Shown here one piece after another: positions 1-64,000 of a stretch of DNA of 64,000 nucleotides. Every line of letters begins with the position of its first letter. Position 1 is the stretch's first letter. Position numbers and translations under genes: made by a program. Below the pieces are notes generated by a model. It had not been told where the DNA came from. It did no database searches and saw nothing but the letters and a program-made list of their open reading frames with translations. This DNA comes from Thermoplasmata archaeon (lineage in GTDB: Archaea > Thermoplasmatota > Thermoplasmata > Halarchaeoplasmatales > Halarchaeoplasmataceae). Location of the stretch: the NCBI GenBank assembly GCA_003552585.1, contig PUNK01000010.1, positions 43,909 through 107,908 on the forward strand, in the 5' to 3' direction.

Positions 1-3000
1 CCACTTCAACGAATTTCTCCATCGTAGCGCTTTCCGGGTCATCCTCGTCAGGATGGAGTGCGGTAACATTGAATACGTAATCTCCTGCCTGAGATGGAGT
101 CCAATCCTCGAAGAAAACTGTTTTTGTTTCATCGAGATCCAAATCCACCTCTATTTCATCAACGTAATCTACGTGTCTCTCACCAAGGATCACATCGTTG
201 ACATACCATCCATTTAATTCCAAAGTAGAACCGTAATACTCGAATATCACTTGTGTGCCTGGTCCGAGATGGTCAGTTATGTCTATCTCATAATGATTCG
301 GAGGTAAACTTGAAGAAACTGGATTATCCCAAGGAGTTACATCAATCCAACTTTCATCCGGATCAGATCTTACCTGAACCATTGCTGTAAGGTCATCCTG
401 ATTATGGTCTAAGTAAGAATAGAATTCCAAGGTAAGTTCTTCCACCTCTGTGGTATCAACAGCTGGGCTCTTGAGATAGGAATAATCATCGGTAACATCG
501 AACCAATGCAAATAAGCCTCTGGTGGAGTTCCTCCAGCATCATTTGAATCTGATTGAGTCCAATCATCAGTTTCCCAACCTTCCGGTGGGAAATCCCCTG
601 AGAAGTCTTCAATAAATCCATCTACATATTCTGCAGTAGCTTCCACGGGAACATCCATAACATCAAAATCACCATAATTTGTGATCTCTGCTTGTACCGT
701 CTGAGTTTCTTCCCAGACTTCGTGTTCCGGTGAGATTATGTCATCTACTCCAATATTTGCCTCAGGAGCTCTTACATAAATTGTCTCGATTTGATAGTCG
801 TTGTCCGGATCCTCATCACCTTCTAAATCAGTTGTGATTGTTAATTCATATTCTCCTACATCACTTGGATCCCAGCTTTCGAAACTTGCTTCAATCGTTC
901 GCTGTGCATCAACATCTATAGTAATTTCGTCTTCATATTCCTCATCTACACTAGTGACCGAAATTTCGTAAATTTCCCAGTAATCAGATGCAGAGAACGA
1001 TTCATGTGACTCAGTTTCGAAAACAAATGCAATCTGTACTTCTTCTTCACCGTCTGCATAATCAGATATGTCGTATTCCATTTCACCTGCATCATCCGTA
1101 TAATTATCTATTTCGTCCCAAGTATCACCGCTATCTGTTGATATCAAAATTTCTCCATACGGTTCGCCATAAAAACCATCGTTAAAGTCTTGATCTAGAT
1201 AAAGGGTTGTTTCTAGTGCATCCGATGCATTGAACACAGGACTGATCAGCCATTCTTCCTGATCTAGATACTCATCATCTTCGACTAAAGCCATGCCTTC
1301 GTCAGCCCAATCGTCCCAACCGTGTTTCCAGGTTTCATCACTACTGCTTTCGATTGTCCATTCATCAGGAATTTGGTGATGGAAGTCCTCCTCTATAAGA
1401 TAGAGAATTTTAAGCATTTCTGCATATACTGGGACATCTTCCTCATCGAATGTTCCAAAGTTCTCTATTTCTGCCTCTACATCGTGTGTCTCATCTATCA
1501 TAACATTTCCTACTGGTGATAATATCTCTGAAACTCCTACATCATGAATATCAGTGACGATAATGTATTGTGATTCTGCATCGTTGCCAGGAATTTCGTC
1601 ATCTTCAAGATCAGTTGTTGAATACATGAAATATGTGCCTGTTTCATCAGGTTCCCAGTCTTCGAACTCAACTAAAACGCTTTGCTGAGCATCTACATCC
1701 ACAGTTGTTTCATCATAGTAAACTTCTTCCATGTAACCAATTGTTACCTCGTATATTTCCCAGTCATCCCAATCTCCATTATCAGGATCGTCTGTTGAAT
1801 CCCATTGGAAAGCAACTTGTACGTCTTCTTCACCATCTGCATAATCAGATATGTCGTATTCGTAAAGACCCGATGCCGATTCCTCAGGAATCCATTCATC
1901 TAATAATTCCCAAGTGTCTCCACCGTCATTACTGACATGGACTCGTCCCCAGGAGTCACCACTGAAACCACTAGTATAGAAATCATGATCAATCTGTAAT
2001 GAAGCATGGGCTGCATCGGTCATGTCTAAACTCGGACTAATGAGCCATTCGTCCTGATCGATCCCAGCCACACCATCAACATATGCCATATCGATAGAAT
2101 GATGCCATGTTGCAGGTTCTTCAGTTGTATTGTCTATGGTCCAATCATCAGGTATTTCCTCTTCGAAATCCTCATACAAAGCAATGGCATCTTCATTGAT
2201 AGTTGTTATGACTGGCACATCTGTTTGGTCTAATGTTCCATAGTTTTTAACTAAACTTTCAATAGGATGAGCATCGACACTGTTTACCATCTCTGGTGGC
2301 TCAACAATCTCGTCTACACCAACATCTATTAAGTCAGTTACCAGTATAGTCCTTTGCTTGTAATCGTTGGTCGGGTCTTCATCTCCATCTAGATCGGTTG
2401 TAGCATTCATGAAGTAACCGCCTTCTTCTCCCGGAGTCCAATCATCTAGAGTGACCGTGATTTCTTCACCAGAAGCAATATCGATGGCAGTATCATCTTC
2501 GAAAACAACATCTCCACCAGTCATTTGAATATTATCAATTCTCCAGCCTTCTCTGTTTCCTATAAAATCATCGATACCAGCGGTCCACCTTAAGTGTATA
2601 GTTTCTCCAGCATAATCGTTCAAATCAAAAGTGGCAGTTTCCCACTCTCTCAATTGATAACCCCAGCCTTCTTCACCACCGATTGGGTTGTTGTTATCCT
2701 CATAGATAACACCATCGTAACCTTCTTCAGGGTGGATAAGATCCCATGGGCCATCATCTCCTTCGGTAGAGATCCTTAGGTTACCACCGTCTCTTATAGT
2801 CTCATCCCAATCATAAAATTCTCTCCAATGATCAAATGTTAAAATGATATCCGTATCATCATCGTCGGTTAATTCTATCTCAGGAGAAATCAACCAGCTC
2901 ATATATGGATCAGAGCCGTAATCTCCGTCTCCAAAGTCCCAAGAATATTCTCCGATAGTTGAACCATGTGATCTCATAGCCCAATCTACACCATAATCTT

Positions 3001-3190
3001 CAGAAACATCGTCAGTATATCCTTTGTCCATCCTCACATCATCATAGAAGGCCATCTCTTCTATAGTCGCTTCAACCGGCACGTCAGTTTGATCTTCTTC
3101 ACCGAAATTGTATACTGTTATCTCAACGTTTTGTATATCTGTATTTACCATCTCATCAGGAGAGATTATTTCTATAACACCTACATCATT
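1..3190 (-). repeat. About four tandem 260-280-aa modules (CARDB-like Ig domain with an inserted jelly-roll/cleaved-adhesin-like domain) inside the S8 protease
   Basis: Recurring motifs D(V/I)GVxEIxSP, N(F/Y)G..D..DVPV, WLISP and TTDL..DE.P.ND. Near-identical DNA TCTTCTTCACC(G/A)TCTGCATAATCAGATATGTCGTATTC occurs at about 1041-1078 and 1824-1861. Boundaries are approximate. Confidence 0.75.
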
Positions 3191-6055
3191 ATCCAAATCT
3201 TGTAAAATTCTATCGTTATTCTCTCGAGTTTTATCTAAAGATTCTTCTTCTGTTCGTGCGTCTGTCTCTTCATCGTTCTCCAAATCATCAGGATGTCCTG
3301 GATCTGCATCCCAGTACCACGCAATTATCTCGCCATCATGTTCTACGTAGAGAGCTTCATCTTCGTTCTCATCTTCAGTAAGTTGAACAGTACCAAAGAA
3401 GAAACCTAGATTATCCTCATCTTCTATCAATTCAACCGTCATGTTCTCAAGCTCGTTACCATCGGCATCCATGCTTGCAACATTTATTTCATGTGTTCCT
3501 TCTCCTTCAAGGATTATATCTGTCAATGTGATATTCACTAAGTCGTTTCCTGCGTATTCTTCTCTTTCAATCTCTATAACACCTTCTTTGTCTGGTGTAA
3601 CGATATCTATAATATCGTCAGGAACGTTATAGGCTGTAAGAGCATAATCCTGATTCGCATCACCGTCATTGTTGGCATCTTCAGGTACATCTGTACCTAT
3701 GACCCTTACAATGTAATTTCCCGATTCAATGTCATCAGGATGAATAAAGACATTTTGGAGGTTGTTCACATCGTCCCAACCATCTCCGTTATAATCAAAA
3801 TCGGTCATTGCATCAGTATTGGGATAACTGAATCCACTATCGCTCATCCCGTCACCGCTATTATCAAAAGCATTACCGCGATAGATATCACCGCTTGGTG
3901 CTTCGACTTCCAGGTCAAGATTGTTCTTCAGTGTCGGAGTTCCACCAGTACTATCACCATCCATTGCATGTTCATCTGTATAAGACAATGTTATTTTCAA
4001 GGGTTCATCCTCATTTACAGGACTAATTTCATACTCTTCTACGTCACCTGTTTCAATCAAAACTTCTTGATCCTCTAATTGGAAACCCATTGGCTCATCA
4101 AGAGGATACACCAGTTTAGATATATCGGGCACACCCCAACCTTCATCCTGATTAGGTACATGACCCCTAGTGTCTCCAACTTCAGGATCCAATTCATTTG
4201 CAGTGTTTACCAATATCGATTTTACCATAGCAGGACTAGGTTTTTCGTCGTATCTCTCTTCGTACCATTCAACAATTATCGTTGCGGCACCGGCTACAAG
4301 AGGATTACCGAATGAAGTTCCACTAGCCGCTATGTATGTATCAGGTTCATCTAGAGGTGTATTCTGTGAAATCACACTCTCGGAGGGTGCGATCACATCG
4401 GGCTTGATACGATTGTCTTCCGTCCAACCTCTAGAGCTCCCATCGAACATGTTTTCAGGATTTTCATAGCCCAAACCAGGGTTGTATGGTTGATTACCAC
4501 CGATGGTTATCACGTTCTTGGCGTTAGCAGGACTGCCTATCTCCTGTTCATAACCTCCTCTTCCACCATCGTTACCTGCAGATGTTGTTATCACCATCGG
4601 ACGATTCTCGTCGGTATCTCTATCTGCATCTCTAACTGCCTGGTCAAAAATTTCGTCAGAGTCACTATAAGACCCCATCGTTCCTGCACCCCAAGAGTTA
4701 CTGTGGATATAGGCATCAGATTCTTGTGCAGGTATCTCGACTATCGGATAGTATTCTGTAGGCATGAAGCCTCCTGCATCATCGAAAATCTTGGTAGCAA
4801 ATATTTCTGATTCATAAGCTAATCCCTGTCCCATATAATAGTCCATGTCTCCATCTTCGAAATCGGACCATATAGCTCCAGTGCCGTCATGCGTATCCCC
4901 GACAATCAAACCAGTACACGCTGTTCCGTGATAGTGACCATCGGCCCAGTTGGTTTCATCGGCACCGAAGCCGTATCCTCCTATTACTCTACCTGTGAAG
5001 TCTGAAACGCCTGCATCCCCGACAGTTCCATCGCCTACTCCTGTATCTGCAGTGGTTATTGTTACTCCATCTCCAGAGTACCCTAATTGGTTTATATATG
5101 CACCGTAATCACCGTGTAGTCTGTAAGGTTCTTGAGGATCTCCTTCTCTGGGAGGAGGAGTTAAATCGTCCCTTGTATCATATTCATCATCCATGAACCA
5201 TTGACCACCTCCTATCAACTGTATGTCCATCTCAGCGTGGAGTTCCGGTTCAACATACGGGGAAATGAAGTAAACATCGTTCATCATCGCCAGGTCCTCG
5301 AGCTCACTCTCAGACTCAACGTCTAGTACGAGCCTCATACCGTTTTCACGAAGATCTTCAGCAGCTACCACATCAAAATCGGACTCTATAAGGGCCATAT
5401 TATCTATATCAAACCCTGGTCTCAGTTTAACATTGATGGGCATATCCATATCTAAGGCCTCGTCCAACCGGGAATGCAACTTGTATTCGGGCTGGTATAT
5501 CCCGACCCAATCGACGAAGAAGAAATCTTCTACCTCATCGGCAAGCTCAGGAGTCGTCACTACTTCATAGGCATAGTTCGGCACGTAGTTGATTATCTCT
5601 ACTCCTGCCTCTTCTAAATTACTTCTCCATTCGGGATTGACCGGACCCAGCATGTGGACTATGTAAATACCCTCTTCGCCTTCTCCATAAGCTTCTATCT
5701 GAAGATCAGGATCCAGTTCCGGTTCGCCTTCAGTTATATCTATATGATGTCCTTTTACAGATATCTCTGTTCGACCAGGAAGGGTATTGACCCGTAGTCC
5801 TTTTTGTTCCAGTATAGGGATAGTCTCTTCTTCCACCTCTATTAGAACATTGCTGCCGTAAGTATCGAGTACCTTCAGGTCCATCTGTTCCATCAATTGT
5901 ATTTCTTCTGTATCAGCACGTTCGATTAGTACTATATCGCCTTCAAAATCATCAGGTAAAAAAGCACCTGCTGCTACGGCGAATACTGACATCACCAGTA
6001 CCAGTGCACAGAAAAATACTAAAAATCGTTCTAATTTGCTTTTCTTTTCTTTCAT
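1..6055 (-). CDS. Giant secreted S8 (subtilisin, KP-43-like) protease with tandem CARDB/jelly-roll modules; 3' end lies outside the window (>2018 aa)
   Basis: Not in the ORF track because it has no stop in the window. Manual minus-strand translation from ATG at 6055 gives MKEKKSKLERFLVFFCALVLVMSVFAVAAG (signal peptide), then catalytic motifs ADTG, HGTAC, SAGN and GTSFGNP, then very acidic repeated beta-domains. The frame stays open to position 2. Confidence 0.92.
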   Translation of the reverse strand, partial: MKEKKSKLERFLVFFCALVLVMSVFAVAAGAFLPDDFEGDIVLIERADTEEIQLMEQMDLKVLDTYGSNVLIEVEEETIPILEQKGLRVNTLPGRTEISVKGHHIDITEGEPELDPDLQIEAYGEGEEGIYIVHMLGPVNPEWRSNLEEAGVEIINYVPNYAYEVVTTPELADEVEDFFFVDWVGIYQPEYKLHSRLDEALDMDMPINVKLRPGFDIDNMALIESDFDVVAAEDLRENGMRLVLDVESESELEDLAMMNDVYFISPYVEPELHAEMDIQLIGGGQWFMDDEYDTRDDLTPPPREGDPQEPYRLHGDYGAYINQLGYSGDGVTITTADTGVGDGTVGDAGVSDFTGRVIGGYGFGADETNWADGHYHGTACTGLIVGDTHDGTGAIWSDFEDGDMDYYMGQGLAYESEIFATKIFDDAGGFMPTEYYPIVEIPAQESDAYIHSNSWGAGTMGSYSDSDEIFDQAVRDADRDTDENRPMVITTSAGNDGGRGGYEQEIGSPANAKNVITIGGNQPYNPGLGYENPENMFDGSSRGWTEDNRIKPDVIAPSESVISQNTPLDEPDTYIAASGTSFGNPLVAGAATIIVEWYEERYDEKPSPAMVKSILVNTANELDPEVGDTRGHVPNQDEGWGVPDISKLVYPLDEPMGFQLEDQEVLIETGDVEEYEISPVNEDEPLKITLSYTDEHAMDGDSTGGTPTLKNNLDLEVEAPSGDIYRGNAFDNSGDGMSDSGFSYPNTDAMTDFDYNGDGWDDVNNLQNVFIHPDDIESGNYIVRVIGTDVPEDANNDGDANQDYALTAYNVPDDIIDIVTPDKEGVIEIEREEYAGNDLVNITLTDIILEGEGTHEINVASMDADGNELENMTVELIEDEDNLGFFFGTVQLTEDENEDEALYVEHDGEIIAWYWDADPGHPDDLENDEETDARTEEESLDKTRENNDRILQDLDNDVGVIEIISPDEMVNTDIQNVEITVYNFGEEDQTDVPVEATIEEMAFYDDVRMDKGYTDDVSEDYGVDWAMRSHGSTIGEYSWDFGDGDYGSDPYMSWLISPEIELTDDDDTDIILTFDHWREFYDWDETIRDGGNLRISTEGDDGPWDLIHPEEGYDGVIYEDNNNPIGGEEGWGYQLREWETATFDLNDYAGETIHLRWTAGIDDFIGNREGWRIDNIQMTGGDVVFEDDTAIDIASGEEITVTLDDWTPGEEGGYFMNATTDLDGDEDPTNDYKQRTILVTDLIDVGVDEIVEPPEMVNSVDAHPIESLVKNYGTLDQTDVPVITTINEDAIALYEDFEEEIPDDWTIDNTTEEPATWHHSIDMAYVDGVAGIDQDEWLISPSLDMTDAAHASLQIDHDFYTSGFSGDSWGRVHVSNDGGDTWELLDEWIPEESASGLYEYDISDYADGEEDVQVAFQWDSTDDPDNGDWDDWEIYEVTIGYMEEVYYDETTVDVDAQQSVLVEFEDWEPDETGTYFMYSTTDLEDDEIPGNDAESQYIIVTDIHDVGVSEILSPVGNVMIDETHDVEAEIENFGTFDEEDVPVYAEMLKILYLIEEDFHHQIPDEWTIESSSDETWKHGWDDWADEGMALVEDDEYLDQEEWLISPVFNASDALETTLYLDQDFNDGFYGEPYGEILISTDSGDTWDEIDNYTDDAGEMEYDISDYADGEEEVQIAFVFETESHESFSASDYWEIYEISVTSVDEEYEDEITIDVDAQRTIEASFESWDPSDVGEYELTITTDLEGDEDPDNDYQIETIYVRAPEANIGVDDIISPEHEVWEETQTVQAEITNYGDFDVMDVPVEATAEYVDGFIEDFSGDFPPEGWETDDWTQSDSNDAGGTPPEAYLHWFDVTDDYSYLKSPAVDTTEVEELTLEFYSYLDHNQDDLTAMVQVRSDPDESWIDVTPWDNPVSSSLPPNHYEIDITDHLGPGTQVIFEYYGSTLELNGWYVNDVILGERHVDYVDEIEVDLDLDETKTVFFEDWTPSQAGDYVFNVTALHPDEDDPESATMEKFVEV

Positions 6056-6327
6056 ATTTTCACATCATCTTTGCACGTGTTTTTATATCCTAATATACAA
6101 TTTACATATGGATTTGCCTTACTCCAGCTAAAGGATTTAGATGTTATTAGTGGTCTAAACAGTCTTTGAAGTTCTAGTTCTATTGGCGAAAAATCTTTTG
6201 ATGTTTTAGGCAAATCCATTTTCTTCTCTATACGACGATTGAGTGATTATCGATATATATATTAGGTACACATGTGTGCTTTTTTAAGGGTAAAATATAA
6301 GGCATTGAAGTTCCTTTGATTAACCTC

Positions 6328-9300
6328 ATGAAATCGGCCGTGGCAGATAGGATACTAATCCATCTAAGTAATTATTCCCACCACTCGATAAGGAAAATGG
6401 TTCCACGAGAGGTCTCTCAGAAAGGTATAGCAGATTCGATTAATAGAAGTAGAAGTTATGTTAGTAGAGTGATAAGGCAATTGATGAACAAAGGTTTAGT
6501 CAAAGAGAAATTAAAATACCTAAAAGAAAATCAAAAAAGAAAAAGAAAGGTATATTTCCTGACAAAAGAGGGTATAAAAAAGGAGAAGCAATTACGGGAA
6601 CATCTTTTGTCAGAAGAAGTTAAAGTTCGTACTAAAAAGGGTGTAAAACAAATTCAGATATGCGACCTAGATGATTATGTGAACGCAAAAGATATTCTAC
6701 TTTTTGCAATACTAAATATCGATAAATTTGACGAAATAGATCTAAGAAACTTTGAAGGTCCAGCTAAGCCTGACTTTATCAATAGGCAAGCTGAGATTGA
6801 GAAACTTCAAAAAAAATTAGATCAGGTTAAAGAAAATGGATGTTCTGTTATATTTGTGGTAGGAAAAGCAGGAATAGGTAAAACCTCCCTTACTATGGAA
6901 CTAAAAAAATACTCGAAAGAAAATAACTTCAAATTCCTTCATGGTAAAGGTTACTTTGAGACTACTGATCCCTACACCCCTCTGAAAACCGCCTTCGAGG
7001 AGTATAGTGATGATTATGACGGAGGGATCACTTTTTCCATATTTGATAAGAGTATGGAAGGTGAAAAAAGCCATAAAAAGAGGAAGTTTAACAATCATTT
7101 TTTGTTCTTTGACTTCATGGACGAATTGAAAAAATTCTCGGAGATTCAACCACTTGTAATATTCCTCGATGATCTGCATTGGTCCGATTCTTCGACCCTT
7201 AGATTACTTTATTACCTTGTAGATAATCTTGAAGAGAATCCGGTATTATTTATAGGTGCTTATAGGTCAGGGGCTATCGATTCAAAACATCCCCTAAATG
7301 ATATTAGAAAAAGATTGTCCAGGATTAAAAAATACGATGAAATTGAACTTGAACCTCTTGGTTGGAAAGACACTAGAAAGATGGTACTCTCGATTCTGAA
7401 TTCACAACAAATTTCCTCAGAGGTGATAGATGTGATACATTCAATTACGGAAGGGAATCCTCTTTTTATAAAGGAGTTTACAGATTTGTTATTGGAAGAA
7501 GGGATATTACCAATACAGGGGGCAGACCATGAGATAAATAAAGAAAATTTAGATATCCCCCGTATTATCGATGATACTTTGCAAAGACAACTAGATATAA
7601 ATTTATCAAGAAAATCTAAAAACTTGGCTGAAATAGGTAGTGTAATTGGTGAAATCGTACCGTATGAGCTTCTTTTAAAATGCTCTGAGTTGAAAGAAAT
7701 GAAAGTGTTGAGTGCCATCAATGAACTAATTGAAAGTGAAATATGGGAGGAGGATTCTAAAGATAATAAATTCATCTTTGAACATAAATTGATGGTTAAA
7801 ATTATATATAAAGATATTCCGCATTTCAAAAAGAGAAAGCTGCATAGGATCGTAGGTGATCAGATAAAAGAGATCTATGCCAGCAATATTGAAGAGTATT
7901 ATTCGGATATTGCATATCATTACGATAGAGGTGAAAAAACAAAAGAGGCTGTTGAATATTACATCAAAGCCGGTGAAGAGGCTGAAAGACGTTTTGCACA
8001 CGAGAATGCAGTAAATTTATACGAAAAGGCATTGACCCTAGCTACTAATACTAAAAGGATCTATGTCTATAACAAATTAGGTAAAGCATATATGATCTCA
8101 GGGGATTTTAACCAAGCAAGTAAATATTTCAAAAATATTTTGGATGCTAAAAATTGCACTAAAAAATTAAAGCAAGAGGTAATAGCAGAAATGAGTGACA
8201 TTTATATAAAGCAAGGTAATTTTAAAGAGGCCATGGAGATTTCGGAAAAGGGAATGGATCTTATTGAGGAAGATAATTCATTAAAATGTAGGTTGCTACA
8301 TTCTAAAGGAATAATTAAAAAGAAGATAGGAGATTATAAAAAAGCTGAAGATTTTTTTAAAGAAGAAAGAAAGATTGCAGAAAAGATCGATGATCAAAAT
8401 GAAATCAGCAGAGCATTGCATGGTATAGGCACATTAAAAATCAATAAAGGTGAAAATGAAGAAGCTCTAAAATTTCTTAAGAAGTCTTTAAAGATTAGGA
8501 GGGGGATTGACAATAATAAAGGGATAAGCGATACTCTAAATAATATGGGTATTATCTTCAAAAGGATTGGAGATTATGAAAAAGCTTTGGAATGTTTCGA
8601 TGAAACATTAGAAATAGAAAAGAAAATCGATAATAAACAGGGCATGATAAAAGTATTAAATAACATAGGCATCATAAATAAAAACCTGGGTAATTTTGAG
8701 AAAGCTATTGAGTACTACCAACAAAGCCTTGACATCGGAAAAAAATTGGGGGACAACATTGGTATGGCTAAGATCAATGTAAATATAGGAAATATTTACG
8801 AAATAAGTGGACATTACGATGAAGCATTGAACTATTTCAACGAAGCCCTTGATATCGAAAAAGATATTGGTGACAAAGCAGGAATTGGAGCAGTATTAAA
8901 TAACATAGGATCTATTTATCACAAAAAGGGAGATCTCGAGAGAGCCCTAAAACACCATAAAAGGAGCATGGAGATAGGAAGAAAGCTGGGCCTTACTACA
9001 AATGTAGCTGGAAGTCTATATAACATAGGGACAATTTATCATGACCAAGGTGATTACGATAAAGCCTTCGACTATTTTAATGAAAGCTACAAAAAGGCCA
9101 AAGAGGTAGAAGAAAAAAGACTTATGATTTATATCAAAAACAGTTTAGCCGATACATGCTTAATGTTAAGGAGTACTGAAAAAGCATTGGAATATGCCAT
9201 GGGGGCAACTGATATAAGTGAGAAAATGGGGGCAAAAAGAGAATTGGGTATATCTTATAGAATACTCGGAAAAGTACATAGAGAGATAAGTGATTTTAAG

Positions 9301-9522
9301 AAAGCAAAAAAAGATTTTGATAAGGCAAAATCTATTTTGAGGGAGATTAACGATAAAGTTGAATTGTCAAAAGTTTTGTATGAAGAGGGAGTTCTTTTGT
9401 CAGAAATTAACAATCCTAAAGAAGCAAATAAATGTTTTAATGATGCAATGACACTTTTTAAAAAACATAACAAGGTTTCTTGGGTGGAAAAGTGTGTAGA
9501 ACAACTCGATAATCTGCCCTGA
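6328..9522 (+). CDS. Winged-HTH + STAND/AAA ATPase + TPR-repeat signal-transducing regulator
   Basis: N-terminal wHTH (SQKGIADSINRSRSYVSRVIRQL), Walker A GKAGIGKT, Walker B LVIFLDDLHW, STAND GNPLF motif, and more than 10 TPRs of about 40 aa (LNNMG/LNNIG). ATG at 6328 preferred to TTG at 6316. Confidence 0.88.
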   Translation: MKSAVADRILIHLSNYSHHSIRKMVPREVSQKGIADSINRSRSYVSRVIRQLMNKGLVKEKLKYLKENQKRKRKVYFLTKEGIKKEKQLREHLLSEEVKVRTKKGVKQIQICDLDDYVNAKDILLFAILNIDKFDEIDLRNFEGPAKPDFINRQAEIEKLQKKLDQVKENGCSVIFVVGKAGIGKTSLTMELKKYSKENNFKFLHGKGYFETTDPYTPLKTAFEEYSDDYDGGITFSIFDKSMEGEKSHKKRKFNNHFLFFDFMDELKKFSEIQPLVIFLDDLHWSDSSTLRLLYYLVDNLEENPVLFIGAYRSGAIDSKHPLNDIRKRLSRIKKYDEIELEPLGWKDTRKMVLSILNSQQISSEVIDVIHSITEGNPLFIKEFTDLLLEEGILPIQGADHEINKENLDIPRIIDDTLQRQLDINLSRKSKNLAEIGSVIGEIVPYELLLKCSELKEMKVLSAINELIESEIWEEDSKDNKFIFEHKLMVKIIYKDIPHFKKRKLHRIVGDQIKEIYASNIEEYYSDIAYHYDRGEKTKEAVEYYIKAGEEAERRFAHENAVNLYEKALTLATNTKRIYVYNKLGKAYMISGDFNQASKYFKNILDAKNCTKKLKQEVIAEMSDIYIKQGNFKEAMEISEKGMDLIEEDNSLKCRLLHSKGIIKKKIGDYKKAEDFFKEERKIAEKIDDQNEISRALHGIGTLKINKGENEEALKFLKKSLKIRRGIDNNKGISDTLNNMGIIFKRIGDYEKALECFDETLEIEKKIDNKQGMIKVLNNIGIINKNLGNFEKAIEYYQQSLDIGKKLGDNIGMAKINVNIGNIYEISGHYDEALNYFNEALDIEKDIGDKAGIGAVLNNIGSIYHKKGDLERALKHHKRSMEIGRKLGLTTNVAGSLYNIGTIYHDQGDYDKAFDYFNESYKKAKEVEEKRLMIYIKNSLADTCLMLRSTEKALEYAMGATDISEKMGAKRELGISYRILGKVHREISDFKKAKKDFDKAKSILREINDKVELSKVLYEEGVLLSEINNPKEANKCFNDAMTLFKKHNKVSWVEKCVEQLDNLP

Positions 9523-9523
9523 C

Positions 9524-9540
9524 TCTTTCATTTTTTAATT
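9524..9540 (+). terminator. U-rich archaeal terminator
   Basis: TCTTTCATTTTTTAATT directly after the stop codon of the STAND-TPR gene. Confidence 0.4.
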
Positions 9541-9633
9541 CTAAAATACCTTCAATTAAAATTTAAAGCATAAACTATATATGAGTATGGCTTTATTTCG
9601 TAATCGGTTTGGTTGATTTAGGAGGTAGGCCCG

Positions 9634-11181
9634 ATGAAAATTAAGGAGTTACTCAGTAGGGATAATTCCGATGGTTACCCGATAATCCTAACCACAGATA
9701 GAACATTGGCCTCAGATTACAATGGTAGTGAATTTATTGGTTTTGGATCGACCTTCCCAAAAATAATTCCAACACCACTTTACACACCTCTCTTTTCACC
9801 TTCAGTATCTCATAATAAAGGAATCCTAAAATTCGCCCATTGTGGTACGAGAAAGATAGAAGCTTCGCTTCTAGAGAACGGTTTTTCAAAAGACGATGTC
9901 ATTGTGGCACATCCTGATCATCTCAGTAGGATGATAGGTCCAGAAACAAAGGTCCTTGGCATTACAACCCATGATCCCTTGGGCATCGGACCCGCATCTA
10001 GCACTTTTAGTTCCCTTGTAGGTGGAGAGCCATATAGTGCAGTATTTTTCAAAAGATTGACCTGTAATCCTCTACTAAGAAGACATGGAGTAAAAACAGT
10101 GGTTGGTGGCCCTGGGACCTGGCAACTCGATGATCCTCGAATTATGAAAAAATACAATATTGATACTATCGTTATTGGTGAAGGGGAGAAGGTAGCTCCA
10201 GAGATTTTTGAGAACATAGCAGAGGGAAAAGAACTTCCCAAAAGAGTAGATGGTGGTGTTGTGGATGTCAAAGATATGCCTATAATTAAAGGAGCTACCA
10301 TCAATGGCCTTGTAGAGATAAGTAGGGGATGCGGTAGAGGATGTGACTTTTGTATACCTACATTAAAGAAACTTAGGCATAGGCCTGTCGCTGACATTTT
10401 AGAGGAAGGTAAACTGAATCTGGAGTGGGGGAACCAGAGTATATTACTACATGCAGAGGATGCCCTTCGCTATGGTGCGAAGAAAATCGAACCGAAACCA
10501 GAGAAATTGATGAAATTGTTGAAGTCCATCGGAAGATACACTAAAAATATAGACTTCAGCCACGCAGCACTAGCCTCTATTGTATCAAAACCAGAGATGA
10601 TAAGAGAGATCACCCAATTCCTAAATATAGGGAGTAAAGAAAAGCCTTGGTTCTCCTGCCAAATCGGTATCGAAACAGGTTCTCCTAGATTAGCCTCAAA
10701 ACACCTAAGAGGAAAGGCTAAGCCCTTCGATGTTGATAATTGGCCTTCGATAGTGAAAGAAGCTTTTGGCGTAATGAAAGATAACCACTGGGTCCCGTGT
10801 ACTACCTTGATAATGGGATTACCAGGAGAGGATGCAGATGACGTTATGAAAACTATGGAACTATTAGATGAGCTTGAGGATCACAAATTTTTCGTAGTGC
10901 CTCTAATGTATGTGCCTCTAGGAGTTTCAAGGAACACTGACTTTTTTTCGATGGAAGATATGCTGGCGGAACACTGGCAGTTACTAGCTAAATGCATCGA
11001 AAAGGATTTGGATGTGGCTCCGGATTTGATTAAAGAGATGGCGAAGATAAATAACATAAGCAATGTGAGGAAATACAGCTATCTCCTACTCAAATGGATC
11101 ATGGAAAACAGGTTGGACACATATATCAAGATTATGAAGGAAGGTATCAATCCTCTTACAGTAAAATATGGTAAAAGATAA
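9634..11181 (+). CDS. Radical SAM protein with B12-binding-like N-terminal domain
   Basis: CxxxCxxC motif (RGCGRGCDFC), VVGGPG and IGEGE motifs, GIETGS; strong SD AGGAGGT upstream. Confidence 0.85.
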   Translation: MKIKELLSRDNSDGYPIILTTDRTLASDYNGSEFIGFGSTFPKIIPTPLYTPLFSPSVSHNKGILKFAHCGTRKIEASLLENGFSKDDVIVAHPDHLSRMIGPETKVLGITTHDPLGIGPASSTFSSLVGGEPYSAVFFKRLTCNPLLRRHGVKTVVGGPGTWQLDDPRIMKKYNIDTIVIGEGEKVAPEIFENIAEGKELPKRVDGGVVDVKDMPIIKGATINGLVEISRGCGRGCDFCIPTLKKLRHRPVADILEEGKLNLEWGNQSILLHAEDALRYGAKKIEPKPEKLMKLLKSIGRYTKNIDFSHAALASIVSKPEMIREITQFLNIGSKEKPWFSCQIGIETGSPRLASKHLRGKAKPFDVDNWPSIVKEAFGVMKDNHWVPCTTLIMGLPGEDADDVMKTMELLDELEDHKFFVVPLMYVPLGVSRNTDFFSMEDMLAEHWQLLAKCIEKDLDVAPDLIKEMAKINNISNVRKYSYLLLKWIMENRLDTYIKIMKEGINPLTVKYGKR

Positions 11182-11186
11182 TAGGA

Positions 11187-11735
11187 TTATATTATGACAT
11201 CATAATACTTCGTTAAGCAATCTTTATGGATCTCGAAATCCTCTTTACTGTAAAGTACGAATCGAACCAATGATGGCGCTTGGTGTTTTTCTAAATACTT
11301 CGACACCTCATCAAGAGCCACTTTTGCAGCCTCCTCCACAGGATACCCAAAAGCTCCTGTGCTTATTGCGGGGAATGCTATGCTTCTTATTCCATTTTCA
11401 ACAGCCAAATTCAAGCTGTTATTATAACAAAGTCTGAGCGTCCTCTCTTCTTGAGGAGTAGAACCATATATCGGACCAACTGTATGTACGACATATTTAT
11501 TCGGAAGCCGATGTCCAGATGTGATCTTTGCCTCACCGGTCTGACACCCACCTAGTTCTTTACACTCTTCCCACAAACCAGGACCTGCTGCACGGTGTAT
11601 CGCTCCAGCCACACCTCCACCTGGTGCTAGCCTTTTGTTTGCAGCATTTACTACTGCATCGGTGTCCTGATTTACAATATCACCCTGAGTCACTTCTAAA
11701 AGTGCTTTCCCTATCCTTTTCACAATCTTCGACAT
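11187..11735 (-). CDS. Macrodomain protein (O-acetyl-ADP-ribose deacetylase / ADP-ribosylhydrolase, YmdB-like)
   Basis: GDI, AVVNAAN, GGGVAGAIH, HTVGP and AFPAISTGAFGYP motifs. Start moved to ATG at 11735. Confidence 0.92.
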   Translation of the reverse strand: MSKIVKRIGKALLEVTQGDIVNQDTDAVVNAANKRLAPGGGVAGAIHRAAGPGLWEECKELGGCQTGEAKITSGHRLPNKYVVHTVGPIYGSTPQEERTLRLCYNNSLNLAVENGIRSIAFPAISTGAFGYPVEEAAKVALDEVSKYLEKHQAPSLVRFVLYSKEDFEIHKDCLTKYYDVII

Positions 11736-11805
11736 GATTATCGCAATAGTAAAGGAAAATAAAAAAATAAAAAGGTATTGGGAAAGGGTTTTGTTTTCCC
11801 TGTGT

Positions 11806-14800
11806 TTAGAAGTCTTCCTCTTCTTCGAAGGGGTCCTCTTCAACCTCGAACTCGTCTTCTCCGAAGTCTTCTTCTATTCGCTCTTCTCCAGCTTTACTTT
11901 TCACAGCGTATATGGCGATTATGATCGCTAATATAGCTAGTATAAGTGCTATGATGCCTATGTTCCAAGCCATGCTGATATCATCGTCCTGTGCAGCATC
12001 TATCTCCTCTTGCTCTTCTATGAATTCGTCTAAGTCTGCCTGTAACGCTGCTAAATCGGATTGTAGAGTAGCTATATCTGTCTCTGCTTCTGCCATTGCT
12101 GCCTCAAGATTGGAAATGTCTTCCTCGGCAGCTTCTAGGTCAATTTCTATACCTTCTATGTCTGCCTGCATATCTTCCAATAGTTCGTTCATATCGGCTA
12201 TTTCGTCCCGGATCTCAGTGATATCATCTTCGACGGCGGCAATGTCGGACTGTAAAGTGTTGACTTGACCCTGTAGATCACCTACCGCAGAATCTAGGGC
12301 ATCGATGTCTTCTTGAATCACTCCAATTGTAGTGTGGATATCTTCTATTTCCGACCATAGATCATTCACATGTTCCCACAGTTCTTGTAGTTCAGGTAGG
12401 TAAAGAGCATATACTGTCGTTTCTGCATTGTTCCCAGCCTCGTCCTCTGCAACTATTCGGAAGGTGTTGAGTCCATCGAGTAAAATTGTCTCATATGAGA
12501 AGTGACCTTCTTCGTCAACTTCTACCTCTTCTTCATTGATCCATACCTGCACATCTGGCTCAGTCGTTCCTTCTATTGTGAAATCTTCGTCGTAAGTCAA
12601 TTCTTCAACACCATTCGTTGGTGTTGTTATATCTAACAATGGTGGGCTGTTGTCCACTTCGAAATTCACGTTTATGGTGTCGTAGTTTCCTTCGGTGTCC
12701 TCAACATAGACCTCGTAGCTGTGCATGCCTTCGCTAAGTACGAAAGGTATCTCAAGCCATGCATATCCACCATCTATCTCAGCCTCTTGTACATCGAACC
12801 AGTCTTCCAATATAGATATTTCAACGTATTCAAATTCGTCCACAGGATGGTCCTCATCCAGCTCAGCAGATATCACTAGAGAATCACCTTGGACGATATC
12901 TCCTTCATCCGGATAGAGATGCACTGCAGGCGGTATCATGTTTGGCGTAAAGGTAAGTATGTCGCCGGTTTCCTCTGAATCGCCTTCCCATTCGATCACT
13001 GCTTTGAATTCGTACGGTGTATCTGGTTCCAAATCATCGAGTGTCTCTTCAAATGATCCCGTTTCATTCATCGGTTGTGGCTCAGTTTCGTCCCATTCTG
13101 TTTCTCCTTCGATCCTATATCGGAAATATGCATCAACGGTTTCATTAGGTAGACCTAGTACCTCTCCATGCAAGGTAGCTTTATCTTCGGTAATTACCAA
13201 TGCATCATTTGTTCTTACATTCACTACTTTCAATTCACCTGAGAACTCTTGGTAAGGCTCATGACCTGAAATCCGGTGACTCTGTACAGCTATCATGTAA
13301 GTTCCTGCTTCCAATGCATCCTGTGAAACGAAGGCAACATAGTCACCTTCATCTATATCGGTGGATTCGATCGTTTCTAATGTGTTGACACCGTACCTTC
13401 CAGGCATCATCATGCTGAATGGGTCCTCGGGCATACCTAGTCCCAACATATCATGATATGCTTCTCCTAAAAGGAAAGCAGACATGTCACTTCTTTCGTC
13501 ATCAAAGTCCAATGTTAGTTTGACCTCGTGTTCTGTATCCTGCTCTAAGTGGAACGTATAGAATCTCCAGTCACCGGTGAGTCCGCCTCCCCAGCTGCCA
13601 TACAATCTATCGTTCCTGTATATGCCAAAGTCTTCATCTGCATCTCCATCTCCAGATGCAAAATATAGTGGTTCCGATAGATCAGTGTATTCCCCTACAG
13701 TAATTGTTATAGGTACAGGCATTGTTCTATCATTGGTTGAGTCATCTATCATCAGTTTGCCACCATAGATTCCTTTTGGTGTATCTTCAGGCACCTCTGC
13801 AGTCATCTCGTATTCTAACGTTTCTCCTGCACCTACTGTTCCTGATGGTTGATCAATGTCAATCCAATCCCATTCAACCATGTTGTATTGCTCTATGTTT
13901 AGTGTGAACTCAAATGGAGTGACCCAAGGATCTCCAACTCCGTAAAGATCGTTATTCATCTGAACTATTATACCATCATCAGCTCTTTCCAAAGCATCAT
14001 GGATAGTAAAGTAATCACTTGTGGGAACTTCAAAGTCGAACAATTCTAAGATCCTTACATTCGCTTCTGTGAAACCGATCCTTGTCCTCTCTTCGAAACC
14101 ATCGAATGATCCGTTCTCGTTTACATCTTTCCAATTGTAAAATTCAGCCAAGCTGTAATCATACATCTCTTGATTCTCGTAAGGCGTGTGAGTTCCAAAT
14201 CTGAACAGATCCGCGTGTGGATCATCTAACTCGGCTATCGGCTCTTCACTCAAGTCCCAGTTATCATTTGTTTCGTTGTATATCAACTCATAAACCCCTG
14301 TTTCATTGATCGCTAGTAAAGGTACCCTTCCAGAAGGACCGCTATCGAGTGTAATTTGAGTCGAACCCACGAGTTCTTCTCTGTATACAGTCATATCATA
14401 ATCTACTGCATCTTCATCGTTCCAATTATGTAAGGTTAATTCATCGGTGAATGATTCCCCAGGCTCCATGATATTCACATGGTGCTCTATATGTTCTCCC
14501 ATATCTGGATTCGTGCCAGGTCTCCATTGGAATTCCTCGGAATAAAGACCGGTTCCCTGTGCCAATAGGACCGAATTCAATGCATTTGCATCTCCTGGCC
14601 CCTGTAGGAATGGTGTGTTTTCCATGTCATTGGCACCCTGCATGATCAGATTCTTCAGTGTTTCTGCAGTGGGTGCTTCACCGTGCGCCTCTACATAGGC
14701 TTGATAGACAAGAGCAGCTATACCTGCTGCGTTCGGTGCGGACAAACTCGTTCCAGACCAAAGAGTCCATGAGTTATTACCCTGGAAGTAGCCCTGTTCT

Positions 14801-16677
14801 GCCTTTTGGTTAACAGGATCTGCGCCATATCCGAATTGACCATTGGTCATTATGTCCGGTCCATGGGAGCCTATAGAATGTGGGCCAGTGCTAGTCATCC
14901 CAGTTACTTCACCGTACCAGGCGTTGGGACCCCCATCAAACATATTCCACGGATCGATCCTATATACTTGATTGCTGGACGCGCCTACCGAAAGAACTCC
15001 TTCTGCTCCGGAAGGTGCGCTCACGGTACCGAATCCGCTTCCTTCATTGCCTTGTGAATTTATGAATAGTGTATTCTGGGTGTGCTGTGTGCCAACGTAA
15101 TCGAACATCCTTTCATAGAAGTTGAAACCACCGTGGTTTTCATCTATTGTCCTTCCAAAACTGCTTGATGCTATCGCAGCAGTATCTGAAGTTATATCTA
15201 CATCACCAGTATAACCCTCAGTAGTAAAGAATATAGATGCATAAGTGACAGGAACCGCCCATTCAAATACACCTAAAGGATTATCAGCAGGCAGATAATC
15301 AAAGAATCTACCCATGGGTATTATGGTAGCATTCGGAGACAATCCCCTTGGAAGACCGCTCCCACCTTCTGGATCTGGTGGATAAGGGGTGGTCACATTT
15401 TCTTCCACTATCATATCTTGTGGTACACCTGTAACAGCCTGTCCAACAACTGCAGAAGCAGTCCATGTTCCATGGGCACCATAAGCCCCGAAGTCATTGA
15501 AATCACCCATGAGAGCGATCATGTCACCGGATTCTGGAGTTGTGTAGAATTCATCCTGACCTGTTATCAACTCCCAACCATCCATGCCGAACATCGCCTC
15601 GATGGTCCCCGGTTCATATCCGAGATACAGATCAATTAGAGTGTTCAAAGTTCCTCTAAGTTGTTCTGCATATGGTATAGGCATAGGCTCTCCGTCGTAC
15701 TCTCTAGCTACAAAGTATACCATACCTCCCGAGATATCAGCTATACCGTCGCCCGTAATGTCTCTAGTGATGACCTCAGATTCAGGGTCGTCACCATCAA
15801 TATATGCCGCTTTCTCGTCAGCAAAACTTCTATCATTTGTGAGGTCGACGTATACGTGTGCCCAATGACCCTCATCGTCCTGCGTGAGTAAAACTGCTGG
15901 TCTTTCACCATAATACCAAGTGAGTTTATCATCCGGGTGAAGCCCGAATCTCACTGCGTCACCTTCTTCAACACCATCGGGCATCTCATATGTCCGATCA
16001 ACTTCTTTCAGGGTGAAGTTGGCCCATATAGTATCGTTTTCCTCGAAGGTGGTCGTTTCGTAACTGGTATTCACATACCAGCTATTATCTTCAAATCCAG
16101 GCACCAGTTCGTAGTCCTGACTGATCTCACCGTCGTATGCATAATCTACCATGGAAACCGGGTCGAAGGCTATCGGATATCCATCGTACATCTCCATCTC
16201 TGGATCCATGGTATCCGGATCGTACTCGAACACCGCATGTGTCCCTATAAGATCGGGGTGGGCCATGTCAAACCCAGTGTCCATCAAAGAAACAACGACG
16301 TCATCACCGAATATACCCATGTCGTGTACCGCTTCGACGCTGTGCTGGTCTATGGTGTGTGGATCTGTCATGAGTTCATTCGAACTCGATAGTGTTTCAC
16401 CCGTTAAATCTGAGCCAGACAGTATCTGTGTCAACTCAGGATCCAGCACGTCCGGTCTATCGAAAAGGTAAGGAAAATCCTCAGGGGTATATTCCCTTTC
16501 ACCGAACAGATCAGTCGGGTCAAAATCGATCTCTTTCTCGGCCTCTACATCATCAATATTCCCTAGGGTGTCTGTCCTCTCTGCCGTAACGAGAGAAAAC
16601 CCCGCAGCAAATACCGAGACTACCAGTAGAAAGGCCACTGTTACACTCAATATCTTTTTCATGCTTTTTTTAGTCAT
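11806..16677 (-). CDS. Membrane-anchored S8 protease (pyrolysin-like) with Fn3/Ig domains, coiled-coil stalk, C-terminal TM helix and acidic tail
   Basis: Signal peptide; DTG, HGT, SQGN and GTSLSAP motifs; large insert between catalytic Asp and His; heptad stalk near the C-terminus; TM IGIIALILAILAIIIAIYAV; SD GGAGGT. Confidence 0.9.
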   Translation of the reverse strand: MTKKSMKKILSVTVAFLLVVSVFAAGFSLVTAERTDTLGNIDDVEAEKEIDFDPTDLFGEREYTPEDFPYLFDRPDVLDPELTQILSGSDLTGETLSSSNELMTDPHTIDQHSVEAVHDMGIFGDDVVVSLMDTGFDMAHPDLIGTHAVFEYDPDTMDPEMEMYDGYPIAFDPVSMVDYAYDGEISQDYELVPGFEDNSWYVNTSYETTTFEENDTIWANFTLKEVDRTYEMPDGVEEGDAVRFGLHPDDKLTWYYGERPAVLLTQDDEGHWAHVYVDLTNDRSFADEKAAYIDGDDPESEVITRDITGDGIADISGGMVYFVAREYDGEPMPIPYAEQLRGTLNTLIDLYLGYEPGTIEAMFGMDGWELITGQDEFYTTPESGDMIALMGDFNDFGAYGAHGTWTASAVVGQAVTGVPQDMIVEENVTTPYPPDPEGGSGLPRGLSPNATIIPMGRFFDYLPADNPLGVFEWAVPVTYASIFFTTEGYTGDVDITSDTAAIASSSFGRTIDENHGGFNFYERMFDYVGTQHTQNTLFINSQGNEGSGFGTVSAPSGAEGVLSVGASSNQVYRIDPWNMFDGGPNAWYGEVTGMTSTGPHSIGSHGPDIMTNGQFGYGADPVNQKAEQGYFQGNNSWTLWSGTSLSAPNAAGIAALVYQAYVEAHGEAPTAETLKNLIMQGANDMENTPFLQGPGDANALNSVLLAQGTGLYSEEFQWRPGTNPDMGEHIEHHVNIMEPGESFTDELTLHNWNDEDAVDYDMTVYREELVGSTQITLDSGPSGRVPLLAINETGVYELIYNETNDNWDLSEEPIAELDDPHADLFRFGTHTPYENQEMYDYSLAEFYNWKDVNENGSFDGFEERTRIGFTEANVRILELFDFEVPTSDYFTIHDALERADDGIIVQMNNDLYGVGDPWVTPFEFTLNIEQYNMVEWDWIDIDQPSGTVGAGETLEYEMTAEVPEDTPKGIYGGKLMIDDSTNDRTMPVPITITVGEYTDLSEPLYFASGDGDADEDFGIYRNDRLYGSWGGGLTGDWRFYTFHLEQDTEHEVKLTLDFDDERSDMSAFLLGEAYHDMLGLGMPEDPFSMMMPGRYGVNTLETIESTDIDEGDYVAFVSQDALEAGTYMIAVQSHRISGHEPYQEFSGELKVVNVRTNDALVITEDKATLHGEVLGLPNETVDAYFRYRIEGETEWDETEPQPMNETGSFEETLDDLEPDTPYEFKAVIEWEGDSEETGDILTFTPNMIPPAVHLYPDEGDIVQGDSLVISAELDEDHPVDEFEYVEISILEDWFDVQEAEIDGGYAWLEIPFVLSEGMHSYEVYVEDTEGNYDTINVNFEVDNSPPLLDITTPTNGVEELTYDEDFTIEGTTEPDVQVWINEEEVEVDEEGHFSYETILLDGLNTFRIVAEDEAGNNAETTVYALYLPELQELWEHVNDLWSEIEDIHTTIGVIQEDIDALDSAVGDLQGQVNTLQSDIAAVEDDITEIRDEIADMNELLEDMQADIEGIEIDLEAAEEDISNLEAAMAEAETDIATLQSDLAALQADLDEFIEEQEEIDAAQDDDISMAWNIGIIALILAILAIIIAIYAVKSKAGEERIEEDFGEDEFEVEEDPFEEEEDF

Positions 16678-16695
16678 CTAATACCTCCATCTATC

Positions 16696-16721
16696 GGATC
16701 AATCCCTTTAGGGATTGGTCC
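16696..16721. promoter_or_regulatory. Inverted repeat in the 5' region of the pyrolysin-like gene
   Basis: GGATCAATCCC-TTTA-GGGATTGGTCC, an 11-bp stem with one imperfect pair, just upstream of the SD. Confidence 0.4.
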
Positions 16722-16821
16722 TTCTCACGGATTAATGTGGTAAAAGGTAGTATCGAGTCATACTACTTAATATTTTTGAATTTTTCTTTTTCACTAGAAG
16801 TATAAAGCCAATGGCCGTTCA

Positions 16822-17052
16822 CTATTCAAAAACTTCCAATATCTCTTCTCCGTTCTTCTCCATTATCTTTTTTATTTCTCCCTCTGCTTCTTCGAGCTTT
16901 TTCGAACAGTAGTCTATCAGTTCCATCCCCCTTTCATAAAGTTGTATCGTTTCTTCGAGTGAAACGCGGTTCCTCTCCAACTTATCGTTAATCTCTTCTA
17001 ATTCTTGTAATGATTCCTCAAATGTCATTTCTTCTATCCTTTTCTTTTCCAT
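16822..17052 (-). CDS. xseB: Exodeoxyribonuclease VII small subunit
   Basis: TFEESLQELEEI..LE...SLEETIQLYERGMEL..C.KKLEEAE signature; overlaps the xseA stop. Confidence 0.93.
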   Translation of the reverse strand: MEKKRIEEMTFEESLQELEEINDKLERNRVSLEETIQLYERGMELIDYCSKKLEEAEGEIKKIMEKNGEEILEVFE

Positions 17053-18278
17053 TATTTCACCTCTTTTATTTTAGCTTTAAACTCACCATCCTTCATCCTG
17101 ACTCGAACCAAATCTCCCGATTTGATGTCTTCTACACTTACGATAACTCCGTCGTCTTTATCCAACACTATGGAATAACCTCGTTCCATTATCGAATCAG
17201 GTCCAAGAGCCCGTAAGCGCTTCTTTTGATTTTCAAAACTGTTGTTAAAGTCATCTAACAAGCTCCTAACATTTTTGTGCAACCGTGATTGTTCGTAATC
17301 TAGCTGCTGTACCAGATCCTCGAGGAATATTTCTGGCCATCGAAAGGCAGGACATTCTACAACCCTCTCTAATCGAGAGCGAAGTTCTATCACTAGCCTC
17401 TGAAGAGAACTTAAGGCCCTCCTCTTTTCAACTTTCAACCGTTCCAGTAGTTCCGATTTGTCAGGCACCACCATCTCACCGGCTGCCGTTGGGGTGGGTG
17501 CTCGCATATCAGCCACAAAATCCGATATGAGAAAATCTGTCTCATGTCCCACCGCTGAGACTATCGGTGTTTCAGCCTCGAACATCGCCCGGGCGACCTC
17601 TTCCTCGTTAAAATTCCAAAGGTCTTCGATGGATCCCCCGCCTCTACTCACTATGATCACATCCGCATCTGAACAGTCGAGAACTTTTATAGCCTGCACT
17701 ATCTCTTTTGCCGCTCCTTCGCCCTGTACCAAGGTAGGGGCTATCAACACATCCATGTTCGGAAACCTGCTTTTGATAGTGGTGAGTATGTCCCTAAGTG
17801 CAGCGCCATCTATAGAAGTCGCAACTCCGACCTTTCTAGGGATCAGTGGTATCGGTTTCTTGTATTGGTCAGAAAATAAACCTTCTTCTTTTAGTTTCTT
17901 TTTCAGCTGTTCATAGGCAAGATATAGTTTACCGATGCCTTTTGGGATCATTTCTCGTACAACAAGTTGATACTGCCCTCTTGAGGAATAGATGCCCATA
18001 TTGCCCCTGCACATCACTTCCATCCCTTCCTCCGGTTCAAATTCTAGGTGCATGTTCGCACCCTGAAACATCACACAGGATAGTTCACTGTGTTCGTCTT
18101 TCAAAGAAAAGTACATGTGCATGCTTTGGTACTGCCTGAACCCTGTTATCTCCCCACGCACCCAGATATCGTTCAAAATGGGATCCTTTTTCAGCAGGGA
18201 GTCCACATACTGGTTTACCTGGGTAACGGTATATATGTCCCGGTCCTGAAGTTTTTCCTCGAGCACTTTCGTCTTCAT
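17052..18278 (-). CDS. xseA: Exodeoxyribonuclease VII large subunit
   Basis: OB-fold HMYFSLKD, RGGGSIEDLWNFNEE, SAVGHETD, RAPTPTAA. Confidence 0.96.
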   Translation of the reverse strand: MKTKVLEEKLQDRDIYTVTQVNQYVDSLLKKDPILNDIWVRGEITGFRQYQSMHMYFSLKDEHSELSCVMFQGANMHLEFEPEEGMEVMCRGNMGIYSSRGQYQLVVREMIPKGIGKLYLAYEQLKKKLKEEGLFSDQYKKPIPLIPRKVGVATSIDGAALRDILTTIKSRFPNMDVLIAPTLVQGEGAAKEIVQAIKVLDCSDADVIIVSRGGGSIEDLWNFNEEEVARAMFEAETPIVSAVGHETDFLISDFVADMRAPTPTAAGEMVVPDKSELLERLKVEKRRALSSLQRLVIELRSRLERVVECPAFRWPEIFLEDLVQQLDYEQSRLHKNVRSLLDDFNNSFENQKKRLRALGPDSIMERGYSIVLDKDDGVIVSVEDIKSGDLVRVRMKDGEFKAKIKEVK

Positions 18279-18385
18279 CCTCTATTTTGTTATAAGAAGG
18301 GAGGTATATAAGAATACAGTGAGGAGGGGGCAATAACTTGCGAAAGTATGAAAAGAGATATACAACTATACACTCATGATACATC

Positions 18386-18910
18386 ATGCCGTGCACGACT
18401 GCCCTAACAGGTACACCTGGTGTGGGAAAAACGACCGTGGGTGATTTACTAAAAAGGGAAGGTTATCGAGTACTGGACCTCAACAAATTCATATCGGAAA
18501 AGGGTCTGAGAGATAGTAAAGACTCCAACAGAAATACCTACGAAGTCGATGTGAATAAGCTTTCCAAGGAATATAAATCAATAGCCTCTCATTATGACAT
18601 CATTGAAGGACATTTTTCCTATCTCCTTGACTTAGATAATGCCATAGTTCTGAGATGTAGACCAGATATTCTCCGTCAAAGGATGATATCAAAAAAATGG
18701 AAAGAAAAAAAGGTGGAAGAGAACATCCAATCTGAAATACTTGACGTCATACTCATCGAAGCTCTGAACCATTGCGATGACGTGTTCGAGATAGACACTA
18801 CTGATCTTAAACCTCAACAAGTTTGTGAAGAAGTTAAACGGGTTTTGAACAGAGAAAGGCTCTGGAAATATCGCCCGGGGAACATAGATTGGACAAATCA
18901 TCTAGATTAA
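18386..18910 (+). CDS. Atypical adenylate kinase AK6/Fap7 family
   Basis: TGTPGVGKT, IIEGH, VLRC.P..L..R, KV.EN..SEIL motifs. Confidence 0.9.
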   Translation: MPCTTALTGTPGVGKTTVGDLLKREGYRVLDLNKFISEKGLRDSKDSNRNTYEVDVNKLSKEYKSIASHYDIIEGHFSYLLDLDNAIVLRCRPDILRQRMISKKWKEKKVEENIQSEILDVILIEALNHCDDVFEIDTTDLKPQQVCEEVKRVLNRERLWKYRPGNIDWTNHLD

Positions 18911-18956
18911 GATCGACGGATAAAACAGATATAAGGGGAATATGTTAGGGGTACAG

Positions 18957-19583
18957 ATGGTACTCAACAATTACAGAGAAACAGGGGATATCCTACTGCT
19001 GCCAATCGCCAGGAAGATGAAAAATGTTTCTCCCGACACCCTATCGTGGGTGGCTTTTGCGTCCGCAGTATCAGCCGGCGTATTATTTTTTTTCAGCGAT
19101 AGACCATCTATTGTTCTGATGGCGGTCTTGATGATTTTTATGAACGCATTGTTCGATGCTCTAGATGGCAAGGTTGCTAAGTTAACGGGAAAGGATTCTC
19201 TTAGAGGTGATTTCCTGGACCACTCTCTCGACAGATACGCGGATATCTTTATCATCGGCGGTATTGCATTAGGACCACTCAGCCGATTATCGATAGGATT
19301 TTTAGCAATACTTGGAATCCTGATGACCAGTTATATGGGTACCCAAGCCCAAGCGGTGGGGGTCGAGAGGGATTACGGAGGGATGGCTGGAAGGGCTGAT
19401 AGACTGGTCCTTCTAATAATCATACCGTTATTACATGCCATAGCGATGTGGGTCAATAAAAGTGAATTCATAATATTTGGCTTAAACCTCAATATAATGG
19501 AGGTCCTGATGATATGGTTCGCGATCGCAGGACATATGACAGCATTGCATAGGGGAATGATGACCTGGAAAAAACTTTCATGA
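18957..19583 (+). CDS. CDP-alcohol phosphatidyltransferase (archaetidyl-head-group synthase)
   Basis: DALDGKVAK...RGDFLDHSLDRYAD signature; multiple TM helices. Confidence 0.92.
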   Translation: MVLNNYRETGDILLLPIARKMKNVSPDTLSWVAFASAVSAGVLFFFSDRPSIVLMAVLMIFMNALFDALDGKVAKLTGKDSLRGDFLDHSLDRYADIFIIGGIALGPLSRLSIGFLAILGILMTSYMGTQAQAVGVERDYGGMAGRADRLVLLIIIPLLHAIAMWVNKSEFIIFGLNLNIMEVLMIWFAIAGHMTALHRGMMTWKKLS

Positions 19584-20675
19584 CTCGTTATCGGTGTTCT
19601 GGTCCTTTTTCTTAACTGAATAATAGATTATTGGGTGCTCCATCCATTCCATCTCACACAGACTGTCCGGCTTGAAACATATCCTGTGGGTTTTCATGTG
19701 CCCACACCCGGGAGGTGAATATTCTTGCCCAGATATCTCTCCCAGTATATGTTCTATCTGATACCTAGCTAGATCCACGTCGAAATCAGGTGATTTGCTG
19801 AAAAACGCTAATATGCCATCTTTATTCATTCCTGCGGCATGGAGAAAACTCGTGATTGCGAATCTAGCTTCGTGAGTGAGATTGACTCCTGACTGCTGAT
19901 CCTTGATCAGTTTTTTTATGCAAGGGGGGAAAAGTTCTGTTTCTATGGCCCCGAATTCACGCTCATCAAAAGACTCGATGCGTTCTTTTTCTATTTCCAA
20001 AATTTCTCTGATCTTTTCCACATGAGATCCTAACGCTTTCCCTATCTCAGGGGTGACCGGTAAAGGTAACTCTTCCGATATCCTATTAAAAAGTTTCTCT
20101 TTAAGCATCCTTATTACTTTGTTTTTCTCTAAAAGCACCTTTCCATTCCTTATCTCCTGATTTACTAGCTTCCAGCTGGGGGATGTTAGATGACCTATAT
20201 CCTTCAGATAATCTAAAAAATGAACCCTCCACAATATACCCCTATCATCTTCCTTATGAAGGTCAACCTTTATACCCAATTCATCTGCAATAGCTATGAT
20301 CATAGCTGCATCTTCGTAACCAAGCATATCTTTAAGGTTCTCAGCCTCGCCAAGCGCGTATCTCGAGGTTAAAAAATTCTCGTCAAAAACGGACACGAGC
20401 ATCCGAGCAACGGGATAGGAAAGTATTTCGATAAAACTTTCCATCTCCGTACTGTCTTCGGATGAGGCCCTTGCCAATATCTTCTTATTCTCAAGGGCTT
20501 CTTTAACTCTCTCCATCCCCCTCTGCCGTGCTGAAGCAAAATGCATGCCTTCAAGCAGCTCCTTGATTCCAATCCCCTGTTCCTCAATATACCTTTTAGC
20601 TGCAGAAACAAATGGGAAGCTGGCGATCTTATAATGCGGCCATTCTACTTCCTCCGTGACCGTTTCTGAAGGCAT
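19578..20675 (-). CDS. priL: DNA primase large subunit PriL
   Basis: FPF, SYPVAR, WKLVN, FPPCI, H..RF, YQIEHI and Fe-S cysteines (PPGC..C..C). Confidence 0.95.
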   Translation of the reverse strand: MPSETVTEEVEWPHYKIASFPFVSAAKRYIEEQGIGIKELLEGMHFASARQRGMERVKEALENKKILARASSEDSTEMESFIEILSYPVARMLVSVFDENFLTSRYALGEAENLKDMLGYEDAAMIIAIADELGIKVDLHKEDDRGILWRVHFLDYLKDIGHLTSPSWKLVNQEIRNGKVLLEKNKVIRMLKEKLFNRISEELPLPVTPEIGKALGSHVEKIREILEIEKERIESFDEREFGAIETELFPPCIKKLIKDQQSGVNLTHEARFAITSFLHAAGMNKDGILAFFSKSPDFDVDLARYQIEHILGEISGQEYSPPGCGHMKTHRICFKPDSLCEMEWMEHPIIYYSVKKKDQNTDNES

Positions 20676-20734
20676 CGTTGTATTGAATATCGAATAACAT
20701 ACTTAATCCTTTTTATCACTCATCCACTTGGTCT

Positions 20735-21829
20735 TCAAAGCAAAAACTGTTTTAAGCCCCAGGAAATTCTATGCATCGGTATATTTCCCAGGATGGGATG
20801 TACTGGGACCCATATAACCTGTTCACATGCTATTTCAGCATTCGGACAGTGGGCAGCCATATCCACAGCCTTTTGAGAGTAGATGGGTAGATCGTAACCA
20901 TGTCTCACCCCTATTCCAGCCTTCTGCATTCCATCGACTACCTTCTTCTTTTTTTCTGACAATATGCGAAGTGCGTACTGATTATAGACATGTTTCCTCT
21001 GCTTGATTTCACGAGGGAGCTTTACTAATCCTTTTTCTTCCAAAAATTCTAGATCTTCGTTGAGTGTAGAAGCGTTATCTCTACGTCTCTCGTTCATTTC
21101 GTCCAATTTGTTCAGCTGGACTATACCTATAGCTGCCTCAATATCAGTCATGAGGAAGTTGTAACCGATGGTATCATAGCGATTCTTTTTCACAGCACCA
21201 TGCTCTCGGAGCGAGCGAGCTCTCTTCGCAATAGAACTATCATCGGTAGTGATAATACCTCCCTCCCCGGTCACCATGTTCTTTGTAGCATAAAACGAAA
21301 AACATCCTACATCTCCTATGCTACCAGCCTGCTTTCCTTTGAATTCAGCTCCGTGGGCTTGACATGCGTCCTCTATTACTAGAAGATCATTATCCCTAGC
21401 CACCTCCATTATCCCATCCATATCTGCCATTTGGCCATAAAGATGTACCGGTAGTACGGCAGTAAAATCATCATCCAAGACCTGCATTATGGTCTCAGGA
21501 GTGATGTTGAAAGATTCCATATCAATATCTGCAAAAACAGGTGTGGCACCCACAAATAGAACAGGTGAAACACTAGCAATAAAACTGTAAGGAGTGACTA
21601 TCACCTTGTCGCCGGGTCCTATACCTAAAGACATCAAAGCGGTGTGTATTGCAGCAGTGCCCGAGCTAACTGCAACGGCTTCTTTTACTCCCACAAATTC
21701 AGCAAAAAGCTGTTCAAATTCTTTCACTTTTGGCCCTGAGGTTATCTGGCCGGAATCGAGTACCTTTTTAACTGCCTCTTTTTCCTCCTCAGTCAATAGA
21801 GGAAGAGCTGCTGGTATCCTACCGGTCAT
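20735..21829 (-). CDS. DegT/DnrJ/EryC1/StrS PLP-dependent sugar aminotransferase
   Basis: SSGTAA, PVHLYG, IEDACQAHGA, FSFYATKN..TGEGG. Confidence 0.93.
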   Translation of the reverse strand: MTGRIPAALPLLTEEEKEAVKKVLDSGQITSGPKVKEFEQLFAEFVGVKEAVAVSSGTAAIHTALMSLGIGPGDKVIVTPYSFIASVSPVLFVGATPVFADIDMESFNITPETIMQVLDDDFTAVLPVHLYGQMADMDGIMEVARDNDLLVIEDACQAHGAEFKGKQAGSIGDVGCFSFYATKNMVTGEGGIITTDDSSIAKRARSLREHGAVKKNRYDTIGYNFLMTDIEAAIGIVQLNKLDEMNERRRDNASTLNEDLEFLEEKGLVKLPREIKQRKHVYNQYALRILSEKKKKVVDGMQKAGIGVRHGYDLPIYSQKAVDMAAHCPNAEIACEQVIWVPVHPILGNIPMHRISWGLKQFLL

Positions 21830-21887
21830 ATAAAATAGATTATAGAAGTCATTTGATAATATACTTTCGGAGGTCTGATAGTTTTGG

Positions 21888-22625
21888 TTAGGAGGTTTCG
21901 ATTCTAGGTGCTAATAAGAACCTGACATGACCGTTTCCTTCTGCAAAATCAAACTCAAGTTTGACAGGATAATCTCGCCCTAGTTCTAGCTGGATCAACG
22001 TATCACCGGAAACAGATTTAATCATGCTGGAGAAGTAATCGAGAGCGAATAACGATCTAACTTCCTCCGGCGCATCCAATTCTTTGATATCGTCTTTTGA
22101 AAGTGATAAGCGTACAAGATCCTCGTCCTCTTCTGAAAACATGTCAAAGCCATCTGGCCCTGCAGTAAGAGCGATGTGGTCCGATATATTTTGTGAAGCT
22201 TTAACGCCCTTCAAAAGATGCTTCCCTTCTATAACAAGGTGAATCGGGAGATCGAGCTGGGGAACATTTGGATCAGTCATCCCAGCGGTATCCAATAGAG
22301 GCATCTTTTGGGTGATCTTATCTACCTCAAGGACCAACCTGTTTTCATCCTCTATATGGTCTATCTTAACCATCTCATCAGACGAAGAAAGCTTTAAAAA
22401 TTGTTCTAACTTGCTAAGGTTGAGACCTAGTTCGGTTTCTTGGGCTTCGTAAGAATCAAAAGCGTTTTTAGTCAGTTCAAGATGCACCATCGCAACATGG
22501 GCAGGATCTACAGCTTTTAGATTGATACCATCAGAACCTATATTCAATTTGACTTCGTCTACGATAGTACCAACTATGTCTACCAGTTTTTTTAGGGTTT
22601 CCGATTTTACTTCAGCATGTAACAT
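21888..22625 (-). CDS. pcn: DNA polymerase sliding clamp PCNA
   Basis: AVDPAHVAM, DYPVKL, FLLAPRIE; 245 aa. Confidence 0.97.
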   Translation of the reverse strand: MLHAEVKSETLKKLVDIVGTIVDEVKLNIGSDGINLKAVDPAHVAMVHLELTKNAFDSYEAQETELGLNLSKLEQFLKLSSSDEMVKIDHIEDENRLVLEVDKITQKMPLLDTAGMTDPNVPQLDLPIHLVIEGKHLLKGVKASQNISDHIALTAGPDGFDMFSEEDEDLVRLSLSKDDIKELDAPEEVRSLFALDYFSSMIKSVSGDTLIQLELGRDYPVKLEFDFAEGNGHVRFLLAPRIETS

Positions 22626-22694
22626 ATTAGTCCCCTGTGGAAATAAGGTTATCTCGTATATAGATTTAAATATTATGGTGTTCCTTTTTCCCCC

Positions 22695-23444
22695 GTGACA
22701 CGAGATGATTGTTTCAGCTTCCCTAAGTGGTTGTCTGAACGGGAAAGCGTCACTAAGGCTAATGAATTTTCTGCGCCTTTAGGAGCAAATTATGCCTACA
22801 TATGTTTCGATGATGTGTCATACGAAACCTTTCTAAACTCAAGAGTATTTGAAGAGCAGATCGAAATTAAAGGTTTTTCCGCTACTCATAGAGCTAAAGT
22901 AGCCGACCAGATCGGTGTGTTTTTTTCCTATTTCGGAGCACCAGCTGCGGGTTTACTATTAGAAACCCTGATCGCATCGGGCGTAAAGAAGGTACTAATG
23001 GTGGGTGAAGCGGGTTCGATCTCCACCGATTGTAAAGTAGGGGATGTAGTGATACCGACATGGGGTATAAGAGAAGAGGGAACCTCTTACCATTACCTTC
23101 CGCCCGATGTTCCAGTAAAACCTTCAGAAAGATTTTTAAAAACGCTTAGAAGCAAACTTAAAGACATGCAGATCATAGAGGGAGGTGTTTGGACCATCGA
23201 TGCCAGTCTGAGAGAGACACCAGATAAAGTACGTCTTTATGCAGCTAAAGGAGTAAAAGCGGTGGAGATGGAGTGTACAGCCCTGATGGCCATCTCATCG
23301 TTCCGGAAGATCGATTTCGCATCCGTACTCGTGATCACTGATGAATTAAGTTCTGGAGGGTGGTTGAGAGATGATAAAGGAGAGAAAGTTATCGATACCA
23401 AGGAGAAGTTAAGTTCACGTTTGGACAGTTCCGTTTTTCGATGA
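22695..23444 (+). CDS. Nucleoside phosphorylase (uridine/purine phosphorylase family)
   Basis: FGAPAA..LE.L, GEAGSI, REEGTSYHY, WTIDA..RET, AVEMEC. Confidence 0.88.
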   Translation: MTRDDCFSFPKWLSERESVTKANEFSAPLGANYAYICFDDVSYETFLNSRVFEEQIEIKGFSATHRAKVADQIGVFFSYFGAPAAGLLLETLIASGVKKVLMVGEAGSISTDCKVGDVVIPTWGIREEGTSYHYLPPDVPVKPSERFLKTLRSKLKDMQIIEGGVWTIDASLRETPDKVRLYAAKGVKAVEMECTALMAISSFRKIDFASVLVITDELSSGGWLRDDKGEKVIDTKEKLSSRLDSSVFR

Positions 23445-23487
23445 CACCGCCGTTGGATTTATTACGGACTTTTCCCATTCATTCAAC

Positions 23488-24201
23488 ATGGACAAGCTAA
23501 AAGGGTTGGATCTAGAAGGAAAAAGAGTTCTAGATGCAGGGACTGGGGGATGTAACATGACAACCTACTTGGAAAAATGGGGGGCGGAAGTGATCTCTGT
23601 CGATTTAAGAGATGATTGGCAGGAACAGTGTAGAGAGAAAACTGTCAAAACTCAGTTCGTCACTGCAGATCTCATCGATATGCCTTTTCTTAAAGACGAT
23701 GTTTTCGATTATATCGTGTGTAACTTCGTGATAAGCGCACTTACTCAAAAGAAAGGGACTCTTATCTCTCCAGCATTGAGGGAATTTTACCGAGTTTTAA
23801 AAAAAGGGGGGATGCTCATAGTCATCGACTACTATCCTTTTGAAGAAGGATCCTGCCCCTCCCCTATCGATGAACTGCACATGGCTCTTTGGCGGCTTGA
23901 GAACGCCGTGGCTGAACTTAGAGGCGAGGGACATCTTCTGGAATTCTCGCCTAACTCTCTAAAGAAAGAGTTAGAAGCCATAGGTTTTACCAAGGTTGAC
24001 ATCTCCACTTTGGTGGATAGAGTTGTTTGGCCGCAGGAGTTGCTTGAAGAGCACAAAGAAAACCTCCTCGAAGACATAGAGGGTTTCGATGATGAATTGA
24101 TGAAGAAGGCATTTAAAAGGAGACTGCATAAGATCATGGGAAAAACGAGTAAAAGAGAACTCCGCTCTGGATCCATATACGAATTGAGGGCAAAATACTG
24201 A
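23488..24201 (+). CDS. Class I SAM-dependent methyltransferase
   Basis: VLDAGTGG motif I, FDYIV, RVLKKGG. Confidence 0.85.
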   Translation: MDKLKGLDLEGKRVLDAGTGGCNMTTYLEKWGAEVISVDLRDDWQEQCREKTVKTQFVTADLIDMPFLKDDVFDYIVCNFVISALTQKKGTLISPALREFYRVLKKGGMLIVIDYYPFEEGSCPSPIDELHMALWRLENAVAELRGEGHLLEFSPNSLKKELEAIGFTKVDISTLVDRVVWPQELLEEHKENLLEDIEGFDDELMKKAFKRRLHKIMGKTSKRELRSGSIYELRAKY

Positions 24202-24204
24202 TAT

Positions 24205-25092
24205 CTATTTTCTAAGTTCTCCAAAGGTAGTTATCCTCTCCGCGAGGGCGTTGTGTTTGTGTATCGATTCCTCGCTCCTGCTCATGACTTCGATCTTAGT
24301 GCTGTCGGGGAAATCATTGTACATCTCTAAAACACCCTGGAGCACATCCCTCACCACGTCCTCTACAAACTTTGGATTCTCATGAGCGTGCATCACAACG
24401 GCGGCTTCATCATCCCTTTTCAATATCTCGTGGGTGGGTGATGAAAGCGAATTTTCCAGCAATTTTATGAGGGTGTTTACCTCGATCTCTTTGTCATTTG
24501 GGACCTCGATCATGAGAGATATCACATTCCGTTGATTATGAGTGATGACGGGAATATTTTTCAACAACGATTTTTGCTCAGGATACTTCTCCATCAGTTT
24601 CGTTCTAACTGTTTCCATGGCACAGGGGCAGGCGTTCAATCCAACTACCTCAACACCGATGTACTTCCTTCTCCTTCCATCCCTATACGCTTCGGTCCTA
24701 CCAATTATGTGGTAGTTCTCCAGACTCGGTCTGCCCAAGGGAGATTTCTTTTCTAAAAAGTAATCTGCCGATGCTTCTACTTCGGAATAGGATGCGTACT
24801 CGTGCCTTTGAAGGAGTGTTTCACACATCTGAGAAGTGAGATCCTCCAAACCCCTCACAGGTTCTCTAACACTTCTGTCTACGATCTCTCCGGTAACCTC
24901 GACGTTTCGAGACATGTGTGATCCCTTTTGATCCGAGGGGAGATCTACATAAACGTCTATCGTAGCGTTCAGAGTGACACTCCCCCACGGCCGTTCGACC
25001 ACCACGGGCTTTTTTACTCCAGTCACACCAACCCGAGTCAGCTTGAATCGCTGTTCGGCACGCTGGTTCTGTACATCGTCTCTTTCGGTCAT
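24205..25092 (-). CDS. mptA: GTP cyclohydrolase MptA (FolE2 family)
   Basis: DVQ, KGSHMSR, ACPCA, THNQR, NPKFVEDVVR, EESIHKHNA. Start at ATG 25092. Confidence 0.93.
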   Translation of the reverse strand: MTERDDVQNQRAEQRFKLTRVGVTGVKKPVVVERPWGSVTLNATIDVYVDLPSDQKGSHMSRNVEVTGEIVDRSVREPVRGLEDLTSQMCETLLQRHEYASYSEVEASADYFLEKKSPLGRPSLENYHIIGRTEAYRDGRRRKYIGVEVVGLNACPCAMETVRTKLMEKYPEQKSLLKNIPVITHNQRNVISLMIEVPNDKEIEVNTLIKLLENSLSSPTHEILKRDDEAAVVMHAHENPKFVEDVVRDVLQGVLEMYNDFPDSTKIEVMSRSEESIHKHNALAERITTFGELRK

Positions 25093-25243
25093 AAGAACCA
25101 AATTACTACTTTATTGGTGTATTAAACACTTTCGGGGTCAAAAATTCTCAAGTGTTTTCATTGCTATATCCATCCTTAAAAATCTAACAACATCTAACCC
25201 TTTCATTTATATACAACTTTATACTAGTCCTCATAGTGAGAAA

Positions 25244-25537
25244 ATGCCTTCAAAAGAAGATGTTGAGGAAAAGCTCAAGGATGTAGTAGACCCTCACACC
25301 GGTATGGACGTTCATTCCATGGGTCTGATTTCCGACCTCGAAGTAAAGGACGATTCTATCTCTCTGACCTTTACCCCAACCAGCCCATTCTGTCCTCTTG
25401 GGGTCCAACTGGCATTTATGATAAAAAAGGCGATCCTGGGAATAGAAGGTGTGGAGGAAGATAAAGTGGATATAGTCATTAAAGGGCATATCAACGAAGA
25501 GGATATAAACAAACAACTTTCAAACACAGGTGAATGA
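25244..25537 (+). CDS. DUF59/SufT-like metal-sulfur cluster assembly protein
   Basis: L..V.DP..G.D...MGLI and PTSPFCP motifs. True start ATG 25244; the ORF-track extension overlaps mptA. Confidence 0.88.
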   Translation: MPSKEDVEEKLKDVVDPHTGMDVHSMGLISDLEVKDDSISLTFTPTSPFCPLGVQLAFMIKKAILGIEGVEEDKVDIVIKGHINEEDINKQLSNTGE

Positions 25538-26399
25538 CTTGAAGATGGCACCAGAGTGCGTGCCATGTCTCTTAAAGCGTTGTCTGTATGAAGCACGTCT
25601 CGTTGATCCAGAAAAAGAGAGAGATGTTATAGAGGAAGCCCTTAAATTGGTAAATGATCATTTTGAAGAGGGGGCAGTATCTGCAGAGGTTGCAACTAAA
25701 GTTCATAAAAAGGTATACGAGATCCTTGAAACTGAAGATCCCTATGCCGAAATGAAAAGGGCAAGCAATGAAACTGCAGAGAAACTCTTACCGAAAGCCG
25801 AAAAACTAGCTTTAGAACAGGGTTTCAAAGGTGCCGCTTTGGCGTCAGTTGTTGGTAACGTACTAGATTTCGGATACAGAGACGACTATGATTCACCTGA
25901 TTTTCTTACAAGGATGTTTGATGAATTGGTAAAAGAAGGTTTTGGTTATGATGATACCGAAGAGATAGAGAATATCTTAAAAAAGGCAAATAATGTAATA
26001 TTTTTCACAGATAACACTGGTGAGATAGTACTAGATATCCCTCTGCTAAAAAAAATAAAAGAATACGATGTTCACCTTACTGTAGTGGTTAAAGGAGAAC
26101 CGGTACTCACAGATGCTACGATGGAGGATGCGGAGAGATACAACATTGTCGACATCGCAGATCAGATAGAGACCACGGGAGGTTTTGCAGTTGGTGTTAG
26201 CATGGTACAAATATCAGAGACGCTGAGAGATAAATTAGAAGATGCTGATCTTATAATAGCGAAGGGTATGGCTAACTGGGAGGCCCTATCTGAGACAAAT
26301 TTCAGCCCTATGGCCTTCATCACCCGGACGAAATGTAATCCGGTGGCTGAATCCATGGGTGTGCCGGAAGAGATAAACGTCGCCAAGCTATTCGAATGA
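25530..26399 (+). CDS. ARMT1-like / DUF89 damage-control phosphatase
   Basis: ECVPC, DPY..MK, GNVLD, DNTGE, KGMANWE, KC.PVA. Confidence 0.9.
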   Translation: MNDLKMAPECVPCLLKRCLYEARLVDPEKERDVIEEALKLVNDHFEEGAVSAEVATKVHKKVYEILETEDPYAEMKRASNETAEKLLPKAEKLALEQGFKGAALASVVGNVLDFGYRDDYDSPDFLTRMFDELVKEGFGYDDTEEIENILKKANNVIFFTDNTGEIVLDIPLLKKIKEYDVHLTVVVKGEPVLTDATMEDAERYNIVDIADQIETTGGFAVGVSMVQISETLRDKLEDADLIIAKGMANWEALSETNFSPMAFITRTKCNPVAESMGVPEEINVAKLFE

Positions 26400-26924
26400 A
26401 CTGTATTGATAAGCCACAACAACTTCAGCAGCTACAGTCCAGGGTTTCATCAATTGATCTGAAATCGAGATGACCTGTTTAAAATTCTTGTAAACAGGAC
26501 TGATGAAATCTCCTTTTTTGAACCCACCGATAACCACCACATAATCCTTTGACCTTGTCATACAATCCATTGGCTCTTTGTGTGTCCCTTTTGGAGACAT
26601 GATTATCTTTTCACCCAGTTCATCATTCAGTAGGGATATCAGATCCTGTTTTGTGTAGACCAGACCTGTAGGGCATTCCCCTTCTACGCATCGTTTCATC
26701 ATTTCAAAAAAATCTTCAAGATGTTCCGGAATCTTGACATCAGGCTCAAAAAGAAATACGTCGTCACTTTTCGTATGTATTATAGTTCTCAATTCCCGCT
26801 CATGGGCTAGGTTTGTATAGTGAGCGAATAAAAGAACGTTGTGTACTATCTCTAGAGAATACTCCTCGGACTGGGCTTTTTTATCGAACCTGGCTGTACA
26901 ATCAGCCAACACGATCGTCAACAT
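26388..26924 (-). CDS. Divergent Nep1/Emg1-like SPOUT methyltransferase paralogue
   Basis: IVH..LL, IIHT..D, IP, IGGF..GDF, ISI...L..W follow the Nep1 layout, but the RGRPD and RxPRxxxRF motifs are replaced. Confidence 0.7.
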   Translation of the reverse strand: MLTIVLADCTARFDKKAQSEEYSLEIVHNVLLFAHYTNLAHERELRTIIHTKSDDVFLFEPDVKIPEHLEDFFEMMKRCVEGECPTGLVYTKQDLISLLNDELGEKIIMSPKGTHKEPMDCMTRSKDYVVVIGGFKKGDFISPVYKNFKQVISISDQLMKPWTVAAEVVVAYQYSSFE

Positions 26925-26929
26925 GGATA

Positions 26930-28000
26930 TCACGTGATTATCTTATCCATCTCTTCTTTCTCCACGGCAAGCTTGATCTCCTGAGCTATCCTTCTTCCCG
27001 TGGACAGATTGGGCTCTATCAGGTCCGAGTATGGAGAACCTGATATAAAGGGGTTTGTACCAGCTACTATCCTAGAGGATATCTCGAAAACCTTGAAGTC
27101 CAGCTCCTCGGTAACTATGGTCTCCAAGCAGAAAGAGCCGTAAAGCCCATCGAAAAGTTCGTAAGACCTGTTCACCACCTTTTCACCCATATCAAACACT
27201 TTGGGAAGAAGGCTTTCTCTTATCACTACCGGAACATTTCCCGTGACAACAAATGAAGGGAAAATCAACATCTTCCGGAGTTCCTCCTGGGAGCCTAGTT
27301 TATACATCTCGTCTATATTCGCTTCATCCCTTCTATCGATCGAGAGCATCTCTAGCACACCATGATCGGTTTTGTAGCCCTCCTCGCGCACCGGAGAAAA
27401 GAAGTAATGCAGGTAGTACCGGGTCCCCATGATGTATTCTTGTATATGATATTCCTGGTCGTAATCTATACCCAGTTTGAAATCGGTATAATTTTTTGCT
27501 ATGAAGAATCCTCTTCCACCCTTCGCACCATGATATTTAACAAGAACAGGTTCATCTATATCCTCTGGATTCTCTATGATCCTAGGCATCTCGATACCAG
27601 CACTAGTTAGCCATTCTCTTTCCTTATTTCTATCCGATTCCCAGTTTAGCACCCTCCGGTTCCCAAAAGTCGGAATCTCCATATCCCTGAACCGTTCTGA
27701 TCCTAGATACTCTACAAAAGAGCCATGGGGAACGACTATAGTGTTCTTCTCTATCAATTCTTCCGTCTGTTCCATTATATCTTCGTATTCGTCAAGGACC
27801 ATGAATTCATCAGGCTTAGCTTTGGGGTAAGCATCATAAAACCTCGGCTTCTCACCAAAACTTATTCCAAGGGTGTTGAAGTCTTCTCTTCTAGCACCGT
27901 CAAAAATTTGCATGCTAGAATGGGAACAAACAGTGGCTATAGTTATATCGTCTTTATCGTAATCCTCCAATACCCGGGTGATGTATTCCTTACTAACCAT
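26930..28000 (-). CDS. purP: FAICAR synthetase PurP (formate-dependent, ATP-grasp)
   Basis: CSHSSMQ, VPHGSFVEY, GAKGGRG, FEISSRIVAGTN, STGRRIA. Confidence 0.93.
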   Translation of the reverse strand: MVSKEYITRVLEDYDKDDITIATVCSHSSMQIFDGARREDFNTLGISFGEKPRFYDAYPKAKPDEFMVLDEYEDIMEQTEELIEKNTIVVPHGSFVEYLGSERFRDMEIPTFGNRRVLNWESDRNKEREWLTSAGIEMPRIIENPEDIDEPVLVKYHGAKGGRGFFIAKNYTDFKLGIDYDQEYHIQEYIMGTRYYLHYFFSPVREEGYKTDHGVLEMLSIDRRDEANIDEMYKLGSQEELRKMLIFPSFVVTGNVPVVIRESLLPKVFDMGEKVVNRSYELFDGLYGSFCLETIVTEELDFKVFEISSRIVAGTNPFISGSPYSDLIEPNLSTGRRIAQEIKLAVEKEEMDKIIT

Positions 28001-28110
28001 ATCCTGAATAAAAAAAGGTGGTTTTTAATATTTTCTGTGCTCATAGCTTTAATAGAGTTCCATTAATGTTATATATAGATATATGTATTGTCTTTTAAAG
28101 GTGTAGATAC

Positions 28111-28416
28111 ATGGGAGATGAACCAAAAGTAGGACTCGCTGAGAGATTCAAAGGTTATTTTAGGAATAAAGCTATAAGACCTTCTGACAAAGTGGACAGG
28201 TATATAACAGGACGATTACCGGAACTGATAGGGGAGTACAAGCTAGCCACTAGAAATGATCTGGGAGGAATCGATAGGCGAATAGAAGAAGCATTAAACG
28301 AAGTAAGTGAACTGGATAGATGGAGGGAAGAAACTAAAAATAAGATAGAAAAGGCAGAGAAAAAGGTGAGTCGGCTTGAAAAATTCTATGGTATAGGAGA
28401 GGATAAGAATGTCTGA
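28111..28416 (+). CDS. Uncharacterised soluble coiled-coil protein (operon paralogue A)
   Basis: 101 aa, SD GGTG. Shares the VDRYI...L.ELI.EY.LA motif with ORFs 28409 and 29180 and ends KVSRLE. Confidence 0.8.
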   Translation: MGDEPKVGLAERFKGYFRNKAIRPSDKVDRYITGRLPELIGEYKLATRNDLGGIDRRIEEALNEVSELDRWREETKNKIEKAEKKVSRLEKFYGIGEDKNV

Positions 28417-28762
28417 AGCGTTAGCAGTGACTTTATTAGTAATACTTATAATTTTGATCATCGCATACCTGTTTTTCAGACAAAGAGCAAAAAAACAGGC
28501 CTTAAAGAGGAGATACGGGCATGTACCTAGTCATGTCGAACTATATTTTGAGGAGTATTTCGACGATATCATAGAAAATTGGGACCTCGTTGATAAGAAA
28601 CGGGCTAACGATTGGAGTGTAAAGATGAAAGGCAAGTTAGATGGTTTATCTAAAGAGATAAACATGCTCAAAGAGAGAAGGAAGGGCATCGATAACGAAT
28701 ACTCCAAGATAGAAAATCGTATCGAGAAACTTGAAAGTGAATGGCATAAGGAGGAAGGATAA
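28409..28762 (+). CDS. Uncharacterised N-terminally membrane-anchored coiled-coil protein (paralogue B)
   Basis: TM helix LAVTLLVILIILIIAYLFF; VELYFEEYFDDIIENWDLV motif; ends RIEKLE; overlaps the previous stop. Confidence 0.82.
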   Translation: MSEALAVTLLVILIILIIAYLFFRQRAKKQALKRRYGHVPSHVELYFEEYFDDIIENWDLVDKKRANDWSVKMKGKLDGLSKEINMLKERRKGIDNEYSKIENRIEKLESEWHKEEG

Positions 28763-28763
28763 A

Positions 28764-29177
28764 TTGTCTATCGCTGAAGTTATATCCGATAATTTTATGA
28801 TCATATTTTACTCTGTTGTGGTCATCATCGTTCTTCTTATAATTGCAAAAGTAGTGAATACAAGAGAAAGGAATAGGGCACGGAACAAATATGCCGAACT
28901 GAGATTAAAGTCCGAAAAGATGAAAATGCTGAAGAAAGAACGTTATATAAAAAATCTCAAAGATGCGACCATGGTGTTAAAGGATGATGAAAAAACGAAG
29001 ATAGACGAGATTGAAAGGGATAAAGCTATACTTTCGAGAAGGAGCCTTGCTCTGATGAACGAGGTGGAACAGAGAATGCAGAGATTAGAGAGAGGAACGG
29101 ATAATGCTAAATTACTGCAAACTTTGAAGGATATTAAAGAAGTTGAAAGAGAGTTATTTGGAAAGGAAGGTGGTTAA
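28764..29177 (+). CDS. Uncharacterised membrane-anchored coiled-coil protein
   Basis: TTG start after GGAGG; TM FMIIFYSVVVIIVLLIIA; long basic helix containing RMQRLE. Confidence 0.78.
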   Translation: MSIAEVISDNFMIIFYSVVVIIVLLIIAKVVNTRERNRARNKYAELRLKSEKMKMLKKERYIKNLKDATMVLKDDEKTKIDEIERDKAILSRRSLALMNEVEQRMQRLERGTDNAKLLQTLKDIKEVERELFGKEGG

Positions 29178-29179
29178 AT

Positions 29180-29509
29180 ATGTATGAAAATTTTGAAGAA
29201 AGATTCGGAAGTCGTGAAGACATCTTAGACCGGGTTCAGGATGTCATATTCCCAGGAGAGATAGATATAGAGGGGACGGGATACGAAAGAGGACTTTTAG
29301 ATAGACGGATAGAAAAATATCTTGACAAACATTTCGACGAATACATTAACGAATATGGCTTGATCAGAGAACTAGATATTGTAATATATGAAGAAAATTT
29401 CGATAAATTGGTTGATACTGTTAAAGAGATAAAAGAATTCCAGGCTGACGCCAGTGCGAAATTGGCTGCATTAAAGAGAAGGCTAGACCGTCTTGAATCA
29501 GAGATATAG
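29180..29509 (+). CDS. Uncharacterised soluble coiled-coil protein (paralogue C)
   Basis: IEKYLDKHFDEYINEYGLI motif; ends RLDRLE; SD GGTGGT. Confidence 0.82.
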   Translation: MYENFEERFGSREDILDRVQDVIFPGEIDIEGTGYERGLLDRRIEKYLDKHFDEYINEYGLIRELDIVIYEENFDKLVDTVKEIKEFQADASAKLAALKRRLDRLESEI

Positions 29510-29522
29510 AAGGGGTGCAAAG

Positions 29523-29858
29523 TTGGCAGTTAGAAAAAAATCTTTAAAAAGGATCCTAAACAGTTACCTCCTTGCCCAAGGAGACCAACCCTACAAACGT
29601 TTGAAACTTCTACAAAGATATCTCAAAGCAAAAAAAATAGCTAATGTGAGTATAAAGGATCTCCGTGATCGAATAAAAAAGATGAAAAACTCCCGCCACC
29701 ATAAAGAAAAATTGGATAAGATTGAAGCAAAGCTTTTCACAAAAGAAGGAACACCAAAATTCAATAGATACGGTTCTGCTTTTTGTGAGGGGTGCAGCAT
29801 GTATAAAGATTATGAAAAGGAATGCCCGTATTGTGGCAGTTTAGAATTAACACTATGA
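29523..29858 (+). CDS. Basic protein with C-terminal zinc ribbon
   Basis: TTG start after GGGGTG; K/R-rich helices followed by CEGC-x9-CPYC. Confidence 0.75.
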   Translation: MAVRKKSLKRILNSYLLAQGDQPYKRLKLLQRYLKAKKIANVSIKDLRDRIKKMKNSRHHKEKLDKIEAKLFTKEGTPKFNRYGSAFCEGCSMYKDYEKECPYCGSLELTL

Positions 29859-29868
29859 AGGTGTAAAA

Positions 29869-30351
29869 ATGAAAACGATACTTTACTCGGAATTGATAAG
29901 ACGCACCGTTAACATACCCCATGAAAGGACTAAAGGAAAACTTGTAGAGATTGTTGCTAGAAGGGGAAAAAAGTACTGGCCCATAGAAGAGATAATGATA
30001 GAATCCGGACTTATAGATAAAAAGGCAGATTTCTATATGATGACCGATCTGGAGGAATTAAAGGAGGAAGGGACCTTGGCCCTAAATACCCATGTATCAG
30101 GAAGGGAAAGACCTGCAAAAAAAGAAAATATTTTTCTATCAAAATTGATCAAGAGCAAGGTGGTCGATAATGAGGAAGAAGAATACGGAAGAGTTTATGA
30201 CTTTGAGATCATACAAGTCAACGAAGATCAGTGGATAGTATGGAAAATATTAGCGGATCCCGCAGGTCTCTCACCCCGAAAAAAGCGATTGAGAATCCCG
30301 ACCGTAGAAGTCCAAAAATTATCTTCAGATAAAGTGTTCGTGAATATGTAA
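29869..30351 (+). CDS. Tandem PRC-barrel domain protein
   Basis: Two PRC-like repeats: LYSELIRRTV...GKLVEIV and FLSKLIKSKVVDNE...GRVYDFEI...IP..EV. Confidence 0.7.
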   Translation: MKTILYSELIRRTVNIPHERTKGKLVEIVARRGKKYWPIEEIMIESGLIDKKADFYMMTDLEELKEEGTLALNTHVSGRERPAKKENIFLSKLIKSKVVDNEEEEYGRVYDFEIIQVNEDQWIVWKILADPAGLSPRKKRLRIPTVEVQKLSSDKVFVNM

Positions 30352-30366
30352 TAGAGAGGAATCGAT

Positions 30367-30591
30367 ATGGAATATGTTTTTATATTTATAGTCGTCCTGG
30401 TAATCCTTATAGTACTAACAGTACTTTTAATTTATCAAGTTTTTAAAACATGGAGAATAGGAAAGCAAGAAGTTGTGAAAGATGACGAAGTAAGCATGAA
30501 AATTGCAGATATCAAAAAGAGAATAAATTTGGTAAGACGAACAAAGCCCCGCCACGTAATGGTTTCAACCAACGATGAGAGGAGAATATGA
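30367..30591 (+). CDS. Small single-pass membrane protein
   Basis: 74 aa; N-terminal TM helix and basic tail; ATGA overlap with the next gene. Confidence 0.7.
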   Translation: MEYVFIFIVVLVILIVLTVLLIYQVFKTWRIGKQEVVKDDEVSMKIADIKKRINLVRRTKPRHVMVSTNDERRI

Positions 30592-30911
30592 GAAACAAGG
30601 AACATCTTGAATTAAAAGTTGAAAAAAGTTCGATTGGTATCGGGGGAAGAGCTAGAGTCCGCACCTCAGTTTTTGATGAACTTGGACTGTCTGATGGAGA
30701 TCCCTTGACTGTTGCATTTGAGGATAAAGGAATAGTCGTTGAAGGATATTCTGATGACCTAATCAAAGAAGGATACATTCGCCTCAGGAGAAAAGATATC
30801 GAGAGGTTGGACATCTACGAAGACGATATAGTAAAGATATTGCCTTACACGAAGACAGGAAAGAAAGTAAGCAAGATCATCAAAAGAAAGATGAAAAAAC
30901 TAAAAAGATGA
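30588..30911 (+). CDS. Stand-alone double-psi beta-barrel protein (Cdc48/VAT N-domain-like)
   Basis: Duplicated DPBB motif ARVRTSVFDELGLSDGDPLTV / IRLRRKDIERLDIYEDDIVKI; basic C-terminal tail; no ATPase domain. Confidence 0.72.
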   Translation: MRNKEHLELKVEKSSIGIGGRARVRTSVFDELGLSDGDPLTVAFEDKGIVVEGYSDDLIKEGYIRLRRKDIERLDIYEDDIVKILPYTKTGKKVSKIIKRKMKKLKR

Positions 30912-30995
30912 GCTATGTCCGACGAGGATATCAAAAAGTTTAAGTTTTACCAATACAATAAATATATGTCAGACAAGTACCGCGGAGAGAAATAG

Positions 30996-31286
30996 ATGTG
31001 CAGATACAGGTATAAAGAAAAAAAATGTGCCCATCCAAAGAACATGACTATCGAGTGTGTCGGAGAAGAGAGGTGTCGTTTTAGAACTGAGTTGAAAGGG
31101 AAGATGGAAATCGATGATATCTCCTTGACGAATATTGATAATGAAGAAGAGGAGGGGAAGTGTCCAAACACCACCTGCGGCATCTACTGTAAAAAGTACA
31201 ATAGATTCTACTGTGCCGGCGATGATAATTGTCAGACTGAAGAAGATTTTCTACATCATCTTAATATGTACGGAGGGGTTGAATAA
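30996..31286 (+). CDS. Small cysteine-rich putative metal-binding protein
   Basis: 96 aa with 9 Cys in two similar halves (CVGEERC / CAGDDNC); SD GGAG. Confidence 0.65.
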   Translation: MCRYRYKEKKCAHPKNMTIECVGEERCRFRTELKGKMEIDDISLTNIDNEEEEGKCPNTTCGIYCKKYNRFYCAGDDNCQTEEDFLHHLNMYGGVE

Positions 31287-31287
31287 C

Positions 31288-32052
31288 TCAACTCTTTTCA
31301 AGATCCTCGCCTCCAAAAAAAATGGTCTGGACATCTGAATAGATATCTTCCATACCAAACCATTCTGCTGAAGAAACGGGTATCAGTCTTTCGCTGAACG
31401 CAATCTGTTGTAGGCCACGGACCATTTCAATGCTTAAGGTATTTCTAAGAGATCCGGTATCCAATAACTCGGTTTCAAGGAGTTCGAAGTCCTGAGACCA
31501 CTCGCAAATCGTATCTATCTCTTCGTCAGACAAAAGGTCTGACTTCCCTAATAAGGGAATATGGGGGACGTGAAATCTAAAGTATATAGTTGCCGAAAGA
31601 AGCATCAAAGAAACAAAACCAGAGGGTTGTTTAGACAGGATAGGATCAAAGATAAAAGAGAAGGCTGAAATTTCTCTTCCTAGGGCACGAACTAATTCTC
31701 TACTTGACTGTCTAAAGCTGAAAAGTTCCATCTGACCAGGAGTGTCGATCAAAAAATAATCGCAATCATAAGTGTCCATCACGTCACGGACTTCTGAAGC
31801 GTTCATCGCGACCATGTCTGCACAAGCTATCTGAGCACCATTAGGGCCCAATCCCATCTCTTTCATTACTTCTCTTAGTGAAACCCAGTCCATGATGTCT
31901 ATATCTGGCTCGTAAGGCAGATTCTCAGCACCTGGGTCCAAGTTGATAGTAACAGGCCGATAACCCTGCACCTCCATCCACTCTTTAAACTCCTTTGTAA
32001 GGGTTGTTTTACCAGAACCCGCTGTTCCAACGAGGAAAAGATTTACTGACAT
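31288..32052 (-). CDS. GPN-loop GTPase
   Basis: GTAGSGKT, NLDPG, LGPNG, DTPGQME. ATG 32052 preferred to TTG 32073. Confidence 0.93.
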   Translation of the reverse strand: MSVNLFLVGTAGSGKTTLTKEFKEWMEVQGYRPVTINLDPGAENLPYEPDIDIMDWVSLREVMKEMGLGPNGAQIACADMVAMNASEVRDVMDTYDCDYFLIDTPGQMELFSFRQSSRELVRALGREISAFSFIFDPILSKQPSGFVSLMLLSATIYFRFHVPHIPLLGKSDLLSDEEIDTICEWSQDFELLETELLDTGSLRNTLSIEMVRGLQQIAFSERLIPVSSAEWFGMEDIYSDVQTIFFGGEDLEKS

Positions 32053-32090
32053 GGTTCCAGCTATCCGTTCCAAATTGATAAAATTTGTGC

Positions 32091-32633
32091 CTATCCTGGG
32101 AGCGTTGCCATCAGAACTGTGATCTCCTCGTCACAGTCCTCATCCTTAAGTTCTTCAAGTTTTTTTCTAGTTTGACTGAATATCTCTTCCAATCGGTCCA
32201 TGGCCTCATCCGTCATCGGTACTTTCTCATAACTTACCCATCCGACTTCTCGATCTATAGTCTTTTTTTTCTGAATATACCTGATTCCCCTGTTAACCAT
32301 ACCTTTTATCGTTCCCAAGGACGCTAGTTTGTAATTCTTTTTCTCCTCTAATGTAAGATCCTCCCAAACAGATGACGAATCAAGCCATTTTTCATCAACA
32401 GCATAGTATCGCTTGACAAGGTTTCTACACATCTCCTCTCTGCAAACGTGTATTAGACCCGCATCTAACAATTTGTGCACATGATGTGATACGGTTTGAG
32501 GGGTCAATCCCATCTCTTCAGCCAGATCTGTAATTGTCCTTTCTCCCTCCAACAGTAGGGCCATCACCTGCAAACGTGAAGGGTTTGAAAGTATTTTTAT
32601 CTGATTCACGGTCGGTTTTAATTCATCAGGCAT
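32091..32633 (-). CDS. ArsR-family winged-helix transcription regulator
   Basis: LSNPSRLQVMALL...TITDLAEEMGLTPQTVSHHVHKLLDAGLI...KRYY; SD AAGGTG. Confidence 0.88.
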   Translation of the reverse strand: MPDELKPTVNQIKILSNPSRLQVMALLLEGERTITDLAEEMGLTPQTVSHHVHKLLDAGLIHVCREEMCRNLVKRYYAVDEKWLDSSSVWEDLTLEEKKNYKLASLGTIKGMVNRGIRYIQKKKTIDREVGWVSYEKVPMTDEAMDRLEEIFSQTRKKLEELKDEDCDEEITVLMATLPG

Positions 32634-32642
32634 GTGTTCACC

Positions 32643-32741
32643 TTAAGATATCATCTTAACGTACAAGGCACATCGAAATATTTAAATATTACCCATGCAT
32701 AGTATACACTAAGATGGCATCGTAACGTGACGTCATCTAAA
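32643..32741. promoter_or_regulatory. Bidirectional promoter with repeated operator boxes
   Basis: Palindromic TATA AATATTTAAATATT (32677-32690). It is flanked by TAAGATATCATCTTAAC (32644-32660) and TAAGATGGCATCGTAAC (32710-32726), 14/17 identical, plus a degenerate third copy GTGACGTCATCTAAA (32727-32741). Confidence 0.65.
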
Positions 32742-32762
32742 TACCGTAACGGAGGCATAAGT

Positions 32763-32840
32763 ATGAAAAGAAGAGATCAGAACCCTAAGAACAACCGCTG
32801 GATTATGGATGTAATGCAAAATCAGGGCACCATCCAATAA
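32763..32840 (+). CDS. 25-aa micropeptide 1 (MKRRDQNPKNNRWIMDVMQNQGTIQ)
   Basis: SD GGAGG at 32751-32755; downstream of TATA; similar to micropeptide 2. Confidence 0.6.
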   Translation: MKRRDQNPKNNRWIMDVMQNQGTIQ

Positions 32841-32874
32841 AAAGAACCCCTAAATCAGATAGGAGGTGAAAAAA

Positions 32875-32952
32875 ATGAAACCGAGGTATAGAAATCCCAA
32901 AAGCGATCCGCTGGTACAGAAGCTGATCAACTTCGAAAACGCCACCAAGTGA
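32875..32952 (+). CDS. 25-aa micropeptide 2 (MKPRYRNPKSDPLVQKLINFENATK)
   Basis: Full SD AGGAGGTGA at 32861-32869; same length and MKxRxxNPK start as micropeptide 1. Confidence 0.65.
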   Translation: MKPRYRNPKSDPLVQKLINFENATK

Positions 32953-33177
32953 TGATATCTGGCGGCATTGATATCTGTACCAACGAAACACCTTTCTAAT
33001 ATTTAATTTTGACATCCTCAGAACTCATAGAGCAAATCATCAGCTTTTAGCTTCATAGTAAATTTTTCATCATCGGATGGTAAAGTGATATGAAAAGACA
33101 ACAATAAATCAATTTTGGAAGGACTCCGAAACCCAAAAATATAATTCCTGCATATCTTATGTCGTAAAGTGATTAAG

Positions 33178-35460
33178 ATGCATCTACCCGCAGGTAAAAC
33201 AATAAGAACAGAATTCGGAGGAAAAGGTATTTTAGAAGAGATGGTTAATGAATTCTCTAGTTCAAAAATTAAAGGATATATAAAGTCTAGTCTTACAAAA
33301 AAGGATGGAAGGTCTGAGGGATATCTGTTTTTGGATAAAGATGATATTGTAGCATCTATACATCATGAAGATAGGACAGTTATGGGTAAAAAAGCGGTTA
33401 GAGAAATAGCAAGAGACAGCTTGGACGAAGACTGTCTTTTAGAACTTCACTCCTATTCGTACAAATCCTCTTCTATATCACTACAACATGTTTTAAAAGG
33501 TAAGGACGACTGGATAGTAGAAAAAGATATTAACATATCCCTAGAGATTGAAAGAGTCCAAAGGATGGGAAAGAAAAGGAGTATAAAGGCTGAAAAAAAT
33601 GTTAAAAAAATTAAACGCCGTGAACCAGAAATAGAGGGTATAGAACTTGACGATCTTGAAGAGGTTCCGAAGGATATACTATCTTTCCAAGATGAGGGAG
33701 ATATTATAGAAAGAGCTGAAAAAAGATTCAAAAAGATGAGGGAAGGAAAACAAAAAGAAGAGATGGAAGAACTAAGAGAAGAGCTAGAAAAAAAGAAAGA
33801 GGAAATAAAGAAAAGGGAAAAGGAGCTCAAAGAGTGGGAAGAAAAACTTTCTGATAAGGAACAGGAAGTCAAAGAGAGAGCTGACAAAGTTAGAGAGGAG
33901 ATGCAGGATTTACGAAGGATGTGGTCCGAGCTTCGGGCAGAGAGTCTGGAAGTAAATAAAGCTAGAGAAGAGCTTGAGGAAAAGCTCGGAGAACAGATGA
34001 AGAGGGAAGATGAACTATTGGAGAAGGAAAGAGAATTAAGGCGTTTCCAGGAAGAGATGGAGGAATGGGAAAACGATATAAAAGAAAGGTCCTCGAAGCT
34101 TGGATCGATGGAAGAGGAGCTCAGCAGCTGGGAGAGGGATCTAGAGAGGAAGGAAAAAAGGCTTGATGGGATGGAATTGGAAGTAGAGGACAAGGAAGAA
34201 GAGCTTTTTGATAAAGAGATGGAACTAGAGGAGAAGAAAAAAAGACTTGAAGTAAGAAAGAAGGAACTCAAAGAGAAAGAAAAAAATCAAGAAAAAGTCA
34301 AGAAAGATGTTGAAGATAGGGAAAGGGAACTCAAGCTTGAAAAGGAAGAACTGGCGGTGGAAAAAGAGTCCTTGGAGCAGAAGGAAAGAAAGCTTCAGAG
34401 GGAAAAAGAAAGGATAGAAGAATTGAAGGACGGTCTCAAGTCAGATAGAGAATCCGTGAGGAATATGAAGAAAAATCTGTTGGAAAATGAGAGGGAATTG
34501 GAAAATAAAATAGATAAGTTAGAAGAGAGGGAAGAAGATCTAAGCCATATGGAAGATGAACTGGAAGAAAGAAAATCTACACTCGACGACAAGAGGATAG
34601 AGTTGAACGAGAAGGAAATAGAGCTGACAAAAAAAGACAACGAACTCGACGAAAAGGCTGACAGAATAATGACTGCACAGGAGGATCTAGAGGACCGTGA
34701 AAGAGAATTAGAAGACAAAATAGAGGAACTCGACCGTAAAGAGGAACAGCTTAGTAAACGCAGGGAAGCTTTGAAAGATGAAAGGAAGAAAATGGAAAAG
34801 GAGATCGAGGAGAAAGAAAAAGAGCTTGAAAAGAAGATAGAAGAGAACAAGGATTTGAAAAAGAGTTTGTCTGGAAAGAAAGGGGCTCTCCAGCGAAAGG
34901 AAAACATACTAGAAGACAGGGAAAAAGAACTTGAAGAAAGAGAAGAGGATCTGAATGATCACAAAGAAGAACTGGATGATAGAGAGGCAAAGATCAAAGA
35001 AAAGGAACTTGAATTAAAGAAGGAGGGAGAATCCATCCAACAAGATAGGGAGAAGATGGAGGAGGAATTAGAAGATAGGGAAAGGTCGATCAATGATAAG
35101 GAACAGGAATTAGAAGAATTAGAAGGGGTGCTTGAGGAACGCATGTCCAAGTTCAAACAAAAGCTCTCTGACGTGGTAGAAGAAAGGGCTGAACTTGAAG
35201 AAAGAGAAGATGTGCTTGAGGAAAGAGAAAAAGAGTTGAGTGAGAACGAAGAGAGGGTTGAAAAAATATTGGACGAGCTTAACCAAAGAGAACAGGAGTT
35301 GGATTCTAAAGAGGAAGATATCTCTGAAAAAGAGGAAAAATTGGAGAAGTGGGAGGAGAAGCTTGAGGAAAGAGAGAAACAGCTTGAGGAAAAGGACAGT
35401 TTGATCTCTGAGAAGAAAAGTTCACTAGAAGAGTTGAGAAAAGGTTTAGATGAGATATGA
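33178..35460 (+). CDS. DUF2226-like N-terminal domain fused to a very long E/K/R coiled coil
   Basis: N-terminus MHLPAG...GYIK...EGYLFL..DDIVAS...LELHSY resembles archaeal DUF2226. About 570 aa of continuous LEERE-type heptads follow. Confidence 0.75.
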   Translation: MHLPAGKTIRTEFGGKGILEEMVNEFSSSKIKGYIKSSLTKKDGRSEGYLFLDKDDIVASIHHEDRTVMGKKAVREIARDSLDEDCLLELHSYSYKSSSISLQHVLKGKDDWIVEKDINISLEIERVQRMGKKRSIKAEKNVKKIKRREPEIEGIELDDLEEVPKDILSFQDEGDIIERAEKRFKKMREGKQKEEMEELREELEKKKEEIKKREKELKEWEEKLSDKEQEVKERADKVREEMQDLRRMWSELRAESLEVNKAREELEEKLGEQMKREDELLEKERELRRFQEEMEEWENDIKERSSKLGSMEEELSSWERDLERKEKRLDGMELEVEDKEEELFDKEMELEEKKKRLEVRKKELKEKEKNQEKVKKDVEDRERELKLEKEELAVEKESLEQKERKLQREKERIEELKDGLKSDRESVRNMKKNLLENERELENKIDKLEEREEDLSHMEDELEERKSTLDDKRIELNEKEIELTKKDNELDEKADRIMTAQEDLEDRERELEDKIEELDRKEEQLSKRREALKDERKKMEKEIEEKEKELEKKIEENKDLKKSLSGKKGALQRKENILEDREKELEEREEDLNDHKEELDDREAKIKEKELELKKEGESIQQDREKMEEELEDRERSINDKEQELEELEGVLEERMSKFKQKLSDVVEERAELEEREDVLEEREKELSENEERVEKILDELNQREQELDSKEEDISEKEEKLEKWEEKLEEREKQLEEKDSLISEKKSSLEELRKGLDEI

Positions 35461-35471
35461 TGGGGTTATAA

Positions 35472-36383
35472 TCAGCCCAACATATCTGCTAGTATTGCTT
35501 TTTGAGCATGTAGTCTGTTTTCCGCCTGATCGAAAACGACCGAGTGCTCACCATCGAGGACTTCGTCTGTGATCTCCACTCCTCTGTGTGCTGGAAGACA
35601 GTGCATCACTATTACATCGTCTTTTGCTTTGGAAACTAAAGTGGAATTCACCTGAAACTCCTCAAAGGCCTTTAACTTCTGCTCTTCTTCCTCGTCTCCC
35701 ATGGATATCCAAACATCGGTGTAAATAATATCTGCATCCTCAACAGATCCGAGTGGATCATTGCTGAGCGATATGCTGCACTCGTTCTCTTCGGCCAGCA
35801 CTTTAGCTTTTTCCACTATCTCTTCGTCAGGCTCGTAACCTCTAGGTGTACAAGCTATCATGTCCATGCCAACGGCGGCACTACCAAGTAGCAATGAATG
35901 GCATACGTTGTTACCATCACCAACATAAACGAAAAGTTTGTTGAAATCTCCTTTTTTCTCCCTTATGGTGAGAAAATCTGCCATTACCTGACAGGGATGC
36001 TCCACATCATCTAGTCCGTTTATCACAGGGACTGTTGAATTCTCAGCGAGCTCAAGCATAACAGAATGCTCGAATGCCCTGTACATTATCCCATCCACAT
36101 ATCTGCTCAGCACTTTGGCAGTGTCTGCTATAGTTTCTCCTCTTCCAATCTGGAGGTCTTTCGGGCTTAGATAAAGAGAATGGCCTCCGAGCTGTGTCAT
36201 ACCTACCTCGAATGAGATCCTAGTGCGAGTGCTAGGCTTTTCGAAAATCATAGCTAGACTTTTATCATTTAGTGGCGTATAGGGTTCCCCATTTTTGTAT
36301 TTCTTTTTTATCTCTCCAGCTATCCTGAGCAGTTCTTTGATCCTTCCCTGCAAATCCAATATAGAAATTAGATCCTTTTTCAT
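35472..36383 (-). CDS. argF: Ornithine carbamoyltransferase
   Basis: [36 protein letters not shown]. Confidence 0.96.
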
Positions 36384-36394
36384 GATATCTTACC

Positions 36395-37300
36395 TCACAC
36401 GTATTTTCCATCCGTCAGTCTCTTCATCATATTAACGTAAAGTTCACTGGTCTTTTCAACCATATCCTCTGGAAGAGGAGGTATTCCTGGTTCATCTTCT
36501 CCTTTTTCCCTTGCCTCCATCAGTTCCTTATGATAACCTATATCACGGTAGTACTTACGAACGAATTCTTTGCTTTTCTCCACGCATCGTCCATCTTCAT
36601 AGTCTTCCATTTCCCAGAAGCGGTCCTCATCTGCAGTCCCGAAGGTATCAACGAGCATTATGTCCCGGTTTTCATCCATAGCGAACTCCTTTTTCCCGTC
36701 TACATGGATTAAACCATTTTTCTCAACATTTCTCTCCATAAGCTTGTCTATCTTCATGACCGCATCCCTTATCTCAAGCAGTTCATCCTCAGACAGGGAC
36801 GATATATCTAACGCCTCTTCTTGAGTCAACGGCCGGTCATAAGCTTCTAACTTTGTTGTCATCTCAAAGAAAGGTTCGGGCAGTTCGTCTCCATAGGAAG
36901 GCATCTCAGAAAAACCTAGTTCTTTATGATCTATCTTGCCACTTTTTATCCTATCTAGAAGGGAACCTGCTACATAGTACCTACTAATAAATTCGAGTGG
37001 TATGAGAAAATTTGTGCTATCTGATGTTATCTTATTGTAGTCATGAATGACTTCCACTCGTTTAACTCTCATGTTCTGGTCATCGATCCTTTCAAAAAAA
37101 TGTGTTTTGATCTTGAGGTCGTCCTCTATCCTTTCAAACCAGTAAGTGGAAGTTTTGCACAAGCTCTCCCCCTTTCTTGGGATATCATTTGATATGACTT
37201 TGTCGAACACTGAAATATTATCTGTGAAGAAGAACTCAAGAGCGTTTTCACCTATCTCATAAACTTCCTTTACCTTGCCTTTGCGTATCAATTTCTTCAT
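36395..37300 (-). CDS. purC: SAICAR synthetase
   Basis: KGKVKEVY, ISVFD, IPLEFI.R..VAGS, VDGKKEF, DEDRFW, SKEFVR. Confidence 0.94.
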   Translation of the reverse strand: MKKLIRKGKVKEVYEIGENALEFFFTDNISVFDKVISNDIPRKGESLCKTSTYWFERIEDDLKIKTHFFERIDDQNMRVKRVEVIHDYNKITSDSTNFLIPLEFISRYYVAGSLLDRIKSGKIDHKELGFSEMPSYGDELPEPFFEMTTKLEAYDRPLTQEEALDISSLSEDELLEIRDAVMKIDKLMERNVEKNGLIHVDGKKEFAMDENRDIMLVDTFGTADEDRFWEMEDYEDGRCVEKSKEFVRKYYRDIGYHKELMEAREKGEDEPGIPPLPEDMVEKTSELYVNMMKRLTDGKYV

Positions 37301-37363
37301 TTGGAAACACCCATGGATTTCAGAGGAAACTTCGATTATTATTTAAGATTTGTGTAATGCTTG

Positions 37364-37789
37364 TTAACTCTGCCGCAGTTTAAGGTATTTCTCAACCTTT
37401 TGAAGTACTTGCCGAGCATTCCTGAAAGTCAACCTGTCAAGAGCATCTTCATAAGACAGCCATTCGTATCCTTGATGTTCTATTGATATGGATACATCTT
37501 TTTTCTCAGTTTTGCCAAGTAAGTAGATCACTTCCTTGTGGGATAGGTCCTTACCTTTACGGTAAATGTAATCGATACTATCCATAAAATCAGGTAAAAG
37601 TTCTACGTCCTCTTCTGCAACTCTGGTTTCCTCTTCCAATTCCCTGAGAGCTGTATCCTTTAAGCTCTCACCCGATTCTACATGACCTTTTGGATAATCC
37701 CAATGGCCAGCGGGATAATGTAGAAGAAGATAATGGCGTTCGTCTCCTTCCTCGCGAAACAAAACTATTCCTGCGGATCTTTCGTCCAT
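37364..37789 (-). CDS. Nudix hydrolase (asymmetric Ap4A hydrolase-like)
   Basis: ERSAG, HWDYPKGHVESGE...ALRELEEET Nudix box, SIEH..Y.W. Confidence 0.9.
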   Translation of the reverse strand: MDERSAGIVLFREEGDERHYLLLHYPAGHWDYPKGHVESGESLKDTALRELEEETRVAEEDVELLPDFMDSIDYIYRKGKDLSHKEVIYLLGKTEKKDVSISIEHQGYEWLSYEDALDRLTFRNARQVLQKVEKYLKLRQS

Positions 37790-37793
37790 GTGA

Positions 37794-38534
37794 TTACCCG
37801 TAAAGGGGAGGATGTGCTGTTCGGCCTTCTATCTTCCGGTGGGCATCCTTGGTATTATTTACCAACTTGGTATACTGTTCTTCAAGTTCCTGAGCACTCT
37901 CTATCAAAGATTCGGTATCTACGTCTATTTCCATATAATCCGAAAAGTGGTCTAGCAGTATTGCTGAACCCCTTGGATCCGGGATTTGAGTTGGGGTCTC
38001 AGCATACATTGCTACTGCGGCTAAATCCCGCTCGTGTGCATATAATAACAGTGAACATGATATACCGTGTATTGCTCCCCTTTGAATGAGATCAACATTC
38101 AGCCGCTCTGCATGTTTTTCAGCATGATGAGAGCTCACCGCTGCCCATATCTTCCTTTCCTCGATTTCTCCCTCCTCGATAGGAAGGCCGTCAAAGATGA
38201 TGAATTCCTCTACATCCTTTTCCACGGACCAATCTATTATTGATTCGGCCAAAGTCGGGGCGAGCTCAGGGGAGATGACCATATCTGATTTGACCAATAA
38301 GAATCCTTCTCCAGCGAAAAATCTCACAGGTCTTCTCGGTACTCCATCGAATATGACCGCGGTAGGTGGAAACTCATTGCAATGGACGTGACCAACTTCG
38401 TGAAGGTCGAGTGTGTTTATCATCTGTTCTGAAGCTATCCCTCCTACCAGGCCGGGTCCTGGAAAACCTGCCACCAAAGTATTTACTTCTGGCAACTCCT
38501 TTTCGAGTATTATCTCATACCTTTTTTCTTTCAT
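37794..38534 (-). CDS. Proteasome assembly chaperone PAC2 family (PbaA/PbaB-like) with C-terminal HbYX
   Basis: GFPGPGLVG.IA, PDPRGS, VDTESL; ends PLYG. Confidence 0.9.
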   Translation of the reverse strand: MKEKRYEIILEKELPEVNTLVAGFPGPGLVGGIASEQMINTLDLHEVGHVHCNEFPPTAVIFDGVPRRPVRFFAGEGFLLVKSDMVISPELAPTLAESIIDWSVEKDVEEFIIFDGLPIEEGEIEERKIWAAVSSHHAEKHAERLNVDLIQRGAIHGISCSLLLYAHERDLAAVAMYAETPTQIPDPRGSAILLDHFSDYMEIDVDTESLIESAQELEEQYTKLVNNTKDAHRKIEGRTAHPPLYG

Positions 38535-38808
38535 GATATCACATTGGTTCTTAATTTACCATATTTAAACCTTGTATATGAGCGTTTGGAGGGAACTGTG
38601 CTGTAAGGAGGGACATAAAAATCTTTACCGTCAGAGCACATGAACCGCTTAGAAATTCGATCCTCACATAACGTCCCGATGCTTATTTTAAAATACGTTC
38701 AATGATTTTTTATTACCAGACATACGGGTTAATCTATGAGGAAAATATATTTATATCAAGGAGCTATTGCCTTTGTCAGACGGATAACATATTCGGAGGA
38801 CGAAAAAA

Positions 38809-41607
38809 ATGAAAACGAAAAAGATGTTGAATGCGATATTGGTATTGATATTGGTGGCGTCCACCTTGACCATCATGTTCACAGGAGAGGTCGCTGCCCA
38901 AAGTGGAGATATAATCTCCACCGATGCAGATGGAAATACTCGAAATGAGTTCTTAATGGATCATAACATCTACTTTGAGATCTGGGGCGATTCTGATACT
39001 GAGTATAGGATCAGGTTATATGAAGACGATGACATAATAGATCAGGTGCACAGAACAACAGACGAGGATGGATTTTACGCCTCTTATGACGATGGTACCT
39101 GGTTTGATAATCCCGGTGTTGGAGAATATCATCTTCAGCTTGCTGTAGATGGAGAACCTGTCGACACTCGTGACATAATCGTTTATGAGGAACAGGACTT
39201 CACTGAGAACTCGAATGTTATTACGACGGAGGACGATTACGAAACCGAAAAGAATTATTTCTTTGAAGGGGAGCCCGTGTATTTCAGAGCGATGATAAGA
39301 GATCAGTACGACCATATTCCAGAAACACAACCCCCGATCAGTTTACTCTTGGAAAAAGAAGGTGAGGATATAAACTTCGGTCATTGGACAAGCTATGAAG
39401 ATGGTGATTTCTGGGGAGCAATTTTTAATATCGACGGTGAATATGGAAACTATACACTCAGAGTCATGGATGCAGCTGAAGAGGAGGAATACGCCAGAAC
39501 TACATTCACCCTTATCACGATGGATATCTCTTTATCACCAGATGTGGATGTTTACACGCAAAACCAGGAAATAGAGATACATATAGACAGTAACTTCCAC
39601 GATCCTATTGACGTCGCCATAACCAACAGTACTGAGGCCCCATATCGCCGGATGGAAGGAGCACATTGGACAAACCAGGAGCTAGAAAACGACTATTGGA
39701 TGCGTGAATATCAAATACCCTTGGATGAAGAAGATGGCACCTATTATGTGGTTGTGAACCGCTCAGAAGATGATGAGATACTCGGATGGTATGAATTTGA
39801 CGTTAGAAAATTTGTGTTGGACGTGGAAACTGAGAAAGATGTATACCTCCCAGGTGAAGAAGTAAAGGCATTTTACACAGTCACTAACCTTCTCGATGGC
39901 TCAGAATATACAGATGTTGATGTGGAGTGGAGGTTCGAATATGAGGGCGATGAAGGAGAAACTAAATCACTAGAAGGTGAAGGTGTCGATGGAAGATTTG
40001 AATTTGTGATGCCTGAAGATGCAGAGATCAATGTAGACTCACAACTGCAGGTCTGGGCCAATGATACCCAGGAGAGATATGAGGACCATGAATTAATCTG
40101 GCTTTTTGTCGGTGATTTAAATCTGGACCTTACGGTAGATCAGGATGAATACTTGATAGGTCAGACACTTTATGTGACCCTTGAAACCTCGGTACCTAAC
40201 ATCGATGTCGATATCGAAGTCGAGCACGAAGGAGACATTGTTGACGAAATGAGTATCGTGACCGATGGTAGTGGCCATTATACACTCACGATAGATTCTT
40301 CGGGTTTGGACCCCGGTGCTTACGTGGTCAGAGGAAACGCCACGTGGAACGAACTGTGGGATACTGATGAAGACGGATTCGAACTGATAGATGAAATCAA
40401 AAGACTATCCGTCCATCTGGAAACCGACAGAGGAGTAAATCCGTATTATCCAGGTGATCAAGGTACTGTTTCGTACAGGGTAACATTAAGAGGAAGGACC
40501 ATCCACGATGCAAATGTGAGATACAGGCTTTATTCAGATCATCGAGTATTGGATAAAGGATTCGCCTATGACGGCAACATATCATTCCAAGTGCCCAGTG
40601 ACTATAACCCAGACTCAGAAGGGGATCTTGAGATGGATGTCGAGGCAGTTCTCGATCTGGAAACTATGGGTTCAAACACTATCCGAATACGCATCAGTAA
40701 TGGCGATATAATGTTGAACCCGAGTCAATGGGAATACCAAGCTAATGAGAACATCTCTTTCGAATACGAATTTGTCGGTATAGACCAGACGGAAGTAGAT
40801 TCACTAGAATACAGGATAGAAGAACAGATCACGTTCTGGGATTACGAGGTCATAGAATATGGCACTCCTGAAGAAGGATACTTTGAATTCACGATCCCTG
40901 AAATTCCTGCAGATAGTTATGATATACACCTCGAAGCGGTGACACATGGAGGAGCAAGGATTAGCACGGATGAAACGATTAGTCTTGTTTCTGGTTTCTA
41001 CCTAAGGATGGAGATCCTTACCGAATCGGACTATACAAGCGAAGTCTATGAACCGGGGCAGGAGATAACCATAAGCTATGAACTTGTTTCCAGGGATGGA
41101 AGTCCACTACCGGAAACTGTAAGGGTAGTCTATGGAATAGGAGGGTATCCAGAATCAATGGGCTCTTTCAGAACCAATGAAACCGAGGGGACATTTACAT
41201 TCACGGTTCCAGAGACTGTTAAAGATGGAGGTTATCCACTGTTTGTAATGGTTGGTGAACATGAAAGTATCGAGATAATCGATGTGGAAAGTGATCCCTC
41301 TTGGGGCTATGGACGGATCGCAGGTAGCTTCGGTTACCAAGAACTCATCATGACCTTGTTGATAGTCATCGCCCTGATCATAGGAGGGATGGGACTGCAT
41401 ACCGCAAAACAAGGCCAGCCAAAGAAACCTGAACCTTCTACAGGAACGGAAGAACCTGAACAATTCGAGGAAACAGATACTGATGAAGAAGAAACCAGTG
41501 AATTCTACGTAGAAGAAGGTGAACCAGAACCTGAAGATCAGTGGCAGGAGGAACCTCAGATCGAACCCGAAGAAGATCAGATAGAGACGGAAGACAGAGA
41601 ATGGTAA
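38809..41607 (+). CDS. Acidic cell-surface protein of tandem macroglobulin(MG)-like Ig domains, with C-terminal TM anchor and acidic tail
   Basis: Signal peptide; repeated (T/V)(D/E)K..Y.PG(E/Q) motifs; TM LIMTLLIVIALIIGGMGL; SD GGAGG. Confidence 0.78.
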   Translation: MKTKKMLNAILVLILVASTLTIMFTGEVAAQSGDIISTDADGNTRNEFLMDHNIYFEIWGDSDTEYRIRLYEDDDIIDQVHRTTDEDGFYASYDDGTWFDNPGVGEYHLQLAVDGEPVDTRDIIVYEEQDFTENSNVITTEDDYETEKNYFFEGEPVYFRAMIRDQYDHIPETQPPISLLLEKEGEDINFGHWTSYEDGDFWGAIFNIDGEYGNYTLRVMDAAEEEEYARTTFTLITMDISLSPDVDVYTQNQEIEIHIDSNFHDPIDVAITNSTEAPYRRMEGAHWTNQELENDYWMREYQIPLDEEDGTYYVVVNRSEDDEILGWYEFDVRKFVLDVETEKDVYLPGEEVKAFYTVTNLLDGSEYTDVDVEWRFEYEGDEGETKSLEGEGVDGRFEFVMPEDAEINVDSQLQVWANDTQERYEDHELIWLFVGDLNLDLTVDQDEYLIGQTLYVTLETSVPNIDVDIEVEHEGDIVDEMSIVTDGSGHYTLTIDSSGLDPGAYVVRGNATWNELWDTDEDGFELIDEIKRLSVHLETDRGVNPYYPGDQGTVSYRVTLRGRTIHDANVRYRLYSDHRVLDKGFAYDGNISFQVPSDYNPDSEGDLEMDVEAVLDLETMGSNTIRIRISNGDIMLNPSQWEYQANENISFEYEFVGIDQTEVDSLEYRIEEQITFWDYEVIEYGTPEEGYFEFTIPEIPADSYDIHLEAVTHGGARISTDETISLVSGFYLRMEILTESDYTSEVYEPGQEITISYELVSRDGSPLPETVRVVYGIGGYPESMGSFRTNETEGTFTFTVPETVKDGGYPLFVMVGEHESIEIIDVESDPSWGYGRIAGSFGYQELIMTLLIVIALIIGGMGLHTAKQGQPKKPEPSTGTEEPEQFEETDTDEEETSEFYVEEGEPEPEDQWQEEPQIEPEEDQIETEDREW

Positions 41608-41608
41608 A

Positions 41609-42169
41609 CTATAAACCTTTAACCCCTTTCCCTTTTTTCCATTTTTTGATTATTTCTTCAGAAGACATTAATTTTGCGCCGTAAACGTTCTCCATATATT
41701 CCAAGGAACTTTTGTGTTTTGATTCCTCAACAGCAGCGGTGCAATCGTTAACAACGATTATATCGAATCCTCTGAAGAAAGCTCCAGCTGCAGTGTGTTG
41801 AATACATATATCCGTAACAACACCTGTAAGAATAACTGTATCAACCGATAGTTCTCGAAGGATAGGGTGAAGGTCGGTCAAGTGAAAAGAGTCGTAGAAA
41901 CTCTTCGGTATGTTTATCCCTTGATAGATGGAAAGCTCCGGTATAGTTTGTGCACCCTCTTCACCTTTCATTGCATGCTCGCCGAAGACATCCATCTCAG
42001 GATCGGACTTGCTGTGCGAGTCCTGACAGAAAACTATAGGGATACCATAGCTTTCAGTATTTGCCAAAAAATCCTCCAGGACATCCACGATACCTCGAGC
42101 CCCTTCACTCCCCAGTTTACCATAGACAAAATCATTTATCATATCTATAACAAGGACAGCTTCTGTCAT
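41609..42169 (-). CDS. Isochorismatase/nicotinamidase-family cysteine hydrolase
   Basis: VIDMINDF, DSH, K..YDSF, TGVVTDICIQHT. Confidence 0.9.
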   Translation of the reverse strand: MTEAVLVIDMINDFVYGKLGSEGARGIVDVLEDFLANTESYGIPIVFCQDSHSKSDPEMDVFGEHAMKGEEGAQTIPELSIYQGINIPKSFYDSFHLTDLHPILRELSVDTVILTGVVTDICIQHTAAGAFFRGFDIIVVNDCTAAVEESKHKSSLEYMENVYGAKLMSSEEIIKKWKKGKGVKGL

Positions 42170-42355
42170 CTTATCACTTGTAAATCGTACACGAGATACT
42201 TATCGTTTGTGATTCAGGGAAGGTAAAATGTAATACATTTTTGATATAGGGATTTTGATTATAGCATTAATATATGTTCAACAAAAATAGCAAAATTATT
42301 AACCCCTTTAACCTATGTGGAGAACCCCTATAGAAAACAATCAGAAGTGGACAAA

Positions 42356-45300
42356 ATGACCGTCGAAACACTTACAGATAATGCGATAAAAATACTTGAA
42401 GAAAGATACCTTAAAAGGGATGAAGATGGGAATATAGTGGAAACCCCCGATGAGATGTTCATGAGGGTGGCAACAGCTGTCGCCGCTGTGAATGATGACT
42501 ATGATGATGATAGAACATCTGAATCTGAGGGTGAGGAGTTCTACAAAGCCCTTGTCAGTCTCGATTTTATACCGAATTCCCCAACCCTAATGAACGCAGG
42601 TCTGGAACTTGGACAGCTTGCCGCCTGTTTTGTACTCTCACCAAATGACGACATGGATAGCATATTTCAACAGGTGAAGAATGCTGCCAAAATATTCCAA
42701 TCTGGTGGCGGTGTTGGATATACTTTTTCGCGACTAAGACCTCAGGGGGATACGGTAAAATCGACAGGGGGAGTTGCAAGTGGTCCAGTATCTTTCATGA
42801 AGGTTTACGATCAGATGTGCAACACCATAAAGCAAGGAGGTAAAAGAAGAGGGGCACAGATGGGCATCCTCTCAGTACAGCACCCCGATATAGAACATTT
42901 CATAAGTGCGAAGGATTCCGAAGAGGCCCTTAATAATTTTAACATATCCGTAGGTCTAACAGAGGAATTTATGGAGGCGGTGAAATATGGTGAAGAGTAC
43001 GAACTCATCAATCCCCACAGTGATGAAGTGATGGAAAAAGTAGATGCGGAAAGAATTTACAATAAAATAATCCATCAGGCTTGGAAGAACGGTGAACCTG
43101 GGATAATATTTTTGGACCGGATCAACGAAGCAAACCCGTTCGATGTAGGAAAGTATCCCGACCATATTATGGATGCCACGAATCCGTGTGTTACAGGTGA
43201 CACCTTGATCAGTACAAAGGATGGGTTATTAAGTGCTGAAGAATTATGTAAGGACGGAGATGATCTAGATATCGTGGTGGATGGTAGATTAAGTGATGAC
43301 AGGATCAAAAAAGCTTCGAATGTTTTCAGAACAGGAAAAAAAGAGGTGTATAAATTAATAACAAAGGAAGGCTTTGAGATTAGATTAACTGAAAACCATC
43401 AAGTAATGACTGACCATGGTTGGAAAGAAGTAGGGGATATAGAAAATGGTGAAATGGTACACATCGGGAACAGAGGTGTAGAGTTTGGTGATAAAGGAGA
43501 TCTCGAAGAAGGTTTAGTTTTAGGTTGGATCGTCGGTGATGGACGGATAAAAAGATCTGAGAAGAGAGTGGTTCTACATTTTTATGATAAAGATACGACA
43601 ATATCCGAGCGCTATGCTGAGTTTGTTAACAAAATAATACGCAAATCGATAGGTGATGGTGATTATAAAGTTGGGGTACAGGATATCGAGAGAGGTGATG
43701 ATCCTGTTAAAGAACAGAGGGTAGGCTCGGCAAGGCTTTACGAAATCACTGAAAGATATGGTTTGAATGAAAACAAACTAAAAGTCCCAGATGCTATTTT
43801 TAGATCAAGCAAAGAGTTGGCGAGAGGATTCTTAAAAGGACTATTTACAGCTGATGGAAGTGTACAAGGTAATGTTGAAAAAGGAGTGTCAGTTAGGCTG
43901 TCTAGTTCTGAACTGACTTTACTGAAGGATGTACAAAGACTGCTTTTAGGCTTTGGAATTTTCAGTAAAATATATCAAGAACGAAGGAAAGATGGTAATG
44001 ACAGAGTTAAAAAATATCAAGTTAAGGCACAGCATGAACTAGTGATAAGTGAAGAGAATCTTGAGAAGTTCAAAGATGAGTTAGGATTCGTCAGAGAGGA
44101 TGAGAATCAAAAATTGGAAGAATTATTAGACGATGATTCCAAAGGCTCATATTCAGAGAATTTCAAAGCCTCTGTAGAATCTATTGAATTAGATGGTCAC
44201 GAAGATGTATTCGATTTAACCGAACCTGATACACATTCTTTCATAGCTAACGGTTTCGTTGTCCACAACTGTGGTGAACAGCCATTAGAGGATTTTGAGG
44301 CCTGTAACCTTGGCCATATAAACCTCAGTAACTGTGTTATCGATGGGGAATTAGATTGGGGAAAATTGGAAGATATGGTCGATCTAGGAGTAAGGTTTCT
44401 CGATAACGTCATAGATGCAAGCAGCTATCCAGATGTTGTAGGATATGAGGGAGAGGGGGATGCCATAACTAAGAAGGTACACAAGAATAGAAAGATCGGT
44501 CTGGGTGTGATGGGGTGGCACCACATGCTGATGAAACTTGGAATGGCTTACGCTAGCAGAGAAGCTCTTCAACTAGCTGAAGAGGTGATGGGTTTTATCC
44601 AGAGTAAAAGTAAAGAAGTCAGCAAACTTTTGGCTGAAGACCGTGGTTCATTTCCAAATTGGGATAAATCGAAATACGATGAACCCATGCGCAATGCTAC
44701 TACTACTACCATCGCTCCTACGGGCACTACCAGCATGATCGCGAATACCAGTAGCGGTATCGAGCCTATTTTTGCCGTATCCTACATAAAAACCGTTCTC
44801 GACGGAGAGAAGATGGTAATGCCTGATCCTGTCTTCGGTGAGATAGCTAAGGAAGGAGGATTCTATTCAAAGGAACTGGCAAAAAAGGTGGCCGAGGAGG
44901 GATCCGTTCAAAACATAAATGATGTACCGGATGATTTGAAGCCTCTTTTCAAAACTGCCTTGGAGATCAAACCCGAATGGCATATAAGGACTCAAGGAAT
45001 ATTCCAAAAAAACGTGGATAACGCCATCTCAAAAACCGTCAATTTCCCGAACGATGCAACTGAAGAAGATATAAGAAGGGTTTACGATCTAGCTTACGAT
45101 CTCAAATGTAAGGGTGTAACGGTTTACAGGGACGGCTCACGCAGCGAACAGGTCATGGAGGTAGAGAAGGAGGAAGAAGAAGAGTTTGAAAGACGTCCTA
45201 GGAAGAGACCGCAGGTGGTGACCGGTACAACTCGAAAAATACCAACTGGTTATGGTGGATTGTACGTTACCATCAACGAAGATGAACACGGTCTGTTCGA

Positions 45301-45694
45301 GATCTTCGCTCAGATAGGGCGATCAGGAGGTTACACTCAGTCCTTCACAGAATCCCTAGCACGCTTAGTTTCTTTATGTTTACGCTCGGGAATACCGGTC
45401 GAGGAGATAATCAGCCAACTTGAGGGTATCAGGTCTCCTGACACTATATTCGCATACGGTGAGAAGATATTCTCCATACCCGATGCCTTGGCGAAGGCAC
45501 TAAGATGGCATCTAGAGGGTAAGCCAAGGGGTGAACAGGCACGTTTACCTACTAGTGAGGAAAAGGAAAGGACGAACGATGTGCAGAGGATTGTCAAACA
45601 AGGACTTAATCCAGCCTGCCCTGACTGTGGTTCAATGCTCACCCTGAGTGAAGGGTGCAGAACCTGTCCAAACTGTGGTTACAGTCAATGCTGA
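42356..45694 (+). CDS. nrdJ: Adenosylcobalamin-dependent (class II) ribonucleotide reductase with intein, C-terminal TSCPD domain and Zn ribbon
   Basis: ERYL, PNSPTLMNAG, GQLAAC, QGGKRRGA, NP/CGEQ, IAPTGT, VYRDGSR, CPDC...EGC..C..CGYS.C. ATG 42356 preferred. Confidence 0.95.
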   Translation: MTVETLTDNAIKILEERYLKRDEDGNIVETPDEMFMRVATAVAAVNDDYDDDRTSESEGEEFYKALVSLDFIPNSPTLMNAGLELGQLAACFVLSPNDDMDSIFQQVKNAAKIFQSGGGVGYTFSRLRPQGDTVKSTGGVASGPVSFMKVYDQMCNTIKQGGKRRGAQMGILSVQHPDIEHFISAKDSEEALNNFNISVGLTEEFMEAVKYGEEYELINPHSDEVMEKVDAERIYNKIIHQAWKNGEPGIIFLDRINEANPFDVGKYPDHIMDATNPCVTGDTLISTKDGLLSAEELCKDGDDLDIVVDGRLSDDRIKKASNVFRTGKKEVYKLITKEGFEIRLTENHQVMTDHGWKEVGDIENGEMVHIGNRGVEFGDKGDLEEGLVLGWIVGDGRIKRSEKRVVLHFYDKDTTISERYAEFVNKIIRKSIGDGDYKVGVQDIERGDDPVKEQRVGSARLYEITERYGLNENKLKVPDAIFRSSKELARGFLKGLFTADGSVQGNVEKGVSVRLSSSELTLLKDVQRLLLGFGIFSKIYQERRKDGNDRVKKYQVKAQHELVISEENLEKFKDELGFVREDENQKLEELLDDDSKGSYSENFKASVESIELDGHEDVFDLTEPDTHSFIANGFVVHNCGEQPLEDFEACNLGHINLSNCVIDGELDWGKLEDMVDLGVRFLDNVIDASSYPDVVGYEGEGDAITKKVHKNRKIGLGVMGWHHMLMKLGMAYASREALQLAEEVMGFIQSKSKEVSKLLAEDRGSFPNWDKSKYDEPMRNATTTTIAPTGTTSMIANTSSGIEPIFAVSYIKTVLDGEKMVMPDPVFGEIAKEGGFYSKELAKKVAEEGSVQNINDVPDDLKPLFKTALEIKPEWHIRTQGIFQKNVDNAISKTVNFPNDATEEDIRRVYDLAYDLKCKGVTVYRDGSRSEQVMEVEKEEEEEFERRPRKRPQVVTGTTRKIPTGYGGLYVTINEDEHGLFEIFAQIGRSGGYTQSFTESLARLVSLCLRSGIPVEEIISQLEGIRSPDTIFAYGEKIFSIPDALAKALRWHLEGKPRGEQARLPTSEEKERTNDVQRIVKQGLNPACPDCGSMLTLSEGCRTCPNCGYSQC
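43187..44269 (+). mobile_element. Intein (361 aa) with LAGLIDADG homing endonuclease, inserted immediately before the catalytic Cys of NrdJ
   Basis: Starts CVTGDT after TNP, has block B LTENH, endonuclease motifs LGWIVGDG and FLKGLFTADG, and ends VHN followed by C(+1)GEQPL. Confidence 0.95.
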
Positions 45695-45748
45695 GGAAGA
45701 AACGTGAGTTTCCGGTAAATTTATCCCACACCTATCAGTATAAGAGAT

Positions 45749-46744
45749 ATGGAATTCCGTATACCGCCGATACTCAACGCCGAGAGATTGATGGACAAGG
45801 CATACAGTAAAGCGTCGAAAGTACAGAAGATGGGGAAAAATCGGGAGGACGGGTTCAGAAGAACGACCTTGTCCAAACTGAAAGTTGTTTCAAACACACT
45901 CGAGAAAACACTTAAAAGATACGAAAAAAGTTTTCCGTCTTTTGATATGTTGCCTCCATTTTATCAGGATATCATCCATATCACTTTGGACACCGACCGG
46001 CTGAAAAAAAGTATCGCTACCGTGAATTGGGCAAGGAGAAAAATAAAAAGAACTGCAATGGAAAACGTTCGAGATCTTGGTTCGTGTGAGGGCATAGATG
46101 AGATGGAAGTTCTTAGGAAAAAAACCTACGGACGTGTTTCTTCTTTCTTAAGGCAGATCGACTCTGAATTGGAATATTTAGAAAGAGCTAGGAAAAAGTT
46201 GAACTCGCTTCCAGACATCAGGATGGATAGACCTACGATCGTTGTGGCTGGCTCCCCGAACGTTGGTAAGTCCTTGCTCATGTCCCGCCTATCGAGTGGA
46301 AAACCAAAGGTTGCAACCTATCCTTTCACCACGCAAGAAGTGGGTATAGGCCATCTAGACGTAGATGGGTACGTGGGTCAGGTGATAGATACACCGGGCA
46401 TCTTGGACAGACCGATGGAGGAAAGAAACCAAATCGAGATGCAGGCTATGAAGGCGATAGAAAAACTTGCTGACTTGATAATCTTTGTTTTTGACCCAAC
46501 AGGAACCTGCGGCTATCCTATAGATGCTCAGGAAGCACTCTATCGAGATATAAGAGATGGCTTCGAAAACATCGAGATGTTGGTTGTCTATAATAAATTA
46601 GATCTTATCGATGAGGAGAATAAAGAGGGTTTGTATGTGTCCGCTTTGGAAGAGGAAAATCTAGATATTTTAAAGGAGATTTTAGGCAAAAAAATTAAAT
46701 ACTTCTACAGAGAACAAAGGATAGATGTTTGCCAAGTTGATTGA
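45749..46744 (+). CDS. NOG1-family GTPase
   Basis: GSPNVGKS, YPFTT, DTPGILDR, RNQIE, NKLD. Confidence 0.93.
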   Translation: MEFRIPPILNAERLMDKAYSKASKVQKMGKNREDGFRRTTLSKLKVVSNTLEKTLKRYEKSFPSFDMLPPFYQDIIHITLDTDRLKKSIATVNWARRKIKRTAMENVRDLGSCEGIDEMEVLRKKTYGRVSSFLRQIDSELEYLERARKKLNSLPDIRMDRPTIVVAGSPNVGKSLLMSRLSSGKPKVATYPFTTQEVGIGHLDVDGYVGQVIDTPGILDRPMEERNQIEMQAMKAIEKLADLIIFVFDPTGTCGYPIDAQEALYRDIRDGFENIEMLVVYNKLDLIDEENKEGLYVSALEEENLDILKEILGKKIKYFYREQRIDVCQVD

Positions 46745-47027
46745 TCACGTCCAATTCCTCTTCAAAGCCGATAAAGATACCAAAGGGATGAAGGTACGCT
46801 CGGGAAAAGGAAAATTGTACCTTTCTGAATATGGAGTACTGGTTTCTGACAACGGGCGATGGTATCATGTACCTATTGAAAGGATAAAAGATATTCATAG
46901 ATTAGATGGTAACAGACCTGGATTGGAATTCGAGATACCAGGGATGGAAATCATCGTTAGAGGAAGCAGAAGGTACCATCTTTGGGCCCTAAGGCATTTT
47001 CTTCTCCCATGGGTTGCCAAAAATTAA
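46725..47027 (+). CDS. Hypothetical protein (possible PH-like fold)
   Basis: 100 aa overlapping the NOG1 stop; beta-rich pattern GKLYLS..GVLV...WYHVPI..I. Confidence 0.55.
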   Translation: MFAKLIDHVQFLFKADKDTKGMKVRSGKGKLYLSEYGVLVSDNGRWYHVPIERIKDIHRLDGNRPGLEFEIPGMEIIVRGSRRYHLWALRHFLLPWVAKN

Positions 47028-47476
47028 ATTACGGTTAAAAGCAAAGCGATCGTGGTTAGGACCACCAGAAAAGGGGTGGTCGGTATAGTTTTGGACGGAG
47101 TGAATTTGTATCTCAATCTATTCTTGAATAGGTATACTGATACAACATAAAGAGCTATAGAAAACCCTGCGATGATTGGAGATGATATGGATAGCAGTGC
47201 AGCCAGGGCGAAAGCGTCATCTATAGGTACAGGCTCAATTGTGTAAAAATGAATATACGCAAAGAACAGAGCTATACCTATCCACTTGGCTAAAGAAGAT
47301 AGAAGAGGATATGGGGTAAAAATGATATCATTCAATAAAAATACAGCGGGAAAGATGATCCAAAGTTCGAACAAGTTGGTACGAGAGGACCAGTTCTTGA
47401 TATCGAATAATGCCTTGGCCGTTAGAGCCCCTAAGAGCAGAAGAAATCCATATATCTGTAGCGAATGGTAATGCAT
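47024..47476 (-). CDS. Polytopic membrane protein resembling the A24 prepilin-peptidase fold
   Basis: TM1 ends ALFDIK, a second Asp lies in PIDDAFALAAL, and the C-terminus has IPTTPFL; the GxGD motif is absent. Confidence 0.5.
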   Translation of the reverse strand: MHYHSLQIYGFLLLLGALTAKALFDIKNWSSRTNLFELWIIFPAVFLLNDIIFTPYPLLSSLAKWIGIALFFAYIHFYTIEPVPIDDAFALAALLSISSPIIAGFSIALYVVSVYLFKNRLRYKFTPSKTIPTTPFLVVLTTIALLLTVI

Positions 47477-47479
47477 GGT

Positions 47480-48106
47480 TCAGCGTTCTGTTTTCCTCTT
47501 GGATGGTCTCGAGCGTTCAGTTCCCTTACCTTTTTTCCTGAGTCCTCTGGATTTTTTACCCGCTGAGGTCAATCCGCGAAAAACTCTTCCCTTTTTATCT
47601 GGTTCGCATATCCAATTTATCTTGGGATCACTTTTGATCACGGGATGATCGGGATCGACCATGATCACTTCAAAATACTTATACCTACCATCTTCTCCCA
47701 CCCAATAGGAGTTGAGTATATGTAAGTTAGGATAGCGTCTTTGTGTTCGCTCTTCTGCGATCCTTTGAATATTTTTTCGAGGGGTTAATTTTTTGAAACC
47801 CATCCTTTTGGGACCTCTACCACCTGTTGGCCGAGAACTTCTACGTCCTCCTCGGCGGATCTTTGTCCTGGCAAGAACATATCCCTGTTTTGCTTTGTAG
47901 CCCAACTTTCTCGCCTTATCGAGACGGGTTGGATTCTCTATCCTCTTGAAGTTCTCGTCCCGCCTCCATCTTTTCAATCTCTCTCTCCTGAGATCCTCCA
48001 GGTAGCCTTCTCTAGGACTCTTCCAAGAATCCTCGATATACTTGTACATACTACCCTTGTTTCCAGAAACTTTTTCATCTTCCTCGTCTACGAATTCGTC
48101 GACCAT
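47480..48106 (-). CDS. rpl15e: 50S ribosomal protein L15e
   Basis: [44 protein letters not shown]. Confidence 0.97.
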
Positions 48107-48126
48107 GTTTACACTTCCTTGTTTTT

Positions 48127-48175
48127 GGATTCACCCCTAAAGGGCACATCTCCTGCGGGTCTAGTACCCGCCACT
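48127..48175 (-). ncRNA. Structured leader of rpl15e (probable eL15 ribosomal-protein leader)
   Basis: On the mRNA strand: hairpin GCGGGT-ACTAG-ACCCGC, then stem GGAGATGTGCCC-TTTA-GGGGTGAATCC, between a TATA box (about 48199-48205) and the start codon. Confidence 0.6.
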
Positions 48176-48260
48176 GCAGCATGCTTACAGTTATGGGGTA
48201 TATATCTCTTTTCCCCGGGATAAGCTTTATTACTGATTCACGGACTATTACAGAAAGTCG

Positions 48261-48920
48261 GTGTTCACGATGGATGACTTCTATAATAGTTTGGAAGAAT
48301 ATGAGATAAACTGCGATGATGAAAGTTTTCCTTTTCTAAATGAGTTGATACAAAAAATCGAAGAGGCTTTTTCAGACATAGACGAAAAGTACTATCCTGC
48401 TCATCTTGGTAGGGAAAACGGACAAAAATTGTACTGCCTGCTTAAACGATTGAAGCCAAAGGTAGTGATAGAAACGGGTGTTTGTAACGGATTTTCATCT
48501 GCGATCATTTTGAAAGCATTGGAAGATAGTGGAAAACTATATTCTGTTGACCTTCCAGCTATTGTAGGTGAAGAGATACCTGAAGAAAGGACCGGAGCTG
48601 TGATACCCCCTGGTAAGGAATCTGGGTGGGCCGTTCCCCTGGAGCTTAGAAAGAACTGGTATTTAACTATCGGCAATACATATTACAGAACTCCAGCCTT
48701 ACTCAAGGAGATTGGGGAAATAGATGTTTTTCTTCATGATAGTGGTCACTCGTACCAAACCATGATGTTCGAGTTCTCGATCGCGTGGGAGCACCTGCGT
48801 GATGGGGGATACCTTTTAGCCGACAACATAGACTTCAGCAGGGCATTTGAAGACTTCAATCCTAACGAAGGAATAAAAAAATATAGATTTGGTGAGATGG
48901 GGCTGATCGTTAAAGAATGA
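48261..48920 (+). CDS. Class I SAM-dependent methyltransferase (Methyltransf_24-like)
   Basis: VIETGV..GFS, SVDLP, DVFLHDSGHSY, L..GG...ADN. Confidence 0.85.
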   Translation: MFTMDDFYNSLEEYEINCDDESFPFLNELIQKIEEAFSDIDEKYYPAHLGRENGQKLYCLLKRLKPKVVIETGVCNGFSSAIILKALEDSGKLYSVDLPAIVGEEIPEERTGAVIPPGKESGWAVPLELRKNWYLTIGNTYYRTPALLKEIGEIDVFLHDSGHSYQTMMFEFSIAWEHLRDGGYLLADNIDFSRAFEDFNPNEGIKKYRFGEMGLIVKE

Positions 48921-48985
48921 AAAATCGATTCTTTTAGATTTATACCAAAAACTTAAACGCCGGCCGTTTTTCCCTACACTACAAT

Positions 48986-50230
48986 ATGAAACGAAAGTTC
49001 ACGTCCCGAAAATTTTCGATTGGTTTGACTTCAAATCATCGCTGGTTGATACTATTATTATTATTTCTCACCATACTCGTAGCCTTCATAGGTAGGTTGA
49101 GCACTTCTGTCGCCCTGGAGGCTATAGGAGAGGACCTAGTTTGGTCGCGGGCCCAGACAGGTTTTTTGGGAGGTTTGTTGATGGGTATATTCCTGGTTAG
49201 TTACGGACTGTCCAACGTGTTTTTCAGTCCGAATATAGATAAATATGGTTCTAAAGTTGTGCTTACCCTATCCATGGCTGGATGTTCCTTTGCAGTTTTT
49301 CTCGGTGCCTTTTTCGGACATGTCTATTCAATTTTCTTGGCCTCGAGGCTATTACTTGGCCTGGCTCAAGGAGTTATGTTTCCCGTGGCCACTAAAGTCA
49401 TAGCGGGATGGTACTCTAAAGATACAAGAGGAAGGGCGAACTCCATATTCATGATCGGAGCACCTATAGGAGTAGCTGCTGCACCAGTGATAATGGGGCC
49501 AATCATTTACTCGTTCGATTGGCAACTCTCGTTCTATCTAATAGCATTTATCGGATTCGTCATGGTAGTACCCATATTATTATTCATAGAAGATTCCCCC
49601 TCTGAAAAAAACAGCCCTGTAAAGACGAATAGAGATATAGATATGAAGGAGGCTTTCAAGAGGCTGTTAGCTGATAACGATTTCAGATTGATAGTTATTG
49701 GATTCACCACGGTAAACACCATGTGGTGGGGAACATCACTTTGGGTCCCTACTTACCTAGAGCAGACCACGGGAATAAGTCTGGGCGAGATGGCCTACGC
49801 TGCATCAATACCTTACATAGGTTCTATATTTGGATTGCTCACCGGTGCCTGGATCAGCGACCTGAAAGGAAATCCTAACCATATCATCATGTTTTCATTA
49901 TTTATGACTGGTGTGATGGTAGGTGTTCTAACTCTTTCACCTATACCTGGGATGAAGATGGCAGTATTCTTGCTGAGCCTCGTGTTCTTCTTCGGTCAGC
50001 TTTCCCCGCCACTATTTTTCACAAAATTACAGAACACCATCATGGGAGAAGAGTTGGGCTCCGCCACTGGTTTGATGAACGGTATAGCGAACACTGCAGG
50101 AGTGCTTGGTCCGGTAAGTGTCGGTGTGGTTGTGGCTGTCAGCGGTTCTTATAAGATGGGGATACTAATTATATCTGTAATCGCCTTTGTTGGGCTGGTA
50201 GCATTCTACAGGATGTTATCAAAGTCGTAA
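48986..50230 (+). CDS. MFS transporter (ACS-like)
   Basis: About 12 TM helices; DKYGSK loop, RLLLGLAQG..FP, RGRANS. Confidence 0.9.
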   Translation: MKRKFTSRKFSIGLTSNHRWLILLLLFLTILVAFIGRLSTSVALEAIGEDLVWSRAQTGFLGGLLMGIFLVSYGLSNVFFSPNIDKYGSKVVLTLSMAGCSFAVFLGAFFGHVYSIFLASRLLLGLAQGVMFPVATKVIAGWYSKDTRGRANSIFMIGAPIGVAAAPVIMGPIIYSFDWQLSFYLIAFIGFVMVVPILLFIEDSPSEKNSPVKTNRDIDMKEAFKRLLADNDFRLIVIGFTTVNTMWWGTSLWVPTYLEQTTGISLGEMAYAASIPYIGSIFGLLTGAWISDLKGNPNHIIMFSLFMTGVMVGVLTLSPIPGMKMAVFLLSLVFFFGQLSPPLFFTKLQNTIMGEELGSATGLMNGIANTAGVLGPVSVGVVVAVSGSYKMGILIISVIAFVGLVAFYRMLSKS

Positions 50231-50319
50231 ATAACAATTTGGCTTTTGTTTGGGTTAAATTTTAATACCCCCTACTCATGGTTTAAGCCTATAAAGCAAT
50301 AAATCAGAAGGTGTAACGT

Positions 50320-50547
50320 ATGAAAGCATTCAGAGTGAAAGGGAGATTTCGCATGGGGAAGGAATGGCAGACCTTCACAAAAGAAGTTGTAGAGGAAAGT
50401 GAAGACGGAGCCCATGAAAAGGCATTATCGATCATGGGCAGTAAGCACAGGGTCAAGAGGACCAATATCAAGATCAATGAGGTAAAGGAGATATCGCCGG
50501 ATGAGGTTGAAGATATCGTAGTAAGGGACCTTCTGGAGGACGTATAA
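50320..50547 (+). CDS. rpl18a: 50S ribosomal protein L18Ae (eL20/LX)
   Basis: FTKEV...A.EK..S..GSKHRVKR..I.I; conserved position before pfdA-ftsY. Confidence 0.93.
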   Translation: MKAFRVKGRFRMGKEWQTFTKEVVEESEDGAHEKALSIMGSKHRVKRTNIKINEVKEISPDEVEDIVVRDLLEDV

Positions 50548-50548
50548 A

Positions 50549-50986
50549 ATGGTAAATGAACAGGAACTACAGAAAAAGATGATGAAACTTGAAGAGATCA
50601 AAAATCAGATCGAGGCTCTCAGCAGCCAGAAAGAGATGGTTCAGAGCATGGTCGAAGAGCATGAAAAAGCGAGCAAAGCCATAACAAATTACAGCAAAGA
50701 AGAAGAGGGAAAAGAGCTTCTTGTATCAGTCGGTGGTAATGCCCATATACCGTGCAAGGTGAGTGGGGAGAGAAAAGTGTTGATCGGACTCGGATCGGAT
50801 GTATCCGCACTTACCGAACCGGAAAAGGCGGTGAACATCGTGGATACAAGGAAGAAAGAGTTGACCCAAACAAGAACAGAGATAGAAAACGGTATCAACC
50901 GGCTAGAAGGAGAGTTCAGAAAACTCCAGCAGACGGTTCAGCAGGAATATCAACAGATGCAGCTCGAAGCCCAACAAAATAAGTGA
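50549..50986 (+). CDS. pfdA: Prefoldin alpha subunit
   Basis: Coiled coil, ELLVSVGG..KVLIGLGS hairpins, coiled coil; gene context. Confidence 0.92.
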   Translation: MVNEQELQKKMMKLEEIKNQIEALSSQKEMVQSMVEEHEKASKAITNYSKEEEGKELLVSVGGNAHIPCKVSGERKVLIGLGSDVSALTEPEKAVNIVDTRKKELTQTRTEIENGINRLEGEFRKLQQTVQQEYQQMQLEAQQNK

Positions 50987-51012
50987 TGGGATCATACCAG
51001 TAGGTTAAAACC

Positions 51013-51954
51013 ATGTTCGAGAAGTTGAAGGAGAAGATATCCAATATTACAAAGTCTTCTAAAAAAGAGATAGAGGATTCTCCAGAAGAAGCTTTTGTCG
51101 AGGGATGGGGATCCAAGATAAAAGAAGGAAAACTCGATCCCATACTATGGGAACTCAAGATCGCACTCTTGGAAGCTGATGTAGCACTACCAGTAGTGGA
51201 TGAGATACAGGAAGAGGTTAAGGAAAATCTTATGGGTAAAAAAGTGGGGAGAGGTTACGATATAGAAGAGGTGATAGAAAGCGTCCTGAAAGATGCGGTT
51301 AGAGCGGCCCTTGATGTAGATGGCATGGACTTAGATAGATTCATAAAAACCTCTGATAAGCCCGTTTCGATAATGTTCGTTGGAGTGAATGGTACGGGAA
51401 AAACCACCACGATCGCTAAGATAGCCCATAGGCTCATCAAAAATGGATACAGTTGTGTTTTATCAGCATCCGACACATTTCGTGCTGGAGCTCTTGAACA
51501 AATTCAGGAACACGGAAATAGATTAGGTGTTAAAGTGATTAAACATTCCAAAGGAAGTGATCCAGCAGCAGTAGGATATGATGCCGTGGAGCACGCCCAA
51601 GCTAGACACAAAGATGTTGTTTTGATAGATACTGCTGGAAGGATGCAGACAAACAAGAACTTGATGGATGAGATGGAAAAGATCAAAAGGGTGGTCGGTC
51701 CGGATTTGATAATATTCGTCGGAGATGCCTTGGCAGGTAGTGATGCTATAGAACAGGCAAAAAAATTCGACGAGAGTGTGGGAATAGACGGTGTGATACT
51801 TACCAAAATAGATGCTGATGCTAAAGGGGGTAGCGCTCTTTCTATCGGCCACACGGTCGGCAAGCCCATCTTATTTGTTGGTACTGGTGAGTCGTACGAG
51901 AACCTTCAAAGATTCGATTCGGAGTGGATGACTGAGAGATTATTTGGGAGTTGA
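51013..51954 (+). CDS. ftsY: SRP receptor FtsY
   Basis: GVNGTGKTTT, DTFRAGA, DTAGR, TKID..AKGG. Confidence 0.97.
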   Translation: MFEKLKEKISNITKSSKKEIEDSPEEAFVEGWGSKIKEGKLDPILWELKIALLEADVALPVVDEIQEEVKENLMGKKVGRGYDIEEVIESVLKDAVRAALDVDGMDLDRFIKTSDKPVSIMFVGVNGTGKTTTIAKIAHRLIKNGYSCVLSASDTFRAGALEQIQEHGNRLGVKVIKHSKGSDPAAVGYDAVEHAQARHKDVVLIDTAGRMQTNKNLMDEMEKIKRVVGPDLIIFVGDALAGSDAIEQAKKFDESVGIDGVILTKIDADAKGGSALSIGHTVGKPILFVGTGESYENLQRFDSEWMTERLFGS

Positions 51955-53051
51955 ATAGGTTGAATTGGAAGAAACACGTTAGTAAAGGAAGGATCTTGGA
52001 CTTTCCAGTTCTTCAACTGTTGATAACCTCTATAAAAAATAATCAAGGGCACCTTATAGTAAAGGCCAAGCCAGACGATGGTTCTGAGGGGCCAGTGGAT
52101 AAGTTGATATCGATAGGTAGCAGCCCGGCCAACTACCACATAAAGATCATCTCCGATCGGAGCGATCATCTTAATAACTTAACATCGGCGATGTGTAGAA
52201 GCGGATTGGTTAAACCATACGACCTTGAAAAGGTAACCCATTCGATGATAGAATCTGAAGACCTCGTTTTGGGATTGGATACAAATCTGATATACAACTG
52301 CATCGTTTCGGAACATTTACTCTCTGGATTTGAAAAAGCAAACCCTTTCTCTTACTCTAAAATGCCTAACTGGCTCCTTTTAGCGGTTCCAGGGGTGGTT
52401 ATGAAAGAGATCGAGAATGCAGCAAACCACAAGAAGAAAGGGAGACTCACACACATAGGGAGACTGGGGTTCAGGGCTCTCCAAGAGATTATGGTTTTGC
52501 AGGAAAACAGAGGGAGTTCAGGTTCAGCAGTACTTGTAGTCGGATCAACAAATCCCCAGCAACTGAGATATTCTGATGAGGACAGTTCCAAGATTGAAAA
52601 CGCCGATTCGCTGATTAGGGACCAGTTCAGGAACTTTATAAGAGAACTAGACATGAGAAAAGGAGTTTATTTCCTGACTATGGACAAGACGAATGCATCG
52701 TTGGGAAGAGCTGAAGGACTTAACTCTATAAGGGTAAATCATCCAAAGATGTTGCGTACTGGGTACGATCTATACCAACTCGGAGAAGAAACGGTCCTGC
52801 TTGCGAGAATACTGTATGAGATAGCTGTAGAATTCGGCGTGATAGAGATTTCTTGGAAAGAGCATGGACGCATGCATTATTTTGAGCTTGATTCGGGATG
52901 GCAGTGGAAGAACATGGGACATTGGGAAAATTGGCAGTTGCTGTGCAGCGGATACGATAACCATTTCTTTAGGGAGGTCAACAATTACGACGAGGTTGAC
53001 GTGGAAAAGATAAGTAGTTATTGGAAAGAACTGCGTGAGGCTATGGTTTGA
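51951..53051 (+). CDS. PIN-domain protein
   Basis: LGLDTN, VVMKEIE, ADSLI and FLTMDK acidic tetrad; TTG start overlaps the ftsY stop. Confidence 0.7.
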   Translation: MNRLNWKKHVSKGRILDFPVLQLLITSIKNNQGHLIVKAKPDDGSEGPVDKLISIGSSPANYHIKIISDRSDHLNNLTSAMCRSGLVKPYDLEKVTHSMIESEDLVLGLDTNLIYNCIVSEHLLSGFEKANPFSYSKMPNWLLLAVPGVVMKEIENAANHKKKGRLTHIGRLGFRALQEIMVLQENRGSSGSAVLVVGSTNPQQLRYSDEDSSKIENADSLIRDQFRNFIRELDMRKGVYFLTMDKTNASLGRAEGLNSIRVNHPKMLRTGYDLYQLGEETVLLARILYEIAVEFGVIEISWKEHGRMHYFELDSGWQWKNMGHWENWQLLCSGYDNHFFREVNNYDEVDVEKISSYWKELREAMV

Positions 53052-53115
53052 GACAAAATCTTTTTATAGTACGAAAACAAAGTATTAATAGTAGATTAAA
53101 GACGAAGGATTCAAT

Positions 53116-53538
53116 ATGCCAGAGGTTAATGATTTAAGTGATTGTGATACACTTACAGTCGAAAATCTAACACTCGCGATAAAAAACTGTGTTGATGGTC
53201 ATGGCATGCAGAGAGCTGCTGCAAGAAACATGGCAGAGCATGTGTTGAACTTTTTTGGATACCGAGATAGGATAATTGATAATATATTGGAGCAGGAAGA
53301 TAGAGACGTATTCTACATGTTAGAGGATGCAGGATTGTTGACTACAGAGAGGGAGGAAACCACCCTTTACGATGGAAGGGAATGGCGTATTCATTACTGG
53401 TTATTCAAAAAAGATAAAATTTTAAAACTTTTAGAAGAGGAAACTCCTGAAAGGGAGGATAAATCAGAAGAGAAAAGTGTATATGATGATATCCCTGACG
53501 GTGTTTGGTCTTCTAGAATGGGTGTTGGTGACAAGTAA
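53116..53538 (+). CDS. Conserved Thermoplasmata-type protein (DUF6015-like, probable winged helix)
   Basis: AEHVLNFFGY.DRIIDN.LE.EDRDVFYMLED.GLL.TEREETTLYDGREWRIHYW recognised as a conserved family. Confidence 0.75.
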   Translation: MPEVNDLSDCDTLTVENLTLAIKNCVDGHGMQRAAARNMAEHVLNFFGYRDRIIDNILEQEDRDVFYMLEDAGLLTTEREETTLYDGREWRIHYWLFKKDKILKLLEEETPEREDKSEEKSVYDDIPDGVWSSRMGVGDK

Positions 53539-53591
53539 ATATGGTGAAAAATGGGTCGCTGAGTGTTTCATCTAGGTTTTGATAGAGATGA

Positions 53592-53666
53592 TGGGCCCGC
53601 CGAAATTTGAATTCGGGTACCGGCGTCCCGAACGCCGAAGGATGGACCAAGCTACCCCACGGGCCC
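53592..53666 (-). tRNA. tRNA-Pro (anticodon CGG), no intron, CCA not encoded
   Basis: Reverse complement GGGCCCG TG GGGTAGCTTGGTCCATCCT T CGGCG TTCGGGA CGCCG GTAC CCGAA TTCAAAT TTCGG CGGGCCC A folds into a full cloverleaf. Confidence 0.95.
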
Positions 53667-53709
53667 AAATTATTGTTCACATGAGAAAGGCTGTTAATAA
53701 AAAGATTAC

Positions 53710-54111
53710 TCACATCACTGAATGTTCGAATATATTTTTAAGTACTTCATGCAAGTTCGTTTTGTTAACAGGATGATAGAACAGATGAGAACTGCAGTTG
53801 CAATCGCTGCATCCAAAATTTTTAACTTGGTCGAAATACTCTTCCAGCTGGTGAGCACATGAGCACTCCTCGTCCTTATCGCCTTCTTTTATCCATACAT
53901 CTATTATCTTCGAGTATCTAAGTAGATAGTCTATATGCCAGTGCACCCTCTTTTGTTCTCTCATATGACGATTGATCCTAGCCTCCAAACCGCTCTGTGC
54001 AGATCCCACATAAAGGTAATATCCTGACATAAATTTGATCGTGCCAAGTGCGCCGATCTCCAATTCTCTATCCTTTTCTAGATAGATGACCAAACAGTAG
54101 ACACCTTTCAT
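53710..54111 (-). CDS. GIY-YIG nuclease family protein (DUF123)
   Basis: KGVYCL, YLYVGSA, R..RH, HWHIDY, EC, FGCSDC.C.SHL. Start ATG 54111. Confidence 0.88.
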   Translation of the reverse strand: MKGVYCLVIYLEKDRELEIGALGTIKFMSGYYLYVGSAQSGLEARINRHMREQKRVHWHIDYLLRYSKIIDVWIKEGDKDEECSCAHQLEEYFDQVKNFGCSDCNCSSHLFYHPVNKTNLHEVLKNIFEHSVM

Positions 54112-54115
54112 ATTT

Positions 54116-55696
54116 TCAATACCCTTGGGCTGTTCCATCGGCACGAGGATCACTGCCACCTGCTAAAACATTGCCATTCTTCCAAATAATCTGGCCTCTC
54201 CCAAATCGACCAGATTTATCGGAATATTCTATCTCATGTTCCTTCTTGGTGAGCTCTTTGACCAAGTTGGTTGGAAAGCCACGTTCGACTATTACCTTTC
54301 TCCCCCTGATCCATCTCCATCGAGGAGCGTCTAAAGCCGCCTGAGGGTTGTGCTCAAAATCAAGAGAGTTCATGATCACCTGAAGGTGGCCTTGGGGCTG
54401 CATGAAACCACCCATGACTCCAAAAGGACCTACAGGTCCACCATCCTTTGAAAGGAATCCTGGGATGATAGTATGATATGGTCTTTTACCTGGTTCTAGA
54501 GAATTAGGGTGTCCAGGATCCAAGGAAAAAGAAGAACCTCGGTTCTGGAGGGCGATACCAGTACCCGGTACCACCAGACCAGACCCAAAACCGTTGTAGT
54601 TGCTCTGTATGTAAGAGACCATGTTCCCTTGATCGTCTCCAGTAGCAAGATAAACCGTTCCTGAATCCCTAGATTTGCATATATCCGGATCCGAAGCATT
54701 TTCGGCTATCTGATCTTTGTAATTTTTGGAGAGCAATTCTTCAGGTGGGATCTGCATATAAGCTGGATCTGTTATGTGTTTTTTTCCATCTTTGAAAGCG
54801 ATCTTTATGGCCTCTATCTGCTTGTGAAAAGTGTCAGCCGTATCCTTCTTTTCAAACTCGAATTCCTTCATCATATTAAGTGCTAAAAGTGCAACTAATC
54901 CCTGGCCATTGGGAGGTAGTTCCCACACATCATAGCCCCTATAATTCACTCTAAGGGGATCGACCCACTCCGGAGAGAAAGATGCTAAATCTGATCTCCT
55001 TATGAACCCTCCGTATTCCTCTGAGAATTCCTCTATCCTCATTGCCAGTTTACCCCTGTAAAAGGTCTCCGCTTTGGTCTCCGCTATTTTTCTTAGTGTG
55101 TCAGCATGATCCTTTGGTCTCCAAACGGTTCCGATTCTAGGTGCAGTGCCATCGGGTGCAAAGGTGTCGAACCAGTACTTGAATTCATCTCCAGTGAGTT
55201 TTTCATAAATCTTGCAGGCGGCTCTCCAATTTTTACCCACGACTGGTGAGATAGGGAACCCTTCCTCGGCATACTTTATCGACGGGGCCATAACTTCTTC
55301 GAAAGACAGTTCACCAAATCTCTCCCATAACTCCACCCACCCAGCTGTTACACCGGGAACGGTAACCGTTGGCCATCCATATTTAGGCATGCTTTTACCA
55401 GGGACATCTTCAAGAGTTATGCACTTAGGTGAAGGGCCGCTGGAGTTCAAACCATACAACTTTCCTCCACTCCATACCATGGCAAAACCATCTCCACCAA
55501 GACCGTTAGACGTGGGTTCAACTACGGTAAGGCAGGCGGCGACTGCCACTGCCGCATCAACGGCATTACCACCTTTCTTCATTATATCAAGTCCACCCTG
55601 TACTGCAAGAGGATGAGAAGTAGCCACCATCCCGTTACATGCAAAGGTCACCATCCTTTGAGATGGGGAGGGATAAACAGTAGGATCATACCTCAT
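54116..55696 (-). CDS. ggt: Gamma-glutamyltransferase family (YwrD/oxamate amidohydrolase-like)
   Basis: GGNAVDAA, VVEP...GLGGD, PPNGQG, nucleophile TVY, GVMGGFMQPQGH, DPRADG. Confidence 0.9.
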   Translation of the reverse strand: MRYDPTVYPSPSQRMVTFACNGMVATSHPLAVQGGLDIMKKGGNAVDAAVAVAACLTVVEPTSNGLGGDGFAMVWSGGKLYGLNSSGPSPKCITLEDVPGKSMPKYGWPTVTVPGVTAGWVELWERFGELSFEEVMAPSIKYAEEGFPISPVVGKNWRAACKIYEKLTGDEFKYWFDTFAPDGTAPRIGTVWRPKDHADTLRKIAETKAETFYRGKLAMRIEEFSEEYGGFIRRSDLASFSPEWVDPLRVNYRGYDVWELPPNGQGLVALLALNMMKEFEFEKKDTADTFHKQIEAIKIAFKDGKKHITDPAYMQIPPEELLSKNYKDQIAENASDPDICKSRDSGTVYLATGDDQGNMVSYIQSNYNGFGSGLVVPGTGIALQNRGSSFSLDPGHPNSLEPGKRPYHTIIPGFLSKDGGPVGPFGVMGGFMQPQGHLQVIMNSLDFEHNPQAALDAPRWRWIRGRKVIVERGFPTNLVKELTKKEHEIEYSDKSGRFGRGQIIWKNGNVLAGGSDPRADGTAQGY

Positions 55697-55797
55697 AGAG
55701 CCGATTAAGTTGATACTTTGTTATTTATCTTTTGTAACTATATCAAATCAGCTAGGAAACAAAAATAATTATAACCTTCCAAAGGGATTACTTTGAC

Positions 55798-56181
55798 ATG
55801 AGATTGAACTTCCTTTCACCCCTGCTGTTCGTCTTCGGTCTTGTCCTTGTCATCCTTTCGGTAGTGAGAGGAGAAGCTGATTTTGCTCTTTTTCTTGTTT
55901 TTCCCGTTATATACGGAGGAGGCGTACTGCTCTTTGGTGGGATACTCCTGATATTCCTATCCTTCATAGTCTTACCTATCACTTGGATGCAAAATGTAGA
56001 AAAGCCGAAGGAACACCATATAAGAAAGACAAAGGGCAGTTTCGGAGGGGTTGTCTTCATAGGTCCTATCCCCATAGTATTTGGTAGCGAAAGAAGGGTG
56101 ACGCGACTCATGCTCTATGTCGCCCTTGCACTGGCTGCACTCATGTTCGTATTGTACCTGTATCTAATTTATTCAGGATAA
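55798..56181 (+). CDS. DUF131 (TIGR00304-like) membrane protein
   Basis: GGVVFIGPIPIVFGS motif; 3-4 TM helices. Confidence 0.85.
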   Translation: MRLNFLSPLLFVFGLVLVILSVVRGEADFALFLVFPVIYGGGVLLFGGILLIFLSFIVLPITWMQNVEKPKEHHIRKTKGSFGGVVFIGPIPIVFGSERRVTRLMLYVALALAALMFVLYLYLIYSG

Positions 56182-56197
56182 AAGGATGTGAGAAAAT

Positions 56198-57247
56198 ATG
56201 AAAGAGTACATAAAGAAAAATGTGGCTGAAATAATCAAGATAAAAAGCGAGAGCAACGGTCCGATGAATGAGATCGTTGAATTCGTTAAAGAAAAGCTAA
56301 GTGACATCGGACTTGAACCTACTGTATTCGAGGGGGATGATCATTCACCAGTAGTCATCGCGACACATGGAGAAGGAGGGGTTTGTTTTTCCGGGCACCT
56401 GGATACAGTCCCTCTGGGCGAAGGATGGACGAAGGAACAGGGTGAAATCATAGATGGAAAGATCTATGGAAGGGGAGCTCTCGATATGAAGGGGCCTTGT
56501 ATCTCCATGCTGACTGCTGCTTGGAAGATGAAAGAGGAGGATATACCCTTCACCCTGATATTTACGACGGATGAAGAGGTTTCCATGGCTGGGGCAAAGG
56601 CTGTGGCATCAAGGAAGGAGGTTAGAGAAGCCCCTGCAGTAGTAGTTTGTGAACCGACAAACTTTTTGGTCGTGAATCAGGAGAAGGGTGTTTATCAGTT
56701 CGAGATTAAAACGAAAGGAGAAAATGCCCATGCAAGTATGCCTCAGATCGGAGAAAATGCCATATCGAAAATGCTGCCTATACTCATCGACCTAGATAAA
56801 AAGGGAGAGTTGGATTCAGGACCAGAAATACTCACCTGCTGTGTGGACGTGGTCAAGGGTGGAAAGGCAACTAACGTGATACCTGACTCCTGTCGTGCTG
56901 AGGTAGATGTGCGTTTTCCATCCACATACAACTTTGATAGTTTGAAGGATTACCTTTTTGGAGATGTATCAGGTGAGTTTGAGTTGAAAACGATACAGTA
57001 CCTACCCTCTGTAAAAGTGGAAGATGATAATCCCATGATAAAAAAGATGCTCGAGCTGGCAGACACCGAAACTTGGTCGGTACCCTACGGAACCGAGATG
57101 GTGATGTTTGTGAAGGAAAATCCCAACACATTCATATTCGGACCAGGAGGTGTTGAGACAGCACATCAACCTGACGAGCATATAAAGTTGAGTTCACTCA
57201 TAGAAGTAGTGGATATTTACGTTAAATATGCTGAGGAGATGGCTTAG
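56198..57247 (+). CDS. M20 metallopeptidase (ArgE/DapE family)
   Basis: GHLDTV, GRGALDMKG, DEE, EPT, AHAS, GPG..AH.PDE. Confidence 0.92.
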   Translation: MKEYIKKNVAEIIKIKSESNGPMNEIVEFVKEKLSDIGLEPTVFEGDDHSPVVIATHGEGGVCFSGHLDTVPLGEGWTKEQGEIIDGKIYGRGALDMKGPCISMLTAAWKMKEEDIPFTLIFTTDEEVSMAGAKAVASRKEVREAPAVVVCEPTNFLVVNQEKGVYQFEIKTKGENAHASMPQIGENAISKMLPILIDLDKKGELDSGPEILTCCVDVVKGGKATNVIPDSCRAEVDVRFPSTYNFDSLKDYLFGDVSGEFELKTIQYLPSVKVEDDNPMIKKMLELADTETWSVPYGTEMVMFVKENPNTFIFGPGGVETAHQPDEHIKLSSLIEVVDIYVKYAEEMA

Positions 57248-57504
57248 AAAAAGTCCAGTTTGCCCATCCCCGCTTTGGAAAGTATATCTCTTAGAGAGAT
57301 GTCGTTCAGTTCACCGATCAGTTTCTTGACTATCTCAGAGTCCATCCCTGAAGCCCTCAGATTTTTTTTGAATATCTTTCGTCTTTTATTCTGTTTCCTC
57401 TTCAAACGAAGATATAATAAAGGGAGTTTAAAGAGGAGGGGGAGCACGTGGACTAATGCTTTAACAAAGACTAGCGGTGCTCGATCCCCCTCTTCTCGCC
57501 TCAT
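57244..57504 (-). CDS. Small basic hypothetical protein with hydrophobic N-terminus
   Basis: 86 aa; third gene of a tight operon; FKKNLRASGM motif. Confidence 0.65.
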   Translation of the reverse strand: MRREEGDRAPLVFVKALVHVLPLLFKLPLLYLRLKRKQNKRRKIFKKNLRASGMDSEIVKKLIGELNDISLRDILSKAGMGKLDFF

Positions 57505-57870
57505 CTAATCCCATTCCTCTTTCATCTTGTCTTCTATTTTATTTTTGACGTTCTTCTTGATCTCATCGCTACTAAAGCCTTCGTGTCCCAATGCTCCTGT
57601 ACTGCTGAGGGCTTCTCTTATGAGACTGCTCACGTCGCGTCCCTTCATGAAGTCCCTGGTAAGCTGATAGGCGTGTTCTTTCTCCATGCCTGCATCGACT
57701 AGCTCCTTGTAAAATTTGGCAGTACTTTTGGCAAGTTTTTCACTGTCTTCAGCATTATAGACTGCCTCTATTATCCCCGATATAAGAGGAGGAACGGTCT
57801 CATTCAAGGTCTTCATGACCTCTTTTAGTTCTTTTATGTCGTCCATATCTTCCATATCCATTTTTTTCAC
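57505..57870 (-). CDS. Hypothetical helical protein
   Basis: VPPLI.GII...Y...AKFYKELVDAGM..E.A..LT; abuts the next gene. Confidence 0.75.
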   Translation of the reverse strand: MKKMDMEDMDDIKELKEVMKTLNETVPPLISGIIEAVYNAEDSEKLAKSTAKFYKELVDAGMEKEHAYQLTRDFMKGRDVSSLIREALSSTGALGHEGFSSDEIKKNVKNKIEDKMKEEWD

Positions 57871-57894
57871 CTGTTCTGATATAGGGCGTGCAAC

Positions 57895-58350
57895 CTATAT
57901 CTTTATACCGAGCAGTTTTGCCCACTTATCGAGAATGTATTCTGTAAGAACGTAGCCCTTTCCATGGGACTCCTCCATCTCTCTCACCACTTTTCTCTTT
58001 TCCAATTTTTTTAACCTATCCCTCACGGTATGTCGGGACGCAGATCCCCTCTTATGCCTCAAACGTTCGGTGATTTGAGTAATGTTCAACGTACCTCCAG
58101 ACGATAACATCAACTCGACTATCCCCTCCATGATAGGATCATCTATTTCAGGAAGTAAGGAAGGAGATACCTTTCCATGCCTCTTATAGAGTGAGAGCAT
58201 CTGTATGTACTTCCTTTCGATCTCAGAGTTGGTCGATAGCTTATCCAATACGTTACTGTGAAGATTCATGAGATTCTCGAGCATTCGCTCAAGATTTTTG
58301 ACCTGACCTTTAAGAGATCTTATCTCTTCTCGTAATTCATCTTCCGCCAT
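57895..58350 (-). CDS. Coiled-coil + winged-HTH transcription regulator
   Basis: N-terminal leucine zipper, then NITQIT..LR..RGSASRHTVRDRL..L. ATG 58350. Confidence 0.78.
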   Translation of the reverse strand: MAEDELREEIRSLKGQVKNLERMLENLMNLHSNVLDKLSTNSEIERKYIQMLSLYKRHGKVSPSLLPEIDDPIMEGIVELMLSSGGTLNITQITERLRHKRGSASRHTVRDRLKKLEKRKVVREMEESHGKGYVLTEYILDKWAKLLGIKI

Positions 58351-58457
58351 TTGGAAGTCTATAACACAGAATATCAATAAGATTTTTGGAGAATGTATTT
58401 TTCAAAAAACGTACTTCCTAAATGATTAAGTAGTATCAATGCATAAGTAAAATCAGC

Positions 58458-58805
58458 ATGAGCCCAAAGTTCTCTGTTGAAGATGTGGACTGTGAAACGG
58501 TACTCGACTGTTTATACGACCTTTCAAAGGTCGAAAAAAAGGTACTGTCAATCCTAGGAGAGGATGAAGAACTTAGAACACGTGATGTGGCGGAAGAGAT
58601 CGATAAGGATCAAAGCACAGCCTACCGGGCTTTGGAGAAACTGGTGGGATGCGGGATAGTCTACAAAGAAAAAAGGACCATCCGTAACGGAGGATACTAT
58701 TACGTTTATTCCGCACGCCCAATGGAGCATGTGCAGGAGGAGGCAAAGGATTGCCTAAATGAATGGTATGAGAATATGAAAGATGCGATCGATAATATGG
58801 ATTGA
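58458..58805 (+). CDS. TrmB/MarR-like HTH regulator with N-terminal cysteines
   Basis: CETVLDCLYDLS...VAEEIDKDQSTAYRALEKL..CG....GGYYYVY. Confidence 0.82.
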   Translation: MSPKFSVEDVDCETVLDCLYDLSKVEKKVLSILGEDEELRTRDVAEEIDKDQSTAYRALEKLVGCGIVYKEKRTIRNGGYYYVYSARPMEHVQEEAKDCLNEWYENMKDAIDNMD

Positions 58806-59135
58806 TTATATCTCGAATACATCTTTAAACTTATCTTCGAATTCATCACGGGGAAGAGCTCCTTTTGCCTGATCTACTATTTCACCATTTTTTATGAACA
58901 AGAAAGCTGGTATGGACTGTATGCCATACCTGTTGGCGATGTTACTGTTTTTTTCCACATTTACTTTGGCAAAGCTGATCTTTCCACGATAGTCCTCGGC
59001 AAGTTCTTTGATCGTTGGTTCGACCATTTTACAGGGTCCGCACCATGTTGCCCAAAAATCAACCACTGCCTGTTCGTTTTCTTCTAAAAATTCATCGAAG
59101 GTTTCGTCATCTACGTCTCGTATCTCTCCGCTCAT
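58806..59135 (-). CDS. trxA: Thioredoxin
   Basis: DFWATWCGPCK, SIP; SD GGAGGT. Confidence 0.96.
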   Translation of the reverse strand: MSGEIRDVDDETFDEFLEENEQAVVDFWATWCGPCKMVEPTIKELAEDYRGKISFAKVNVEKNSNIANRYGIQSIPAFLFIKNGEIVDQAKGALPRDEFEDKFKDVFEI

Positions 59136-59251
59136 CTAATTACCTCCATTTTTCAGGAAAGTTGTAAACAATCAAAACTATTTAGTTATTTGCTTTTAGG
59201 GTGTGATAATTCAAACAAACTTTATATCTTGGGATCGTGTGAAAGAGGTAG

Positions 59252-59470
59252 ATGAATTCTAGAGACAAGGAATACCTACGAAGGGCGTTGAAAAGCCAAA
59301 GACCCCATGAGAAATTTAATGCAGCACTTGCAAGAGAGGTAAGCGATGAATTGGAGAATAAAGAAGGATACCGGACTTATATAGACCTGATAAACAAGGT
59401 GAGGCGGAGGGCAAAAGAAAACGAGTCTACACAGGAAGATGCTGCTAAATCATTGATCAAGGGCGAATGA
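59252..59470 (+). CDS. Small hypothetical protein
   Basis: 72-aa helical ORF with SD GAGGT and an upstream TATA-like TTTATA. Confidence 0.6.
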   Translation: MNSRDKEYLRRALKSQRPHEKFNAALAREVSDELENKEGYRTYIDLINKVRRRAKENESTQEDAAKSLIKGE

Positions 59471-59473
59471 TAT

Positions 59474-61186
59474 TCAAATTTTTATCCTCAATCTTCTCTT
59501 TATGACCATAGCACCCACGGTCATCCCGGCATATGACATGGTTACCACGAACCATACGTTGGGTGATAAAGCCCTTTCCACTGCGGAGAGATCAACATCC
59601 AGTTCCGTAGCATAAGGAACGGTGATGTACTTCTCATTATCCCCATAAATTATCAAGAGCTCGTCACCCGGTTCGCAAAAATCAGGTCTTTGAAGATTTA
59701 TGCTGAAAGGCCCTTCCGAAACGTTTTTTTCCAACGTACTTCCGGTCCTTAGATTTTCGATCACTATGTCATAAGAAGAGGACGAATATCCAGTAAGCTT
59801 TAAATCACCACTGGCCAGCACTTTCTCGTATATGTAATTCTGTAAGGTTCCATCCAGTGTTAAATAAGCTTCTACCTCGTAATGTCCAGCGCCTAAAGAA
59901 AACTCGATAATCTCTTCTTTTTCCAAAATCTCCTCTGAATATACCATATCCAAACCTTGGTAAATGTCCACCTCGACTACCGCATTTTGAAGCAGATGAT
60001 TTACTTCCATGTTGAGGGTTCCGTTATCTTCTTCGACATCTACATAAAAAGAGCCATCTCCAAAAGATGGTGGTGGATTTTCCAACACATCCAACCACTC
60101 ACCCCAACCGGTTTCTTTGATCTGAAGGGGATCGTATCCATATGTGGTTCCGTCTCGAGTGAGGTGGATCAAGGGGCCATAAGAGTTCTCTGCGGTGCTC
60201 GAGTGCTTGACCACCGATCTGTTCAAGCCTTCCCTAAGTTCTGTACCTCTCCTTCTTAGGCGACCAGTGTTAACATGACTATCGACCTTCATAGTAAAAT
60301 GATAAAGATCCCTCGGATAGGGCGGTGGAGAGAATCTTTGGGTATCCGATTTTGCAGCGGTCAGTTCTTGGTAAAAGTGGGGAACGGACATTTTCAATTC
60401 CGAGGTATACAGAGAAAGGGATTCGATAGGAAGTTCGTCGGTCCGTACAGCGGTCATACCCGAAGGCAGTTGAAAGTTGTACTTTACCCAATCATGATAT
60501 TCCTCTACGATAGTACTTGCTAGATTTTCAGGGGGAATGGAAGGTTCTTGATAGAGAGCTTTTGTGATCCTATCGTAAGGCCATCCGGCTAAAGGTACTT
60601 CCTGTGGAGCCGCTACGATGTAATCCGCGTTGTCTTTAAGCTCAAGATACACTTCAAAAAGACCCATCGTGCAGGAGTCGAAACCTATGATGTCGAACCT
60701 GTGTCCGTCCAGAGCATATTCCATCTCTTGGATGGTGAGTTTATCAAAGCCTTCTAATGGCATTCCTTTCCAGGTGCTCCCATGTCCCCAGAGATCCAAT
60801 AGAGTGTATTCAGAGGGATATTCAGAGAGGGACCAGGAAGCAAAATCCCTAAGCGTGTACGGGCTGCTCATATCGACTTCGTCATCCCACGTGTTGTTCA
60901 CAAGTGATAGCGACATATTATGGAGTATACCATCTGCAACCCTGATCAGCCTACTATCGCCCTCTTCCTTCTGATCGGCCAGTACGATTATCTCCACCTG
61001 TGGACCCGGGTCTACTTCCATAAGTTCTTCGAGGTCTCGGTCAACCTGATCGCTGATATCATCCGGTTCGCCACCTCCGCCCATGTATATCATCACTGTC
61101 CATCGTCGATCCTCTTCGGATACGTTAGTAGGAGGTACAAGGGAGAGCAAAAGCAGTATGACCGCCACCAGGATGAGTCTTCGCAT
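59474..61186 (-). CDS. Secreted, membrane-anchored clostripain-family (C11) cysteine peptidase
   Basis: Signal peptide, WTVMIYM, catalytic WGHG and GFDSC.M, GWPY, C-terminal TM. Confidence 0.88.
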   Translation of the reverse strand: MRRLILVAVILLLLSLVPPTNVSEEDRRWTVMIYMGGGGEPDDISDQVDRDLEELMEVDPGPQVEIIVLADQKEEGDSRLIRVADGILHNMSLSLVNNTWDDEVDMSSPYTLRDFASWSLSEYPSEYTLLDLWGHGSTWKGMPLEGFDKLTIQEMEYALDGHRFDIIGFDSCTMGLFEVYLELKDNADYIVAAPQEVPLAGWPYDRITKALYQEPSIPPENLASTIVEEYHDWVKYNFQLPSGMTAVRTDELPIESLSLYTSELKMSVPHFYQELTAAKSDTQRFSPPPYPRDLYHFTMKVDSHVNTGRLRRRGTELREGLNRSVVKHSSTAENSYGPLIHLTRDGTTYGYDPLQIKETGWGEWLDVLENPPPSFGDGSFYVDVEEDNGTLNMEVNHLLQNAVVEVDIYQGLDMVYSEEILEKEEIIEFSLGAGHYEVEAYLTLDGTLQNYIYEKVLASGDLKLTGYSSSSYDIVIENLRTGSTLEKNVSEGPFSINLQRPDFCEPGDELLIIYGDNEKYITVPYATELDVDLSAVERALSPNVWFVVTMSYAGMTVGAMVIKRRLRIKI

Positions 61187-61216
61187 CGTTTCTAATCACT
61201 CACCGCAAGACTATAT

Positions 61217-62275
61217 TTATTTTGTGCATTCCTTTATCTCGATGCCCCTTGACATTAAACCATCGATGAAGCGGTCGTAGAGCTCCGGTTTTCGACCGAC
61301 AAGTTCAGGAGGGACCACACCTGGCTCAAATCTTCCTTCCAAGACGTACCTCGCTATCAAGGCAGTTGTGAAACCGGTTGTCCTTGCCATAGAAGATAAC
61401 CCGTCTTTAGCGGTATCCCAAAGTGTATACTCCATCTTTTCACCTGTCGTTCCGATAGCTTCGACTTTAAGTAAAGAAAAATCTTTGCCTGGAATATGCA
61501 TGAGTGGAAGGAGCACTTCTAAAGTGCTTTGTAAATGCTCTTCATCGAAAAATCCAAGGTCTCTAAGAACCTTCATTTTATCGAGGTGCCCAGGCCATCG
61601 AAGTGTGGTCTCTTCTAACCTATCTACTTCTATTGTTTTTAGCAGTGTTCTGAGTCCATCGCTGTAGAACTCCTCTAACTCTAGACCACATATGTTGACT
61701 TTGTTTATTTCTTCAAGAGGGTCTAGTTCTACGATTTGTCCATTATGGACCTGCCTGGCCGGTCTCGTATACTCCTCTATGAGATCAACTGGGGACCAGG
61801 TTGACGTGTAGTAAAGAGGAGGTTCCGGGTTCTCGGGAAGGCCACATATGCGGATAAAGCACTCCTCCATATCCATCAACTCAGATAAACGTCCAACAAA
61901 CACATTGCTGATCCCCGGTCCAAATCCCGCGTCTACAACAAGGCTAACACCCTTCTTTCGAGCACCATTGTCCAGAGAAAAGGGATCCTCCGGCATGAAA
62001 GAAACATCGACTGCATCTACACCCGCCTCTACAGACTGTTCTAAAAGTTCGTACCCGAACTTGCCAGGAACAGAACTTATAACAAGGTCAAAATCACTGA
62101 TGAACTCACGGACCTTATCTTTCTGGGAGACATCGATCAGATGTGTATCCCCATGACCCTCTAAATATGAGAGTTTGACTTCGTCGACATCTGCTATGTG
62201 CATCTCAACTTCTTCAGCTAGATCTTTAACTATTGCCTTGCCTACATTTCCAGCTCCAAATAAAATGACCTTCAT
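61217..62275 (-). CDS. Saccharopine dehydrogenase family / L-lysine 6-dehydrogenase-like
   Basis: GAGNVG, DVSF, DAGFGPG.SN, GLP, WS..DLIEEYTRPAR, DGLRTL, TLRWPGH, SMARTTG. Confidence 0.88.
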   Translation of the reverse strand: MKVILFGAGNVGKAIVKDLAEEVEMHIADVDEVKLSYLEGHGDTHLIDVSQKDKVREFISDFDLVISSVPGKFGYELLEQSVEAGVDAVDVSFMPEDPFSLDNGARKKGVSLVVDAGFGPGISNVFVGRLSELMDMEECFIRICGLPENPEPPLYYTSTWSPVDLIEEYTRPARQVHNGQIVELDPLEEINKVNICGLELEEFYSDGLRTLLKTIEVDRLEETTLRWPGHLDKMKVLRDLGFFDEEHLQSTLEVLLPLMHIPGKDFSLLKVEAIGTTGEKMEYTLWDTAKDGLSSMARTTGFTTALIARYVLEGRFEPGVVPPELVGRKPELYDRFIDGLMSRGIEIKECTK

Positions 62276-63022
62276 TTATTTCACCTTCTTTATCTTGAAG
62301 AGACAGTGCTCGTGTCCCGTTCCATAACATTCTTGCTCTTGAACACTGTATTCAACCCCCAATTTTGATTTCAGCACACCTTCCAAAAGTCCTTCATCGA
62401 GAGAGCACAAACTTTGTCCAGTCTCGACCGTTTTACTGCAGTCGAAGCAGTCTAGAACCTTAACTCCATCGTATCCTTTCCATTCGATCCTTCCAAGACC
62501 GTTCTTTTCCCAGAAATCGGATAGCTGTGCCATAACCTCATCATAAGAGGACGCATCCATATCCTCTGCCAGCACTCTTCCCACATCCCTACCGATCTCT
62601 TTAAGTGCTGGATGTATATCTAGGCCAAAGGATTGTAGGCCGTAACGAATCAGATGAAAGAGATTTTTTAAGAAAAGGTATTCGTCTCCGGATGAATTCT
62701 TTAAATTTTGAAGCATTTTGAGGTACTCCTCCTTGAAAGGAGATTCTGGTTGACCTAAAAGTTTTGAACTCAGTACGAATATCTTCTTCCGTTTGTCAGC
62801 TGGATGTTTTCTCTCCTTCAAAATGCCCATGTCCTTCAGATCTGATAGATGGACTGAAATCGTAGATTTTGCCAAACCGAGCTCTGCCTGAAGCTCTGAT
62901 GAGGTCATCTCTTTCTCGTTCAACAGCTCTATTATTGCATTTTTTGTAGGCGCTTCCAGTATCACAGTCCCTTTCGGAGTTGAATATATCTTGATATCAT
63001 CTGACATGTCTGCGACCTGCAT
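62276..63022 (-). CDS. ArsR-HTH + V4R domain regulator (MsvR-like)
   Basis: KSTISVHL..L...GI...D.RKK HTH; V4R with W...GLG, CFDC, C.LDEG, E.EC...G..HC.F. Alternative start at 63007. Confidence 0.85.
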   Translation of the reverse strand: MQVADMSDDIKIYSTPKGTVILEAPTKNAIIELLNEKEMTSSELQAELGLAKSTISVHLSDLKDMGILKERKHPADKRKKIFVLSSKLLGQPESPFKEEYLKMLQNLKNSSGDEYLFLKNLFHLIRYGLQSFGLDIHPALKEIGRDVGRVLAEDMDASSYDEVMAQLSDFWEKNGLGRIEWKGYDGVKVLDCFDCSKTVETGQSLCSLDEGLLEGVLKSKLGVEYSVQEQECYGTGHEHCLFKIKKVK

Positions 63023-63049
63023 GTTTATTGTTCATAGAAGGATAAATAA

Positions 63050-63094
63050 TTTGTCCTTGTACGAACGTTCGTTATTACCCGAAACATTTTTAAA
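63050..63094. promoter_or_regulatory. Two adjacent MsvR-type operator boxes next to the cooS TATA box
   Basis: TTTG-N8-CGAA (63050-63065) and TTCG-N8-CGAA (63068-63083), then TTTTTAAA (63087-63094). Confidence 0.65.
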
Positions 63095-63128
63095 GTTAGT
63101 AAATGTTGAAGATTAAACAGGTGTTAAT

Positions 63129-64000
63129 ATGGATAAAAGAAGTGCACATAGGTCTGTAGAAGAGATGTATTCAAAGGTGAAAGAGAGAGGGTTGACTAAC
63201 GTTCACGACAGGTTCGATGCAATGGAAAAGATCAGATGCAATTTCTGTGCCAAGGGAGTAAGGTGTAACATATGCAGCCAGGGTCCATGCCGAATAATAC
63301 CCGGCAAAGTGGACCGAGGCGTCTGTGGGATAGACGTGGACGGGATGGTGATGAGGAACCTGCTGAGGATAAATACCATGGGTACTACCGCTTACACTTA
63401 TCATGCCAATACAGCTGCAAAGACACTAAAAGCAACGGCCCAGGGAAAAACGATTTTTGAAATAAACGATATAGAGAAGTTAAAAAGAGTGTCTGAGAAA
63501 CTCGGTTTAGATGCAAACAAAAGTAAGGAAGAGCTGGCCGAGGATTTAGCAGACTTCTTGATAGAGGAGATCAACCGTGACAGTGACGAACCTTCTAAGG
63601 TACTCATGGCATTTGCACCCAATAGTAGGAAAGAGAAGTGGGAAGAGCTGGGAATTCTGCCGGGAGGTCCTCTCCACGAGACCATGGATGTCAACACAAG
63701 CGTCATGACCAACGTGGACAGCGATTACGTGAGCATGGGATTGAAAACACTTAGGATGGGATTGGCCACTGCATACGGATCACTTACCTTGTTAGAAGAG
63801 ATACAGGATATACTCTTCGGTACAGCCGAGCCCCACGAAGCTGAAGTGGATATGGGCGTCATCGATCCGGAATATGTGAATATACTGCCCAATGGACACG
63901 AGCCCTTCATGGGCGCTGCCTTGATCATGCTGGCTAGACAAGACAAAGTACAGGAGATGGCCAGAGAAAAGGGTGCAAAAGGGATCCGGATAATCGGTTC
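63129..64000 (+). CDS. cooS: Ni-CODH (CooS)-family catalytic subunit, 3' partial, non-canonical type
   Basis: Not in the ORF track. ATG 63129 after SD AGGTG translates to MDKRSAH...RCNFCAKGVRCNICSQGPCRI...RGVCGID...QDILFGT...VNILPNGHEP...IRIIGS, open to the window end. Confidence 0.9.
   Translation, partial: MDKRSAHRSVEEMYSKVKERGLTNVHDRFDAMEKIRCNFCAKGVRCNICSQGPCRIIPGKVDRGVCGIDVDGMVMRNLLRINTMGTTAYTYHANTAAKTLKATAQGKTIFEINDIEKLKRVSEKLGLDANKSKEELAEDLADFLIEEINRDSDEPSKVLMAFAPNSRKEKWEELGILPGGPLHETMDVNTSVMTNVDSDYVSMGLKTLRMGLATAYGSLTLLEEIQDILFGTAEPHEAEVDMGVIDPEYVNILPNGHEPFMGAALIMLARQDKVQEMAREKGAKGIRIIG

Follow-up and report, generated by a model that had tools for sequence, protein, structure and literature searches.

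Two 25-codon genes divergent from a PH1932-like ArsR-type regulator gene in a Thermoplasmata archaeon

What lies between an ArsR-type regulator gene and the next long gene in a Thermoplasmata archaeon, and does the regulator have a target there? The window analyzed here is a 64,000-nucleotide stretch of contig PUNK01000010.1, which belongs to a MAG assembly (GCA_003552585.1) without rRNA. As listed in Table 1, the regulator gene is followed in the divergent direction by two short ORFs (sORF1 and sORF2) and then by a coiled-coil ORF. The sequence-only reading had described the gap between the two long genes as devoid of credible long ORFs, and indeed no long ORF was found between the ArsR-type gene and the coiled-coil ORF. 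However, its further picture of a gap empty save for the two sORFs has to be corrected, since a C/D box sRNA is also encoded there on the minus strand. The 763-aa coiled-coil ORF likely starts at ATG 33178. The regulator gene and the adjoining gene for a GPN-loop GTPase are assumed to be co-transcribed on the basis of their adjacency.

Table 1. Features of the regulator-sORF locus, in window coordinates
Feature	Position	Strand	Remarks
GPN-loop GTPase gene	31288-32073	-	Directly 3′ of the regulator gene, as read off the coordinates
ArsR-type regulator gene	32091-32633	-	Winged-helix, 180 aa, PH1932/Phr-like class
Operator-like site 1	32643-32661		TTAAGAT-ATC-ATCTTAA then CG; perfect 7-3-7 inverted repeat
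BRE/TATA element	32674-32694		CGAAATATTTAAATATTACCC; palindromic TATA core TATTTAAATA
Operator-like site 2	32709-32727		CTAAGATGGCATCGTAACG; spans the putative TSS (~32711) from which the sORFs would be transcribed on the plus strand
SD of sORF1	32751-32755	+	GGAGG; 7 nt before the ATG
sORF1	32763 (ATG) to 32840 (TAA)	+	25 codons + TAA; encodes MKRRDQNPKNNRWIMDVMQNQGTIQ
SD of sORF2	32860-32867	+	GGAGGTGA; 7 nt before the ATG
sORF2	32875 (ATG) to 32952 (TGA)	+	25 codons + TGA; encodes MKPRYRNPKSDPLVQKLINFENATK
Helix 5′ arm	32912-32919	+	TGGTACAG; inside sORF2, codons 13-15; pairs with 32975-32982
Helix 3′ arm	32975-32982	+	CTGTACCA; 3′ UTR, directly before the gene-end motif
Gene-end (terminator-like) motif	32985-33010	+	GAAACACCTTTC + T-rich tract; inferred 3′ end of the sORF transcript
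C/D box sRNA	~33013-33079	-	Inside the gap between the regulator gene and the coiled-coil ORF
Coiled-coil ORF	listed from 33169		763 aa; next long gene past the sORFs

Coding signature of the small ORFs and nature of their peptides

The coordinates of the two 25-codon ORFs and the position of each strong SD before its ATG were confirmed. A mechanical ORF list starts both sORFs at upstream GTGs (32727 and 32866), but the alignment with relatives favors the ATGs, which were therefore adopted. The proposed common motif is also there, with M1, K2, R4, N7, P8, and K9 (six of the 25 positions) identical between the two peptides. The sORF1 peptide aligns with the peptides of relatives, including a Trp at position 13; in the family as a whole, the conserved features are a basic N-terminus and this Trp, at position 13 or 14. 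sORF2 is a tandem second copy with Leu in place of the conserved Trp, and, having lost that residue, it could be decaying. Of the further features that had been put forward for the pair, neither the amphipathic segment nor the T at position 23-24 is conserved in the alignment of relatives. A suggested third ORF of 15 aa (32952-32999) does not stand either; it has no SD, is not conserved in relatives, and spans the helix 3′ arm and the gene-end motif.

Are the sORFs conserved beside orthologous ArsR genes? An SD-led ORF of 23-39 aa was found at the same place in all 32 distinct loci of relatives belonging to the same Thermoplasmata family. It starts ~130 nt from the regulator start codon, and the SD and the start codon are kept at a fixed spacing in the 32-locus alignment. 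Two sORF copies are present in four of the 32 loci (the window, L009, L013, and L033). In every group of relatives, the substitutions are skewed to third codon positions (for example, 26/21/90 and 69/71/145 by codon position). The NG86 dN/dS ratio ranges from 0.00 to 0.43 in 40 of the 42 within-group pairs, the other two being saturated, and the L010 and L056 peptides are identical at a pS of 0.28. Because the window's genus has no second genome, selection on the window's own two copies was judged from the other genera. Any one alternative frame is open in at most 20 of the 36 sORF intervals, and a 70-aa minus-strand ORF (32803-33015) was rejected on this count together with the other alternative frames. 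The suspicion of the sequence-only reading that the ORFs are related, genuine small protein-coding genes, and that the pair is beyond chance, is thus borne out by the retention of position and SD in 32/32 loci, the fixed distance from the regulator gene, the dN/dS ratios, and the third-position bias. Judged by these substitution patterns, both ORFs are real, conserved protein-coding genes.

The peptides belong to no known family in Pfam or NCBIfam. None of the 35 aligned peptides has a Pfam match at E up to 1, and none has a credible match in NCBIfam, where a single peptide at E 0.093 was regarded as noise. A profile search against 1.84 billion representatives gave nine matches at E up to 0.001; six of them are 32- or 39-aa members of the same peptide family, and three are repeat proteins. 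A look-alike search of the Protein Atlas with a 39-aa peptide gave no usable match. In the excerpts consulted of the literature on ArsR-linked archaeal small proteins, on PH1932, and on archaeal small-protein work, the family is not described. The profile of the peptide alignment (A1) detected no paralogues elsewhere in the assembly among 53,581 stop-to-stop frames of 18-90 aa. The same profile recovers sORF1 and sORF2 by construction, as both window peptides are included in A1.

Both window peptides are hydrophilic and basic, have neither Cys nor His, and contain no stretch of transmembrane length. Cys occurs in only two of the 35 aligned peptides. A RiPP- or metallothionein-type reading is unsupported because the window peptides have no Cys, and a type I toxin, that is, a hydrophobic membrane-spanning peptide, was rejected in view of their hydrophilic, basic character and the lack of a stretch of transmembrane length. 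An AF2 model of the peptide predicts a beta-hairpin and a short helix with moderate confidence (pLDDT 66.7).

The regulator and the divergent promoter

In Pfam, the regulator matches HTH families only, with HTH_5 (9.5e-14) and HTH_20 (5.6e-13) both above the cut-offs. Its best PDB sequence match is PH1932 (1uly, E 1.9e-13), and Phr (2p4w) is matched at 5.5e-5; in sequence, the likeness to PH1932 and Phr is limited to the winged helix-turn-helix (wHTH) part. For structure, an AF2 model of the L022 orthologue was used, which is 68% identical to the window's regulator (pLDDT 80). The model predicts a wHTH and long C-terminal helices at residues 95-122 and 142-160. Among its full-length Foldseek matches are 4g6q, 1uly/2cwe, and 2p4w, and ArsR/SmtB structures are also among the matches. 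Metal or redox sites of ArsR/SmtB proteins are marked by Cys pairs or by an alpha5 His/Asp/Glu site. The Cys residues of the window's regulator (HVCREEMC) are Ser, Thr, or Glu in most orthologues, and a conserved HHHVH stretch sits in the recognition helix. The C-terminal part of the regulator is variable at alignment columns 122-125 and 134-136. Neither Pfam nor the L022 model showed a TPR domain or any other known peptide-binding domain. The idea of the peptide as a mimic of a part of the regulator was rejected, as hhalign of the peptide alignment against the regulator alignment (A2) gave a probability of 0.1%. A co-fold of the regulator dimer with the 39-aa L022 peptide, both entered as alignments, scored 0.01, a value that counts neither way on binding.

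The BRE/TATA element between the regulator gene and sORF1 is nearly invariant in the 32 loci. With ~26 nt between its centre and that of either operator, and with an SD-led gene on each side, the geometry of the element suggests that it fires both ways. Operator-like site 1 is placed between the TATA box and the regulator start codon, over the inferred minus-strand TSS (~32658), and both operator-like sites are conserved in the 32-locus alignment. A weight matrix was made from 61 sites at 31 loci of relatives, with the window's locus left out. In the 1.84-Mb assembly, site 1 (27.1 bits) and site 2 (21.9 bits) are the best and the second-best matches, and the third and fourth, at 19.1 and 16.3 bits, are intragenic, both in long ORFs. 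At the other promoters of the assembly no operator was found, but the genome may have more of them, as the assembly is 91% complete. According to the sequence-only reading, nothing but the sORFs was a credible target of the promoter of the divergent ArsR-type regulator. For targets other than the regulator itself, the operator architecture, its uniqueness in the genome, its conservation, the dN/dS ratios, and the joint presence and absence with the regulator gene support this view.

The putative transcript end and the distribution of the module

In relatives, AAA(A)CC(C)TTT(CC) and a T-run follow the sORF. After the long ORFs of the assembly, this gene-end motif occurs in sense in 37 of 838 cases, versus 14 in antisense; its median distance from the stop codon is 14 nt. 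Directly before the motif lies the 3′ arm of a long-range helix whose 5′ arm is inside the coding region. The arm around the Trp codon (codons 12-15) is paired in 26-29 of the 32 loci, with several pair types at the flanking positions, and the 3′ arm ends at most 2 nt from the A-run in all 32. Cognate arm pairs have a mean of -18.4 kcal/mol, versus -12.3 kcal/mol for non-cognate pairs (sd 4.1) and -11.3 kcal/mol for shuffled arms. In a subgroup of 11 sequences, 95.5% of the cells are paired versus 83.8% in shuffles (0 of 500 shuffles reach 95.5%), and compensatory changes occur in three of the eight helix pairs, with few independent events behind them. RNAalifold predicted no pairs on all 28 sequences, because MAFFT misaligned the 3′ arms, and gave the helix in the 11-sequence subgroup. 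The fold of the whole transcript is unremarkable (z = -1.05). With a cut-off of E 10, an Rfam search of the sORF region gave only two weak plus-strand matches (E 2.1 and 4.2), which were taken as noise. I read the stem as a terminator-associated or 3′-end-stabilising structure. The case also illustrates that one arm of a stem at a transcript's 3′ end, here the 5′ arm, can be part of a coding region.

In the window's family, the C/D box sRNA convergent to the sORFs is the next feature 3′. Past it, some genera have a coiled-coil gene with its own conserved promoter, while others have the apparent end of a convergent gene, as judged by eye. Six syntenic loci from three genera keep the GPN gene, the C/D sRNA gene, and the coiled-coil gene; the regulator gene, the operators, and the sORF are all missing together. 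The peptide profile found an sORF in none of five genomes without the regulator versus four of five control genomes with it, one of the five positive controls having been missed by the profile.

Is the pairing found in other families? In four other Thermoplasmata families, regulator orthologues of 31-43% identity have an SD-led divergent sORF at nine of 10 loci, and a distant locus, L069, has a regulator orthologue without an sORF. In one of these four, referred to here as the second family, a divergent SD-led sORF is present in 21 of 21 loci, with pN < pS in all 59 pairs. Its peptides are basic at the N-terminus and hydrophobic in the C-terminal half, and between them and the peptides of the window's family hhalign detected no similarity (probability 0.35%). 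Trp is missing from the peptides of the other families. Thus, only position and architecture are conserved across families, and not peptide sequence. The GPN gene is at the regulator locus in 32 of 33 loci in the window's family and in none of 10 in the other families; neighbours other than the regulator gene and the sORF differ between families, and five families keep the regulator-sORF pairing. No export or import, secretion, processing, or protease genes are conserved beside the module.

A proposed divergent regulator-micropeptide unit and its alternatives

I consider it likely that the sORFs are genuine translated micropeptide genes that form, with the PH1932/Phr-like ArsR-type regulator, a self-contained divergent repressor-target unit in which the micropeptide is the effector. 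From the computed coordinates, coding selection, operator conservation and uniqueness, joint presence and absence, helix covariation, and recurrence of the gene-end motif, a course of transcription, translation, operator binding, repression, signal, and peptide action may be proposed. sORF1 and sORF2 would probably be co-transcribed as one RNA of ~0.3 kb, from ~32711 to ~33000-33010. A dimer of the regulator would bind both candidate inverted-repeat operators, which flank one palindromic TATA box and overlap both putative TSSs. Because of this overlap, the regulator would repress its own operon (regulator and GPN-loop GTPase) and the micropeptide transcript together, and some signal would release both. 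The micropeptides would be the regulator's only target outside its own operon, which by analogy may mirror the ArsR/SmtB-family local repressors that control one adjacent determinant. I take the micropeptide to be the effector of the response, presumably acting in the cell by binding a larger partner. The roles put forward in the sequence-only reading, namely precursors of signals or of modified peptides, anti-repressor ligands, and binders of ribosomes or nucleic acids, are speculative.

In SmtB-SmtA-type units, a local ArsR/SmtB-family repressor controls one adjacent target gene. The present locus resembles them in that an ArsR-family winged-helix gene diverges from one small adjacent gene, with inverted repeats in the common promoter and a regulator apparently dedicated to the locus. 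In contrast, the place of a Cys-rich metallothionein or a transporter is taken by a putative target that is basic, free of Cys, and 23-39 aa long, the regulator Cys residues are not conserved, and the regulator has a predicted long helical C-terminal extension like that of PH1932/Phr. Moreover, the host is an archaeon and a single palindromic TATA box would serve both directions. The regulator is modelled with the same wHTH and long C-terminal helices as Phr, the heat-shock regulator of Pyrococcus furiosus (2p4w), and PH1932 (1uly/2cwe), the latter being one of the top fold matches. Phr represses through operators that overlap the TSS. A Phr-type heat-shock regulon, with operators at chaperone, hsp20, or AAA+ ATPase promoters, was rejected, as no operator was found at any other promoter of the 91%-complete assembly and the next-best matches are intragenic. 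I know of no micropeptide target for either Phr or PH1932.

Further parallels come from bacteria. As in the Rgg/SHP and ComR/ComS systems of Gram-positive bacteria, a peptide gene of 20-40 codons is divergent from, and apparently controlled by, a neighbouring regulator gene, control being deduced here from operator position; the peptides of those systems are likewise lineage-specific and fast-evolving, with variable copy number. However, the present regulator is a winged-helix ArsR protein without a TPR domain, and no secretion, processing, or import genes are linked to it. Another parallel is MntS under MntR, in which the small protein is an effector and its gene is controlled by a dedicated metal or stress regulator encoded nearby, but there is no sequence relationship. 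In Archaea, small proteins of at most 70 aa, encoded by sORFs and largely unannotated, have been catalogued by Ribo-seq or MS in Methanosarcina mazei and Haloferax volcanii, according to the portions of the reports consulted (PMC11456600, PMC10117724). The present family differs in its lineage and in being defined by comparative genomics and fixed regulator linkage instead of expression.

Could the micropeptide bind its own regulator? It might then act inside the cell as an anti-repressor or co-repressor, or be exported and sensed again as a cue, in a signalling loop like Rgg/SHP or SinI/SinR. The regulator and the sORF are strictly present or absent together, the sORF is the only non-self target, and the pairing is kept across five families while the other neighbours change. 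Divergence is also much faster in the peptides than in the regulator (mean column identities of 34% and 78%, respectively), as expected of lineage-specific ligand-receptor pairs, and the basic N-terminus with a hydrophobic C-terminal half in another family recalls SHP-type pheromones. Nevertheless, I regard such a feedback pair as rather unlikely. In the regulator, the wHTH is the only domain recognised, with long helices predicted after it, and neither a TPR nor another known peptide-binding domain is seen. SinI-like mimicry is also missing, given the lack of similarity between the peptide family and the regulator (hhalign, above). The window peptides are hydrophilic with no evident export signal, and no export or import genes are conserved beside the module. 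A bolder form, in which the micropeptide is made only on release of the repressor and binds back to the helical C-terminal domain of that regulator, perhaps having first been exported as a cue to the population, would be an archaeal signalling loop, and I hold it to be improbable. If it were true, co-evolution of ligand and receptor specificities, as in Rgg/SHP or arbitrium, would account for the fast and lineage-specific way in which the peptides diverge. To my knowledge, a communication pair of a regulator and a genetically encoded peptide has not been described in Archaea.

Other readings place the function in the RNA or deny it altogether. In view of the conserved, covarying pairing of codons 12-15 with the 3′ UTR, and of the conserved motif after the helix, a structured regulatory or dual-function RNA with a secondary or incidental ORF was considered. 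The strong coding signature in every group and in a second family, and the fixed, conserved spacing of SD and start codon, make this very unlikely; moreover, the 3′ motif is non-specific and recurs after other genes, Rfam gave no credible plus-strand match at E up to 10, and the z value of the whole-transcript fold is unexceptional. The same stem, abutting a terminator-like motif and holding the conserved Trp codon in its 5′ arm within the ORF, might also suggest a leader peptide or attenuator, in which sORF translation controls read-through downstream with the Trp codon as the sensor. However, no same-strand gene is conserved downstream, where the gene-end motif is followed by the convergent C/D box sRNA gene and, beyond it, either by a coiled-coil gene, which has a conserved promoter of its own, or by an apparent convergent gene end. 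With neighbours unrelated in other families and with peptides there that have no Trp, attenuation is extremely unlikely. Finally, short ORFs commonly arise by chance, and alternative frames here are often open, in up to 20 of the 36 intervals. Chance ORFs without a gene are nonetheless contradicted by the comparative data (32/32 loci, fixed position, SD, purifying selection, and loss together with the regulator) and have next to no probability. The divergent repressor-target unit is thus preferred.

Archaeal genomes are charted least well in their small proteins, very few of which have a known regulator or function. Prodigal has a minimum gene length of 90 nt; peptide genes under such limits of gene callers can be uncovered with a conserved regulator gene next to them as the anchor. 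The present family is genetically well defined, with a dedicated regulator, candidate operators, a promoter, a transcript end, and strict joint presence and absence, in at least five Thermoplasmata families. Some of the families bearing the module, the second family among them, include closed, single-contig genomes and therefore possibly cultured organisms. PH1932-like proteins form an orphan class of archaeal ArsR-type regulators. Owing to the clear genetic definition of the module, simple experiments could probe both the function of a 25-aa peptide and the signal of a PH1932-like regulator.

Two small genes divergent from an ArsR-type regulator

Two 25-codon ORFs (sORF1 and sORF2) lie between the divergent gene of an ArsR-type wHTH regulator and a coiled-coil gene. 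The sequence-only reading had described a gap without a long ORF that holds two such ORFs, each led by an SD. Both are present with the SD 7 nt upstream; what it had missed in the gap is a minus-strand C/D box sRNA. The two peptides share 6 of 25 residues, all within the N-terminal nine.

Features of the locus, with two RNA features found elsewhere in the window
Feature	Position	Strand	Basis or remark
sORF1, encodes MKRRDQNPKNNRWIMDVMQNQGTIQ	32763-32840	+	SD GGAGG
sORF2, encodes MKPRYRNPKSDPLVQKLINFENATK	32875-32952	+	SD GGAGGTGA
ArsR-type regulator gene	32091-32633	-	ORF and Pfam
GPN-loop GTPase gene	31288-32073	-	next after the ArsR-type gene
Small stand-alone gene	30588-30911		upstream of the GPN gene
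Small stand-alone gene	29869-30351		upstream of the GPN gene
Operator-like site 1, perfect 7-3-7 palindrome TTAAGAT-ATC-ATCTTAA	32643-32661	.	alignment of 32 regions
Promoter element CGAAATATTTAAATATTACCCC, palindromic TATA core TATTTAAATA	32674-32694	.	nearly invariant; alignment of 32 regions
Operator-like site 2	32709-32727	.	alignment of 32 regions
Helix, TGGTACAG with CTGTACCA	32912-32919 with 32975-32982	+	arm pairing
Gene-end motif and T-run (example)	32985-33010		after the sORFs
C/D box sRNA	~33013-33079	-	Rfam sR41, 35.4 bits, E 2e-6, below gathering score 54
Promoter-like element of coiled-coil gene, CCCAAAAATATAATTCCT	33137-33178 region	+	conserved; ~25-30 nt before GTGAT-type SD and ATG 33178
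Long coiled-coil gene	listed from 33169; likely start ATG 33178	+	ORF listing; GTG 33169 probably not used
eL15-Euryarchaeota ribosomal protein leader	48123-48171	-	RF03144, 37.7 bits, above gathering score
tRNA-Pro (CGG)	53590-53667	-	sole tRNA in window

Are the sORFs conserved in the family? A regulator orthologue was found in 35 of 44 family genomes, leaving 32 distinct upstream regions after removal of duplicates. All 32 have an ORF of 23-39 aa, which starts about 130-160 nt from the regulator start codon and about 80 nt past the TATA box. The SD of the relatives' sORFs is GGAGG, AGGTGG or AGGTGA; the SD filter recovered 29 of the 32, and the remaining three, from one genus, have a weaker GTGAT. 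Common to the 35 aligned peptides are Met1 and the basic N-terminal pattern M-x-[RK]-[RK]. At position 13 or 14, 32 of them have a Trp; it is absent from the window's sORF2 and from the peptides of loci L058 and L019. Longer forms terminate in ..AEEPPxP(KGKRSxF). Four loci (the window, L009, L013 and L033) have two tandem copies.

The differences by codon position (1/2/3) are 26/21/90, 69/71/145, 39/26/66, 157/131/197, 471/383/583 and 9/3/14, with a third-position excess in every group. By the Nei-Gojobori method, 40 of 42 pairs within groups have dN/dS values of 0.00-0.43, the other two being saturated, and the L010 and L056 peptides are identical at a pS of 0.28. No alternative frame is open in more than 20 of the 36 sORF intervals. 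The sequence-only reading had proposed looking in relatives for conserved MKxRxxNPK ORFs with synonymous-biased substitutions. The comparison supports the sORF as a conserved coding gene. For the window's own two copies, I infer selection from sister genera, the window's genus being a single genome.

Promoter, operator-like repeats and transcript end

In the alignment of the 32 regions, an inverted repeat, T(T/A)AGA-N4-ATCTAAACG, is also conserved on either side of the TATA element, at a centre-to-centre distance of about 26-35 nt. By general archaeal promoter geometry rather than mapped starts, these operator-like repeats would sit where transcription starts in each direction. A weight matrix was made with 61 sites taken from 31 loci of relatives, the window's locus being left out. 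Over the whole assembly (a MAG of 1.84 Mb, 91% complete), the local sites rank first and second at 27.1 and 21.9 bits; the third and fourth matches (19.1 and 16.3 bits) are within long ORFs. On this evidence, the regulator is predicted to be local and, apart from its own operon, would have the sORF transcript as sole target, which agrees with the earlier proposal that the sORFs are the only credible targets of the regulator's promoter.

Downstream of the sORF, the relatives have AAA(A)CC(C)TTT(CC) and then a T-run. The motif is not confined to this locus: in the window's assembly, 66 of 527 matches fall in noncoding sequence up to 120 nt past the end of a long ORF on the same strand, which makes up 2.2% of the sequence. 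The motif is found at 37 of 838 long ORFs in the sense orientation versus 14 in the antisense orientation, at a median of 14 nt past the stop and often with a hairpin just before it. It may be a terminator-like gene-end signal of the lineage, perhaps reflecting lineage-specific termination. Since it follows the sORF, the sORFs are read as a stand-alone transcription unit.

A segment complementary to the Trp-region codons adjoins the motif on its 5′ side, and the 3′ arm of this helix ends at most 2 nt from the A-run in all 32 loci. Cognate arms have a mean of -18.4 kcal/mol; the values are -12.3 (sd 4.1) when the arms come from different loci and -11.3 (sd 3.5) when they are shuffled. Across the 32 loci, the three bases of the Trp codon pair in 26, 28 and 29 cases, and flanking positions have several pair types. 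With the full set of 28 sequences RNAalifold gave no helix, owing to misaligned 3′ arms; for an 11-sequence subgroup it gave a helix of 8 bp in which 3 pairs are compensatory, changes that reflect few independent events. The subgroup alignment has 95.5% of its cells paired, versus 83.8% after shuffling (none of 500 shuffles as high) and 25-53% with the partner slid. The transcript as a whole has an unremarkable fold (z = -1.05).

The C/D box sRNA, which runs convergently to the sORF transcript, is kept in most family loci. It has the boxes C (AUGAUGA), C′ (UGAUGA) and D (CUGA) and a 5-bp terminal stem (CAUCC/GGAUG). Its D-guide target, AACTCATAGGG, is nearly invariant (AACTCATAGAG in the window); the MAG contains no assembled rRNA in which to place it.

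Linkage of regulator and sORF within and outside the family

Of 24 other genomes of the family, 19 have a match to the intergenic DNA of the locus; among 16 from other families there was none. The strongest conservation lies in the promoter and the sRNA, not in the sORFs. The GPN gene was found at the locus in 32 of 33 cases in the family, where it is directly downstream of the regulator, and at none of 10 regulator loci from other families, where the remaining neighbours are unrelated. Of the two small genes upstream of the GPN gene, one has a weak, below-cut-off CDC48_N-like match (8.3e-7) and one a PRC-barrel-like match just below cut-off (3.3e-4).

Six syntenic loci from three genera (L011, L012, L077, L078, L079 and L080) are without the regulator, both operators and the sORF; the GPN gene (-), the C/D sRNA (-) and the coiled-coil gene (+) are still in place. 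The peptide profile gave an sORF in none of five genomes without the regulator, and in four of five regulator-bearing controls, one being missed. By these comparisons, the regulator and the sORF behave as a single module.

Four further families of the class have full-length regulator orthologues (31-43% identity). At 9 of 10 loci of these families, a divergent ORF of 22-52 aa led by an SD occupies the same relative position, L069, a distant locus, being without one, and several loci have the same type of operator on both sides of the TATA box. In one family sampled more deeply, the regulator is present in 24 of 47 genomes. Each of the 21 loci whose upstream region is complete has an sORF of 20-31 aa, e.g. 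MKKNLGQPNFVIVNGNIFFLRA, with pN < pS in 59 of 59 pairs. Profile-profile comparison of the peptides of the window's family and this second family detected no similarity (probability 0.35%). What is common across families, as far as sequences indicate, is the arrangement and not a recognisable peptide sequence. Loci L072-L074 and L081-L095 represent another Thermoplasmata family with a divergent sORF. At L072, the sORF and its own T-rich terminator are followed on the same strand by an Rce1-like (CPBP) intramembrane protease gene (Pfam 4e-20).

Searched against 1.84 billion representative proteins, the peptide-family profile had nine matches with E no higher than 0.001: three are repeat proteins, and the other six, 32 or 39 aa long, belong to the same family. 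Pfam and NCBIfam searches with the peptides gave nothing credible, and over the window's assembly the profile found no copy beyond sORF1 and sORF2, whose recovery is expected as both are in the profile. In the sources as far as they were accessible, no described family, structure or paper was found for these peptides.

A possible role for the micropeptide

In the regulator, Pfam recognised the ArsR-type wHTH alone. Among solved structures PH1932 is closest to it in sequence (1uly, E 1.9e-13, wHTH only), with Phr (2p4w) at 5.5e-5. For the L022 orthologue, which shares 68% identity with the window's protein, an AF2 model (pLDDT 80) predicts a wHTH followed by helices 95-122 and 142-160; the full-length matches to this model by Foldseek include 4g6q, 1uly/2cwe and 2p4w. 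The Cys residues of the window's regulator are not kept among orthologues. For the peptide, AF2 predicts with moderate confidence (pLDDT 66.7) an N-terminal beta-hairpin (2-5, 13-16) and a short helix (19-25).

What might the sORF be, if not the target gene of a local repressor? A chance ORF is contradicted by its conservation, and a purely RNA function by the coding signature. An attenuator is contradicted by the recurrent gene-end motif and by the lack of a conserved gene downstream. The main alternative is a feedback loop, with the peptide as a ligand of its own regulator. This would account for the strict regulator-sORF linkage and for the fast divergence of the peptides (mean column identity 34%, versus 78% for the regulator). 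The peptide resembles no part of the regulator, and I consider such a loop rather unlikely.

ArsR/SmtB local repressors usually control themselves and one adjacent target and are released by an inducer; systems of this kind are well known. The locus fits this logic. To my knowledge, a micropeptide as the sole ArsR-type target, in an arrangement conserved across a class of Archaea, is new. In the repressor-target model, one regulator dimer on operators overlapping both start sites of the divergent promoter would repress the regulator itself and the adjacent micropeptide target, which in the window's genome is two tandem paralogues. An inducing signal would free the regulator's own gene and this target together. 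By analogy with ArsR/SmtB-style logic, the micropeptide is taken to be the effector of the response.
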